A stretch of 63,667 nt of DNA, filler included, from Choristocarpus tenellus KU-1152 (lineage: Eukaryota > Protista > Phaeophyceae), in assembly GCA_964200185.2 (NCBI GenBank). It is 12 parts of 12 records of this genome, joined end to end, with 100 filler letters (N's around TTAATTAATTAA, not from the genome) between each part and the next. Parts side by side here need not be neighbours in the genome. Positions count along the whole stretch, not along the records: positions 57,263 to 59,800 come from CAXNAD020026949.1; 11 more parts are not named here. One strand, given 5' to 3'. Under the pieces are notes generated by a model. The model worked only from the letters and a program-made list of their open reading frames with translations, ran no database searches and had not been told where the DNA came from. Below, in pieces: positions 1-63,667 of the stretch. Positions within the stretch are counted from its first letter, which is position 1. Each line of letters opens with the position of its first letter. The translations under genes and the position numbers were made by a program.

Positions 1-171
1 TCACCATGCAGTGAGACCCCCTGTATTGCTTATTCTTGTGCTCCCCCCAACCAGCTCCCCGCCCCCGCCCCCGCCCCCGGCCTCGCCGCTGGTCTCCCAC
101 ATCTGCCCTTTTTTGTTTTTGTTGGGGTTTTTCGTTTATTTTTGTTTTCACACCCCCACCTCTGCCTGCAG

Positions 172-330
172 CGCACGGGTCCGATTCCCAAGTCGAAAAA
201 GAATACTTGGAAGGCGAACACCAAGTACCGCCGGGACATGGATGGCGGTTTGCTTGCAAATAGAACTGCGAAAAAGAACCGAAAGGATCGCTATGGTCGC
301 AATGGTTTTGACAGTAGCGATCTGTTTTGA
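172..330 (+). CDS. Probable terminal exon of an unknown basic protein (RTGPIPKSKK...FDSSDLF*)
   Basis: GTGAGA donor at 11, pyrimidine-rich tract, CTGCAG acceptor ending at 171, open frame to TGA at 330. Confidence 0.5.
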   Translation, partial: RTGPIPKSKKNTWKANTKYRRDMDGGLLANRTAKKNRKDRYGRNGFDSSDLF

Positions 331-3189
331 GGACTTGCGAACCTGTCCCAAGTCCTGGTGTCCTGGTGTTTGAATTATTGGCCCGATCTCCCATGATCTG
401 CTGTGGGATTAACCCCCGACCACTATTTTCTAGGTTGGTGGGAAGTTTATCTTCTGGCTCAGTCTATGAAGGTTCACCGATGGCCTTTGAAGCAGTCGAG
501 AAGAACCTGCTTGTTCGGGTTTTTGTGTTGTATGAGGTGGTACCCCATATTATTTAGATCTCGTTTTTTCTGTCCTAACCCAAGGCTGGGTAGGGTGTGC
601 GCATGGGATTGTGCTGTTGTTCCTGTAGGAGGTACTTGTGCTAACCTGGTTGCAAGAAGGACAATAGGATAGAGTCACATTCACTACGGAGGTAAGCAAT
701 GATGGTACCTATTGGGGGAGCGTTAACTGGGATGGCTTACCACTATTTTAGTTGATGAAAATTGGAAAGTTGTGGCTACATACAGACATAAACACCATGA
801 TTTGTTACTCCCCGCTTCACATGTTTGGAATTTTCCAAGTAGTGCTTGCATCGCACTTCAATGTGCTCCCACGCTCCGTCCATGTCTGTCAAGGAAACCA
901 TACTGTGTTTTTAGATTTGATGCTATTTGGACATCCAATCTCCACCACCCAATTAATCGCGTGTATATTGAGGGGTAGATATCATAGGTATGATAAACGC
1001 AACAATTTACATTATGATTTGAAAAAGTACTAAGGAGTATTTATTTTCACCTTAGGGTACCCCAGAAAATGTATTGTAGTGTTGTTAATGTCGCATTGGG
1101 TCTATATCTCTAGGATGCCATTATTTGCCCTCCAACTTCAATTCCCATTACTCCATATTGTTTTTGTTGCCAGCATTAGCAATGTTGTTAATCTCTCCAT
1201 AACTAATTTGGTCTATTGAAGAATCGTAATGCTTAGTGGGAGGCACATTACATACACCCTTGGAAAAAATGTGCTGATGAGGGGGATTGCTATAACTCGT
1301 TGATAATTTGTGGGAAGGCATTTAAGGTAAGTGTGTAGGTGCTGCATTGAGCCCCACCAGTGAACCCTAAACTTCCTCCGCCTTTTCTTGAGAAACTAGG
1401 TTATTCATTAGAGAGCCCTTTCTTTTGTAGATGAAATAACAGGATGGGGAATTGGTAGCCCACGTAGATATGAGTTCATCTTCAAGTAAGTCTGTCACAA
1501 TAATATGGAGACTCCAAGTACATTTGCCTTTTTAGATAAAGTATCCTATTAGGTGGAAACACGGTTTCTTAAGGCATAGATAATAAAATCAACAGTTAAC
1601 AATACGATCACTGTGTACTCGTAAGTATGAGCTAGTGATATTTTTCGTTGAAAAAAACCAGTGTAGTTCATCCCAGCACACGCCTGTTACAAGAATATCA
1701 CAAAATGTGCTGGGTCGGGGTTGCCTTTCTTGTGCTTGTGAAGTCAATCAGTTTTGCAGGGAAGGGGAGTATTATTGTGAACAAGGTGAAGGGAAAACAG
1801 ATATTTTTGAGGGGTTGGCTAGATGAAGAATCCCTCCCTATTGGTGGGTGATTTTCTGTTCCCCTCATGAGTCGAAGTAACCTAGAGTGGGCTGTCGCTG
1901 AGTATTAAGGGCCTCTCTAACACCCTGGTGGCATATAATTTTCGAGTACCCAGCCCAAAACTGTCCACTGAGATTTTGGAGTCACTCTGACTCTCTGGTG
2001 GCGCGAGCTTTTGGAGCACCCAGTCTAAACCTGTTGCGTTTTCTCTGTTTTGTGGACACATTCGGTTTACAGAAGCAAGTTGTCCTTATTGATGCCACTT
2101 TGAACATTTTTCTATGAAATTCAAAAAAAATGCTTGGAATCCAAAATGGCAAAAAAGCACACCCTCCCCTCTAGGGTAGTTTGAATCAACATCATCTAGT
2201 ATCCAACGCAGCCTTTGGTCTGGCAGGAGGAAGATGAGTACGTACACAACATAAAATTGTATGACGGTCTCGACCATCCCCACCATTCCAGGAAGTCTTA
2301 GTTTTTTCGACACATAAATAAGGGAATAGATAGAGAGGGGTCCAAAATGTATTCCTATGGCATGTTCTTGTGCCATGAATAATAATGTTATGCATGTCTA
2401 AGTGGATTTAGTAAAGATGCACCTCCAACAACTCTGGACAAATTGGTACAAAATATGACGCATAACAATAATTATTCATACATTTTATGTTAATATCCTT
2501 GATACCACAAAGTATTTTAAAACACTACTGTTATGGGAAACTTGCACTTATAGCAACAACAGAAAGAAGTGTTAAACTGTGCATAACACACGTTCACTCA
2601 CCAGCCCTCATACCTGGGTACAATACAGTATGCGTGTATGTACCTTTGCACATGACATGATGATGCAAGGCAACTAACTCCTGTAGGTATGATAGTACAT
2701 TGAAATATACAATTTACATTTTCTGTGCAGTAGTACTACTTTATTTACGTCATAGAAAGACGTCTGTTTCTTGTTTTGAAATATAATAAAAAATAAAATA
2801 CAGCAACCCCATTCTTGTTGTAAGGAAAACAGGTAGATGTACAGATTCAGAGCTCTGCGGTTGTTGTGTTCATTGTGTTTCTCTTCTTGTACTCCAATAT
2901 GTTTCTATCTCCACAGGAAAACCTCGTTGCAAGTTGTCTGTGGGCATAAAATGTAATGCTACGTTCGTAGTATTTCATGCAATGGATTTATGGTTATTCA
3001 CTCTATTACATAATATGATCGCAAGGTAAGGTTACATATACTTGCTCGTTTTGTAAGGCCAAGATTTTTTACTATGCTCTATTATGACTTTTTGCAGATG
3101 TGTCAGGGAGAAAAAGAATGAAAACTACTCACATGTCAGAAAAATCCCTAAAAAGGTAGCAGTTGTCGTAAAATATGAAAGACATTAAT

Positions 3190-4166
3190 CTATTTACTAC
3201 TTTACTGCCTTCCTGTGCCTCCAACCTAGCTTAGTCCTGAGCCCTAGGGTGAGGAGCTAGGGAAGTATCCCAAGAATCTAACAAGCCCCTCAATGCTCAT
3301 CTCCCTGGTGTCTCCAGCTTAAAATGCGTAACATGTCTAGATACGGCTACCTGCGTTGTGACTGAGACTATCTGGCATAGACGGGATTTGACCGCCCCTT
3401 TTCTCCTGTAGTCTCTTGTCCCTCTCCCCCCTACTGTGTGCATAGCTACCTCATCCAGAAAACGTTTCGCTTGCTTACCGAGGCGCCCAAAACCTTCCAC
3501 TGTGAAGGTGTCGAGGTTAAAACTACTAGAGTCAAAAGAACCCTTGTAGCGGATGCGCTTTCGCACCTCAGCTGCAGCAGCAGCTACACCATCGCTGGTG
3601 GATGAGTGTGAAAGATGGGAGGATGCCTGAACTTCTGCAAACGCAACATCAAGGAGGAGGCCTTTGTCTCTGTAGGGAGCTGATCCGGCGTCCGCAAGTG
3701 CCCCTGCATGGAAGACCAGATCCATGCGAAAATTTATGTCCACTATGAATGGGCTATCATCTTCCATAGCACAAGGGATGCCCATTCCTTTGCAAAGTTT
3801 ACCCAGACACTTCACCATCGGTGTGTGTTGGCGAACCTGTCCTCCTGCCCTAGGGCAGTTACATGCATGTCTGGTGTCTACATTTTGCCTCCTGCAACCA
3901 GTCACCAGGCACCTGTTCGATAGGGCATTCTCTCTCCCTAGGGATCTGCTGGTGGTGAGTTTAGACTCGACAGGGGAGATCTGGCATGCCAGCTCCAGGA
4001 GTTGTGTTGAGACCCATGCATTTGCCCCTTGTCCACATTGGGTCCGATAGCGTACCAGGGTTAACAAAGAATTTTCCTTCCCTTGCTCCACATCATCAGG
4101 TAAGTCGGCCAATTGGTTCCGGAAAGAGTTGAAGCGGATCCTGTTTAGGAGGCAGGTGATCTCCAA
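3190..4166 (-). mobile_element. 5'-truncated CRE-like non-LTR retrotransposon (zinc finger plus restriction-like endonuclease C-terminus, 3' UTR)
   Basis: ORF 3297-4166 has C..C/H..C, RMD, LLDVAFAE, AEVRKRIRY and FTVEGFGRLG motifs typical of RLE-bearing early-branching LINEs. Homologous copies occur elsewhere in the window. Confidence 0.75.
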
Positions 4167-4408
4167 GATCTATTTGTAGTATTTAGATGGGGTTTTTTTA
4201 ATCTTCCTATTTACCGCTGTGTGTAAACACATGATGGAGTTCTATATCATAGTTATAGTTATTATATGCTACTTGCACAGTAGGCGTTGTAACAGAAATA
4301 GCTATGACAAGGTCATGACTGCAACTACAAGGAGGTAAACACCTGAATGATCGACAAGCAGTGAGTGCCGTCCTTCCATTTTACATTCATTCTGAGCATA
4401 ACTCACAA

Positions 4409-4715
4409 CAGCTAAACCAATCAAGAGGTATGCAGGTTTGGACCTTTTGGTGTTCAAAACCATATTTCTTACCCTGTGTTATACGCCCTATTTTATTGCT
4501 ATATTGTGGACAATAGTGCCCATAAAATTGTTATTTCAGATGGGATTCAAATTGATTGTCCCTATTCGATCTCGACTTCGGGTTCCTCCTTTCCTTAGAC
4601 AAAGTGACAATATCATTCAGCAAAGGCTCTTTGTGCAATTTTACAAAACGGCATCTTTTGCCCTTCTCGGGATCCTTAAAACGCAACCCTGCCTACCTCT
4701 CAGTTGGTTTGACTC
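4409..4715. mobile_element. MITE family C copy (degenerate)
   Basis: Similar along its length to 19412-19672, 23301-23559 and 23924-24185, with (GA)GCYAAACCAA / TTGGYTTGACTC inverted ends. Confidence 0.65.
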
Positions 4716-5392
4716 TTCACCTGTGGTCGTTGGTTATTACACCGGAGTCAGATCGTAGTAACAGGTGGGTGTAACAATTGCACCCTTGTTATGGAAGCAG
4801 CATGTATGGAATGAGAGGATGAGAAAAATTGAAGTTGAAGGGTTGGTTATTGTGGTTTTGAATCAGATACTAACGGTGAGGTTTGCAATGACTACTTCTA
4901 CAGCGACTAATGAACGAGAAGGTTTGTGTGGTGACTGTATTATAAACGATTGGTTGGTTAGAAGTTGGACAAGAGGTTTATGTTGTAGATGTTGAGGAGA
5001 GACTAGACGTTGCTTTTACGGCTCATCTACTGAGATCTGCTAAGAAAAGCTTTAATGGTGACCTTCTAAGTCTTCTTGCTCTCAATGCTATTTAGGACAG
5101 TCCTGGCTTACAGGTTAATTAATCAAGGCATCTGAGGGGGGGGGTGACTGTCCATTCAAGGTCCATTTTTCCATGTCGCGATTTTTGGGTGACTTGGTTG
5201 CATACGTCGGATGGACAATGAAAATGCACTTATCGTGGTCAGGGCCCGAATGTGTTGTTCATGTAAGGTCGATGATGAACCTGGTGATCTTCCGCAGCTG
5301 TAGACTGTATAGGTTGATTGCGAAATGTGGTAAATAAATGTCACTCCACAATTCCACAACACGAGATACCCTATGTTCATGGTTCACCTGAT

Positions 5393-5448
5393 GGGTCAAA
5401 GTATCTGGGAGGGGGGTATCGGCGTCCGTTTTTCATCCCTTTTTCGAT
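5393..5448. mobile_element. MITE family A end fragment. Other partial copies near 5127-5240, 8855-8896, 9030-9078, 27717-27819, 46168-46320, 50010-50066, 57089-57162, 57385-57418
   Basis: CAAAGTATCTGGGGG TIR motif, mostly abutting contig ends. Confidence 0.7.
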
Positions 5449-5548
5449 NNNNNNNNNNNNNNNNNNNNNNNNNNNNNNNNNNNNNNNNNNNNTTAATTAA
5501 TTAANNNNNNNNNNNNNNNNNNNNNNNNNNNNNNNNNNNNNNNNNNNN
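5449..5548. other. Artificial contig linker (N44-TTAATTAATTAA-N44). Identical linkers at 8897-8996, 13054-13153, 17199-17298, 24439-24538, 27617-27716, 42652-42751, 46321-46420, 49910-50009, 57163-57262, 59801-59900
   Basis: Identical 100-nt spacer with stop codons in all six frames, repeated 11 times. Adjacency across it carries no biological meaning. Confidence 0.98.
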
Positions 5549-5661
5549 GGACTGATAAATGTGTGAGATCATGTGTCCACCTTTTTTCTGGGCCCCCCAC
5601 GGTTGGAAGAGGCCCCCCCCCCCTTTTTTTTTCTTTGGGTGATATTTGGAGTGTGCCAAAA

Positions 5662-5846
5662 GACTCAAAGTATCTGTGGGGAGGGAGGGTCTACATCAGG
5701 GTGTCCATTTGGACCATGACCAGGAAAAGTGCACTTACATTATCCATCCAATGTATGTAACCAAATCACACAAAAATCTTGACATGAAAAAATTGACCCC
5801 AAATGGACAGCTGCCACCTCCCCCCCCCCCCCAGATACTTTGAGCC
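5662..5846. mobile_element. MITE family A (Sola2-like), full copy
   Basis: TIR GACTCAAAGTATCTG..GGG / CCCCAGATACTTTGAGCC, flanked by AAAA on both sides. Near-identical to 20701-20880. Confidence 0.8.
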
Positions 5847-6330
5847 AAAAATCCTTTATTTCTTTTCTTTTTTATTTATTTTTCTGGTTTGGTGTTTTTT
5901 AAGAGAGGATTCAGCGCAAGGTAGTAGGTAGGTTCAAAGCGGAGTGCACGCTTTTCGTTTCACTTTGTAGGTAGGTTATGGTCATATGGTCTGGGTCATA
6001 ACCCTATAAATGAGGGGGGTGTTGAGTCTTAAAGGACCCTTACGACTGACCACCTTTGTGTTTCATGGGTTTTGTTACTACTGTGGATGGCGCTTTTGGA
6101 TGATAAGTGTGTTCATGTACGATCCTTGTTTCTACAGCTGCACAGCTGTCCTCCTAATCCTAAGGGGAGGAAAGTTAACTGCATCATTTTGGGCATGGGC
6201 ACAGTTATATGTTTGTTTTTTTCTAATCAAGGTTAATAAAGGCCCTGAAACTCGAAAGGGTTCAAATGAAACCCCCTCTTGGAGGACTTCACTTTATTGT
6301 CTACACACGCCTTCCATGCATGCATGCACG

Positions 6331-6332
<2 letters not shown>

Positions 6333-6368
<36 letters not shown>
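6333..6368. repeat. (TG)n microsatellite
   Basis: Perfect dinucleotide run. Confidence 0.95.
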
Positions 6369-6369
<1 letters not shown>

Positions 6370-9274
6370 ATTTTGTTGGGTGTTTTTGAATGATAAATAT
6401 ATGTGAGATAAATGTGTGTTAACTTCACGTCTCGTCTGTATGTGTTCCACGGTTCATCGAGTGATTTTTTTGAGGTTAGGGTTATGGATTTTGTAGTGCG
6501 GTCTGTTCTCAGTTAACGCATTTGAGTTAAGAGAGGGAATATGATATGTTACAGCAGGGTGTACCCTATTTCAGTCTTTATTTGATGATGCAAAACACCA
6601 TGTATGTTGTTATGTTACGGTGAAATTATACACAGCATATACAGACCGTCCCATTAGAAGAGTGATTTCATCTTTTTGCATCATGAGTGAGTGCCCACTG
6701 CTGCTGCACCCCCTGCAGTGATCACAACGTGCCAAAAGGTTAAGGTGTATGGGAGAAGAGTCGTGTCCACTGTTGTGTAGAAGTAGAATCCTGCTCATTC
6801 TGTATCTTTTAAATAATAGTGATATTGTTACATCCGTTCCTCTCGACGCTGGAGTATTTTGTTACTGTTGTTGTCATTTGATACATATTATTGTACATCC
6901 TTGTAACTAATAAAAAATATTTCGGAACAAAGAATAAGAAATGATCAGTATGACTGTTTTTAAAAAAAACATACATGCAAGACTTGACTATTGCTAAGAA
7001 TGAGCCTCCATCTCTTGTACTTTTCACATGACTATATTTCATGGTGAACGGAGTTTTGCAATGCACTTTTATTTGTATGTGTGTGTGCCCCCAATATTGC
7101 CAACAATGATTATTCCTAGTTGTATTTTCTTCTTTGCATTGCAATGTATAATTATCTTGTTATTGAAATAGTAAAGCTGTTCTGATATCAGCCCTAACCC
7201 TCGATTGAGAGTACTCCAGAACGTTCCTTAGTATACTGTGATGTGCATCTATTATATTTGTAATAGTATTGACTGCCATAGTAATCAAAGCCAAACCGCT
7301 GATAGTTCTCAAAAATCGCTATTCTCTCTCTTTCCATCTCTGGTGCTTGATTTTTTTTATTTTTTGCTGACAAGTCGTATTCTTTGAAAAAAATCATGTG
7401 TGCAACAATGACAAGTGAAACAAGTAGTACGTCTCTGTCTATATATGCAAGAACACAATATTATTTTCACCTCGATTTTTTATTAATTGATGTAATAATG
7501 TTCTTTTGTATGCTTTTGAATTGATGAGGAGATGTTGCTGCGATGCTTGTGTTTAGAGTGGAGTACAGGTTTTTAAGTTTCTCCTTTTGGGGGATTCTGG
7601 CAAAGAGGCGGTAGAGGCAGGCACAAATGTATTACTAATATCATTACTTATATATTAATAGTAGCAGTATTGGATGCATTTTCTTTTTAAATGGGGAGAG
7701 CAAGAATATATATTATATATATATGGAAATGATGGTGAATATGATGAAGAATCTAATAGTTTAATCTTGAAGGATTTTAAAGGGAAACGTGACATCTGAG
7801 CGCATCCACATGCATCACCCAACACACACACCCTCACATACCTGTATTGTGTCTTTGTGGTGAATTCTATTGGATTGATATCATCTTGTAATCGTGTATG
7901 GTAATTGATGTGTCATTTCAATTTTTTTGAAGCATGTGCAGGGTCAGGACTCCTTCCATCTCTCCCTCGAAGATGCACCACAGTATTTGTGCTGTTTCTA
8001 TGCCCCCACCCTCCTTGCTATCATGCGAGAACCTTCTTTTTTCTGGAAATATCAATAACATACTTACATTCTTCCCGGCAAGACATACTCATTCATTTGT
8101 GTATGAGAATGTGAACGATTGGTCTCATGCCTTTCGTCAACACACTATATTTTATTTTACTATACTTCGTTGCCGACAGATTCCTTGCTCTAGCGAGGTC
8201 AGGCTGGAAGGATTCAAGAACTGATTGTCCAAGGCCACCATCGACGCCAAAATGATTGAATCGAGGGGGTCTGAGAAGGGCATGGTCATGGACAAGATTG
8301 GCACCAAAATTAAGGACATTGATATCAAGTCCCGGCTAGTGAGCGTTGATTTGGGGGAGCGGGGGAGAAGTGTATGTTATAGAGCTGAATCGAATGTGTT
8401 GGGATTAAGAATGAGCTATTATTGTGTTGTGACCTTTAGGTGAGATACTTCATGTTCTACTGCAGTAGTGTCGTAAGTGCTTGAAGCACAAACATCACTC
8501 ATTGTCCGTCAGACTTGTACTTGTACTTGACACCTCAAGGGCAAAACAAACAGGGGTGGAGCTCCTTGCTTCTCCATGTACTAATCAGTAAACACACACA
8601 CCGCCTGTTGGTACATTCACATTATCGAGTTTTTGTTTTTGTTGTGTATATTTTTGTTTCCAAACATAAGTCCCAACCAAAGGTGGTTTGGAAACACAGC
8701 GAGACTAGAAGTTGCTGGATGCAGGGTAGGTAAAGCTACCTCGGCAGACGGAGGGATTCTTTTGTGGCGAGGAAGGCAGAGTGCAGCATGCTAGATTCCA
8801 TATCAAACAGGTAACTAGAAGGTCGAGGGGTGGGTTCTAGAAAAATATATTTTTTGCTCAAAGAATCTATGGGGGAGGGGGGGGGTCTACACCAGGNNNN
8901 NNNNNNNNNNNNNNNNNNNNNNNNNNNNNNNNNNNNNNNNTTAATTAATTAANNNNNNNNNNNNNNNNNNNNNNNNNNNNNNNNNNNNNNNNNNNNGGGG
9001 TACTGGGGTTCAAACGTGTGCCCTTCCCATCCTCCCTGGTGTAGCCCCCCCCCCCCCCCCCTCAGATACTTTGGGTCATTTCAATCTATTTCACCTAACT
9101 GTATCGATTGATTGACTACCTACACAATAATAAATATTACAGTAAAGCAACAATTTTGCAGGTCAAAAGACAAGAGTTGATATGATGTGAGTGGAAGCTA
9201 CTACTGATAGGTTACCCTCCTGTGAGTGTTCACTACATATCTACCAAGCAGTGCATAGTTTTTAATGGTCCCAC

Positions 9275-10068
9275 CTTGCGGCGGCAACTTCACTTTTTAG
9301 CTCTTCTATCTCGGAGGAACCCGTGCCTCCCACCTTTTCGGTGGGGGATACGTTGGAAGAGGCCTTGGATTCCAAGGATTTAATCAGTATTTCGTTTTTT
9401 TTATTTGCATCAGCCAGTTTGTCCTCTAGCTCACGTACTCGAGCTGGGACAGTTTTTCCCTCAGTCCATGATCCCTGATTCATTGTGTCGCCTTCTTCTT
9501 CTTCCTTCCTCAAAGCATTTATTGGGTCGTGGGACGCAGACTCTGGTCCAGGGCTATCGTTTGCGAAGTCATCAGCGTAGGACGTGGCACTTGGATTCAC
9601 ACTTACTACCGCTGGACCTGCATCTGAACTATCAAACTCGTCCTTTTCATAGGCACTTCCCTTTGATCAGTAGTACGAATTTAGCGTTGTTAGAGGTTAG
9701 GACGAGGGTATCGAGTCTCTCTTTTTGCCACTTGATTGAGGAGAGGGATGTAAGTAAGGTTTATCAAACATGATAAAGGAGTCATCATTCCTAATCATCT
9801 ACTTGGCAAAGCTCACCTCCTCCTCGTCCTCTGTATTGGACCTATCATCCCTCACGTCTTCAGTGCTCCTATTGATATGGCAAATCTCCGCTGCTGTACT
9901 CTTGTCGTCAAACTCGTCTACGTCGTAGTGGGTATCAGAGTCAAAATCCAACTCTTCCTGACTATCTGATGCTTCCTGGTTTCCCGTCGATGCCTTGAAT
10001 TCCTCAGATTCTAACGTTGGATCATCGGTATACACTGAATTCGATTCTATTGATTGTTCGTCAGTCAT
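9275..10068 (-). CDS. 5' part of an acidic/coiled-coil protein of unknown function. Exons 10068-9817 and 9660-9275; continues beyond the contig
   Basis: ATG at 10068, phase-0 GAG|GTGAGC donor, CAAAG|GGA acceptor keeps the frame, AG|GTGGGA donor at 9274. D/E-rich start followed by a heptad-like RVRELEDKLADANKKNEIL segment. Confidence 0.7.
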
Positions 10069-10568
10069 GATGACTGAGATCGCAAAAATGGACTGCGGGG
10101 TCCTGAAAAGGTGGGCTAATTCAAATTTATTAGGAGTTTTGGTTGAAACGTCGTGCCCCAAACACGCCTCGACGATTATTCGAAACCTTTGCTCTTCTAG
10201 TTTAACGTGAGTTAGGAACACTCCTGCATCGAACCCTTGCCTGTACAGGTTAAAGTTTTTATGTTATTGAACGAAAGTGCAGCTCACCTCTTTCTCTAGC
10301 CTAATCTTTGTGGTCCGGTGTGCTTTGATCTGGGGAACAAGTCTCTGACACAGGGTTAGCGTTTCCTTGTTCGAGTTAGTGAACAAATTCAAATTTCTTG
10401 CTTGTGCGGACAAAGCTTCGTTCTCACACCTTACTTCAACCAGGACTATAGTTGTTTAAACAACGTTGCTAGATCTTTCCCGGTGCGAGGGGGTGAAGGT
10501 TAGATCACCCACCAAGATCTTCGGTTACCTTGCTTCACCTTCAAAATCTTGGTGAAGTCCTTGCCGTC

Positions 10569-12992
10569 ATGGGCTGCAACTCGAGTTCTCACAACCCACC
10601 GAAATCCCCCGTGAAAAAGTGCACAAGGGTCCCTTCTGTTCAAATCTTCTCTCTCTTAAAGGTTGGTGTCGATGCTCGACCAGGGGTGTAAGGATAGATA
10701 CCGGACTTAAGCAATCCTTTCATGCAGTTTTCTGACCGGTGATGTTGTGGTCATTCGAGCGTCATTATCCTATCATTTCCTCTTCCGCACACCCACCTAC
10801 GCCTCCATCTAATTGGATCCAGGCATCTGAGTTGGAGGAACGCCTAGTGCAGGCATTGAAAGAGCGGAAGTCGAATATAGATAAAGAGGATGGTACTGCA
10901 GACGTCTTCAGCTTCGCCAAGATCATTCTGAGGTTCGGGAGTATGGAGCGAGCACTCAAGCACGTTGAGGTGAGCCCTATTCACAGTCATACCCTGTGGC
11001 CTCCAGGTGCCCAGACATATCCTGGAAATATGAAGAGGTAACAGAGTGAAAGCGCACGCAACTTCAACACACTCAAGTGCGAACTCGCAATCGCGCAGGT
11101 TTGAACTTCCAACTATTTTCTGTTCCTGAGCATGGCAATGTGCTTACTTTGAAGCTCGCCACATGGCCTTTCTATTGGAGAGCTTTGCCCTCAATGGATG
11201 TCTCACGTGCCGACATGCAGTCACAACGGGTGTTCCTCTCAATTGCCCGTGCGATATTATCCAACATACTCCGTGTTTGCTGTATGGGCATCCCCTTCTC
11301 ATCCCTACCTTCCCATCTAACCTGTACATTTGATCTGATGCTGAGATAGGCGGTATATCATAGTGTTGTGGACGGAGGCAGGGCAGTGAGTAAGGAGGAG
11401 CTCAAAGAGGCATTGTCCACAGGGAATGTGAGTGGCTCGAATGAATCGATCATCCCTTAGACTCAGCTGCAATTGACTGCGGAGATTGGGAAGTTGAACA
11501 AGTCTTCTGTCCTCTTTCCATCATGTGAATGAACCAGCAAATTATTCTAGCCTTGATGATTATCCTAATCTTAGACCTTACCATATCTACAAACCCGTTG
11601 TCAATGTTCTTGTAGATCCCTCCCACCCTTTATTCTATTTCATTTGCCCCCCTGCTGCTTTGTCTCTGAGCTGCTCCACCGCAGCGACCAAACTCCATGT
11701 CATCTTGCCATCATTGATTTTTCTGATTGACACTGATGAAAAGATGAACTGAAGCCCTAATTGTCATGTTTGACTTGTCCTATGCCATCTCCACATCGTA
11801 GGTAACCTTGGATAGTGTTTGGGCTGATGACCTCCTGCTATTGTGTGATGTACGCAACACTAACTTGCTGGGGCTGCGGGAGTTCCTAGTTATGCTTGCT
11901 GTGGGGCGTCTGTGCCAGGTTATGCCTCAGGTGAGACGCTTGGATGCAGGGATTGAGGGTGGGCGAAATCACCCAATACAGTCAGTATTAATGGAGGAGA
12001 GTGTTTTTTTGAAGGACCGAGGGATGGGGAGGGAGGGGTACCCATTTAAATATTCCTTAAAAAGCAAAGCATCTTTGCCCTTCTCTTGCACCTCGAGCGA
12101 CGGTAGTGCTTGTACTCCATCTGCTTCACGCCTTTGCAACACGTGGGTATCACTCCCTTCTTGGTTGTGCAACCCAGTCTGCTCATGGGTTCCCACTTTT
12201 CTTTGCTCTTGTATTCTATTTTTATTCACCACCATGCCATTTGGCGATCCAGGTATCAACTGTGTTGGATGTGGCCAGTAATAGTGGGCCGCATAATTCT
12301 GGGGGACAGATGAGAACAGCAAGGGTGGTAGATACAGGTGGAGTGGTGGCCACTCCTGAGGTCAAAGGGAAGGCGAATGGAATCTCTGGTGGTATGACTG
12401 CTATCAATGAAAATGAGGAACGGACAGTAAGTCTCTTAATTTCTTCTTCCTGCCTCCCACTGCCTTATTAATGGTCTGTTGTTCTTTAGTCATGTACCCT
12501 TGAGGTCATTTCCTCCCCTATTTTTGTCAAGCTCAACCTCCAACCCCCGAACAGCCAGCAACACCTTCCTTACTTGTAGGGTCTTGGTGATGGGCTGTTG
12601 ACAATCAATATACATGAGCCGAGAATCGTAATGGAGTGTGAGTTGCTTATAGCTGATGCAAATGAACCTCAACCACCTCTCTTCCAACCCCTGGCCCCAC
12701 TACCTCTTTCTGGAATGCCCACCCTTGTCTTGCCAAGCCATCTATGGTGCTCTACCGCACTCACTTACCTGGAAGAGATGTAGGAGTTGGGCAGAACTTG
12801 CAGCCAATGAGGGAGGCGCTTGATGATCACAAGGAAGAAGAACAAAAGGACGATGATGATGCTAGCAACAATGACGATAGGAACAACAGTATAATGGTGG
12901 GGGTGGGAACAGGGAAAGAAGAGGCAGCAGTAGCAAGAGCAGAGGGCAGGGGAGGAGGATTGCCACGAATGTCGAGCTTTAACCGATTCAAG
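10569..12992 (+). CDS. N-acylated calmodulin-like (CML21/22-like) protein with degenerate EF-hands, partial. Exons 10569-10661, 10823-10969, 11350-11427, 11802-11930, 12253-12426; later exons uncertain up to 12992
   Basis: MGCNSS myristoylation/palmitoylation start. SFAKIILRF..., VSKEELKEAL and DDLLLLCDVRNTNLLGLREFLVML resemble plant CML21 (SFNSIILKF..., CDINEDMGMKFNEFIVLL). First five exons join in phase 0 with GT-AG. Confidence 0.65.
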
Positions 12993-13256
12993 GTGTGTAG
13001 CGTATGACTTTGAGGGGGTGGGGGAGGGGGATTTGCCACCAGCTGGTACGGGGNNNNNNNNNNNNNNNNNNNNNNNNNNNNNNNNNNNNNNNNNNNNTTA
13101 ATTAATTAANNNNNNNNNNNNNNNNNNNNNNNNNNNNNNNNNNNNNNNNNNNNCACTTCCCAGAACTACTACGGACACATCCCCCCCCCCCCCCCCCCCC
13201 CCCCGCGCGCGCGCCCTGCCTGACCCTGAAGTCCTTGCTATCCCCTTCAAAGACAC

Positions 13257-13473
13257 CTGCTTGTGATTGCGCCTGTCCAGCGCCATTCGCCGCACCCAGA
13301 AGGCCCGGAAGAACTCTGGAAGTATCTCCTCCCTGACATAGGTGGCATCAACGCCATCAGTTGCTACACACTGCTTCACCACCTTTAGAACAATCTTCTT
13401 CATTTCCTCATCTGGAGACTGAAACACAAAGACCACAACAGTATATATATATACATATATATTTCCAATTAGG

Positions 13474-13511
<38 letters not shown>

Positions 13512-16449
13512 AAGGGTGGAACATAGGAGGGAAACAGGGTAGCATAACAGAGCATGAAAAAAGAACGGACAAGGTCATGGGGAAAGAGTTTGAGTGTGAT
13601 ACGTTAGCAGGGGCCAAAAGGGACCAAAATACTTAACAATTCTGAGAGTGTACCACTTGCTGTGTGTGCAGTAACATGCTTGAAAACATACTTTGGACCA
13701 GGTAAACACCAGACTGCACAGTACACCTCTGCAAATGTACCAAGTATAATGTAACAAGTACACATTGTACCTTCAGCGATGAACCCTAGAAATACAGAAA
13801 AGCACCAGGAGCGCAGAACTATGTCCCTCGTACAATACCAACATGACAACTATAGTACTCTCAACCTTGTACCATGCACTCCTTCCAGTGCCCTATAATA
13901 CGGTGAACTGACTACTCCACACCCCACAGTAGCATAACCAACTCAAACAAATCAAAACGCCACCCACCACATCATCAATGCCAACAAAAGGTAAGCCAAC
14001 AAATATATATATATATACTTGTCAGTACTGCACCCTGCAAACAAAACATAAATCACGACCCCAAAAACAACCAAACATGCCTCCACACCTGGAACTCTCG
14101 AATGAGGATGATCATGACCTCCCTTGTGTAGTAGTTGGCATAGGTAGCGTCCATGAGTGGAATCACAAACCCGATGGCCTTGAGGAAGGCCGCCAGCCCT
14201 TTACCACGGTGGGTACGAATGCCCTTCCACAAGGGGCGCAAAACACGATCAAAGCTCTCGATACCATACGGATGGGCTGCCTCTGCCAGGGACGACAGAG
14301 CCAGTGCCGTGATGGTGCGCACCTGAGACCAAAAAAAATGCAGAACAATGTTTGCAACAATATATTTTTGTGTTCCTACTTGTTACGTGCGATGTTTTCA
14401 ACATTTATCATCGAGTTGGGTTACGAATGCCCGTACGACGACACCTAACACCAGAAACAAAACAAAAAAAACAGCATCCAACTCGACCTTGACGATAACC
14501 CTAACCCTAACACTGAAGTACGAGAGAGGTCCATTCATCCCTAACCCTAACCCGAGTACCAGTTCAAGCACACCACTAACTTACCTCCACACCAACAGCA
14601 CAGTCGCTTACGCAATGCCCTCGTCCCTAAAATAGCCCTTCAAGGGCAACCACGACACTTAATCAATACACATCTCCAAACACCACCACATAAGCAGACA
14701 GACTTGCCTTCTGCTGGTCATCCACCAGGCCGTGCTCGACAATCTCAACCATCTGACGGAGATGCGGCAGAACCGCGCAACCCATCAAGATTGCTATCTG
14801 CCACACAGAGAGGTCAGGCAGGGTGCACAACACACACAACCACGCGAAGGCCCAAAGGTGTCAGTCCAGCACTGAGACTACAATAATGGACAGCTCAGGT
14901 GAGGGGAGATGATAAGCGAAGTATGTATGCTCGCTGGGAATCCTGCAAAAAGTTAAAAGGTCTACACACTACAGTAACAAAAATTCATATCGCTGCTGAA
15001 GCTTGACGGCGTCAAATGTTCATCTCCCCCCTCCCCCTCCCCCTCCCCCTCCCCCTCTCCTCCTCACCCCACCCCTCACAAACGCTCACACACCTGCATG
15101 ACAATCTTAATGCCAGTGTGTCGAGCCTGCCAAGACTTACGGCTCTGGCACACGGCCTTGAGGAAAGGTAGCAGCGCTGGGATGCCCAGGGCAGAGGCCA
15201 CAACAGCAAAGGCCCTTGCAGTAGTGTTTCTTACATACTCATCCAGGTTATCAATGTCTGGCCTCATGGTCGCAATCATGGTGGCCAGACCAGCGGCCTT
15301 CGCAAGGTTGCTAATGATCTCTCGACCTATCCAACAAACAAAACAGGGGGAGGGAGTAGATGGGAGGGGGAAAGAGAAGGTGAGAATGTGTGCCAACCGC
15401 CGACAAAGCCAATAGGTGGAGTCTGACCTATACTTCACACAATCTCTTCAATTTTCAAGCTATGCTACATGCTACACAAACCTGAATTACATCGCCCTGT
15501 ACCAATCACAAACACAGAGTGAGAACTCGGGAATAGCAAGCAAATCTAGTGTAGGTGCTCGTGTAAGTATGGGGCAGGTGGGCCTCCGAGTCGTCTCTTT
15601 TCCCCCGGTGCACTCACCCTCTACCCTAGCATAGTAGTCCTCATCAATGAGAAGAGGCTCAATAACAACCAGGATCTTGTGCACAAAAGGACGAACCAGA
15701 TCGTCCAGCTTGTAGAGGATGCGGTCAATCACCTGCATGTGTGTCATGTTACATACAAACAAAAAACACTCTAAAAAATGAGAAACTACATAAACAGCAA
15801 ATGAACAAAACATGCACGACGTCATTTTAACAGAACACAACAACACAGTCCACCATCTCTCTTCCCAGCTTTCAACCCCCCCTCCCTCCCCCCTCAAAAA
15901 CAAACAATCCAATACCAAATAAACCACCGCACAAAAACAAGCAAGGTCAAGGACAGGGATACTGCACAACACTAACACAGTACCACAACCATCTTGATAC
16001 ATGCAAGGGACGACATCTAAAATAGCTCAACAGTAGGGACTACAAAGTATCTATCCCCATCTCTATATAGGGGATACCTACAAGTACCTGTAACAGTACC
16101 ATACGCTATCAATATCGTAAGGCACAGCTTGCTCTTGCCTTAACAAGCAGGTGCCGTTCCTGATCTTCCAATGTGGGCGACATCAACAGTGGAAGGATCT
16201 GATTGAACAGTGCCCCAGCCCCAAACTCCCGCGCCTTGTCTGTAATCTGCCTCAGGGCTGTCTTTCGCTGAGGGGGTGTCCCATTCTTTATCTTTAGCAG
16301 CAGCCGCAGAATCTTGCGCTCCTTGGCCTCCTCTGGGTTAAGCTCATCCTCGTCTACTTCATCCATCAGCTTGCCAAAGTACTACACAAATAAAGAGGTG
16401 TTCACATCAGCAGAGGCGGGTTCAAGAGGCAGATTGGTATAAAAAGGAA

Positions 16450-16484
<35 letters not shown>

Positions 16485-17067
16485 GTGGGAGGAGGGCGGG
16501 GGACCAAAATTAGAAAAAGACTATAAATTTGTGACATTATTATTTTTTTATAAAAACAAANNNNNNNNNNGGGGGTGGGGGGGGGGGGGGGGGGGGGGGG
16601 GGGGCTGGGAGGGGGGTAAGAGGTGAAGTTTGTGCAAGTGAGTCGTGCACCAATATTACTATACGACTGAAAATTTCTGTACATGCTATATTTTTAACAC
16701 AACCAAATATTCAAATAAATACACACAATATCATACAAAATCAAGATGCATGTATACCATCTGCTGCATCCATGACATCAGACTTGAGGCAAATAAAGCC
16801 ACTTATTAACATCAACAACAAGCACCATTACCACTACTATCCCCTCAAGGCAAATGAATAACACACAAACTTGCCTGGTAATCCTCAGGCTTGATGAAAG
16901 GAAGCGCGCTTTCAGTGGGTGTGGCTGGAATACCATACTCTTCCCTGGCAGGGGTCTGCATCATCTTGAACCCAGGCGTAGAAGGCAGAGGCGTTGGGGT
17001 GGCCAGTAGCCGGCGGGATGGGGTTCGAATGGGGTTGTAGCCCACAGGGGCATCCAGGATACGGTAA
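13257..17067 (-). CDS. SF3B1: Splicing factor 3B subunit 1, internal part. Exons 17067-16875, 16381-16139, 15732-15618, 15326-15094, 14797-14708, 14322-14089, 13418-13257
   Basis: Spliced translation gives the conserved SF3B1 sequence: [114 protein letters not shown]. Confidence 0.98.
13475..13509. repeat. (AC)n microsatellite in an SF3B1 intron
   Basis: Perfect dinucleotide run. Confidence 0.95.
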
Positions 17068-18443
17068 CTGCAAGGGATTCAGGATGGCACAAGCTTTATT
17101 AAAAGGGTAGGGGGGGGGGGGGGAATAGTTGTTAATAACACCAACAAAAAAAATTAGAGAATTTTTCCCCTAATTCCCAAAGTAATATTATAACATAANN
17201 NNNNNNNNNNNNNNNNNNNNNNNNNNNNNNNNNNNNNNNNNNTTAATTAATTAANNNNNNNNNNNNNNNNNNNNNNNNNNNNNNNNNNNNNNNNNNNNAT
17301 AAGACAATGCGTGGAAACCACTAATCAGTTACATCAGCACTATCAAATATTGTACTACTGTCGTCCTTATCTATTTATTTTTTGCTTATACATGATTTCT
17401 GGAGTAGTATTGGTGGTAAGATATATTGTACTGTTGCAATTAAGTAGGGGAGAAAATCGTCATGTCCATGAATAATTGACTCTACATCATCAAGAACATA
17501 TCCTACAAGGATGACAAATTGCAGTTTCGGCAATGGAAGACATCTTCACTCAGTCAATCATCGAACCACAACTTCAACGTTCTTCCCCAAACATTCGACC
17601 CAATTATTCCACCTTTTCACGATACCACGAGAAGGTATGTTCGTTAGTCCATCTGTTTAGGACCGTATCACCATTGGGCATCCCATTCAAACCATAACAC
17701 CGACCCTTCAACTTCAACGTTGCCTTATCCTCCCACTCTATCCATACGTATGCATTGACCTGTGACTTTGTGGTGGCGACGACGACATCACGAACCTATT
17801 TCTATGCATTGAAGTTACCCATCTCGCATCTCACATCTCACCTATCTCCTTATTATGGTTTCCGTTTTTTTATTGATATTAAAAGAATATTCGGAAGTGG
17901 TTGATAATGACTCTCAACTACGCTTAATGTAAGGATCACTAGATCAATCTAAGAATTCTGAGTATAGTTCCTAGAAACGACTCTAATCTCCACATATCTC
18001 CATTAACCCACCACAGATGTCATATCCTGTCTCGGACTTTTTCTGATAACAAATTTCTATTTTGTAACACAACACATAAGTGGGTAGAAGTAGTTGAGGG
18101 TTTGACCTTAAGGGATGTTTCTCCGATGGACAAATGTAGCAGGATTGTCCTTATGTTCAGGCGTACATCGTATTTCTAGACCAAAGTTGACCCCGAAAAC
18201 CTCCACATGTCAAGAGATACTGCCCAACTACTATCAGATGGGACGGTCGATACAGGTGGCCTAGGGCAGAGGATTCCTCTCCGCAGGCAAGGTTTGGAAT
18301 GTTCAGAGGGAGTAGTTAAGCCTACATCTGCCTCTCCTACGAGTGCGCAAGAGACAGTGCCTGCTGTGGAGGGTAAGATGACATGACTGTATGTCGATGA
18401 GTACCCAAAGGCGGGTGTAGCCACGGTAAACGCAGGCCTGCCC

Positions 18444-20580
18444 ATGGATCAGCCTTCGCAACTTTCACGTTCAGGTGGCCCTGTCATGCCCATAACCCCC
18501 TTTCCTCGTACAGGACAGATTTCAGGCAATCCTAGGGTTCCTGCGGCATCCACTTCCAAAGTGTCCGTCCAGTTGGTCGGTGGTGGGAAAGAAGCTGGAG
18601 AAGGAGTCGGTGTAGACAGACCTCTTTCTGTCGTGGGAAGGGAGGGCTTGAGTCGTTCAGATGTTGGTAAACAGGACTCGGATATCTCTGTGGGGGGTGA
18701 CGGAGTTTGGAAGAGGCCACGTACAATGTCCATTGGGGATGAGGGAAGAGAAGATGCTGTTCCGACAAATAGTGCAGGCGAGAAGACTGGTGGTGTGATG
18801 AAACAGAAAACTCGAAAAGGAAAGAGTGAGAGGGCAGACACAAAACCCTACATAATGAGGCCAGTGAGGGCTCTCAGAAAACTCCTGCTGGAAAGGGGAC
18901 AAAGAGGTTTCTCCAGGAACAGTGACAGAGAGGAGATGGCATCGGTGTTAAAATACTTGGACAGCTTCCAAAGTGATGAGGCTATGGTTGAGAAAGGTGA
19001 GCGAACCTGTAACAATATTTAAAAGCAGAAACGGGGTGTGTTGGACAAAGTCTGATATGAAATATCAGCTAATTGATGCTTTCTCGCCTTTGGCATGGCT
19101 TCATGTCGTTCGGTTGTTACAGTGGAGTATTTTTTGTTGAAAAATTTACTCCATATGATAGTATGTCCAATATCTGTATACACGTACTTTCTAAAACAAT
19201 CCCATCCCTACTATTTACTACTATGAGTGTGAGCTGCCCATTTCTAGTTTTATTCTCACCTCTTCAATCACTGGAATTGGTACGGATTGAAATAGATTGA
19301 CATCAAGGTTGTTGCGGATGTATTGCATGTGTAGTTTTGCACAGTGTAGTGCGAAAAACAATGTATGTGATTGCTGGCGCAGCCTAGGTTGCTTTGGTAA
19401 AAGCATGTAATGAGCCAAACTAGTAGGGAGGTTTGCAGGTTTGGACCCTTTTGCATCCTAAGCCATCTTTCTTGCCCTGTACAATACACTCTATTTCATT
19501 CCTATTTGTACACAGTAGTGTACGCAACTTGATATTCCCCCTTTTTCACACATAAAGTGACACCACAACTCAAGCAGAGATTGTTTTCTGCAATTGTACA
19601 AAATACAATTATTTTCGCCTTTTTTCGAATCCTTAAAATACAACCTTGCCTACCTCTGAGTTGGCTTGACTCAATGTACTACGAGTAATACACGATTTGG
19701 GCTGTTAATAATGTATACATTTTTACTGCTGATGCATTTTGCTTATACCATGTTCATGGCAGTGGATGAGTATGGCAAAACTATCGCCATAAAATATACG
19801 CAATTTGACACATGTGCCCTAGACGTAACTATTTCTTTGTAACTTCTAATAGAACCCTCCTTTCTCTACGCTTCCTCAGCCAAATCAAGAGATAACATGC
19901 ACATGTGGCTGTGCTTACAGAAAACACCAGACCTACAACATTTTTGCGACCCAAAGGTTGAGCCTGGAATAGGGTTTGGTATCTCAGGGACCACATAATT
20001 GTCAAGTTCAAACAACGATGGATCAGTGTCTTCACAGAAGAGGAAGAGGCCAATCCACTGTTGTTCCGGGCAGGGGGTCATACTGGAAAAGGCGATGGGG
20101 TCTATGCCATCCATGATGAAGAAGGATAGGGAAGTATCAATAACCCCATCAACGGAGGTTGACTATCAGGAAGTATCAATTGGGCCCTCGATGGAGGTCG
20201 ACAATAGAGATTTATCGAAAGAGGCCTCATCAATGGAGATTAACCATGGGCACGTGTCAGAAGCCTGCTCGAAGGGGGTCGAAGATGCCAGAGCTAAGAC
20301 TCTGCGCTCAAACCACCAGAAGTTGGTGGTAGAGACCCAGGCTCTTCGCTCAAGTCATTTGAAGTCAGTGGCAGAGGCCCAGGCTTTGCGCTCAAGTCAC
20401 CTGAAGACAATGGCAGAGACATCAGCACTGGATTTGAAGAAGAGATTTGATGCCACCCAATATTTCATCAAGATGCGCATGCAGCTGAAAGAGGAGGAGG
20501 CAAAAGATGATCCGGACACAGAGATCATGGAAGTATTGCAGCAGGCAATGGTATTGGCTAAGGCTGATATTAAGTTATGA
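18444..20580 (+). pseudogene. Decayed spliced gene, possibly a transposon accessory gene, with a SAP-like motif and internal peptide repeats
   Basis: ORF 18444-18996 ends at a G|GTGAGC donor and contains VRALRKLLLERGQRG...REEMASVL. The acceptor ending at 19879 leads in phase into ORF 19999-20580 across one in-frame TAA (19996-19998). Confidence 0.45.
19412..19672. mobile_element. MITE family C
   Basis: GAGCCAAAC / TTGGCTTGACTC ends, AAT on both flanks. Confidence 0.75.
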
Positions 20581-20700
20581 GTGCATTGTTGGTGGTATTG
20601 TTGGGATAAAGAGCTCTGGGTCGTCATTACCCAAATGGTTATGGTAGGATATCATCACCAAACCAGTAACTTCTGTGTTCAGCGTTTTTATATCTCTCTA

Positions 20701-20880
20701 GACCCAAAGTATCTGGGGGGAGGAGGGGGGTCTACATCAGGGTGTCCATTTGGGGCATAACCAGGAAAAGAGTACTTAAATTATCCATCCGACGTATGCA
20801 ACCAAATTACCCAAAAACCTCGACATGAAAAAATTGACCCCGAATGGACAGTCGCCACCCCCCCCCAGACACTTTGAGCC
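20701..20880. mobile_element. MITE family A (Sola2-like), full copy
   Basis: GACCCAAAGTATCTGGGGGG / CCCCCAGACACTTTGAGCC with 4-bp TSD TCTA. Confidence 0.85.
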
Positions 20881-23300
20881 TCTACACCCCCCTACTTATG
20901 ATGTAAAGGAATGCAATGTATGAGAGAGATCAGATTTTGGTGAGAAGAGCATTTGTCTTAGGTAGGTGTTTCAAGAGTTTGTTCTGTGTGGTCGCGTTAT
21001 GGCTGGTTGTAGCTGTTTCATTGCAAAAAGATTCCTAGTGCTGTAGTTTGTGTGTCGTTTTTGGGAGGGGCGGATATTGGGGGTGCAACTTCTATAAGCT
21101 TCAGTTAACACCAATCGGTTGTTACAAGATGTGCTGTAGTTGGTTGTGGCTCATGCTTAGTACATTTGTCTGTTAAAAGGTAAGCATATCTATGACTTGG
21201 ATACATTGGTATGAGGAATGTATGAACCTGATCCTATATAATGAGCTCGAGTTACTCTATGAATTCGATCCATCACCTGAGTATAACAAAGGAACAAGCT
21301 AAGAAGAGGCAAGATGGGAGAGGGAGAAGAAAGGTTGAGAGGGAAACAGCAAAGAAGCAATTTATACTGACAAATGATACAACGCAATAGTTGGTGACCT
21401 TGATACAATTTAATAATGTGCAAGAAGAAGTTACGGTGTGTGTGTGATGGATATCAATAAATGACAACGAAATACATCTATTGCATGTTTTTCAGAAGGT
21501 TTAGCAGATGAAGATGAATTCTACGCTTCATTCCTTCTAGAAGCGCTTTCAATTTCCGCTTTATACTTTCCTATTCCGACTGCTAATCTCCCACTCAAAT
21601 CTTGACATACATTGTGGATGGCCATGAGTGTTTTCTCGTCAAGAATTATGGCAAGTTTTCTTGCAAAACGCTTCGCAAACTTACGATGATGGGACATGTA
21701 GCTCCAATCCACAAGCCTGTAGGGTGTAGACGAGACTTATAGGCACCATCAAGGAAACGTCAAATATGCTGAATCTCGAACTTCGATTTTTCGCTTTATT
21801 GCTTTCATTGGGGTATAAATAGGACTGAACCATGTGTATGTCCCCATAACGACTAAATGATAAATACTCAATAAGTACCATACATACAATCTATGACTTC
21901 AAGGTCATAATGGTGTTTATGAAACCATCATTAAGAGACATCGTCTGTGACAGTCTGAGGTACATGAAGCGGTCCACCATGGAAGAAGTGTATTACACAT
22001 CCTGTATCACTCTCTTCGGCTCAATCCCCCACATCCTGCACATCTCCTCCAAGCGCTGCTGACTTCAATTAAGCACCAATAGATGTCTGAGCTGATTTCA
22101 TGGCATCTTTTACCCCCCCTCCGTCAAATGCCGTACCATTCACACATTCAAAATAATGGAGATCAATGCAGTGGTGCATCACAGTATGGCGGTCTTCTTC
22201 CAGAAAGCGACCCATCTTAACCATTGATAGCTCGCTGTCTTCTGTCTTCAAGACAAATTCTGCGTCTTCATTTGACCCTTCAAACTTCCTCCAAGCAGAC
22301 AGGTCCATGTCGTAGTTGTGTAGGTACCCACTCTCATCATGTTCATATTCAGATCCTAAAGATGTTCATGATGCTTGTGTGATTGTTTGTGCACCCTGTG
22401 TAGTTCATTCTCTCCTATAGTGAGTGGTACCAGTAGCTTTGTCTTCTGGGGTTGTCCCGTCATAACGTTTGATGTAGACATCGGATTAAAACAATAAAAG
22501 CATATTCGTGATGCCCGTCACAAGGCCCTCCAGAGTACGGGCTTAGTTATTATCTCGCCTTTTAATATATTATTGAAGAAAGAGAGCTCATATTGGGGTT
22601 CGAACCCTAAATTGTAGGCCACCAAGCAACAGATGCACTATTCCTAGATTATAGGGTATAGACGGGAAAAAGCCTCCCTACCCTTTCTTCCTCTATGTTC
22701 GTGCACCCACTCTTTGACCTCCGCAAGGATGTCCTCGTCGACGCCCAGAACGAAACGCCTCTCGTAGCGCCGACCTGACCATCGCATATCCTGCTGCCAT
22801 CTCGAGCGCCGTTTGACAGTCTTTCCCGTAGTTCATACACAGGTACAGGATTGGCGGTGTTAGAGCCGTCACTATCACATTTCCTCGTTGAGCGCCGGAA
22901 ATGGGCGTCGTCCGTGTTTCCTGGGCGGGTGATATTTTATCATCAAGGCGCAAGGGCGAGGGAGGACAGGCTTGAGTTGATTGAAAATTGTATTGATTTA
23001 TCGAATGAATTCAGGCTGGGAGAAAGCCGTAATCAACTTTATACATCCAATCTTAAGTCCAGGAACAAGAGTGAATGTACGGCATCTTGCAAGAAGTGGG
23101 AGAGGCCAAACCATCGGTGTGCAAATAGTCTCAATCTCGCCTCCTCTTCTTCCCTGGCAAAGTCCGCCGGTTCTTCTCTTGCCTGCACCTTGCTTCTACT
23201 TTCCAACCGCAAGATCCCCAAAGATCAATATTTCGGGAAGTCGTTGATTCCCCATGTGACAAATATATCTACTTCAAGGAGGCCGCGCAGTACTAACTTG

Positions 23301-23559
23301 GAGCCAAACCAACCGAGAGGTAATCAGGATTGTATTTTAAGGATCCCTAGAAAGGGCAAAAAGACGCCATTTCGAACATTTGCAGAGAGAGCCTTTGATG
23401 AATTGTGGCGTCACATTGTGTGTGGAAAGGGGGGATATCAATTTTGCGTATACTATTGTGCACATAAAACATTGAAATAGAGTATATTGCTTAGGGTAAG
23501 AAAGGTGACTTTGAATGCAAAAGCGTCCAAACCTGCCTACTTCTCGTTTGGTTTAGCTA
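23301..23559. mobile_element. MITE family C (inverted relative to 23924-24185)
   Basis: Reverse-complement similarity to the other family C copies; GAGCCAAACCAA end. Confidence 0.7.
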
Positions 23560-23923
23560 TTAGGGTTGGGAGTGTTTTGTTGACATGCAATCAAATCCAA
23601 GAGGAGCTTGTGGAACAAATAATGATGAACTTCAAATAAACGTCCACTGACTGACCCCTGAATTAATATAATGGAAAAATATGAGCTCAGAAACGTCTGA
23701 ACGATTCCTACTAATATCATCATAGTAGCCGCTGTTTCTTTTACTAGAGTTTTGGGTGGACTGAGGCATATCATCTGACAAGAGGGTCCAGGCGTGTTTT
23801 CTGGGTTATTTTTCAACTTCGTGAGTTTGATGTAATTCTAGAAAGTTTGTAAGTGAGCAAATATCAATATCCTTCATTTGGACACACTGTCCTTATTCAT
23901 CTCCTTCCTTCGGTGTTTGCTTA

Positions 23924-24185
23924 GAGCCAAACCAATTAAGAGGTAGGCAAGTTTGGACCCTTTTGCATTCCAAGCCATTGTTCTCACCCTGTGCAATACA
24001 CCCTATTATTTCATTGCTTTTATGTGTATAACAGTGTATGCAAAATCGGCATTCCCCCTTTCCACACACAAAGTGATACCACAATTCAGTAAATGCTCTT
24101 TCTGCAACTCTAAAAACGGTATATTTTCGCCCATTCCCGGGACTCTTGAAATGCAACCTTGCCTACCTCTCAGTTGGCTTGATTC
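23924..24185. mobile_element. MITE family C
   Basis: GAGCCAAACCAA / TTGGCTTGATTC ends, TTA on both flanks. Confidence 0.75.
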
Positions 24186-24621
24186 TTATTAACAATGTTC
24201 GAGTGTGAGCTCTGTGTGTGTTCGTTTTAAGGAGTATCATGGCACACAAGCTCGCCCAGAATGAAATTTTGTTCTCAATTCATTCAGTTAGTGCGACGGA
24301 GTTTGACAGGAGACGACAGGGAGGAGCACAAAAGAGCCTGAGCCTGAGCCTGAGCCTGAGCCACAGATTCTGCCTATGGACCTAGAGCAGTCGTCACAAC
24401 ACTTGTCCCTGAAGGGGGCATGCCCATCGATTAAAGACNNNNNNNNNNNNNNNNNNNNNNNNNNNNNNNNNNNNNNNNNNNNTTAATTAATTAANNNNNN
24501 NNNNNNNNNNNNNNNNNNNNNNNNNNNNNNNNNNNNNNGCGTCGAAGGTGGGCTTGGTTGTGGAGGATCATCCCCTGCTTATAATATACAAGACGAGGGG
24601 GGGGGGGGGTGCCCTCTCGCA

Positions 24622-25298
24622 GGCACTGATAACCATCTCAGATTTTGTCAGGACATGATTCTTCTCGCGCACAACGATGGGACAGAGTTCACATGCAACA
24701 AGCGAGTCACCGTCGACGACATCTTTGACCACGGGAGTAATGCATCTCCTCCAGTACTCCAAACCATGTGTGACGTCGAGTACCAAGGTGCTTCAACGGA
24801 CATCTCCATAAGAACTTTCCAAATCCTCGTTTACAGGTTCGTTAATAACGTCACACACACCCTTCTTCACGGGAGCAGCGACTTTTTTTGTATAGGTGTA
24901 GTACATCGTCAAACAGTAACACAACAAGCTGGGTGACGGTTCAGGGGCGTCAAACCATACCACGAGTGTGTTTCCCTGAATCAGTATGTTAAGCGTCACA
25001 CCGCATCAAGAGTGTGTTGCCCTGTATCGGTACGTTACTCATACATTGCGATATGATGAACCCGTGCGCAATACAATCTACTCCTCAGGATAATTGACGA
25101 ACTGCCCTCCTATGATAGGTACACGAATGCTGGGGACACCGTCGTCTTCTTCAGTGCAGAGAAGCACAACGTGGTGGAGGCGGCCCTTGAACAGAGCAGG
25201 TGGGTGGAGGTGTTCGTGTCCAACGCGGCGTCAAGGACGAGGTGAAAGAGAAGATGGAGACTTCCTTCGTTCAAGCCTACAAGGACGGCAAGCGTAAG
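24622..25298 (+). CDS. Two internal exons (24622-24836, 25089-25298) of an unknown gene; the second has a stop or frameshift near 25225-25244
   Basis: CGCAG and CTCAG acceptors, and a phase-compatible AG|GT...AG|G join giving FQILVYR-IIDELPSYD. AAG|GTAAGA donor at 25299. Confidence 0.45.
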
Positions 25299-26241
25299 GT
25301 AAGAAGGGTGTGCTGGCTTTTTTTCCATTGCTTTCCAACTCGTTGTCTGTCTTGGTTCCCTATTGATAGGTCTCGGGCATGCGATTGTTGTAGTGATGTT
25401 TCCTTGTCGATGTTTACATGTTGCTAACACGGTGCACGCGGTTACCCTCACCACAAACGGAAATCGCGAGACCCCAAGACTTTGTGTGTGAGCGTCGGTA
25501 CGTCATAATGTCCTTCCCCACACGAAAAAACAAACATGCTGCGGTACACCACAAGATCTTTAACCAACGCCGGAATAACCCCTACGTACATGACGAAACT
25601 TTATCGCATGGAAAACACTTCAATGTCATATGGTTGGGCTGTCACATGTACGCAAGTGATGTTGCAGGTATCCACGTCTCTCGTTCAAGAACGTGTGATA
25701 GGCCCTTCCTGCCTGCCGGAAGCCTTGGGGCAGACCCTCGTCCAAAACGGAGACGCAGCGATGTTTTGCTGAGGCCGTCAATCCTCAGGGAAAGGCAATG
25801 GGACGCAATCAGGTGACCGTTTTCGTTGCGAAGACGGTGGCGACGGAATTCGGCTACCAGATCGAGGTGAATGTGGTATAGAATGCACTTCGTTACATAT
25901 TTTGTGAAGAACGAACGGCAGAGTCAAGCTCTTGGCACGCAGAATAAACGTTTTTTTTATACCCAAGTCTGAACCTATCTAATGCGGCACCCAAATACGC
26001 CACGTAGAAAACTATGGGCCTTGTGGGTAAGTATTGGATCCGTCGTGTGTTCAAAGTTTGCCACAATAAGGTTGCCGTTTTTGCACCACCTTCAGACGAG
26101 ATTACCTCCAAATCATGAACATTGTGAATGACCGAACTCTGCCCCCCCCCCCAACACCCCTCCACCACCCCCAACCCCACCGCCGTCTTTGTCTTCCGCA
26201 TTGCTCAGCCGCATGCAAGCTCATCCTCGAATCCCGCAGAT

Positions 26242-26973
26242 ATGGCCTTATTCCCGCTTGAAGGGATTGACTACAAAGTCGGCGGAAATGACCTCCCTGC
26301 GTGGGGTGATCTCGAAGTGTGCAACTCTCGATCAGAGGCCTTCCGTTCGATCTCTCTGGAAGGTCAAGAAGAACAGTGCATTCGGCTTCTTCATGTGGCT
26401 AACAACAAACAGCTCAAGCGCATACTTTCACCTGGAATGGAGGTGTGTGGGCCACGCGCAGAGCTCTACTTGCACGTGGCAGCCACTTACCCTCTCTACT
26501 ACATGCGTTGGACCGAGAAGGCAGACAACGCCAACATTGAATTCACGTCAGAAGTTCCGCAGAGCGGAAGCCGTCACCAGGTCCTCCTCCCCTTCTCCCA
26601 GGTTGGCCCCAGGCAGATGTTCGTCACGCCCGTAGTCGGGAGGGTGTGCAAACCCCGGGCAAAGAATGACACGAGATCACCATTCAACGTGCTCCCGGGT
26701 CTTACGGCAGTGCGTTCTCGTGGGTTCGAAGTGCTGGATTCGGACTCGGACTTGACACCAATGACCACTAGAAAGCGCAAGTGTCCCTCTTCCCGCACGG
26801 GTGGAAAGGGGAAAGGTCGCGTGGTATGGAAGGGCGCAGGTGATTCTGCCATGGAAGACGACCCGGAGTATGTCAGCGACGCGGAGGAGGACGAGGAGGA
26901 GGACGAGGAGGAAGAAGAGGATGATGAAGAGGATGATAGAGAGGAGGATGAAGGGGATGACGAAGAGGAGTAA
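26242..26973 (+). CDS. Intronless orphan ORF (243 aa) with a basic NLS-like motif and a long D/E tail
   Basis: Uninterrupted GC-rich ORF containing TRKRK and ending in EDDPEYVSDAEEDEEEDEEEEEDDEE...*. Confidence 0.6.
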   Translation: MALFPLEGIDYKVGGNDLPAWGDLEVCNSRSEAFRSISLEGQEEQCIRLLHVANNKQLKRILSPGMEVCGPRAELYLHVAATYPLYYMRWTEKADNANIEFTSEVPQSGSRHQVLLPFSQVGPRQMFVTPVVGRVCKPRAKNDTRSPFNVLPGLTAVRSRGFEVLDSDSDLTPMTTRKRKCPSSRTGGKGKGRVVWKGAGDSAMEDDPEYVSDAEEDEEEDEEEEEDDEEDDREEDEGDDEEE

Positions 26974-28147
26974 GAAGAGAATCGGGACGGGGGGCAGGAA
27001 GGAGGGGGGGGGGAAGAGGCGCGCGGGCGCACACGTTGGCAAAGTAATGATTGACCAACGGCAAACAGAGGATACGGGAGTGTTTTCGTTGATGATGCCT
27101 CGTTCATCCAGTAGTTAGTTCAAGCAGGTTGTTCGTGTGTCTGTTGAAGTCCCGGTAACATGCTTACCAGAGTCGGCGCGCATTCTTGCTTCAGGTGACG
27201 TGCACAGTTTCGCGCGGTGGCGGGGAGAGGAGGGGTACAACGAATGAGCAGCAAATTGAAAAAGCTGATGTTTTCTTCTTTTTGTGATATGGAAGATTTC
27301 TTTTTACTATATTTTAGCTCTGGGCTGTTGTGGCCTTATTCTCCCTCTCCCTGTTGTTCTCTTGCGATGTGTGACAAGTCCTACACTTTCCCAAGAAAAT
27401 AGATAAATGCCGATTGGCGTATCTGACAGGGTGGGGGGGGGGGCAGATCGCAACAAACAATATCTCGGGCATGACTGAGATATTCGTACAAAGAGGTCGA
27501 TCATCATATAATGTCAATACTTATATGCGCTCAGTGGTAGCTTCTTCTACTTGGCGACGATAGCAATAATTGATAAACAATTTAATAAAATGGAAAAATA
27601 ACACTTCTTCTCTTCTNNNNNNNNNNNNNNNNNNNNNNNNNNNNNNNNNNNNNNNNNNNNTTAATTAATTAANNNNNNNNNNNNNNNNNNNNNNNNNNNN
27701 NNNNNNNNNNNNNNNNCTCCAGAAGACATACAACCAAAACCAAACGCAATCTAAAATATATCCCCAAAAATTCACACCCCCCCCCCCCCCCCCCCCCAGA
27801 TCCCCAGATATTTTGAGCCTGATCCTAATTGGATGATGCACTTCCAATTGATTTTTTTCTGTTTGCTCCCCTAGCCCCTAGTACTATGGGGGGAGGAGAA
27901 GAAATAACCTCCCAGATGTGTCCATTGGTTTGAACAAGACTCTTCATTTTGATGGTTGTATTAATTATGACTACTACAGGAAGGTGAGGTGATATCTGTT
28001 GCAGGGCTAAATGAAAGAGAGGTTACTACTATTGAAGGAGTTCCTATTTGAAGGAATTACTTACATTTGTTAATGGAGCTCTCTCCCTCTCTCTCTACAT
28101 ATATTATCATTTTAAACTTATCTGAGAGGTTTGTTGTCTCATTGCAG

Positions 28148-28479
28148 ATTCAATTGTGCGGAGCACTGGGCAAAGCTGGAAATGCCTAGGACGGCAGAGG
28201 AGGGTCAAGGCATCAGAAAACGCCTCCAACGAAGGTAGCCAACTGAACTGTAACTGCTTTGTGAGGTTCGATGACTCTGAGGTGATGTGTGATTTGCGTA
28301 TGTCCTAATCGTCATTAACGGTCTTGTGATGCCTTTTATTGGTCTTTTGATGGCTCAGGTTTCCTCTCAGTGACTTCAATGCTACGAGGCAATTGCTGGA
28401 TCCCAAGAACATCATGGCAAATGAACATATAGATGCCTGTCTAGGAGTTCCCAAGGAGGGAGTCCACCCTGCTCAGTGA
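28148..28479 (+). CDS. GLDH: L-galactono-1,4-lactone dehydrogenase, last two exons (28148-28234, 28359-28479)
   Basis: Spliced peptide EHWAKLEMP...RLQRRFPLSDFNATRQLLDPKNIMAN matches the GLDH C-terminus (EHWAKIEIP...RFPVDAYNKARRELDPNRILSN). Confidence 0.88.
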
Positions 28480-30124
28480 CTGATGCCTTACAAGTACTTG
28501 GTGAATACAAGTCCAGGGACAGGATATTAGTAGCTCCACCTGTGAACTGGTGTTACCACTGATTGTGAAGATAAGAAAATTAACACTGAAATACAAAGGT
28601 ACCTAAGAAAATGGAAGATTGTTTGGTCTAGTGAGAACGTTCTATGATACACCCTTTAGAACTATTAGGCAATTAGTTACATTTACAGTACACTACTTGA
28701 GGATACTACTTACTACACAATTGCCACTGTAGGTGCAATGTGTTGATTGCAGTGGAGTTTGTTGTACTCAGAGTATTGCATACTTTTTTTGTTCTTTATG
28801 TGCATGTGGTTGTGTGGTGCGAATTGACACACCTCCCGATAGACTACACTTTGTACCCCCTCCCCCCCACTCCGTGGAGACAATCTGGAATGGATTGAGG
28901 GACAGTCAGCACCCAGTTTGTGAATGAATTTTGTTATTACAGCCCACAGGTTTACTCAAATCTTGACTACTGTGGGTTCCCACTGGGCAAGTACTCAAGT
29001 TGCATGCAGGTGGTACATGCCATAATAGTGTTGGACTTATCATAGATAGGGTTTTGCTCTTCTGGTGTAAATAACTTGGTCATGGCAATGTGGGAGGTAT
29101 GCATGATGTAACACATTTGATCTTTAACATAGCTCTCACATAATAGTTACCACATCGATGGGTGGATGGACAGATTTCTTGCTACTAGTGACTGTGTTGT
29201 TGGGTCAATCTCCTCTGAGGAACATTTGAAGTAACTATATTTGTACTAGACATAATTGATTCTGTCTTCCATGTTTTGTCTAAGACCAATACTCTTTCAA
29301 TATTAGTACAGTAGACATGAATACATTCTAGTCAACACCATACCACTGCTTTGTTTATTGCCTATAAAGAGATAAAAGTGGAGCATGATTGGGAGCAGTA
29401 ACCCTAACCCTAAGATAAAAGAATGAACATTAAGGAGAGTATCTCCAAAAACTGGAGAAGTACATCCTTTTTGTGTACTAGGGATTCCAACTGCTCCCCC
29501 TAAAGGAAGCTAAGTTTCTTGCCAGACCTTAACAAGTATCTAACAAGTACAGCCTCTGATGACAGACAGATAAAGCTAGGTTCCTAGTCCCAGACTGAAG
29601 TGCAGAAAATGATGAAATACATATTTTTAGTGAAAGTCTCCAGTGCTATAAGGACATAGGGAGATAATGTAGATTTCATTTGTTTTCAATGATGGATCAT
29701 TGTACAGTAAACATGTCATACAATGGTTAGCACATTGAGAACGTGAGGGTATTCATGTAAGTACAAGGTGTTGGCTGGAAGACGATTTTGTCAAAATATT
29801 GGCTGACAGTAGAAGAAGAAATCTTGTTGGTAGGGATGATTTCTTTAGTTTTTATGCATCCAATCCTATTGTATCAAAGGAGTAAAGAACACACTGTACA
29901 CTCACTACATTGCAGATGGTTGTCGCTCTCCACAAGTTGTGGACATTTCTTTTCCTCTTAAATAACAAAAAAAGGAACTATCCGGTAAATCTTGGATATA
30001 CCAGTACGTGGACTGATTTTCTCCCTGTTTCCATACTGGCAATAAATTAATTCCACACGCATACAGCGGAGAGTTGGTTTTTTTTATCAACACTGGTCAC
30101 ATTTTGGATACTTTTTGGGGGTTA

Positions 30125-33100
30125 TCAAGTAGCAGAAGTAGTACTCCCCTTTCCAAAGTTCTGTTTGGGCAGCCATGTGTTCTTCAACCACTCTGTAGTC
30201 TTGGGAAATCCTTCCTCGAATGTTATGATTGGCTTGTACTTGAGATCACGCTCTGCTGCAGATATGTCAAACCACCTGTGGATGATCAGCATCCTCACCT
30301 GACATACATTAATTAGATAGCACATCATTCAATGCCGGAGTGTGTGGATGATGGGTAAAGACAGCTAAAGGCACCACAGAGGGGGAGGTAGGTCACTGCA
30401 CATCACTTTAGGGAGTCATTTATGGTGACTTACCTTTAGATCATTAGAAATAAATATGTTTTCAGTTTTTAGTCAACTGTGTGGTATGACTGATAAAGGA
30501 CAAAACTGTTGATAGATGTGAAGTTACTTCTATTGGATTAGGATTAGTAGGTGCCCTACCTGGGCTATATATATGCTTTTGTTCGGAATGTTGCTTATAC
30601 CCATCTAATATAAAGCACCTAAAAACCCAAAATTCTAATTGAAGCACAGGGATTTCAGCTTCTAAAGATTGTACGTAAAACATGCCAAATATGACATGCA
30701 ATCAAAATAAAAATGAGAAAATGGACTGATGAACATAGATGGTCAACTGAAATGTATCTGTATCTCTGTCTCTCTCTATACTATTATACATTGCATTTCT
30801 CTAGAGTGTCATATATATGACCCCTAAGAAGTGAGCAATATAATTACTACATAATAATGATGAAATACTTGAAAAAAGGGGTAACATGAGACAAATTGAG
30901 AACAAACAACTCTACTGCAAAGATCAAGGAATTCAGTGGATATCTCAAGTTAAAACAAGCTTCAGCACTAAAATACAAGGAGGTAGGCGAAAGAAAACCC
31001 ACTAAAAAATAAAATAAAATCATTAATATGGACATTATAAAATAGGGAATAACTCGCACTACATACTGCCCCCAGTGACTCTTGATGTATATCGATAGTA
31101 TGACTATGCGGAAAAAGGGTCGATATGGATCCTAGAGCTGTTAAAGGTACCTAATAGAAAGTCGCTTTGGATAGTCATCATACTAAACACAAGAAGACGT
31201 CCTTTCAAAATCAAACTCAAGAGAAATGGACTTAAATGTCTACAGGAGACCAATAATGACTCACGTGTACCTCTCTGGACTGTAAAAGTTAGTTCTACAC
31301 ACTTTCTCGCCATGGACATGTTCAGCCCCCCCCCCCCCCACACCTAACACCACCACATCATTTTTACAATGTGATGGTGTAATATTACTAGAGGACACCT
31401 GAGTTGTACCTGTACAAAGATAAGGCCAGGGACGCTATTCTAATAGCAGGAAATTTCCACAATAGGGGAGACAACAGTCTAACAAGAGCTTGATTCTTAG
31501 CATGATCTTCAATTCCAGTCAACTTGAGTCCCTTCTCCCTTGTAAGGGGGGTGGGGAGGATCCCGTTTTGGTACTCTTGAAGGTGACAGGGTTGGGAATG
31601 ATTTGACAATGATGTTTTGATACTACAGAAAATACTGTAAAACTAATAAAACTAATAAAGAGAATGCCAAGTAGTAAATATCAAAGATATAGACAAACTT
31701 CCATTGAGTAGGCACACAGCCTTTTAAACTACCAATAGGTTCATTCAATGACTCCACAAGCCCAATCTACACCCAAACAAGTAATAACAAATCCTCCAAG
31801 TGATAACTATTGCTCATGCTACTAAGTTTTTTGTTGTTGCAAGTCTATCCTGTTACAGTACAGCTATATTGAGTACACCCAAGTATACTGAACTCTTTCA
31901 TCACCAAGATTTAAAATACGTTACCTTTTTCAGAAGCAACCCACAATTGGCGTAGTTATTGCTGCTATTCAATTGTTGCTATTCACTTATTTTATTCAAG
32001 GTGCGTTAGAGCAGTCCCCACTGGTACCAATACAACATGAAAGACATCACTCCCCCCCCCCAACTATCCACTGCTATACTGCTATTAATACAATCAGTAA
32101 CACATTAATCACCTACATTCTAAATAAACTTAAAGGTGTATCTATTCATGCACAAAACACATTCTTCAAAGGTATACCTGTAAAAATCATCAACAATGCT
32201 CACCGTGAAGGGATTCACTCTCAGCTTACGGTTGAGGCACCAGCCAATGAAGGTACAGATATGACCCACAATCAACATCAGCAAAGCAGGCAGCTTGAAC
32301 TTGGAGAAAAGGGAGGCAAAGCCCAACGCCATCCCGGCAGCATCAATCACTTTCCAGAAGTACTGATATTGAAGTGTGCATCCAAGAGGAGAATATACAT
32401 TCAACAAGGGGAGGAAACAAAACCAACTTGTAAAAAAAATAAAGATATTATTTTTTCTTCTGGTGTTTGTTTTTTGATGAGAGGATTGGACACACCCAAC
32501 TAAATCAATCCAAACAGCTGGAACAATAAATAAGCCTACACCTACACCTACACCTACCTCTACAGTGGCTGTTGAATTTGCCATTTTGGTCAATAAGGAC
32601 TATTATTCCAGGTGCAAATGGGGTATGAGGGGAGACACTCCTGTCGCAGCAAGCAAAACACCAGCTAAGAAAACCATACCTCACATAGTCCTTTGCTTGC
32701 TTACGGCCAAGAGGTGTCAATATTTAGTTACCTACCTGCCAACCGCCATCAGTTACAATGTAGAACTTGCCCAAAGCTGGTGAACCCTTCAATGGACAAG
32801 ATGGAGATGAGGTGTATGGAGGTCAGACAGCACACACAGAAGAGTTGAAAAAAAACTTGATAATGATGATTATTATTATTATCATGATCAGAAGCAGCAA
32901 TAACTTTCAAATCAAATCGGTAAAAACAGTTTTGCTAGAAATGGGAGAGGCGCACATGCAGTACTGTTCGGTGTACAGAAAATACTAGTGTACAGAAATC
33001 GCAGACTTGGGGAATGCATATCATAGATGCTTTTGCCACATACCTTCTTCACCTTGGCAAGCACTAACAGCACTTAGATCACTCCTAATCGATTCAATTG

Positions 33101-35618
33101 GACTTAGACAAAAAATCCATAGTGACTGGGACTTTGCAGCTGAGTACAATGGAAATCTGTGAAACTCAAAGCACCACTCCAGACTAGTTGGTCATACTAC
33201 CAGAACCTGGTGGTCAGGAACATTCTCCCAACCTTCCACACAATGAAACAATTACTTAGTATTGACAACACTATCATGAAGTATCACACTACCTGCCGGG
33301 TTGGATTTGGGGTCAGTGATCGCTGGGCACATGCTTCAGACACCCCCTCATACACTAAACATACACTAAACTAAATCAGCACGTGTCAACACAAAGGCAG
33401 TTTCAATCTTGGGACGCCACCCCAAACTGTTCCCAAGTGTCCTTATTGTTACTGAATTTGGTAGGGTGGGGGTAAGACCAAGGGACCAAACTGCCTAGAA
33501 GCACACTGTTTGGTAGTAAATCGGATTATTAGAACACACCTTGTAGAGGGCATCCACCCCCAGTATTAATCCATGGCAGTAGTTGTCAATATAGGTGAAG
33601 GACACCTTATTTTTACCATTGCCAAACACTCGAAGTTGACCCTTTCCAGATGCCTCAAGGAGGCTAGGTAGGAACAGAGGGTCCCTATGGTGGGGGTGGG
33701 TGGGTTGGGGGATGAACAGATTAGGGGGAATGACAAAACGATGCATCACTTCAATATCCAATATTGAAACCCTCAACCTTCCTCTATTGCACAGTTAACC
33801 CATTATTGAGAGGCTGTTGGACAATGGAAATTGCATGTCCTCCCTCCAAGTATGGATCTGTTTGTTCTGTACTGCAATTAAACACAGTTACTTACATACC
33901 TGTACGTCCTTCTCCCCTGCAATCTCTTTAGGGATACAAGCTACTATGAATACTAATAACCTTGCAAATATTCAACACGAGGCACTCAGGATTGTACCAA
34001 CACCAAGAAATACAGATAGTCAACAGGTACTTTCATAAGTAAACTCCCAATTTCTACGAAATAGCCCAGAGCACCCACTGCAACTGGACTACACACCATG
34101 TCTCTAGATTCTGAGAGTGACAAATGACACAGAAGATAATATGACATGACAATATTTACCTAGCTGCACTTGCCTTGGTCCATACAGTTGGTGAGGAGCT
34201 ATTGCCACTGTCAGGAGGTCATCTGAGCAGGCATCTAACACTGCTTTTTCCCCCATAGCCTTGCTCTCAGCGTACAGCTAAGGTGGATGTGGGGGGTACA
34301 GGAGGGAGTCAGTCACCAGTTTTCACTGTCCCCTAAAGAAATGTAAAAGTTGATGCTGACATTCTCTGGACACAACACTAAACTAGTGTGACAAGGGCAA
34401 GGATGATCTCCACTGCAAAGTATTTTAGACCTGCAGTGCTATTGTAAGAGGAGCAGGAGAGGCCAACGGGAAAAAAGAGACCTTCTCAAAGGGGTATGTG
34501 CCATGCAGCCTGTAGCAATCAGTTTCCTGGACACTTCTGAAGATGGGGTATTGGTATCATAAATCAAATTACAAAATAAAACAAGACTTCTGAGATACCA
34601 GTTCGTGACGTTTGGTTTACATAAAACCAAGGCCCTTACACCAAAATCATCTTACGCTCCACCTGCAAAAATTTCTTCGGGTACTTCATCTGGTCCTCGG
34701 TAAGCCCGTCAATGTCATTCCCGTCAAAGCGCGTACTTGGGCTGCTGGACATAATCAATTTGCCCACGCCATGGCTCCTGCAGAGACATAGGGTATTAGA
34801 AGTAGACCACACTATATTCGAATACCGACGTAGGCCGAGATAGTGGATTCAAAAGGAGGCTCGTGGCAATGGAGCGAGTTCCCTTACTTGCATGCGTTGA
34901 TAACATTGACTGTTCCCCTGTAGTTGACAGCCATATAAGCTTCTTTCGGGTGGAATGGTCCCACCAAAGCTGCGATGTGCCAAACACAATCTGCGCCCTC
35001 ACACGCCTTATCCACGTCCTGCTCCTTCGTGAGATCTCCCTGAGTGGCAACGAATGGGTACGCTGAAGGTCGATCTGAGGTCGAAAAGATCGCCAGATGG
35101 GGGAATTTTGTAGACGCAATGCCTAACTGTCTTTGTCTTCCTCTATCATTCTTGAAATGGTGTCACCAATACGGTACCAATTATTCAACCAAAACTGAGT
35201 CACCGTTATCTTCAGGATCTACGGAAATATCTTGCCAAATGATTCACGATGTTCCCTAGTGTAGCTACTTCGAACCCGCGAGTCAAACGCAAGCAGCACC
35301 CTGTGCGACGTGATGAAACATGACCAAGCAATGAACCGCTTGTGTCTCAAGGAGTCATTGCCCTCTCCCAGACTTCAGCCCAACCCACCAAAGTAACAAC
35401 TGCCTAAGTAAGCAAGGCACTGAGAAATGTTACATGAAACAGCTGAATCAAACCTGGATGTATTCGATAACGGGGTTATCCAAACCGTCGGTGGGTTTTG
35501 GGGTTATGTCGAAGGATACTACCCTTCCTGCACCCCTCTCCACCAACATCTCCACCAATCGCTGACCAGTGAATCCCGAGCCTCCTGTCACAACACATTT
35601 CAATCCTTCTACCCCCAT
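30125..35618 (-). CDS. NSDHL/ERG26-like 3-beta-hydroxysteroid dehydrogenase/decarboxylase, complete, 354 aa. Exons 35618-35454, 35039-34888, 34777-34663, 34277-34174, 33684-33540, 32786-32736, 32362-32204, 30298-30125
   Basis: TGGSGFTG NAD-binding motif, VNYRGTVNVI, catalytic YAESK, YGPRD, FTYIDNYCHG, AERDLKYKP. The exons total 1065 nt in one frame from ATG to TGA. Confidence 0.93.
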
Positions 35619-35822
35619 GATGACCTCAGTCTCCCTCACAACAAGCTTATCGTCTCAAAGTAGAGGACCTTCCTTGAAGGTGATTTGTGTAGGTAGAGAG
35701 AGAGAGAGAACAAACTTCCAAATGATACGGTGGTGGTGGTGTATTGAGGTCAAAATATACGTATTGACTACTTCACAAGTTTTTGATCCGCCTTGTTCTC
35801 CTTCAACATACCCCATACAGGA
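35619..35822. promoter_or_regulatory. Putative bidirectional promoter (204 bp between divergent ATGs)
   Basis: Start codons at 35618 (-) and 35823 (+), inside a CpG-rich zone. Confidence 0.7.
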
Positions 35823-37924
35823 ATGAAGGCTGTTGTAGCAACCCCGCTTCTGCTTACTTACCTCACCAATGAGACGGGCGCTTTTTTATTACCGCCGGTA
35901 AGAACGGGTGGTCTGTCCCGGTGGTCCTCTCAAGATCAGAAGTGTGATCGGCAATTGGTATCTTCCTCATGTCGTGCACCCTCGCTCCTGCTGCAAAGCA
36001 CCACTGACAAGGTACGTTACCAGCCTTTTCAAGTGGGACAATGAAATGTGATGCGTAGATACTGCCCTTTTTTTTGGATCGAGCACTCAAATGCTCAGGC
36101 CTAGGACCCAAGGAAGAAATCTCACGCCCTATAAGTCATTACCTCCACTCACTAGTACTGTTTATCGTATTCGGTTCATTTAGGTCTCTGGTGAGGAGGA
36201 AGTGCGTGTTGAGGACCGTGATGTACCGCAAGCGCACAGGTATCTGGGGGTATGGTGACTCTCGGGGACGGGGTCTGGGGGACAGAGAAAAGAAACATGT
36301 TGGACTTGCTGGTCGAACCCTCATCAACGAATGTTGATGCTCTTGTACATGTTGAGCCTCATGGACACCACTTAGGAATGACACAAAGATAGCGTTGATG
36401 TGTTTTCTTCTTGGTTCATGTGGAATGCAAATGAGGCAGGTGGAGAGGTCGAGGGTGTTGTGAAACTGACTCCGTTTCTTTGCCGTTCTTGCATTGCTTT
36501 CTCACAGAGGATTGCATGATTTCTTGTACAGCAACAATGAGGACCATGGTGCCACTGCAACTGATGGATCTACTGAGTCTTTCGATGGTACTTTGCTCTA
36601 CAAGGTGTGGGCACGAGTCTCTTCTGTTGGTTGACTGCATGAGAGTTTTTTTTATGGGAAGCGTGCTGCTTGTCCACGCTATCCAAGCTAGAGGTGTATA
36701 TGGTTCAGGGACAAAGGCGCAGTCGTAACAACGAGCTGTGCTGTGGGCTATAGCGTCATCTTGACTGTTTTCCATCATTGATTTCGTGTGTTTTGTGAGT
36801 ACATGATCAATGGTCACATGTCTTCCACTGTATCGATTGCATGAAGCAAGTACCCCATCTCTCCTGCTTGTGTGATACTATGTACTTACATCATAGCAAA
36901 ATTGCAGTCTACCCTCATCTACAGATTTCAAAAATACATTCCACTTCCTTGTTTTCGGTTGTCCGTTTGTCTCTCGCATTATGCTGCTGTGTCCCTGTGC
37001 CTGTTGTTACTTCTAGGTCAGCAAGTGGCTGGAGGATAACAAAGAGTCAAAGCATGCTGCTGTATATGCTGTGGTTGGAAAGGACAGTGTGGTCAATTTT
37101 GTGGGTGTTAGTCGTAATGTAGCTCTGTCTGTTGGTGCCCACGTGGACAATGAGGGGAAAGACAAGGTGGACAAGCTTAGGGTGAGTGGGAGGGGCAGGG
37201 TGCAGGGTAGGATGGGGGGGGTTAGAGGGCATGCGGGTGACTTGAACTTGATTGATTGATTGATTGATTGGTTGGTTGGTTGGTTTGACTGATGTAGTAA
37301 TGATTGCAAGGTAACTGTGCAGATGTGTTTTATCACGGTCAAAGGCGATACAACATATGGAGCAAAAGATTAAAAAAAAATTGGTAAATCAGATGAAGCA
37401 ATAAATATATAGAAATTTAGCAAGAAATACAGAAATGTTGAAGACGTGTACATATAAGAATGAAGATTATATATCAACAAAATATATATATATATATATA
37501 TCAAATACAGTAGGAGGAGCCAGTTGAGCAGGTACTTGTGGGTGCGCTAACCAATCGATTCCACTTATAATATAGATAATAGTAACTATTTATTTCACAG
37601 TATTCATCAGCACCCATACCACGATCCGTGCTGCCCCATTGCTAATTAAAAAAATAGACAAGTTTAAACAGAAAAAAACTAAAGAAAAGAAAAAAACACA
37701 AGATAGAGTGAAACTGATGCACAGGACCATGATAGCAGACACCAGCACCAATACCATTTAGGTGCGTCTATAACCATCTCCTAGCATGATATCATTCCTT
37801 CTTCAACCCTTTCAACGCACAGTAGTAATAGTGGTAGTAGTAGTAGTAGTAGTAGTAGTAATAATAATAGTAGTAGTAATAGTAGTAATAATAGTAATAG
37901 TAGTAGTAGTAGTAGTAGTAATAA

Positions 37925-37963
<39 letters not shown>

Positions 37964-40900
37964 CGACCAGCATCTTACACCAATAAAATGAAATAAATAA
38001 ACAACTGCCTCGATTCAGTCCTGAGGGAGGGGTGGACTGGACAGACTTGTGTTGGTTAAGGACGTTTTCCCCCTCCTCCTAGGCTGCTTGCTTCTGTCAA
38101 TTTGGTACATTTAGACGTGTGTGTGGAGTAATAGTAATATATTATTATTGTTTTTCATATTTAATTTTTTATTTCTTGTGATTGGTGTGTGTTGAGGACA
38201 GTATATGTATATATATATGCCCTTGTTGTATATTCATGATGTCCACTATCCAGCAAATGCGTGGACATATTTACTCTATAGCCTCAGTTTTTTTCTGGAA
38301 CAGTTTGGTGAGTTTGACCTGTAACATGCAATGACTCATAGTATATTGTATGACTAAAGTCCAGTCAATGCTTTGTCATGTATAGTGTAACACTACAGTG
38401 TTTAGATTTGGTATTAGTACTAGAAATAGTAGTAGTTATGCTTTCTGAGGTGTGAAACTATTTTACATAGACCATAGATTTGAATTTTTCCAAGGGGAAC
38501 CAGACAGTGAGTTAGAGGAACAGGTGCCTATATTGTTATTGTTGTTATTATTATTTGTCTATTGTATCATGTTGTAATGCCCCATTGAACCATGTAGCAT
38601 GCAGTGTGCAATATATAGATACATATAGTACATGATATGGTATGTAGTGATGGACTTAAGATAAGAGTAAGTGACTTGGCTCCTTAACTTGGGTGTGATA
38701 ATATAAATCATAGTGGACAATATTATTTGTATTATTTCTTATGGTGCTGTTGTTGAGGGTGATTTGAGGGTGGTTTGAAGAATGTACTAGGTCCCCCTCA
38801 TGTGCTGTACGATATATATCTATGGACACACCTTTGGAGGTGTGTATATATTGTAATGAATGCTTCTGAAGTAATGCTTGAATTTTATTTTATTGTCTCA
38901 ATAGGTATAATCTATAATCCATAATACCTTTTTTTAAACTTTGAATCACTTTTAGGGGTACTGGAGGTGTTTCAAATATCCCCAGGTGCCACATGAGGGG
39001 ATTTGATCTGTCCTCTATCAGTACTTGTATGTTGGCTCTCACTCTCTTCCCTCCATGGTATGGCTTGCTCAATTCATGTTAATTTCTGTACCTTGTACCT
39101 CTAAGTACCTTGTACCTGGTGGCCTTTGTTGTGTTGTCACAATTATAATGTACATCATAATAATAACAGTAATTAGTAATGTGTGCATTTGATACATTAT
39201 TGTCATTAGTTAGTCATTAGTTAGTGATTGTTGAATTTTTCGGTGCATATCATCACATGTTACTATCGCTGCTATCACTGTTTATATGTATCCCTCCTTT
39301 TTTATTATTAATTTTACTATTGATTTGCATCCAGGTGCGGAGTTTCAAATTCCCCAAACGTGACTCTATGGATAAAATGAAAACACAGTGGATAAAGGAC
39401 TGCAGCTCAGTTCCTAAGGGGAATATTGCAGGACAGGAGTGGGCATCAAGCGTGAAGGATGTTCAGGTATTGTCATTATCATTATCACTATTATTGTATT
39501 GTTATTTTTAGTATAAATGGGTTTCAACTTATCCTCTGCAGTATGATTCTACCCTGGCTTTAGTCTCCAGTATATATATATATATATATATGCTGGGTGG
39601 TCTCTGTTTGATATTCCTGTGCACAATTGTGTGTTTTGTGCTTGTTGGACCATATCATGATGCTATCGTACACACTCTCATGCCACTTCAGTTCATTGGT
39701 ATCTGCCCTTTGGTGTGCTTGGTCAGTGCAACGCCTTTAAAATGATGAAAATTAAAATCTTTTTTGCGGAGAAAAGTGTAATGCATTTTTTAATTTTTAA
39801 ATTGATTGAGGAATGCCTTTTGGTGAAGGGGGGGCTCAAGAAGGAATGTGACCTCCATTTCTTGTTCTTTTTTTCTTTATGTAGACTCCCTTCAAGACCA
39901 CACTATTTTTTTGATACAAATCTCTGATCCCATAACAGAACCATTTGGCTAATACCTGCAAACCTTTTGTGGGTTCAAGTCCCTTTGATAACGGATTTTT
40001 TTTAGTGAAAGGGAGAAGGGGGGGGGGGGGTTCTGATTGATAATTGGTTACAGATATCCAATATTCCCTATGAAGTAATGCATAGCTACTACTGCTTAAT
40101 CTAATTGTGTTATCTTTTAATTTTATGTTGGACTTCCTAATGAGGAATTGGTCTGTTCAGGTAATGCAGTACTGGATATATAATATGTACTACTCCTCTG
40201 CGAGGTCATGAGTTTGGTTTATAGTTACACTGTAGCATCAACATTTTGATGGTAGTCAGGATGGAAGTATCACTTTAGGCTTGGGTCTGCTTCATTGTGT
40301 TTGGTTGTGGTGAGTAATAGTGATGGTACACGTAGACTCAATTTGGTCTTTATTCCACCCTGTTAGAGGTAATACTAAATTGTAATGTTATAGTTGAGGT
40401 ACAGGGTTTTTAATTTCATCGCTATATATTTGTGTGTGTGATGACAATGGTGTTAAAGGTTTTGATAACATTTAGGTGTTGTCGTTAAAGCCTGCACATT
40501 ACTTGACATGTCATTTGAAGTGATTTCTTGTACAAATATTTCATATTTTTGTTTCCACAGGGGTCCATGAGTGCAGCACAGAGGGAACAGTATGAAGAGA
40601 GCAAGCTCAAGATGAGGAAGGCTATGGCTGACACGGAACTAATTGATGAGATGGAAGAGGTGCAGCGCCCATCACCTTTTAGTGTTTGTCTAAGTCTGGT
40701 GCTACATAATATACTGTATACCTTTTAGAGGTTGTCTATGTCTGGTATGGGAGGGTTTGGTTTGTTTTGAAATGTGATGATGGAGTTGTTGATTGGTTGA
40801 CTCTTCACAATAAAAACTAGAGTATTGATATTGATGCAATAGAAGGGAGAGAGATCTATGCTGTGGAGGATAGGTTAGATTTTTTATTTTATTTTATTGC

Positions 40901-41403
40901 CTTTTTACACTATTGATTTGTAAGTGATCATCAATGCCCATAGTCGTAGAGAACTACGCGATTGTAGTACTTGGCAGGCATTATTTCAAGCGGTTACTCC
41001 TTAAGAAGGCATTTGTGGATCGTTGCTGGACATGTAGGGTGTGTTGACTCCATGTCACCTAGTCTTTTTTGACATGTGTTTTGTGCTCCTTGAACCACAA
41101 CAAATTTTATTTTATTTTTACTTGATCCCATGAACATTTCCCCCATAAACGCGTTTTAATTAATATCAGCAGTGTCACATAACTGTTGGATGATAGTATA
41201 TAACAATAGACTTACCTAAAACCTCAAGCACAAAATGTATGCATACTATAGATGAGCTCAGAGGAGATAGAACGGAGGAAGCGCTTGGAGATGTCCGTTA
41301 CAGGGGATGACTGGAGTAGTGTCATCGATGCACAGACTAAGAAGACTGTGCAGCCGAAGGTGGAGGAGGAGGAGGTGTCCACAGAAACAGCACAGATCAT
41401 CAG
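35823..41403 (+). CDS. Plastid-targeted protein with a GRXS16-type GIY-YIG domain, probably algal NFU1-like; C-terminus missing. Exons 35823-36011, 36184-36239, 36508-36604, 37017-37181, 39335-39466, 40561-40659, 41252-41403
   Basis: Signal peptide plus GA-F cleavage motif and S/R-rich transit peptide. AVYAV..FVGVSRNVALSVGAH...WIKDCSSVPKGN aligns by eye with the Arabidopsis GRXS16 N-domain (GVYAV..FVGISRNIAASVSAH...VPPGN). All seven exons join in phase. Confidence 0.85.
37821..37963. repeat. (GTA/ATA)n trinucleotide microsatellite in an intron
   Basis: About 140-bp imperfect run. Confidence 0.95.
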
Positions 41404-42968
41404 GTAAAGTCATAGGGTAATTGGTGTGTTGTGATCATCTTAGTCATCATGTATACAGTGTTGCAAGGTGTAGTGTGAAATATCTTTAATTTCCTTGATG
41501 GAGTAGGGATAAAAGTTCAAGATACAAGGTTCTGAATTAGTGTGCTGAGATCAGGGGGGGCAAAGATAACAAGATCACTTTTTTTTTAACAGATGACAGG
41601 TCACTCCCTCCCCTCCCCTCAATGTAATGGAAATAGTTTATTAAGTTTGGCCTGAAAAGATCCCATGTAGTACATACTACTTAAGGTCAAAGTACTACGC
41701 CTGGAAAGCAAGGTATTGCTAAATCAACAAACTTCAAAGGTTTTTTTTTAAATTGCGCATTACATGCACATCATATTAAAATATTTATTTGACATATCAT
41801 ATTAAATTGCCAAGAGGTTTTGATCACGATCTTGATTATACTTTAACCTGCTTGATTTAATTGAAATGTTGCAATATTTCCTGTACACCTAATATGTACC
41901 AAACAAATTTTTGCATCTTCTCTTGTACTTAAAGTGTCAAAAAGTGTCAACCAGGCAAGAGCAATAAGGACCTCCTATGGATCTGTTAAATGCTTCTATA
42001 AGTTTAAGCATCTGTATTTATTTTTTTATTGGGTTTGACAACCAAAAAGATCTGCTTAGCTTGGTGATACTTGAACCTTGGGTGTGCCCCAACTTTTGTT
42101 AATATAAATACTATTTTGCATGTGGAGATGTTATGGGGCAATACGCAGACGTACAGAGGATAATGTTCTACTTTACTTTCTTAGATTTGGGGGGCTGGCA
42201 TTGGTTACTGGTGAAAAGGTGGATAGGGGGGAAATGGTATATACTAATAGTATGTACAAATACTATATATTAATGGGTATTAAGTGTTCCTCCCCTCACT
42301 GCAGTTGAAGACAAGAAAGACTCTGACAGTTACTGTTAGTGTTGTTGGTAGTTGGTTGCAATACCGAGGACTTAATTGACTATTTCTGTTTTTATGATAG
42401 TATGTACAAATAGTATATATATATCCGTCAATAATACATTGGTATACATCAATCATACAATAATATAAGTAGTAGTTGGTGTCTATCCCACATTGGTGTT
42501 GAATGAAGTGGAAGGAAGTGGAAGGAAGGTTTATGATACAATGGAGTTGTTTACTTCATTTAAAAGAGATCTCTTGAATGGCCCACCCCATGTACCCTGT
42601 AAGTTTTTCGCAAGTATGGCAGGGGGTTAGGTCACCTTACAAACCCTTCACNNNNNNNNNNNNNNNNNNNNNNNNNNNNNNNNNNNNNNNNNNNNTTAAT
42701 TAATTAANNNNNNNNNNNNNNNNNNNNNNNNNNNNNNNNNNNNNNNNNNNNATAGGGTAGAGAGCCAGTGACAGATATATTATATGTACTGACTCATAGT
42801 GTCGATTGGTTATATCATGTTCAAGATACACTTCCTACACTTAAGATAAGTAAATAAATAATAGTGTGGTCAATTACAAACCCCACACTATAGAGTAATG
42901 ATCGTAGTTAAGGCTAGAGTCTCACCCACGAGCTCAGTCAGCGGAATCGAGACCATAAAGGCCCTTGT

Positions 42969-43318
42969 TGTGCAAATTACCTTGGGAGGTAATGCTATTT
43001 CTCAGTAGTGAAGATAAGAGGGTGTGCAACCTCACACGACCCCGTTCTTTGCTGAACGTGAAAAAGAATGGATGGTTGAAATTAGAAGAGTGACCTTTGT
43101 GGGGGCTCTTCTCATTGCTTGTTTTATTATTATTTGCGCTTCCTACAGAAGTCAACAATTAAATTCAAAGTTGTTGAATTCAAATCAACAAAACCTATAC
43201 ATATTCCATTCATAATTCTGATGTACTTTCTCATTAGTTACATCACATGGACTTAATCAAAATGACTATCTCTCACACACAAAATAAGGTACATCTCACT
43301 ATTGTCCTATTTTGCACA
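42969..43318. mobile_element. Solo LTR (350 bp) nested in the 5' LTR
   Basis: TGTGCAAA...TTTGCACA ends and 5-bp TSD CTTGT. The empty site is visible in the 3' LTR (GGCCCTTGTAATAC). Confidence 0.88.
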
Positions 43319-43743
43319 CTTGTAATACCAACTTTGTTCATCTACATCAAGCTGTTCTTTGTTCTTCTTTAAAGCACCATAAAAGCCGCAGGTCCAGTGT
43401 GGGATATTTCAACACGATACGTAGCGGACCGAATATTCCTGGGACATTGTGCGAAGTGACAAGACTGGTAGTGAGTATTGTGTACAAGACATCTGCCGGC
43501 AACCCCATCTGGGTCGCCAACCTCCCCACGTTTGCTGGGAAGTAGGGAGTGGATTTCTTCGGTTTTGCGGTTCATTCTTCGGTCATCCGAAATGTTTGTA
43601 GCTGCGACTTCGCGCTACTTGACCCTGACATAGTCTGTGAAGGGTCGATTTGGATGTGGAGTCAAGGAAGGCTGCACCCAAGTTCAAAGGATAGTGCGCG
43701 AGTGCTTCAGCAGCCACGGTAACATTAGGAGACGATGTGACAA

Positions 43744-44214
43744 ATGCATCAGCGCTTAACCTCTCCAATCGTGGAGATGGATGGCGAAAACCGAATGATC
43801 ACGCCCTTGCTTCAGGAAGGAGGGCGAGTAGTTATAGCTGCAGGCAGAAAGGGTCGCGGGAAGGGGCGCATAGTCTGTTACATGTGTGGCAAAGATGGCC
43901 ACGCGAGAAGTGACTGCCCCGACCTGGACAGGGGACGACACGCAGGTGCCTCTACGAGAATGGGGGAAGATGAAGATAGAGATGAAAGATGCCCACGGTG
44001 CAGGGGGATAGGACATGACTATGATGACTGTCCCCTGACAGTTCGAGCTAGGGAAAAGATCAGAAAACCCCCAAGAAGAGGGGATAAGTATACCAATATG
44101 GTGTTGAAAGCTTCACCTCCATCATCGAACCAAGAGGCTCTTGCTGATAGGATGGACAGGTTAGAAGGGTTCATTGGCTCTTATTTTGTTGAATCTGATC
44201 GTTATTCTCTATGA
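43744..44214 (+). CDS. Gag-like ORF with two CCHC zinc knuckles
   Basis: CYMCGKDGHARSDC and CPRCRGIGHDYDDC (CX2CX4HX4C). Confidence 0.75.
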   Translation: MHQRLTSPIVEMDGENRMITPLLQEGGRVVIAAGRKGRGKGRIVCYMCGKDGHARSDCPDLDRGRHAGASTRMGEDEDRDERCPRCRGIGHDYDDCPLTVRAREKIRKPPRRGDKYTNMVLKASPPSSNQEALADRMDRLEGFIGSYFVESDRYSL

Positions 44215-44450
44215 CTGTCTTCTTTTGTGTTTGTCTTTCAAAATGTTTTGATTTGAGTTTGTCCCCCATCTCTTGTGTATTTTGGTGCATACCCACAGTA
44301 GTCAAGTGACAGCTGTGATATTGTATGCAGACTGACTTTAGTCAGGGAGAGGCTTTCCTCATGTTTGTATGTATGGCATTTCAGGGATAAGTCAATTGAT
44401 TAGTAGTACTTTTTCCAAAGATTCACTTTAGGCGTGACACTAGGGATAGT

Positions 44451-45045
44451 TCCAGGATCGTGGGAGACGCAACATAGTATTGCTAAGGACCCCGCTATTT
44501 CCAGGATTGTGGGAGATGCAACATGGTATTGCTAAGGACCCACCATTCCATGGATCGTGGGAGACGCATTTTGGTATGGCTAAGGACCCACAGTTGAAAA
44601 CACCCCAGGATGTGTTCGTAGAAGATTGTGATAGGATAGGTAGGAAGTGACAGTTCCACCATATTACTTTGTTCCGAAGATTTGTAGTGGTGATGTACTA
44701 GGGAAGTTTCGTTGATTTTAGGAGACGCTGGATGTATTGCTAAGGACCTTGCCATTTTATGGATTTTGGGTGATGCAATGGGACATCGCTAGGACTTGCA
44801 GGAGAAAGTACCCCATAATGTTTCCACTGGAGGCTACAATAGGGAAGTAGATATGAGGTAGGATCTGTATTCCAGTGATCTGCAGTAGTGATGTACTAGG
44901 GAGGTTTCGTTGATTGTAGGAGACGCTGGGATGTATTGCTAAGGACCCTGCCATTTCATGGATTGTGGGAGACGCAATGGGACATCGCTAAGGACTTGCA
45001 GGAGAAAGTACCCCATAATGTTTCCACTGGAGGCTGCAGTAGGAT
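44451..45045. repeat. Hierarchical tandem repeat: three ~48-bp units, then two ~200-bp units each containing two such units
   Basis: Seven occurrences of the GGAGAYGC...GCTAAGGAC core. Confidence 0.85.
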
Positions 45046-45740
45046 GACAGTTTAGAATTGATAACTGAGTTTTTGTACCTACACAGACCCAATGTCAACT
45101 TTGATATTAGGGTATATTTATTGCATTGTTTTTGAGAGAGTTAGCAAAAGTTTGTTTCTTTCTTCAAGTTTTCAGAGAAGTAGATTCTAAGGGTGTGTAG
45201 TATCTGCGAGCAAGGGAGAGTGTTCGTAGATAGTGCTGCTGATTCATTTTATTCTCNNNNNNNNNNACTATAGACACCACTGGTGGATTATGTGATAGGG
45301 TAGAGAGCCAGTGACAGATATATTATATGTACTGACTCATAGTGTTGATTGGTTATATCATGTTCAAGATACACTTCCTATACTTAAGTAAATAAGTAAT
45401 TCATAGCAAATTAGTGTGGACGATTACAAACCCCACACTATAGAGTAATGATCGTAGTTAAGGCTAGAGTCTCACCCACGAGCTCAGTCAGCGGAATCGA
45501 GACCATAAAGGCCCTTGTAATACGAAATTTGTTCATCTACATCAAGCTGTTCTTCGTTCTTCTTTAAAGCACCATAAAAGCCGCGGGTCCAGTGTGGGAT
45601 AGTTCAACACCTACAAGGGTCTGATTCAGGACAAGTCCCACACTGACACCATACCGAGGACATTCACGACTTTGAGGAGCAACATAGGTCACTTTCTGTG
45701 AAACTGTAACTTGATCACACACGCGTTAAGTGTAATCTGT

Positions 45741-45930
45741 GAGTGAAAGTATCTTAGAGGGTACGAGTTTTGTCCTGTTTGTCCATTTGGGGCTTGGCTT
45801 CCTATGGAATTTATTATGACATTTTCCTCGACATTTCCTAACAAACACGATAGCCAAAATACATCAAAATCGCAAGATTGAATTTTGGCCCCAAATGGAC
45901 GCGGCCCTACCCTCTAAGATACTTTGGCTC
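45741..45930. mobile_element. MITE family B (Sola2-like)
   Basis: GAGTGAAAGTATCTTAGAGGGTA / TACCCTCTAAGATACTTTGGCTC TIRs. A further partial end lies at 46082-46140. Confidence 0.85.
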
Positions 45931-46420
45931 TGTGACAGCAATGTTCACTTGTTTGAAACACAAGTATTCTCGGAACTTTGCAAGTGTGGAAAATTGATGG
46001 GGGCAGTTCCAGGTTGCTAAATATCCGTTCCAAAACAAAGTGAAGAGAAACAAGGGGATCAAGAAAGTAATCAAGCCGAATTCCCATTGGAATTTGGCCG
46101 CCAAACGGACGCGGCTCTACCCTCTAAGATAATTACACTCTTTGTTGGAATATTACCAAATGTTACCAGCTCAAAGTATCTGGGAGGGGGTGGCGGCTGT
46201 CCATTTTGGGTCAATTTTTTCGTATCGCGATTTTTGGGTGATTTGGTTGCCATGCGTCGGATGGATAATGCAAATGCACTTTTCCCGATTTTGGTCCAAA
46301 TGGACACCAGATCGGAGAGCNNNNNNNNNNNNNNNNNNNNNNNNNNNNNNNNNNNNNNNNNNNNTTAATTAATTAANNNNNNNNNNNNNNNNNNNNNNNN
46401 NNNNNNNNNNNNNNNNNNNN

Positions 46421-46490
46421 AGGAAGGTCCGCCAGTGGAATCATGGATGCTTGATAAGGAACCTCAATCGGTACAACGGTATAACGGTAT
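46421..46490. repeat. Dispersed repeat, reverse complement of about 58928-58992
   Basis: GGAAGGTCCGCCAGTGGAATCATGGATGCTTGA.AAGGAACCTCAATCGGTACAACGGTATAAC is shared between two contigs. Confidence 0.85.
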
Positions 46491-46539
46491 AACAACAGAC
46501 TACCGCGCTTTCCACACTATATGCCAATAAAACCCTATT

Positions 46540-46615
46540 GTTGGATTCTTGGGATGCCTCCCTAGCTCCCCCCACCGGGGCACAGGAGTAGGTAGATGGG
46601 AAGCACAGGAAGACT
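46540..46615 (+). mobile_element. Isolated 3'-UTR tail of the CRE-like element
   Basis: GATTCTTGGGAT.C.TCCCTAGCTCC...GCACAGGAAG matches the reverse complement of about 3205-3280. Confidence 0.6.
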
Positions 46616-46846
46616 ACAATATTTGATAGTGGTGAAGCAACTGATAGATTATTGGTTTCCACACTTACAGTGTTTTATAGTGTTCTAATGTTTAGGATAT
46701 TTTATTCCTTTAGGGCTAATAACGACATATGTATAGTTTTCATTTGTTTCCCCATGACACATCTGCAAATATTTCCTACATATACGGGAAATGATTCAAA
46801 AAAACAATGTTCAAACTTTTTTTTTCACATGGTAGATATATAGGTA

Positions 46847-46919
46847 GCCCGGGTGGTCTAGTTGGTAAGATTCCTCTTTAGGGTAGAGGAGATCGCGAGT
46901 TCAAGTCTCGCCTCGGGTC
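46847..46919 (+). tRNA. tRNA-Pro(AGG)
   Basis: Cloverleaf: GCCCGGG/CTCGGGT acceptor stem, TGGTCTAGTTGG A-box, CCTCT-TTAGGGT-AGAGG anticodon arm, GTTCAAGTC B-box, T6 terminator downstream. Confidence 0.95.
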
Positions 46920-48751
46920 ACCTTTTTTGAGGGAATTGCGGATACTACAGAGTACCATTGAATTATAGATTTTATGAACACCACAGTTTGTTCGACCACT
47001 GGAATTGGGAGTTACTACTTTACAAAATAGTTCTAGTACCTAAAAACCTCTGTTCTTTCCACCTAATATTGGATCTACCCTCATTGTGTGCTCTCTATTT
47101 CGTTGGTTGTCGACTGGCTCATCCTGACCCCAGGAATTGGGTTATTTGTGTCACCACCCAATCCTAGGCTGACACTCACGAAGTTTTTGGTGGAGTCCCA
47201 TCTGCTTCCCCATCACAGCCTCACCCTTGCTGCCATGCCGACGTCCTCATACCATAGTTGCAGGTTCTGGTTAATCCCTGCCCCTAACTCTGCGTTCAGT
47301 TGTGTCAAGTTTCCCATATCTGAGTGGAAGACTTCGTATTGGATGGATATATTTTCCGACATGCCATGACCATAGGATTGGAGGTCATAAATGGGTCCCC
47401 TAGGTCGGTCCTGTGTTCATCTCCCTCTTTCATTAGCTATAGAAAGGTCTAAACTTTCTACATCAAGGTTTAATTTTTTTGTCGACATTCCGTCTCACCT
47501 GCTCTGCTCTGACCTCGGGGGTATGGGAGCCTGAAGCAATTAATGTTAAACCTGACGTGGACACAACCTGCTTTTAAGCAGGGCCCCGCTTGTTCAACAC
47601 ATTAGAGTCATGCAAAAAGAGCAATGGATGCCAGGCCTCGTCGGGCTTATCAGCTCCAAGGAGCATGTCATTGACTACCATGCCAAGTGTGTGGACAATA
47701 AATTATATTATAAAATAAACCAGGAAAAAACACTCTCCCACCCCCCAGGCTATGATGAACATGAAATTCTCACCCCCCAGAGGTTTACGATAGAGAATGA
47801 AACACAGCAAAATTTTGGTTTGGTTGGTTGGATAAATGACTGTTGCAAAACCTCTATCTACCCCCCCAAAGTGTAATGATGGATTTTCATCTCCCAAAGA
47901 TTTAATGACCAAAGAAATTGAAGAAGAAAAGGGAGATACGTAGGAGCGGGACAATTTCATTGGTTTTGATAAAGACCAGTTTCAGACCACTTGGCACGAG
48001 GGAAGAAAACAGATGACGGCGATGTGTCAGTCCAAAAGTCTCATTGCAATGCACCTGTTGATTCAGGACGAAAGAAAAGCGTTTGAACATCAAAGAGTGT
48101 AGGGTAGACAAGAAAGGCATAGCGCTGGTCAGGATGAACAGAGGTGGGTAGAAGGTAGAAGGGACCCCCATGTCAGCAATAGAACATTCACATTACAACA
48201 CTTCTCCCAATAATTCTCAGATCATTGAAGGTTTTGGATGAGACCACATGTATGGTTCGGGAGAGGGGGTTGAAGAAGGGTATCCGGTCCCAATTCTCTG
48301 TAGTGTCAGGTTGTCTCCACAAGATCAGGGGATTATAACAATGATTATTGGGTAGCAACATAAGTGAACAAGCAATTCGATTACAGACAAAGTGCAGCAT
48401 TTCTTAGATGGGAGCAGGTGTTTTCTGGTGTCACGATCCATCACCTCCAACAAGTTCAATTTATTCGGACAAACAGACTGGAGAAGGAGCAGTTTTCGGA
48501 AGGAAGTAAGGAGAGATCTGGTAGGAACCAGGACACTTTCATAGGGACTGTAGAAGTTGTCCCCACAAAAAGCAATGGGTTGGGGAGGGCCTAAGGACAA
48601 CAGGACGACCTTCTGGTTCGAGACGGGTGAAGCTGTGTGGTAAAACGATTTATATTGAATTAATAACTAATACGGATTCTTGAGCAAGATCAAAACTATT
48701 GCAATGCAATAGTTTGAGTATTATTCTCAACAATTACTCGTCATCAAGTTA

Positions 48752-48824
48752 GCCCGGGTGGTCTAGTTGGTAAGATTCCTCTTTAGGGTAGAGGAGATCG
48801 CGAGTTCAAGTCTCGCCTCGGGTC
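48752..48824 (+). tRNA. tRNA-Pro(AGG), identical second copy
   Basis: Identical 73 nt with different flanks and a T5 terminator. Confidence 0.95.
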
Positions 48825-48904
48825 TGATTTTTGGGAACCGTAATGTACTAACTACTACTGTATTGATCTCTCTATGACATGACTATTCGTATCTTCAAAT
48901 ATTA

Positions 48905-49909
48905 CTCTAGTTTAAAGCGTATGACATGTCGAGACAATGCAATGCCACTTGCGTAGTCACCCAAACAATTTGGCGTAGCCTGGATTTAACTACTCCTTTC
49001 CTGCAATATCCTCCCGCTCCTCTCCCCCCTCTAGCAGAAGACCTTTGTCCCTGTAGGGAGCTGTTCTGGCGTCCGCTAGTGCTCCTGCGTGGAACACCTG
49101 ATCCATCATGCGTAGATTCCTGTCCACTGTGAAAGGGCTACCATTCTCCGTAGTGCAAGGGATGCCCATCCTCTTGAATAGTTGGTGCAGTCGTTTTACC
49201 ATTGGAGTGTGTTGTCGTACCAATCCCCCTGCCCTGGGGCAGGTGCGAGCATGTCTGGTATCGACATTTTGCCTCCTGCACCCTGCCGCTGGGCACCTGT
49301 TCGATAGGTCTTCCTCCCTCCCTAGGGATCTGCTGACTGTGAGCTTGAATTCCAGAGGAGGGATCTGGCATGCTGGTTCCAGAGGTTGCGTCGAGGCCCA
49401 GGCGTTTGCCCCTTGTCCACACTGGCTCTGGTGGCGCGCTAGGGCTAATGAAGAGCTTCCCTCCCTTGGTGTGCTTCATTTGGAAGGTCGACTAGCTGTT
49501 TCCTAAAGGAATCAAAACGGATCTTGTTGAGGAGGCGCGTGATATTGTGTTGAGCCCTCCTTGTGATACTGGCGTCATGAGCTACCAGGATGTGGACCTC
49601 TGGGGCAGGTGCAGGGGGTGCTGTTCCCCCCCAGATTACCCAGTCTTGGCCAATGATTTCAGCCAGGTCTTCTGAGGGGACACCTGTAGAAAGGAGGGTG
49701 TGTATGGACAACCCTAAGGCCTGTATTGTAGGGCTTGTACATACAGCTCGTGAGAAGGACTCGCCATGAGGCCCTTGCTGCCTTGCTAGGAGGGTGGGGA
49801 GAGTAGCCACCAGTGATCCTATGAAAGCCACATGTTGGCGGCGTTTCATAGAGGAGAGGTCCAGACCCCCCACACTTGTAGGCATCTGTGCCTGTGCTTG
49901 TTGGTGATT
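48905..49909 (-). mobile_element. Degenerate CRE-like non-LTR retrotransposon fragment
   Basis: Homologous to 3297-4166 (RQHTPMVK, GALADA..APYRDKGLLL) with frameshifts and an internal deletion; includes an LP..GGL-type post-RT motif (MPTSVGGLDL). Confidence 0.75.
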
Positions 49910-50548
49910 NNNNNNNNNNNNNNNNNNNNNNNNNNNNNNNNNNNNNNNNNNNNTTAATTAATTAANNNNNNNNNNNNNNNNNNNNNNNNNNNNNNNNNNN
50001 NNNNNNNNNGGTTCAAATGGACGCTCTGGTGTAGACCCCCCCCCTCCTCCAGGATACTCTGGGTCTTTGTTAACCTCAGGATTTGGAATCCCCACTACCT
50101 AGGGGACAACCGGTGAGACTGGACTTTGTGACAAACAAAATTCTAAATCGAACAATAAGACCCACTCAAGGTCAATCAATCCACATACTGACTTGTCATA
50201 TGGGAAATTTCTTATATGTGTGTGTCATGCAAGTATACATACATGCCAGCTCATACCCTTGCATTGACAGACATGTCTACCAACTGCAGCAACCCTAACC
50301 CTACCTATTATCAACAGCTCCGTTCAATAAAGCAAAAAAAAGTGAGTGAAAAATATAAACCAGTTTGAGGAACATTTTCTGTGTCAGGATTCGAAGCAGG
50401 TCTTACTGAGAGTGCATTTTGCAGATACCTCCAGCTCCATCCCTTCTGGTGTTGCTCACACAAAATATCAAAACATACTACATTACCAACCCCAAAGCTA
50501 GATCCCACCACCCCACCCTAAAGCATTCTGTACATTTCTACAGCCTAC

Positions 50549-52712
50549 CCATTGTAGTCGAGGTCCTCTATGAAGCCCAGATCCCCTGCGGCAGCCTCCA
50601 CTCCCTGCATAATGTTTTGAGGATACCTCCAGCTGTATCGCTCTCGATCTTGTACAGACTCAGCACATTGTAAGGTGGCAGATTCTCCTGATTCTGCAGC
50701 TTCAGTGGGAGCAGAAGGCGGAACAGTGCCGGCAATAGTAGCTGGAGTGTCACAAGCTCCCTGTTGGAGGGTGCAGTAAGGCCACCTCCCTTCCAAGGGA
50801 GTTCCCTCAAGGTGTCCAAAAGGCTTCGAAGAGCCTGCAATGGCAGCAATGCGAAAGCTGAAGCTTCTGATACCCCGCGTCCTCAGGGTTCCTCGAAATG
50901 AGGACGAGTTTGCCAGTGGAAAGAATGTCACGCTGTATCTTTGATGTTGTATTGGGTGCATACCGGAAATGGATGGTGTTTTGGCAGAAGAGAGGGACGA
51001 GTGAAAGTATCTTATTAAGAGAGGGTACGAGTTTTGCCTTGTTTGTCCATTTGGGACTTGGCTTCCCAAGGGTTCTTTTATGACATTTTCCTACTCCAAA
51101 ATGCTTAGGAGTATGTAAAAATGTCTATGTTATGAAAAGTTATGTCCAGAACATGGATATTGACACTTCCAAACAAACAAGGTAGCCAAAAGTACATCAA
51201 AATCGCAACATTGGATTTTGGACCCCAAATGGACGCGGCTCTACCCTAACCCTAAGATACTTTGCCTCGGATGGGGGGGGGAGACCAAGCTGAAGGATAC
51301 TGCTACAAAAAATTGAGAAATCTCAGGAAAATAAATCAATCTTCCACTTCAATTGTACCAGCAACAACCAACACACACAAAAAAATGACTTCTTGGCTCA
51401 GCGTGTGTAAGTTACATACCAATTGGATACCGTTAACACAGCCCTGGCTGAAGGACTATCTATATTTTCACCACCAATGAATCCAGCCCTCTTGATTCTA
51501 ATCAACTCAGCACTTTGACAATTTGCTTTTACTGTAGACATCTGCTGCAGCTGCTTTGAAGCATGTGATAATAGGCAGCCCACAAACCTCAAGACAGTCC
51601 CCTTGTCCTTTGACCCTCACCCAGAACTCTATCATTGACATCATTTTCCTCTTCTTCCTCAAGTTCAATATCCAGACCAACCTGGTATCTGGCTGCAGTC
51701 CCTTCACTTCAAATATCACTGGTCTGTTGGCCCTCTCCACCTCTTTCATCACACGTACCCCCTCTCCTTCTTTTGCCCCTAGTCTTTGAACTATTGCTGT
51801 CAGCTCCATGGGGACAGACGCCTTCCTTGATGGAGGGAGGCGGTGATGAGGAGTGGAATTAGAGTTAGGGTTAGGGTTCTTTTTGACAAGGCGAGGATTA
51901 GAGTTAGGAAAAGGACTTGAGTCAAAGTATCTTAGAGGGTAGAGCTGCGTCCATTTGGGGCCAAAACCCAATGTTGCGGTTTTGATGCAATTTTGGCCAT
52001 CGTGTTTGTTGGGAAGTGTCAATATCCTTGTTCCGGAAACGTCTCTTTATAAAGTATATATTTTACCTACTCCGAAATAATGTCATAATAAAACCCGTGG
52101 GAAGCCAAGCCCCAAACGGACAAACAGGGAAAAATTCGTACCCTAACCCTAAGATACTTTCACTCACTTAGCAAAGCCAATAGTGAGGTGCTAAAGGAAT
52201 TTTGCAACGTAAACGTGTCTTGTTGGTTCAACATAGCGTATTGGTCATTGCTTTTATGAAACTGGCGGTTTGTATAATATCCCCTTGAGCACTATGCCCA
52301 AGATCATATCAATACGTTTTTAATAATTCTACTATCGCTATTGCTGCTGATGCAAAAAAAAAACGTGACCCACGTCTGGTGAGGGGTGGAAGGCATTGGC
52401 GTAGGGTTGGATTTCATTTCTTCTTTGTCTGAGGTGGAGAGGAAGTCGAATTCTAGCTCCTTCTCCGCTGGGGGTTCCGAAGGCACGGCTAACACTTCTT
52501 TAGGGTGGATTTACAGCCTCAGGTCCAGTATCTTAACTCCAACATCAAATATTTATATCTGATATTTCTGTGTTAGAGGTGCATGTATCCATATCATGTT
52601 CCCAGATTCAAACCTGTACGTAGAAAACGACCCACCTCTACCAAAATATTTGCAGTTGTTTGCTTCACTTCTCCTATGACTGGACCCACAGTGCCCAAGG
52701 CCATGCCGTTGC
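50549..52712 (-). CDS. Internal exons of a PhoD-N (FN3-like) domain protein, putative alkaline phosphatase D family. Exons 52712-52636, 51821-51682, 50938-50549
   Basis: Phase-consistent join gives VGPVIGEVKQTTANILVE-ASVPMEL...RPVIFEVKGLQPDTR-YSVTF...FRGTLRT, the pattern of PhoD N-terminal domains. No catalytic domain is visible. Confidence 0.6.
50999..51268. mobile_element. MITE family B (intronic)
   Basis: Family B TIRs; flanks GGAC/GGAT. Confidence 0.85.
51919..52165. mobile_element. MITE family B (intronic, opposite orientation)
   Basis: Family B TIRs; 4-bp TSD ACTT. Confidence 0.88.
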
Positions 52713-54299
52713 CTTCAGAATAGTAAAAGATGTCCAAGGGCAAGGTTGTTGGTTGGTATGGGTTAGGTTAAAGGCATAAGCTTGAACAAATATTTTGTTT
52801 TAGTATCGTTGTGAAGAAAGGGTTAGGGTTAAAAAAAAGCTTGAACAAATATTTTTACTGATGATATTCCAACACGTTGAGGATAGCATAATTCCTGAAA
52901 GAATTTTCCGTTCACACTATCCTCTTGCCATACAAAAAAAAATTGGACCCGTCCATCATTCAGTCAACGACAGAATTCGATGCATTGTCAAGAAGCTAAT
53001 GGCAAAAATTTCACATTCTCTGGACTCCTTCTGCGCCATTTTAGCCAGGACGTAACTACAGTTTCCTTTTGCAGTCCACATGACTTTTAACTTTTTTATG
53101 GTTGAATCTTCTACAACACTAATATTTTGTCGTGTGCCATACACATGGAAAAGTAATTAGAGTTTCTACATTGAAGTACATTCTAGCCTACATATGTACA
53201 GTTAGATGTGTGACATTCTACTATTAATTATTTTAAGGGGCGTGGCGCATTCATGATCCATATATATATATACTGACACAATTTATAATCCTATTTGTAC
53301 TTTGTATTTCATTTTTGGATTTGTAGTCATTAATGCGCCCTCAATCGCACGACGGTGAGCTGTATAAGTGATCTGTACAATTACTACAGGTGCAACCTCT
53401 TCGATTTTTTTTTTTGTTTCCAATCTCTTCAAATAACTACTGAATACTCCTCGGAATAGAATGGAAGGTCATGATATCACCATCTAACAGGTATCCACCC
53501 TCCCCTTCATATCCAGGAATATAGAAAGAAGTACAGTAACCCTTTTTTATCCCTCAAGGACAGCTTTTGCTTTTTTCGGGTGGGATAGAGGTCTGTTCAT
53601 TGTTTATGACTTTCCTCCCACTCTCTACACACAATATACGTTAGGGATGCCAAGCTCTCTAAAGGAGATCACCAATTCATTATTTAACACTTTATGTATG
53701 AGTATTCATTGTTCTTCAAAATGGTCTAAGGGGTTGTGGTCCAGAGGCAGTCAGAGGAAAGTAGTAATATGTATTTCTTCACTGAAATACAAAGTATCAT
53801 GGAAGAAATAACACAGGTAGCAAATAAAGCAGATGAAAAGCACCAGATAATGACAAAATACTTGGGATAGGCGATTTATTAGTGTCATCACACATCAAGT
53901 CCTACGTTTTGGGTGAGTACCCAAAGCAAACAAGAGGTACTAAGGTTTTAGCCGTTTGCTTTTCAAGTCTGTATTTCAATATTTGCAATTCACCCATATT
54001 TCTATGTATGAACTTCTCTGAGTTCTATTTGAGAGGGCTAATTTCTCCACTGAGACTTTTCCGACACAATTCAGAAAAACCATCTATCGCATGTCACACA
54101 AAGGAAGGCGCAAGATATATCAATTCCCACAAACATGGGGACTATGAGAAAATCAGTCTTCAGGAGACAGAGGTGATTGTGCATATACGATGATCTCCTT
54201 GATTTGGCTGCGATGCCGTTATAGCATGCCGCATACATGAGCTTTCACAACATTGCTGGGATGACTACCTGTACATAAAGTTCTCTATGCCGTTCACCA

Positions 54300-55785
54300 C
54301 AAGCTCGTACTCTATCCCTTCAAACCGTTTAAGTAACCCATGAAAGCTTCTCCAGGTCATCTTGCAGTCGCATTACATACCCAGTACTTCTCCTGCCCAT
54401 CTTGCTTCCGTTTTCCGTGAGCAAGTTCTCTGAATATCAACACCTTTAGGGGTCGCTCACCCCCCTTGTGTGGAACTGACACTATGAACAGGAGTCTCCA
54501 TTTTCGCACACAGTCACACCGAATCTTCACAATGGCATATTTGTAGGACACTGTGTGATTGGTGCATTCTCGCTTGTGAAAACCCCGTTTGATGTAGAAG
54601 GAATTTGTGGTGATGAAAGCAAAGCTTCATACAGTGAACTTGGTAGAATATCCGTCCCATCACACAACAATAAAACAGGACCCCAAGTACTTCAGCCTTG
54701 AGCATTCGAATCTTAAGTTCAAGTTAAACACCTTTGGTTCTATCGTAAGGCACTTGACTGTACTTGCATAAAACAACCCCATACTATCTGTACCCATCCA
54801 CATGTAACAGCGTTGATAACAGATTCATCACTAACGATGCCTCCATGGTAAACAAACTTGTCAGCCTGCTTGTAGCTCTGACCCAAAGCCCAGATCTGCA
54901 TAATGTCTGCGGCCTTACTGGGAAGTTGATGGCACATGGTCTTGATCTTCAACCTAGACACATTCAGCCCAATTGACCTGGCCACCTTCACAATCACTGT
55001 TATCATCCTGGTCAAACCTCCTCGACCTCAGACACAATGCTGGCATAATTACCAGGCCCTTTAAGAAAAGACTTTCCTGACCTCAAACCAATTTGTAGGC
55101 TCTCCATCATCCTTGCGGATGCTTGCAAGTACTCCAGAGTCAAACTATCTCAGAGGGTAGAGCCGCGTCCATTTGGGGCCCAAAATCCAATGTTGATATT
55201 TTGATGTAATTTTGGCTATCGAGTTTGTTAGGAAGCGTTAATATCCTTGTTCCAGAACTCACCTTTTCATCACATCGCATTTTACCTACTCCAAACTATT
55301 TCGGATTAGGTAAAATGTAATTAAAAACCCATGGGAAGTCAAGCCACAAACAGGGCAAACCTCATACCCTCTGAGATACTTTCACTCTCCATTGTGGAAT
55401 TGGCGGATGAATGAGATCATCTTCTCAGGCACTCCAATCTTGGGCGGGAACAGTCCACAAGCAATGGAGACACCATATATTTTGTGTAGGTCAATAAACC
55501 CATTAATCGAGGTAAATGTTTTTCCATTCCAGCTACTGGAGATCACATGAGGCTTACACCATGTCAATTGTGGGAGTGTTGGGGCCAGAAACCACATTGT
55601 TCCTTGTGTAGTCCCATTCCAGGCATGCTTCAAATCATCGTACAACAACCTTGGGAAGCACTTTCCCAGTGTGTGCCATCAATGAGATACCACGAGAAAA
55701 ACGTCGAACCAAAAACAATTTGGCAAGGCGTCATCGCCACACAATACTGTAGGAGGTCTGGACAAAATTTGAGAGAGGAGAGAGA
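54300..55785 (-). mobile_element. Degenerate RTE-clade LINE reverse transcriptase remnant
   Basis: Fragments FIDLHKIY, KIGVPEKMISFIRQFHNG, GLNVSRLKIKTM, KFVYHGG and LKAEVLGVLFY, with many stops and frameshifts. Boundaries approximate. Confidence 0.75.
55137..55387. mobile_element. MITE family B inserted in the RTE remnant
   Basis: Family B TIRs; 4-bp TSD TCCA. A more divergent relative lies at about 55789-56040. Confidence 0.88.
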
Positions 55786-56339
55786 GCAGAGACCGAAACC
55801 ATTTAAGAGGGTAGGGTCGCGTCCGCTCGGGGTCACAAATCCAATGTTGTGATTTTGATGAATATCGGCTATCGCATTTGTTTTATTCTCCTTGCTCCAG
55901 GTACACATTTCATAGTTGTATACACCTTAGGTAACTGTATTAACACAGAAAACCGAAAATGAACAAATAAAGTCCGTGGGAAGCCAAGCCCTGAACGGAC
56001 AAACAGGGAAAAATCCCTACCCTCTTAAACGCTTAGAGTCAAATATTGGTGAGATAGATCCCAGATTAAGGTGAAAAAGAGGTTGGTAGCTGTTCATATT
56101 AGCCGACTCAGTAGCATGGTTGTCCCACCCTAAATCAGATGACGGTGAGCTGCGTGGTGCAATCTCTTCACTTCTCCAGAATACTACCCAGAATGATCAC
56201 TTTGAGTTAGTTGCCTCTGCTTGCAACCACTGGGCGCACATGTGGCGAGTGAGTATCCCTTGGAGAAAACTGGACTTGATTACACTTAGCACCCTCGTCG
56301 ATCGATATTCCTTAACAATCCCAAACGTTTTGTCCACAC

Positions 56340-56650
56340 TGGCCCCAGTGGCGGGCCAGGGCTAACGAATTACTTTCCCTCCCTTGTTCTGCATCGTCTC
56401 GTAGGTTGGCCAATTGCGCCCGGAAAGAGCTGAATCAGATCCTGTCAATGAGGCGGGTGATTTCATGGTGTGCCCTCTTTGTGATCCTAGTATCGTGGGC
56501 TGCTAGAGTGTCGACCTCTGGAACAGGTATCGGGGCTGTTGTCCCCCCCCAGGCTACCCAGCCTTGGCCAATAATTTCCGCCAAGTCTTCTAAGGGGACT
56601 ACTATCGAGGGGAGGGTGTGGATGGATGATCCCAGGGTCCTACCTGTGGG
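56340..56650 (-). mobile_element. Third CRE-like fragment
   Basis: EDLAEIIGQ.WV.WGGT..P.P.PEV..L.AHD..IT.RA.H.ITRL is shared with 49445-49885. Confidence 0.75.
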
Positions 56651-59062
56651 GATCGTACAGATGACTTTATCATAAAGCCTCTTCATGATGCCATATATAT
56701 ATTATTATGGCCCTGTGACATTTTTCAGATTTGTCAGGGATAGAGCCAAACCAATATCATAAGGATTTTTGGAAAAGAATAAGTTAAGTTGTAAATGTGA
56801 AAGATATCTCCCCAAGAATCATTTATTAGATAATCTAGTTATACTAAAACATTTCCATAAAGGTTAGCAATGTATTCATTATATAACATAACTCATACCA
56901 TTCGAGCCTGACAATTTCATAAGCCGGAAAAAACAAATCCAATGTGCACAGTACAAATCAATTTCCGACAAATCAGTGCCGTTCCTGTCATTGATCTGAG
57001 TTACGCATGTTGAGGTACATCCCCGCAATTCAAACATTTAGGAGTCAACTCTTTCATTTGTGTATCCCAATCTGTTGTACACATTAATGGGTCAAAGTAT
57101 CTGGGGGGGGGTGTCGGTGTCCGTTTTTCACCCTTTTTTCGATTTTCACTTTTTGGTGTGATNNNNNNNNNNNNNNNNNNNNNNNNNNNNNNNNNNNNNN
57201 NNNNNNTTAATTAATTAANNNNNNNNNNNNNNNNNNNNNNNNNNNNNNNNNNNNNNNNNNNNAGATCCAGCATACTTGACGACTTGTACATCAGGAGTCC
57301 TATACGTACATCAGTATCATCTATAAGCCCGTAGATTGGAGCTATACATCCTGTGGGGGAAAGCTTTCGGGAGCGCCTGCAACATAGATCCCCTCCCACC
57401 CCCAGATACTCTGGGCCCTTAACCAGCGCCCTCCATAAAGGGGGTAAAAGGACTTCTGAGGCAGCGTCCAACAATGGGCTGTCCACGAAGATAAAAATTG
57501 TCGACATTGGCAGGTACATCAGCTATATCTTTGGCTTTGCTACTGCATAGATTTCTTCAACAGCCAAGCTCACTAGTTCAGACCTTAAGGGTGGTACAAA
57601 CATTAGAGCTTGTCGGTTGATGAATCCCTTGCCACCTCGCCGCGTCTTACGATTGGAAGCAACATAATCAAGGTGACGGACCGATACCGATATGATACGG
57701 TTATTGGATTCCGTTGGCAATGCTAGGTGCGCCCTCACGTTCCAAATGATTCCGTGATCACCCTGATGTGTAATAACGGAAGTTAAGCCCAAGACACCTC
57801 ATTTCTCCTCAATGACCAAAGTACAAACGGAACCCTCTCCCCTTGGATACGCTGGAAAAAGTATAGACATGTGCAAGTCTAATTATCGCTGCAAATATCA
57901 AAAGACGCTCACCATCTATAATAAAAAAACTTCGTCCATTTGTCCCAAGAATCCTGGTGCTGTGCCACCCCCCTCCTTTACCTCTATTTCCAGTGCGCGC
58001 AATCACATCCACTATAATAAAGAGCTTATCCTTAGGGGAGAGTGCTGCACCACAGTGTGGAACTTCTCCCAGAAAGCATCCTTAGATAGTTCTAAGGCGT
58101 CTTCTGTTGGGGCACTCAAGAAAGCCTTTACTTCCACTCAAATAGCTCAACGCAAAAAATCCCACCTTTTCTTGTCTTTTGGAGCCCAATCACATTGCAT
58201 TGTAAACCCATGCCCGTCACATAAAGGCCACCGCATGACCCACTCCGTTCTTGCATTTCTCTCAGCCATGGTTCGGATATTCCACCTATCCATAGTCAAG
58301 TAACTCTTTGTTGCTGGATATATGGCACTTCAGAGTAGATGTGTTACAGGCGAATAGTGCGAGTATTTTTTCCCGCGCTTTAAACGGCATGGAGGTGAGC
58401 TTTGAGGGCCTGTAACAGATGATGTGCATGGAAGGGGATAAACCCTCGATCTCTTTCAAAAATATTTTTTCTCTCCCAGTTCCTAGCTTATCTGAAGAAT
58501 ACCCCATACGTGCCTCACTTCACACGCCGAGGGGCTACCAGATTCACGCCTCGACTCCAACATCTACCTTCTTCAAGACGCCGAATCTGGTGGATAATCG
58601 TGGAACGGCGTTCTGCAAGGAAACTATGTTGGTTACATTTTCCGCATGATGGTACGACGTCTGAAGGGGACTGTGCGTTCGTGAGGCTTATCACCGTCAT
58701 CCCCCCAAACCCATCTATGCCGTATATGTTACATGGTGAATTGTTTACACATCATTGTTGTTTTGTACATTGGTCTCAGGTCCCAAATCCAGAACATATG
58801 ATGGAAAGGTCGATAATGCTTGGCATAAACAATACACACATACACTACTTGACATATTGAGTATGATAACTCATGTGGAAAGCATGTTTGTCTGTTGTTA
58901 TACCGTTATGGCCATATGTCATATGCTGTTATACCGTTGTACCGATTGAGGTTCCTTGTCAAGCATCCATGATTCCACTGGCGGACCTTCCGTCAGAGTG
59001 AAACCATGGAATCTCTTCGCGAGACCAATCCCACAGACTTGGGACAGTTCGTCATTCAGAGT

Positions 59063-59510
59063 TGTCACACATGGAAGATCCACTTTGCTCTTACGTCTTG
59101 ACTTGAAGTCATGAAGTCCTTCTTAGAAGATGCTCAAGACTCCTAGATTTGCACTTATCCAACCTTAACCTCGTACCCTCGGTTACGGTTCGTCTTTGTT
59201 CGTCAGGTCCGTCTTGCCCAGTGATTCTCTTCACCACCCTTGCCTGTGTGAACCACGCCGCCACAGAATCACACAATTCACATTGGCGACACCGGTGAGA
59301 TTCGAACTCACGCGTGCGAAGCACACAAACTTAGCAGGCTTGAGCCCTTCTTAGAAGATGCTCATGACTCCTAGATTTGCACTTGTCCAACCTTAACCTC
59401 GTACCCTCGGTTACGGTTCATCTTTGTTCGTCTGGTCCCTCTTGCCCAGTGATTCTCTTCACTACCCTTGCCTGTGTGAACCACGCCGCCACAGAATCGC
59501 ACGATTCACA
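59063..59510 (+). mobile_element. LTR (59063-59282), extended tRNA-derived PBS (59284-59345), 5'-truncated LTR (59346-59510)
   Basis: TGT...ACA LTR of about 220 bp followed by T-TGG. A ~165-bp direct repeat with about 8 substitutions ends at the same TTCACA. Confidence 0.8.
59284..59342 (-). pseudogene. Reverse-transcribed 3' portion of mature tRNA-Ser(GCT), including CCA
   Basis: Reverse complement folds as CAAGC-CTGCTAA-GTTTG, GTGC-TTC-GCAC variable arm, GTGAG-TTCGAAT-CTCAC, CGGTGTC-G-CCA. D-arm and 5' acceptor strand are absent. Confidence 0.9.
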
Positions 59511-59900
59511 CTCATAATAATATAACTATAACACCTTCACACATTTGGAAAAAGTCAACCGTACATATTGAACGCAAAACAAAAACTAAAAAATATGCTC
59601 TCACTCCTTCTACATATTATCTTAAGTAAAAATGTGAAATTTTGTTTTGCTCACGAATTCTGGATGATTATTATTATTATTATTATTATTTTGCACATTC
59701 CTATTTTCTTATTTTCCTCTATCCTCTATTCCCCATTTGATGACCAACCAGTGCAAATGCCCTTTGTCACTGATTGCCAGCCATCCCATTCTATGACCAA
59801 NNNNNNNNNNNNNNNNNNNNNNNNNNNNNNNNNNNNNNNNNNNNTTAATTAATTAANNNNNNNNNNNNNNNNNNNNNNNNNNNNNNNNNNNNNNNNNNNN

Positions 59901-61640
59901 CATTAAATGAGCACCACTTTCGAGTGCGGTCTCCACTTCTTTAGACCCGCATCCTTTGCCTTTGCCGCAGAATTCGCATGTGCATGCGCAAGCGCGTTGT
60001 CCATCATCTCAAAAGCTCATTATTCCATGTACTCTCTTCCAGTTCTGTCTTAGGCACTGAACCTGGAGGTCAGTGGCCATATGGTGTATACAAATGCACG
60101 ATCTGTGTTGCGCAGGAGAGTGGAGGGAGGAATGCGGTTGGGGGGTTATCCTCACTTTTTTTTGTGTGGACACTCATGATGCATAACGTGACGAGCTATC
60201 CTGTCGCGCGGTTAGGAAAAATGTAGAGATGCCCGGTCGCCACTGTAGCGTGTATATAAGAAAACCCCGATAGGCTCGATTTCCGCGCATCATACCTTGG
60301 CGTGGCCTTTGAAATGTAGAATGGTCTCCACTTCACGAATGTTGACAGACAGGGTATTGGTCCTGGGATCCCCTCCTGTTGGAATCTCTCCTTGAAGTTG
60401 GCATAGACATCCTCATCTGTGCCAATCTGTGACCTGTTATGACGAGGGTTGCACCATGTGTATATGTGGTGTAAATGTAACAGTTTGGTTGGAGGGTGAA
60501 AATGTGTTGCACTGTGATGATTAATCCGTGAAGTGTCGGGGGTGGATACACGCGTAATATTGTTGAAGATGACACTCGCTAGTGTTGAGCACCTCTGAGC
60601 GTGCTGTTGGCACAGCGCATCAGGATGGCAAACTCTCTTGTTCGTATGTGGGTCTAAGTAGTGCATTCCCTGGGCGGCATCATGAGATGTGACCGGATCG
60701 TGGGGCATGGCGGTGCTGCTGCTCTCCCACACGGTGATACCCAGAACATGTGTATCCGGATGCAAGACATGGAACTGTCGTGAGGAGTTGTCCCTTCTAA
60801 TGTCGAACACCCTTGGTCTGCCGTTTTGTGCGAGGAACAATGGCAGATAAGGGGCGGGTGTGTCGGTTGTGCAGCATAGTATGAGGGATCATCCGGGCAT
60901 CCCCGTTAGTGATGAAACTGTGTTCTATATATACACAGTGAATATGTTCGCCCGGGGGGGGGGGGGAGGTTTGTGTGTCACCCTGGTGGTGGNNNNNNNN
61001 NNCTCCCTGTGGGGAATGAGGGTTTTTTCTAAATATAAGGATTTATTTTGTCCGCCGGGGGGGGGGGGGGGAGGTTTGTGTGTCACACTGTTGGTGGTTG
61101 AGTGAGAAAAGACGAAATTCCATACCTGTGTGAGGTGCCTGGAGTGTAGTCGTGAGCGACGTTTATGTTTGAGTTGGGAGAGAAGCCCCCAACGTCATCT
61201 GTAGCCGATTCGGATGGGCTTGCCTATGGCTGCATGTCTCGCAAGAATTCCGTTCGTTTTTCGGCGGACGATCTAAGTATGTCAATGCTGATGTTGTACT
61301 TCTTTGCTTTGACAGACAGAAGTGGTTGAAACGTTGATGTCACCCCGTCTTCGCCTTTTACAACATCGGGAGTGATGCTGACGAGGACAGACTTGTACAC
61401 CTGGCGCGTGTGGTCGGTGCTAAGATCATTCTTTATACCTTGGAGGAAAGTATAAACCTGGAGATCAGGCGTTGACTCGCGTTGTTCCCGACCCAACACA
61501 ACTCGCAGTGCACTTGCCAACGGTGCAAATCTGCTCTTTTCATCCAACAACCAAGAGGCAAGGTCGTTCCAAGTGCAGCCGCTCTCTTCCATCTCTTCTG
61601 GTCCATTGTGGTTGACAAACATGGAGAGGAAGAGGTCCAT
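59901..61640 (-). pseudogene. Spliced Sola2-like transposase remnant. Exons about 61640-61224, 60817-60593, 60433-60296, 60102-59901
   Basis: Phase-consistent splicing gives TDEDVYANF...LSTFVKWRPFYISKATPR-SCICIHH, resembling the SxFxxxRPxxV...CxCxxH motif of Sola2-type transposases. In-frame TGA near 60009. The DDD core is not in the window. Confidence 0.55.
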
Positions 61641-63667
61641 TATCTAGTCCGTTTTAGATTTCTTCCACGAACGGGCGGCACTGGTCTTGGGTAGTCTCTT
61701 TAGTCCCCGTCTCCTGAGTGGGATGGAAAGGAGGTCACGATGTAAATTGGGTGGGTCTGTTTCCTTTGACACTAGTGATCGATCCTCATCATGCGAAAAA
61801 CCTCAGTAGTAATATATTGCATCTTTCTTCGGGGAAAGAGGTGCTCGGATTTATTTACTAGCTGAGTGAGCACAGCCCTTGGTGGTGGGGTGCTCTTGCT
61901 TATATTAGTATCTGTTGTGCACGTCATCAGACACGTCAGAATGTGTCTGTGTCAGTCACACTACGTCAGCCACATATATTGAACAGAATAAGAAAATCAA
62001 TCCACCATCAATATTCAAACCTGCGACTCGAAGGACACCAAATCAAAATCTTGACCCGTACTCTACTCAGTCAATAATGACTAAGGCAGTACTTCTGTTG
62101 AATTATACTGTTCAATAAATATATAACTTCCTATATACTGCGTAGCCTATATTGCACACCTTGAGTATACTATCTTGAAAAAGTGTGCGTCGCATAATTA
62201 TGCGATCAATCGCGAGCCGCAGCATACAAAAGGTTACCAAAAAAAGGATGAAGCATGTGTTGGACGAGGTGCCCGGGGGTAGTTTGTCCAACGGTACGAA
62301 GTGTGTTTTGGTGCGAATTTCTGTTGGGAAACAGTTGACATGTGCAGGGTGGGTGTCACTCCTGAGATCGTGTTCTCGCGTATGTTACACAATTGACTTG
62401 TTCTGACAAACGGTAAACTAATATGCACCATGGATAATTTTGTTGAATCAATATTATTCAATGTTACATGTGATGTGGTGGGACAACACATAGCCCCGTA
62501 TGCGCACACCATCATATGTGCCCCTCGGTCTATGGGGGGGCACGAGATAGCGATTGAGTTTTGTGGTGAGTCCGGGACTATGGTTTGGGGGTGTGTGGCT
62601 CGAAAGAGTTGGTATGTCAACCGCAGCGACTTTCGCCACACTGTTGTGGAACAACGTTCGGCGAGAATGACACGATTTGTGTGACTTGAAGTAGGTTTGT
62701 ATGTGTACAGTGGCAATATTTGCTGTGCTTTGACAAACGGTAGAGTATGACAAAATGTGACTTGAGGCGAGCAGATGAAGGAAGGGGAAAGCATGAATCG
62801 AAATTATTTCATCAACATGTAAGAGTGCGAGAGAGTGTCAGAGTAAGAGCATAGGGTTAGCATCGGGACAGGTGCTATGGTTGGGATCGGAAACGGAAAC
62901 CGTAAGGAACATCGTTCGATTCCGATATATATCGAAACGCGGATATCAGAGGAAAAGAGCTTCGTCGATAGGTTTCGTTCTGCTCTTTATGGGAGGAGGT
63001 GTGCTTCACCGGCTCTCGGAACTATGGTCCAAGTATTGAATATTATGTCTCTCGGATTCCGATCCAATTCTGTAATTTCGGAAGGGGTATAGTGACCATA
63101 TGGTTCGTTAAGCCTATTCTTCAAGCGCTAATTCCCCGTTGAGGCAATTACAGAACGCACAGGCCACATTTGAGTGTATTGCTGCGACCAGACGTGGTCT
63201 TGCCTTTGGTATGTCCTGGTGTCTACCCCTTCGAAGTCCACGAATTCAATCCCGTTCTTAGAGAGATCCCGTAGTGGCTGGCGGGTCATCATCGTACATC
63301 TGCGGTGCGAGGGATGTGTGGTCCCCTTGGACAACCGCAACGACAAATTCCTCAATAATTGTCCAGACCCGTTGCTTTGTTGTGGAGAGAGTGAGGGAGT
63401 GTGGGGTCTCTATGGCATATGTAACTTGGCGAAAGTTTTTCTTTGTTGTGCTATGTAATATAAACAGTAGGCGAAGTGTGAATATACGTTTTTGTTCCAA
63501 TGTAAGAGTAAAGAACCGCAAATCTATGCAGAAGAAGATGCCTACTCCAAGTTTTTTGACTCTTTCACTCCAATGAAGGATTAGCGCGTAAAGAGTTATA
63601 TATGTACATACCTCTAATACATATATATGTCAGGGACAGGTTCCTTTTGGGGATCGCCGACACACAC

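Follow-up and report, generated by a model that had tools for sequence, protein, structure and literature searches.

In the normal scheme of reverse transcription in retroviruses and LTR elements, the plus strand starts at the polypurine tract, copies U3, R and U5 and then the first 18 nt of the attached tRNA primer, and halts before the modified base m1A58, which primer tRNAs, including tRNA-Ser, carry (PMC13191261). Minor stops have been found in vitro at positions 55 and 54 and at ms2t6A37, and unmodified tRNA is copied up to its 5' end (PMC13191261). When the stop at positions 58 and 54 is lacking, plus-strand synthesis enters the tRNA further; in TRMT6-mutant cells it passes position 54, and the product is described as not complementary once transferred and as unable to integrate (PMC8599865). 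A circular DNA of murine leukemia virus (MLV) with a near-complete tRNA copy between its LTRs (Colicelli and Goff 1986, J Virol 57:674, as described in PMC12220202) has been explained, according to that description, by a primer that had stayed on the minus strand and then served the plus strand as template. HIV 2-LTR junctions, too, can hold letters of the primer-binding site (PBS) or of the tRNA primer (PMC5618025). Primer read-through is known, then, from test-tube reactions, from cells without m1A58 and from unintegrated circles, and has there been deemed a dead end.

Here we describe a locus of Choristocarpus tenellus KU-1152 that is a chromosomal variant of this phenomenon known from unintegrated retroviral DNA. 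It was found in a stretch of 63,667 nucleotides, filler included, in which 12 parts of the genome are joined end to end (the window, to which all positions refer), and is most likely an old, inert LTR-retrotransposon remnant holding a 59-letter DNA copy of a tRNA-Ser primer: a complete LTR, the primer copy and the last part of a second LTR, enclosed by one short target-site duplication. We hypothesize that this composite is a by-product of LTR-retrotransposon reverse transcription, in which the primer was over-copied, the growing strand switched template and the product was integrated as one piece, a reading to which we assign a probability of roughly 55%.

The closest described systems each share some features with the locus and lack others. 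As far as the Colicelli and Goff circle is described in the source cited above, it is alike in its order (U5 end, tRNA copy with CCA beside U5, another LTR) and in its explanation by a retained primer copied by the plus strand; that circle, however, is an unintegrated DNA of a mutant virus in which a non-cognate tRNA-Gly is nearly fully copied between two whole LTRs, whereas the composite is chromosomal, has a target-site duplication, holds a copy that ends at nucleotide 27, and has a second LTR without its first 241 bp. The extended plus-strand strong-stop DNA of HIV-1, seen where m1A58 is absent or bypassed, is alike in that the plus strand passes the 18-nt PBS (PMC8599865; PMC13191261), and stops further on, at other modified positions, have been documented in vitro (PMC13191261). 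The HIV-1 read-through products are described as dead ends unfit for integration (PMC8599865), while here such a product seemingly gained a second LTR end and was integrated. The junctions of 2-LTR circles also run from a U5 end through primer-derived letters into an LTR, but they hold short insertions, are episomal, arise by host end-joining and have no target-site duplication (PMC5618025). With solo LTRs and TRIM elements the locus has in common a high-copy LTR bounded by TG and CA, a target-site duplication and the lack of a coding region; a solo LTR, by contrast, has neither a PBS nor part of a second LTR, and in a TRIM the two arms are equal, with a polypurine tract and a conserved internal domain.

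With its target-site duplication, a chromosomal copy would demonstrate that a read-through product can gain two working LTR ends and integrate in the germ line, and the locus also records the distance over which reverse transcriptase (RT) copied a natural tRNA. Taken alone, the locus is a molecular fossil and not a new kind of element, and it would carry more weight if the family has left a series of such products.

Layout of the composite and its LTR family

The composite is located in the piece of the window from 57263 to 59800 (CAXNAD020026949.1), and its features are given on the plus strand. Its first component is a complete LTR of 409 bp with TGTG...CACA ends (58874-59282), whose borders are set by a rise in contig depth, loose contig ends, a contig that crosses the border, and the target-site duplication. 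Contigs (Logan) from three public runs of one study were placed on the piece. Summed depth in one of the runs (X1) is about 14 at 57603-57942 and 58453-58792, the single-copy flank; summed contig depth reaches 5 × 10⁴ to 3 × 10⁵ over 58878-59557, the high stretch extending from about 58873 to about 59512, and is about 3 in the downstream flank (59558-59642), which is at or under the single-copy level. Loose contig ends gather at 58873 (before the LTR) and 59282 (behind it), and an X1 contig matching 58344-58901 with zero differences crosses from the flank into the LTR. The LTR begins with TGTGG at 58874, ends with TTCACA at 59282 and again at 59510, and has a 4-nt terminal inverted repeat. The initial annotation had set the LTR start at 59063, a position that yields no target-site duplication and lies well inside the high-depth stretch, since depth is already high from 58878; the true start is 58874. 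The LTR family numbers thousands of copies, and letters private to the window, for example at 58998, occur at roughly single-copy depth. Since a high-copy LTR is here flanked by single-copy DNA on both sides, we conclude that no internal retroelement region adjoins the composite.

Behind the LTR, direct reading gives a 1-nt spacer (T, 59283), which the initial annotation had passed over in placing TGG directly after the terminal CA. The spacer leads to an 18-nt canonical PBS (59284-59301), which hand mapping identifies as the complement of nucleotides 76-59 of tRNA-Ser(GCU), CCA included. The copy then continues past the usual stop as the complement of nucleotides 58-27 (59302-59342; hand mapping, gene comparison and Rfam), an extension covering the remainder of the T arm, the variable arm and the entire anticodon arm. 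Repeat comparison shows that what follows is the final 168 bp of a second LTR, which lacks 241 bp at its 5' side and ends in CACA (59343-59510): a repeat search of the piece aligns 59115-59282 with 59343-59510 as a direct repeat of 168 nt with 9 differences. This repeat, bracketing a 59-nt antisense copy of tRNA-Ser(GCU), confirms the arrangement of LTR, tRNA cDNA and second LTR that had first drawn attention to the locus, and puts at 9/168 (5.4%) the divergence that had been estimated as about 5%.

The differences between the two LTR parts are spread over both. Compared with the family majority, copy 1 has a private letter at 59205 and at 59275 and copy 2 at 59420; the T at 59117 is likewise a change private to copy 1. 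The majority letter sides now with one part and now with the other, and CpG-to-CpA changes make up three of the nine differences, several of the differences being private changes of this type in one part or the other when set against the majority letters. To judge from these letters, the pattern is that of two once-identical sequences decaying in place to about 5%. At this rate about one or two decay changes are to be expected within the 59-nt tRNA copy, and single odd letters there should therefore be read with caution.

The entire composite is bracketed by CTCA, found by direct reading at 58870-58873, at the end of a single-copy upstream flank, and at 59511-59514; by chance, 0.8% of positions in the piece show a 4-mer match at that fixed offset. 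A 5-bp duplication, ACTCA, was considered and rejected, for it needs the terminal A of the second LTR to be counted twice; that A is LTR sequence in copy 1, and we therefore take the duplication as 4 bp. The start of U3 and the end of U5 are the two ends that integrase uses. Since one CTCA pair brackets all of the composite, the duplication points to insertion by integrase of a single DNA that carried a U3 start and a U5 end.

No retroelement coding region is seen, as a comparison of the 10 ORFs of the piece with Pfam gave no convincing family, gag and pol included; the best matches, two at E 0.1, are under the cut-off and neither is related to retroelements. A search for contigs encoding the 163-aa ORF found no record, and a search for protein homologues of the ORF that spans U5, the PBS and the tRNA copy found no candidate. 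The motif formed by LTR end and PBS and the 18-nt PBS itself had zero matches in viral-contig scans, and the PBS motif was absent from ten metagenome loci.

The LTR family is itself variable. Contig joints within 58961-59410 (for example from 58961 to 59206 and from 58978 to 59063) reveal sub-families with internal deletions; one common variant diverges in reading after 59103, and four contigs carry a common purine-rich alternative sequence before 59063. At another locus, an X1 contig joint from 59512 to 58873 places an LTR end, about 3 letters and an LTR start in succession, a head-to-tail joint that resembles either the junction of a 2-LTR circle or two abutting insertions.

Identity and end of the tRNA copy

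Read on the minus strand, 59284-59342 is the 3' two-thirds of a class II tRNA-Ser(GCU), from the CCA end to nucleotide 27. The anticodon arm (CAAGC/CTGCTAA/GTTTG) has a 5-bp stem with one G-U pair and a 7-nt loop that holds the anticodon GCT; the variable arm is 14 nt long with a 4-bp stem; the T arm has the stem GTGAG/CTCAC and the loop TTCGAAT; and the acceptor strand CGGTGTC is followed by the discriminator G and then CCA. In this mapping 59284 corresponds to A76, 59302 to A58, 59332 to A37, 59337 to C32 and 59342 to C27, and the canonical A, A and C are present at tRNA positions 58, 37 and 32. Taken by itself, the stretch fits the Rfam tRNA model as a tRNA cut at its 5' end (24 bits, E 0.0013, model positions 25-71), with a score below the gathering score of 29, as is to be expected of a partial tRNA; on the whole piece Rfam gives just a weak tmRNA-clan echo over the T arm, and the tRNA model appears once the stretch is isolated. 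ARAGORN finds no tRNA gene in the piece because nucleotides 1-26 are absent. The stretch thus differs from a functional tRNA gene in two respects, as it lacks the 5' acceptor strand and the D arm (nt 1-26) and includes CCA.

Eukaryotic nuclear tRNA genes do not encode CCA, and eukaryotic Pol III genes end in T-run trailers. For comparison, metagenome contigs were scanned for exact matches to the T arm and acceptor strand, which gave ten loci with twelve genes. All twelve are eukaryote-type tRNA-Ser(GCT) genes whose T arm and acceptor strand are identical to the window copy (25/25); every one has G at position 26, none encodes CCA, and a T-rich stretch or T-run trails nearly all of them. They differ from the window copy in the anticodon stem and the variable arm and therefore belong to other organisms. 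The insert is accordingly read as copied from a mature tRNA-Ser(GCU) of cytosolic type that had its CCA tail, and it lies in the place and orientation of a PBS. Two of the metagenome contigs carry their gene twice: in L002 the two copies (1496-1577 and 8919-9000) are inverted, have identical 12-nt flanks and lie near both contig ends, and in L007 they are in tandem (109-190 and 272-353), 163 nt apart.

Where the tRNA copy ends depends on which letters at the junction belong to the LTR. Letters at the family level were taken only from a 30-nt loose-end summary aligned to the window, in which other copies of the family read ..GAAGCCCC.. after 59103. Given that reading, A59343, G59344 and C59345 are ordinary LTR letters, and the simplest junction would be 59342|59343, where tRNA nucleotide 27 passes straight into LTR with zero shared letters. 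If the native tRNA reads G23-G24-C25 like the metagenome genes, up to three further letters (GCC) could be ambiguous, and the crossover could in that case lie anywhere from 59342 to 59346. The initial annotation had seen in the T at position 26 a possible fossil of a misincorporation; a miscopied G26 at A59343 has been set aside as unnecessary, as A59343-C59345 can be the letters that the LTR family has there.

Proposed origin and competing explanations

The core of the original proposal, that the primer was copied far past 18 nt and then joined to a second LTR, stands as the best reading and is strengthened by the CTCA duplication, while the LTR boundary and the misincorporation proposed with it are unsupported. 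In the course of events that we envisage, plus-strand strong-stop DNA would have started at the polypurine tract, copied U3, R and U5, and then entered the tRNA still on the minus strand, where it would have failed to halt at A58 and reached nucleotide 27; it may have stopped there either ahead of m2,2G26 or where the template ended, at the 5' terminus of a nicked tRNA. The 3' end would then have shifted onto LTR minus-strand DNA and run off at the U5 end. In one version of this step it would have landed on the 3' end of free minus-strand strong-stop DNA: 59343 would then be the first letter of R, the 168 bp would be R plus U5, and the partial LTR may mark the U3/R border. This version is so far unsupported, because no TATA-like motif is seen ahead of 59115. 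In a second version, synthesis would have been re-primed on the full minus strand, at a site within the LTR, with the heteroduplex resolved after integration. Either way the outcome would be a mini-DNA with both integrase-competent ends, the TG of U3 and the CA of U5, which, after completion of its second strand or as a heteroduplex with the full minus strand, may have been inserted with a 4-bp duplication, whereupon both LTR parts would have diverged by about 5%.

In most cytosolic tRNAs of eukaryotes the G at position 26 is the RT-blocking modified base m2,2G. A stall before m2,2G26 is a plausible cause of the end at nucleotide 27, since such a block leaves just that end point. Eukaryotic tRNA-Ser(GCU) also carries m3C32 and t6A37 (PMC8373065), and the copy has the correct letters at A58, A37 and C32, all of which would have been passed before nucleotide 27. 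A fully modified tRNA would not be expected to allow such error-free passage, which suggests a hypomodified primer or another cause of the end point; it is possible that the primer was under-modified, that RT passes these sites without error, or that the end is the 5' end of a nicked tRNA.

Several other histories could leave a structure of this kind. The one that survives best, though we consider it unlikely, is deletion after integration: the element, whose integration produced the CTCA duplication, would have been full-length and have had in its leader a primer copy of at least 59 nt, stemming from a previous read-through that had become fixed in its lineage, and an illegitimate deletion would later have removed everything from tRNA nucleotide 27 to a point 241 bp inside the 3' LTR. 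Such a history predicts the identical final structure and the target-site duplication; old elements often have deletions that involve little microhomology or none, and many deletion variants of the LTR appear among the contig joints. It requires two rare events, however, and the break exactly at nucleotide 27 would be a matter of chance. Moreover, the depth bin at 59303-59342 is far shallower than the LTR bins, which indicates that the extended tRNA copy is not general to the family, and other joints stop at different tRNA positions.

That the composite is an artefact of assembly, in which a wrong path through a high-copy repeat fused pieces of different loci, seems improbable. The contig is short, the LTR occurs in thousands of copies, and none of the listed contigs spans the composite or its internal junctions at 59282/59283 and 59342/59343, Logan contigs breaking within the repeat. 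An assembler can only output junction letters that are present in some reads, however; the flanks carry the matching CTCA, with its 0.8% chance of coincidence, and each LTR part has private changes of its own.

The initial annotation had raised a further option, a TRIM-like non-autonomous element amplified as a unit, with the primer copy as its internal domain. The unit is indeed short, with a PBS beside its first repeat, and its LTR family is high copy. Its arms are unequal, though (409 and 168 nt), and the second arm has no polypurine tract ahead of it, direct reading finding no purine run upstream of 59343, which together make a TRIM quite improbable; the bin with the tRNA extension is also shallow compared with the LTR, and two other tRNA-bearing joints break elsewhere. 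Very improbable, finally, is an origin at the DNA level, with a genomic tRNA-Ser gene or a tRNA-derived SINE fragment trapped between two LTR insertions: some LTR elements do target tRNA genes, and a native gene followed in the genome by CCAATGTG would fit, but the copy has CCA, absent from the 12 native-type genes with their T-run trailers, it starts 1 nt past the LTR end in PBS orientation, one target-site duplication encloses the whole composite, and the 5' third of the tRNA including the A box is missing, with no gene found by ARAGORN.

Further candidate products and neighbouring repeats

Read-through followed by a template switch, which we prefer as the origin of the composite, may have occurred more than once in this family. 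The joint table holds two X1 joints that lie in the tRNA copy past the 18-nt PBS, both at about single-copy depth and both known from their joint coordinates only. The first runs from 59329 to 59239 with 3 ambiguous letters, which corresponds to tRNA end points 40-37 and a landing 44 nt before the LTR end; the second, from 59336 to 58924 in inverted orientation, corresponds to an end point at 33, beside C32. These joints hint at further loci of the same kind and are best treated as a lead. Their end points (33 and 40-37) are compatible with stops before m3C32 and t6A37, and fit 3' tRNA halves from a cut in the anticodon loop equally well. It is a tentative and rather doubtful suggestion that the LTR family repeatedly made and integrated mini-DNAs of LTR, primer copy and partial LTR, with ends at 27, 33 and about 38, each just 3' of a hard-stop modification (m2,2G26, m3C32 and t6A37). 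If so, the genome would be a natural archive of plus-strand read-through in vivo and of the modification state of the primer; and if more copies end beside modified bases, they would offer a way to ask from sequence alone where primer modifications stop RT in vivo.

Other repeats occur in the same piece. Two high-copy stretches within otherwise single-copy DNA, 57263-57432 (summed depth about 9 × 10⁴) and 58283-58452 (about 3 × 10⁴), are unrelated to the LTR by repeat search and are probably fragments of other repeats. At 59728-59800, running off the end of the piece, summed depth is about 3 × 10⁵ and many contig joints step back by 53-56 nt; this stretch resembles a satellite whose units would be about 53-56 nt long, with little over one unit present in the piece, and it is not reported by Tandem Repeats Finder within the piece. 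Between this stretch and the composite, the AT-rich single-copy DNA downstream of the composite contains a perfect (ATT)8 microsatellite at 59667-59690.
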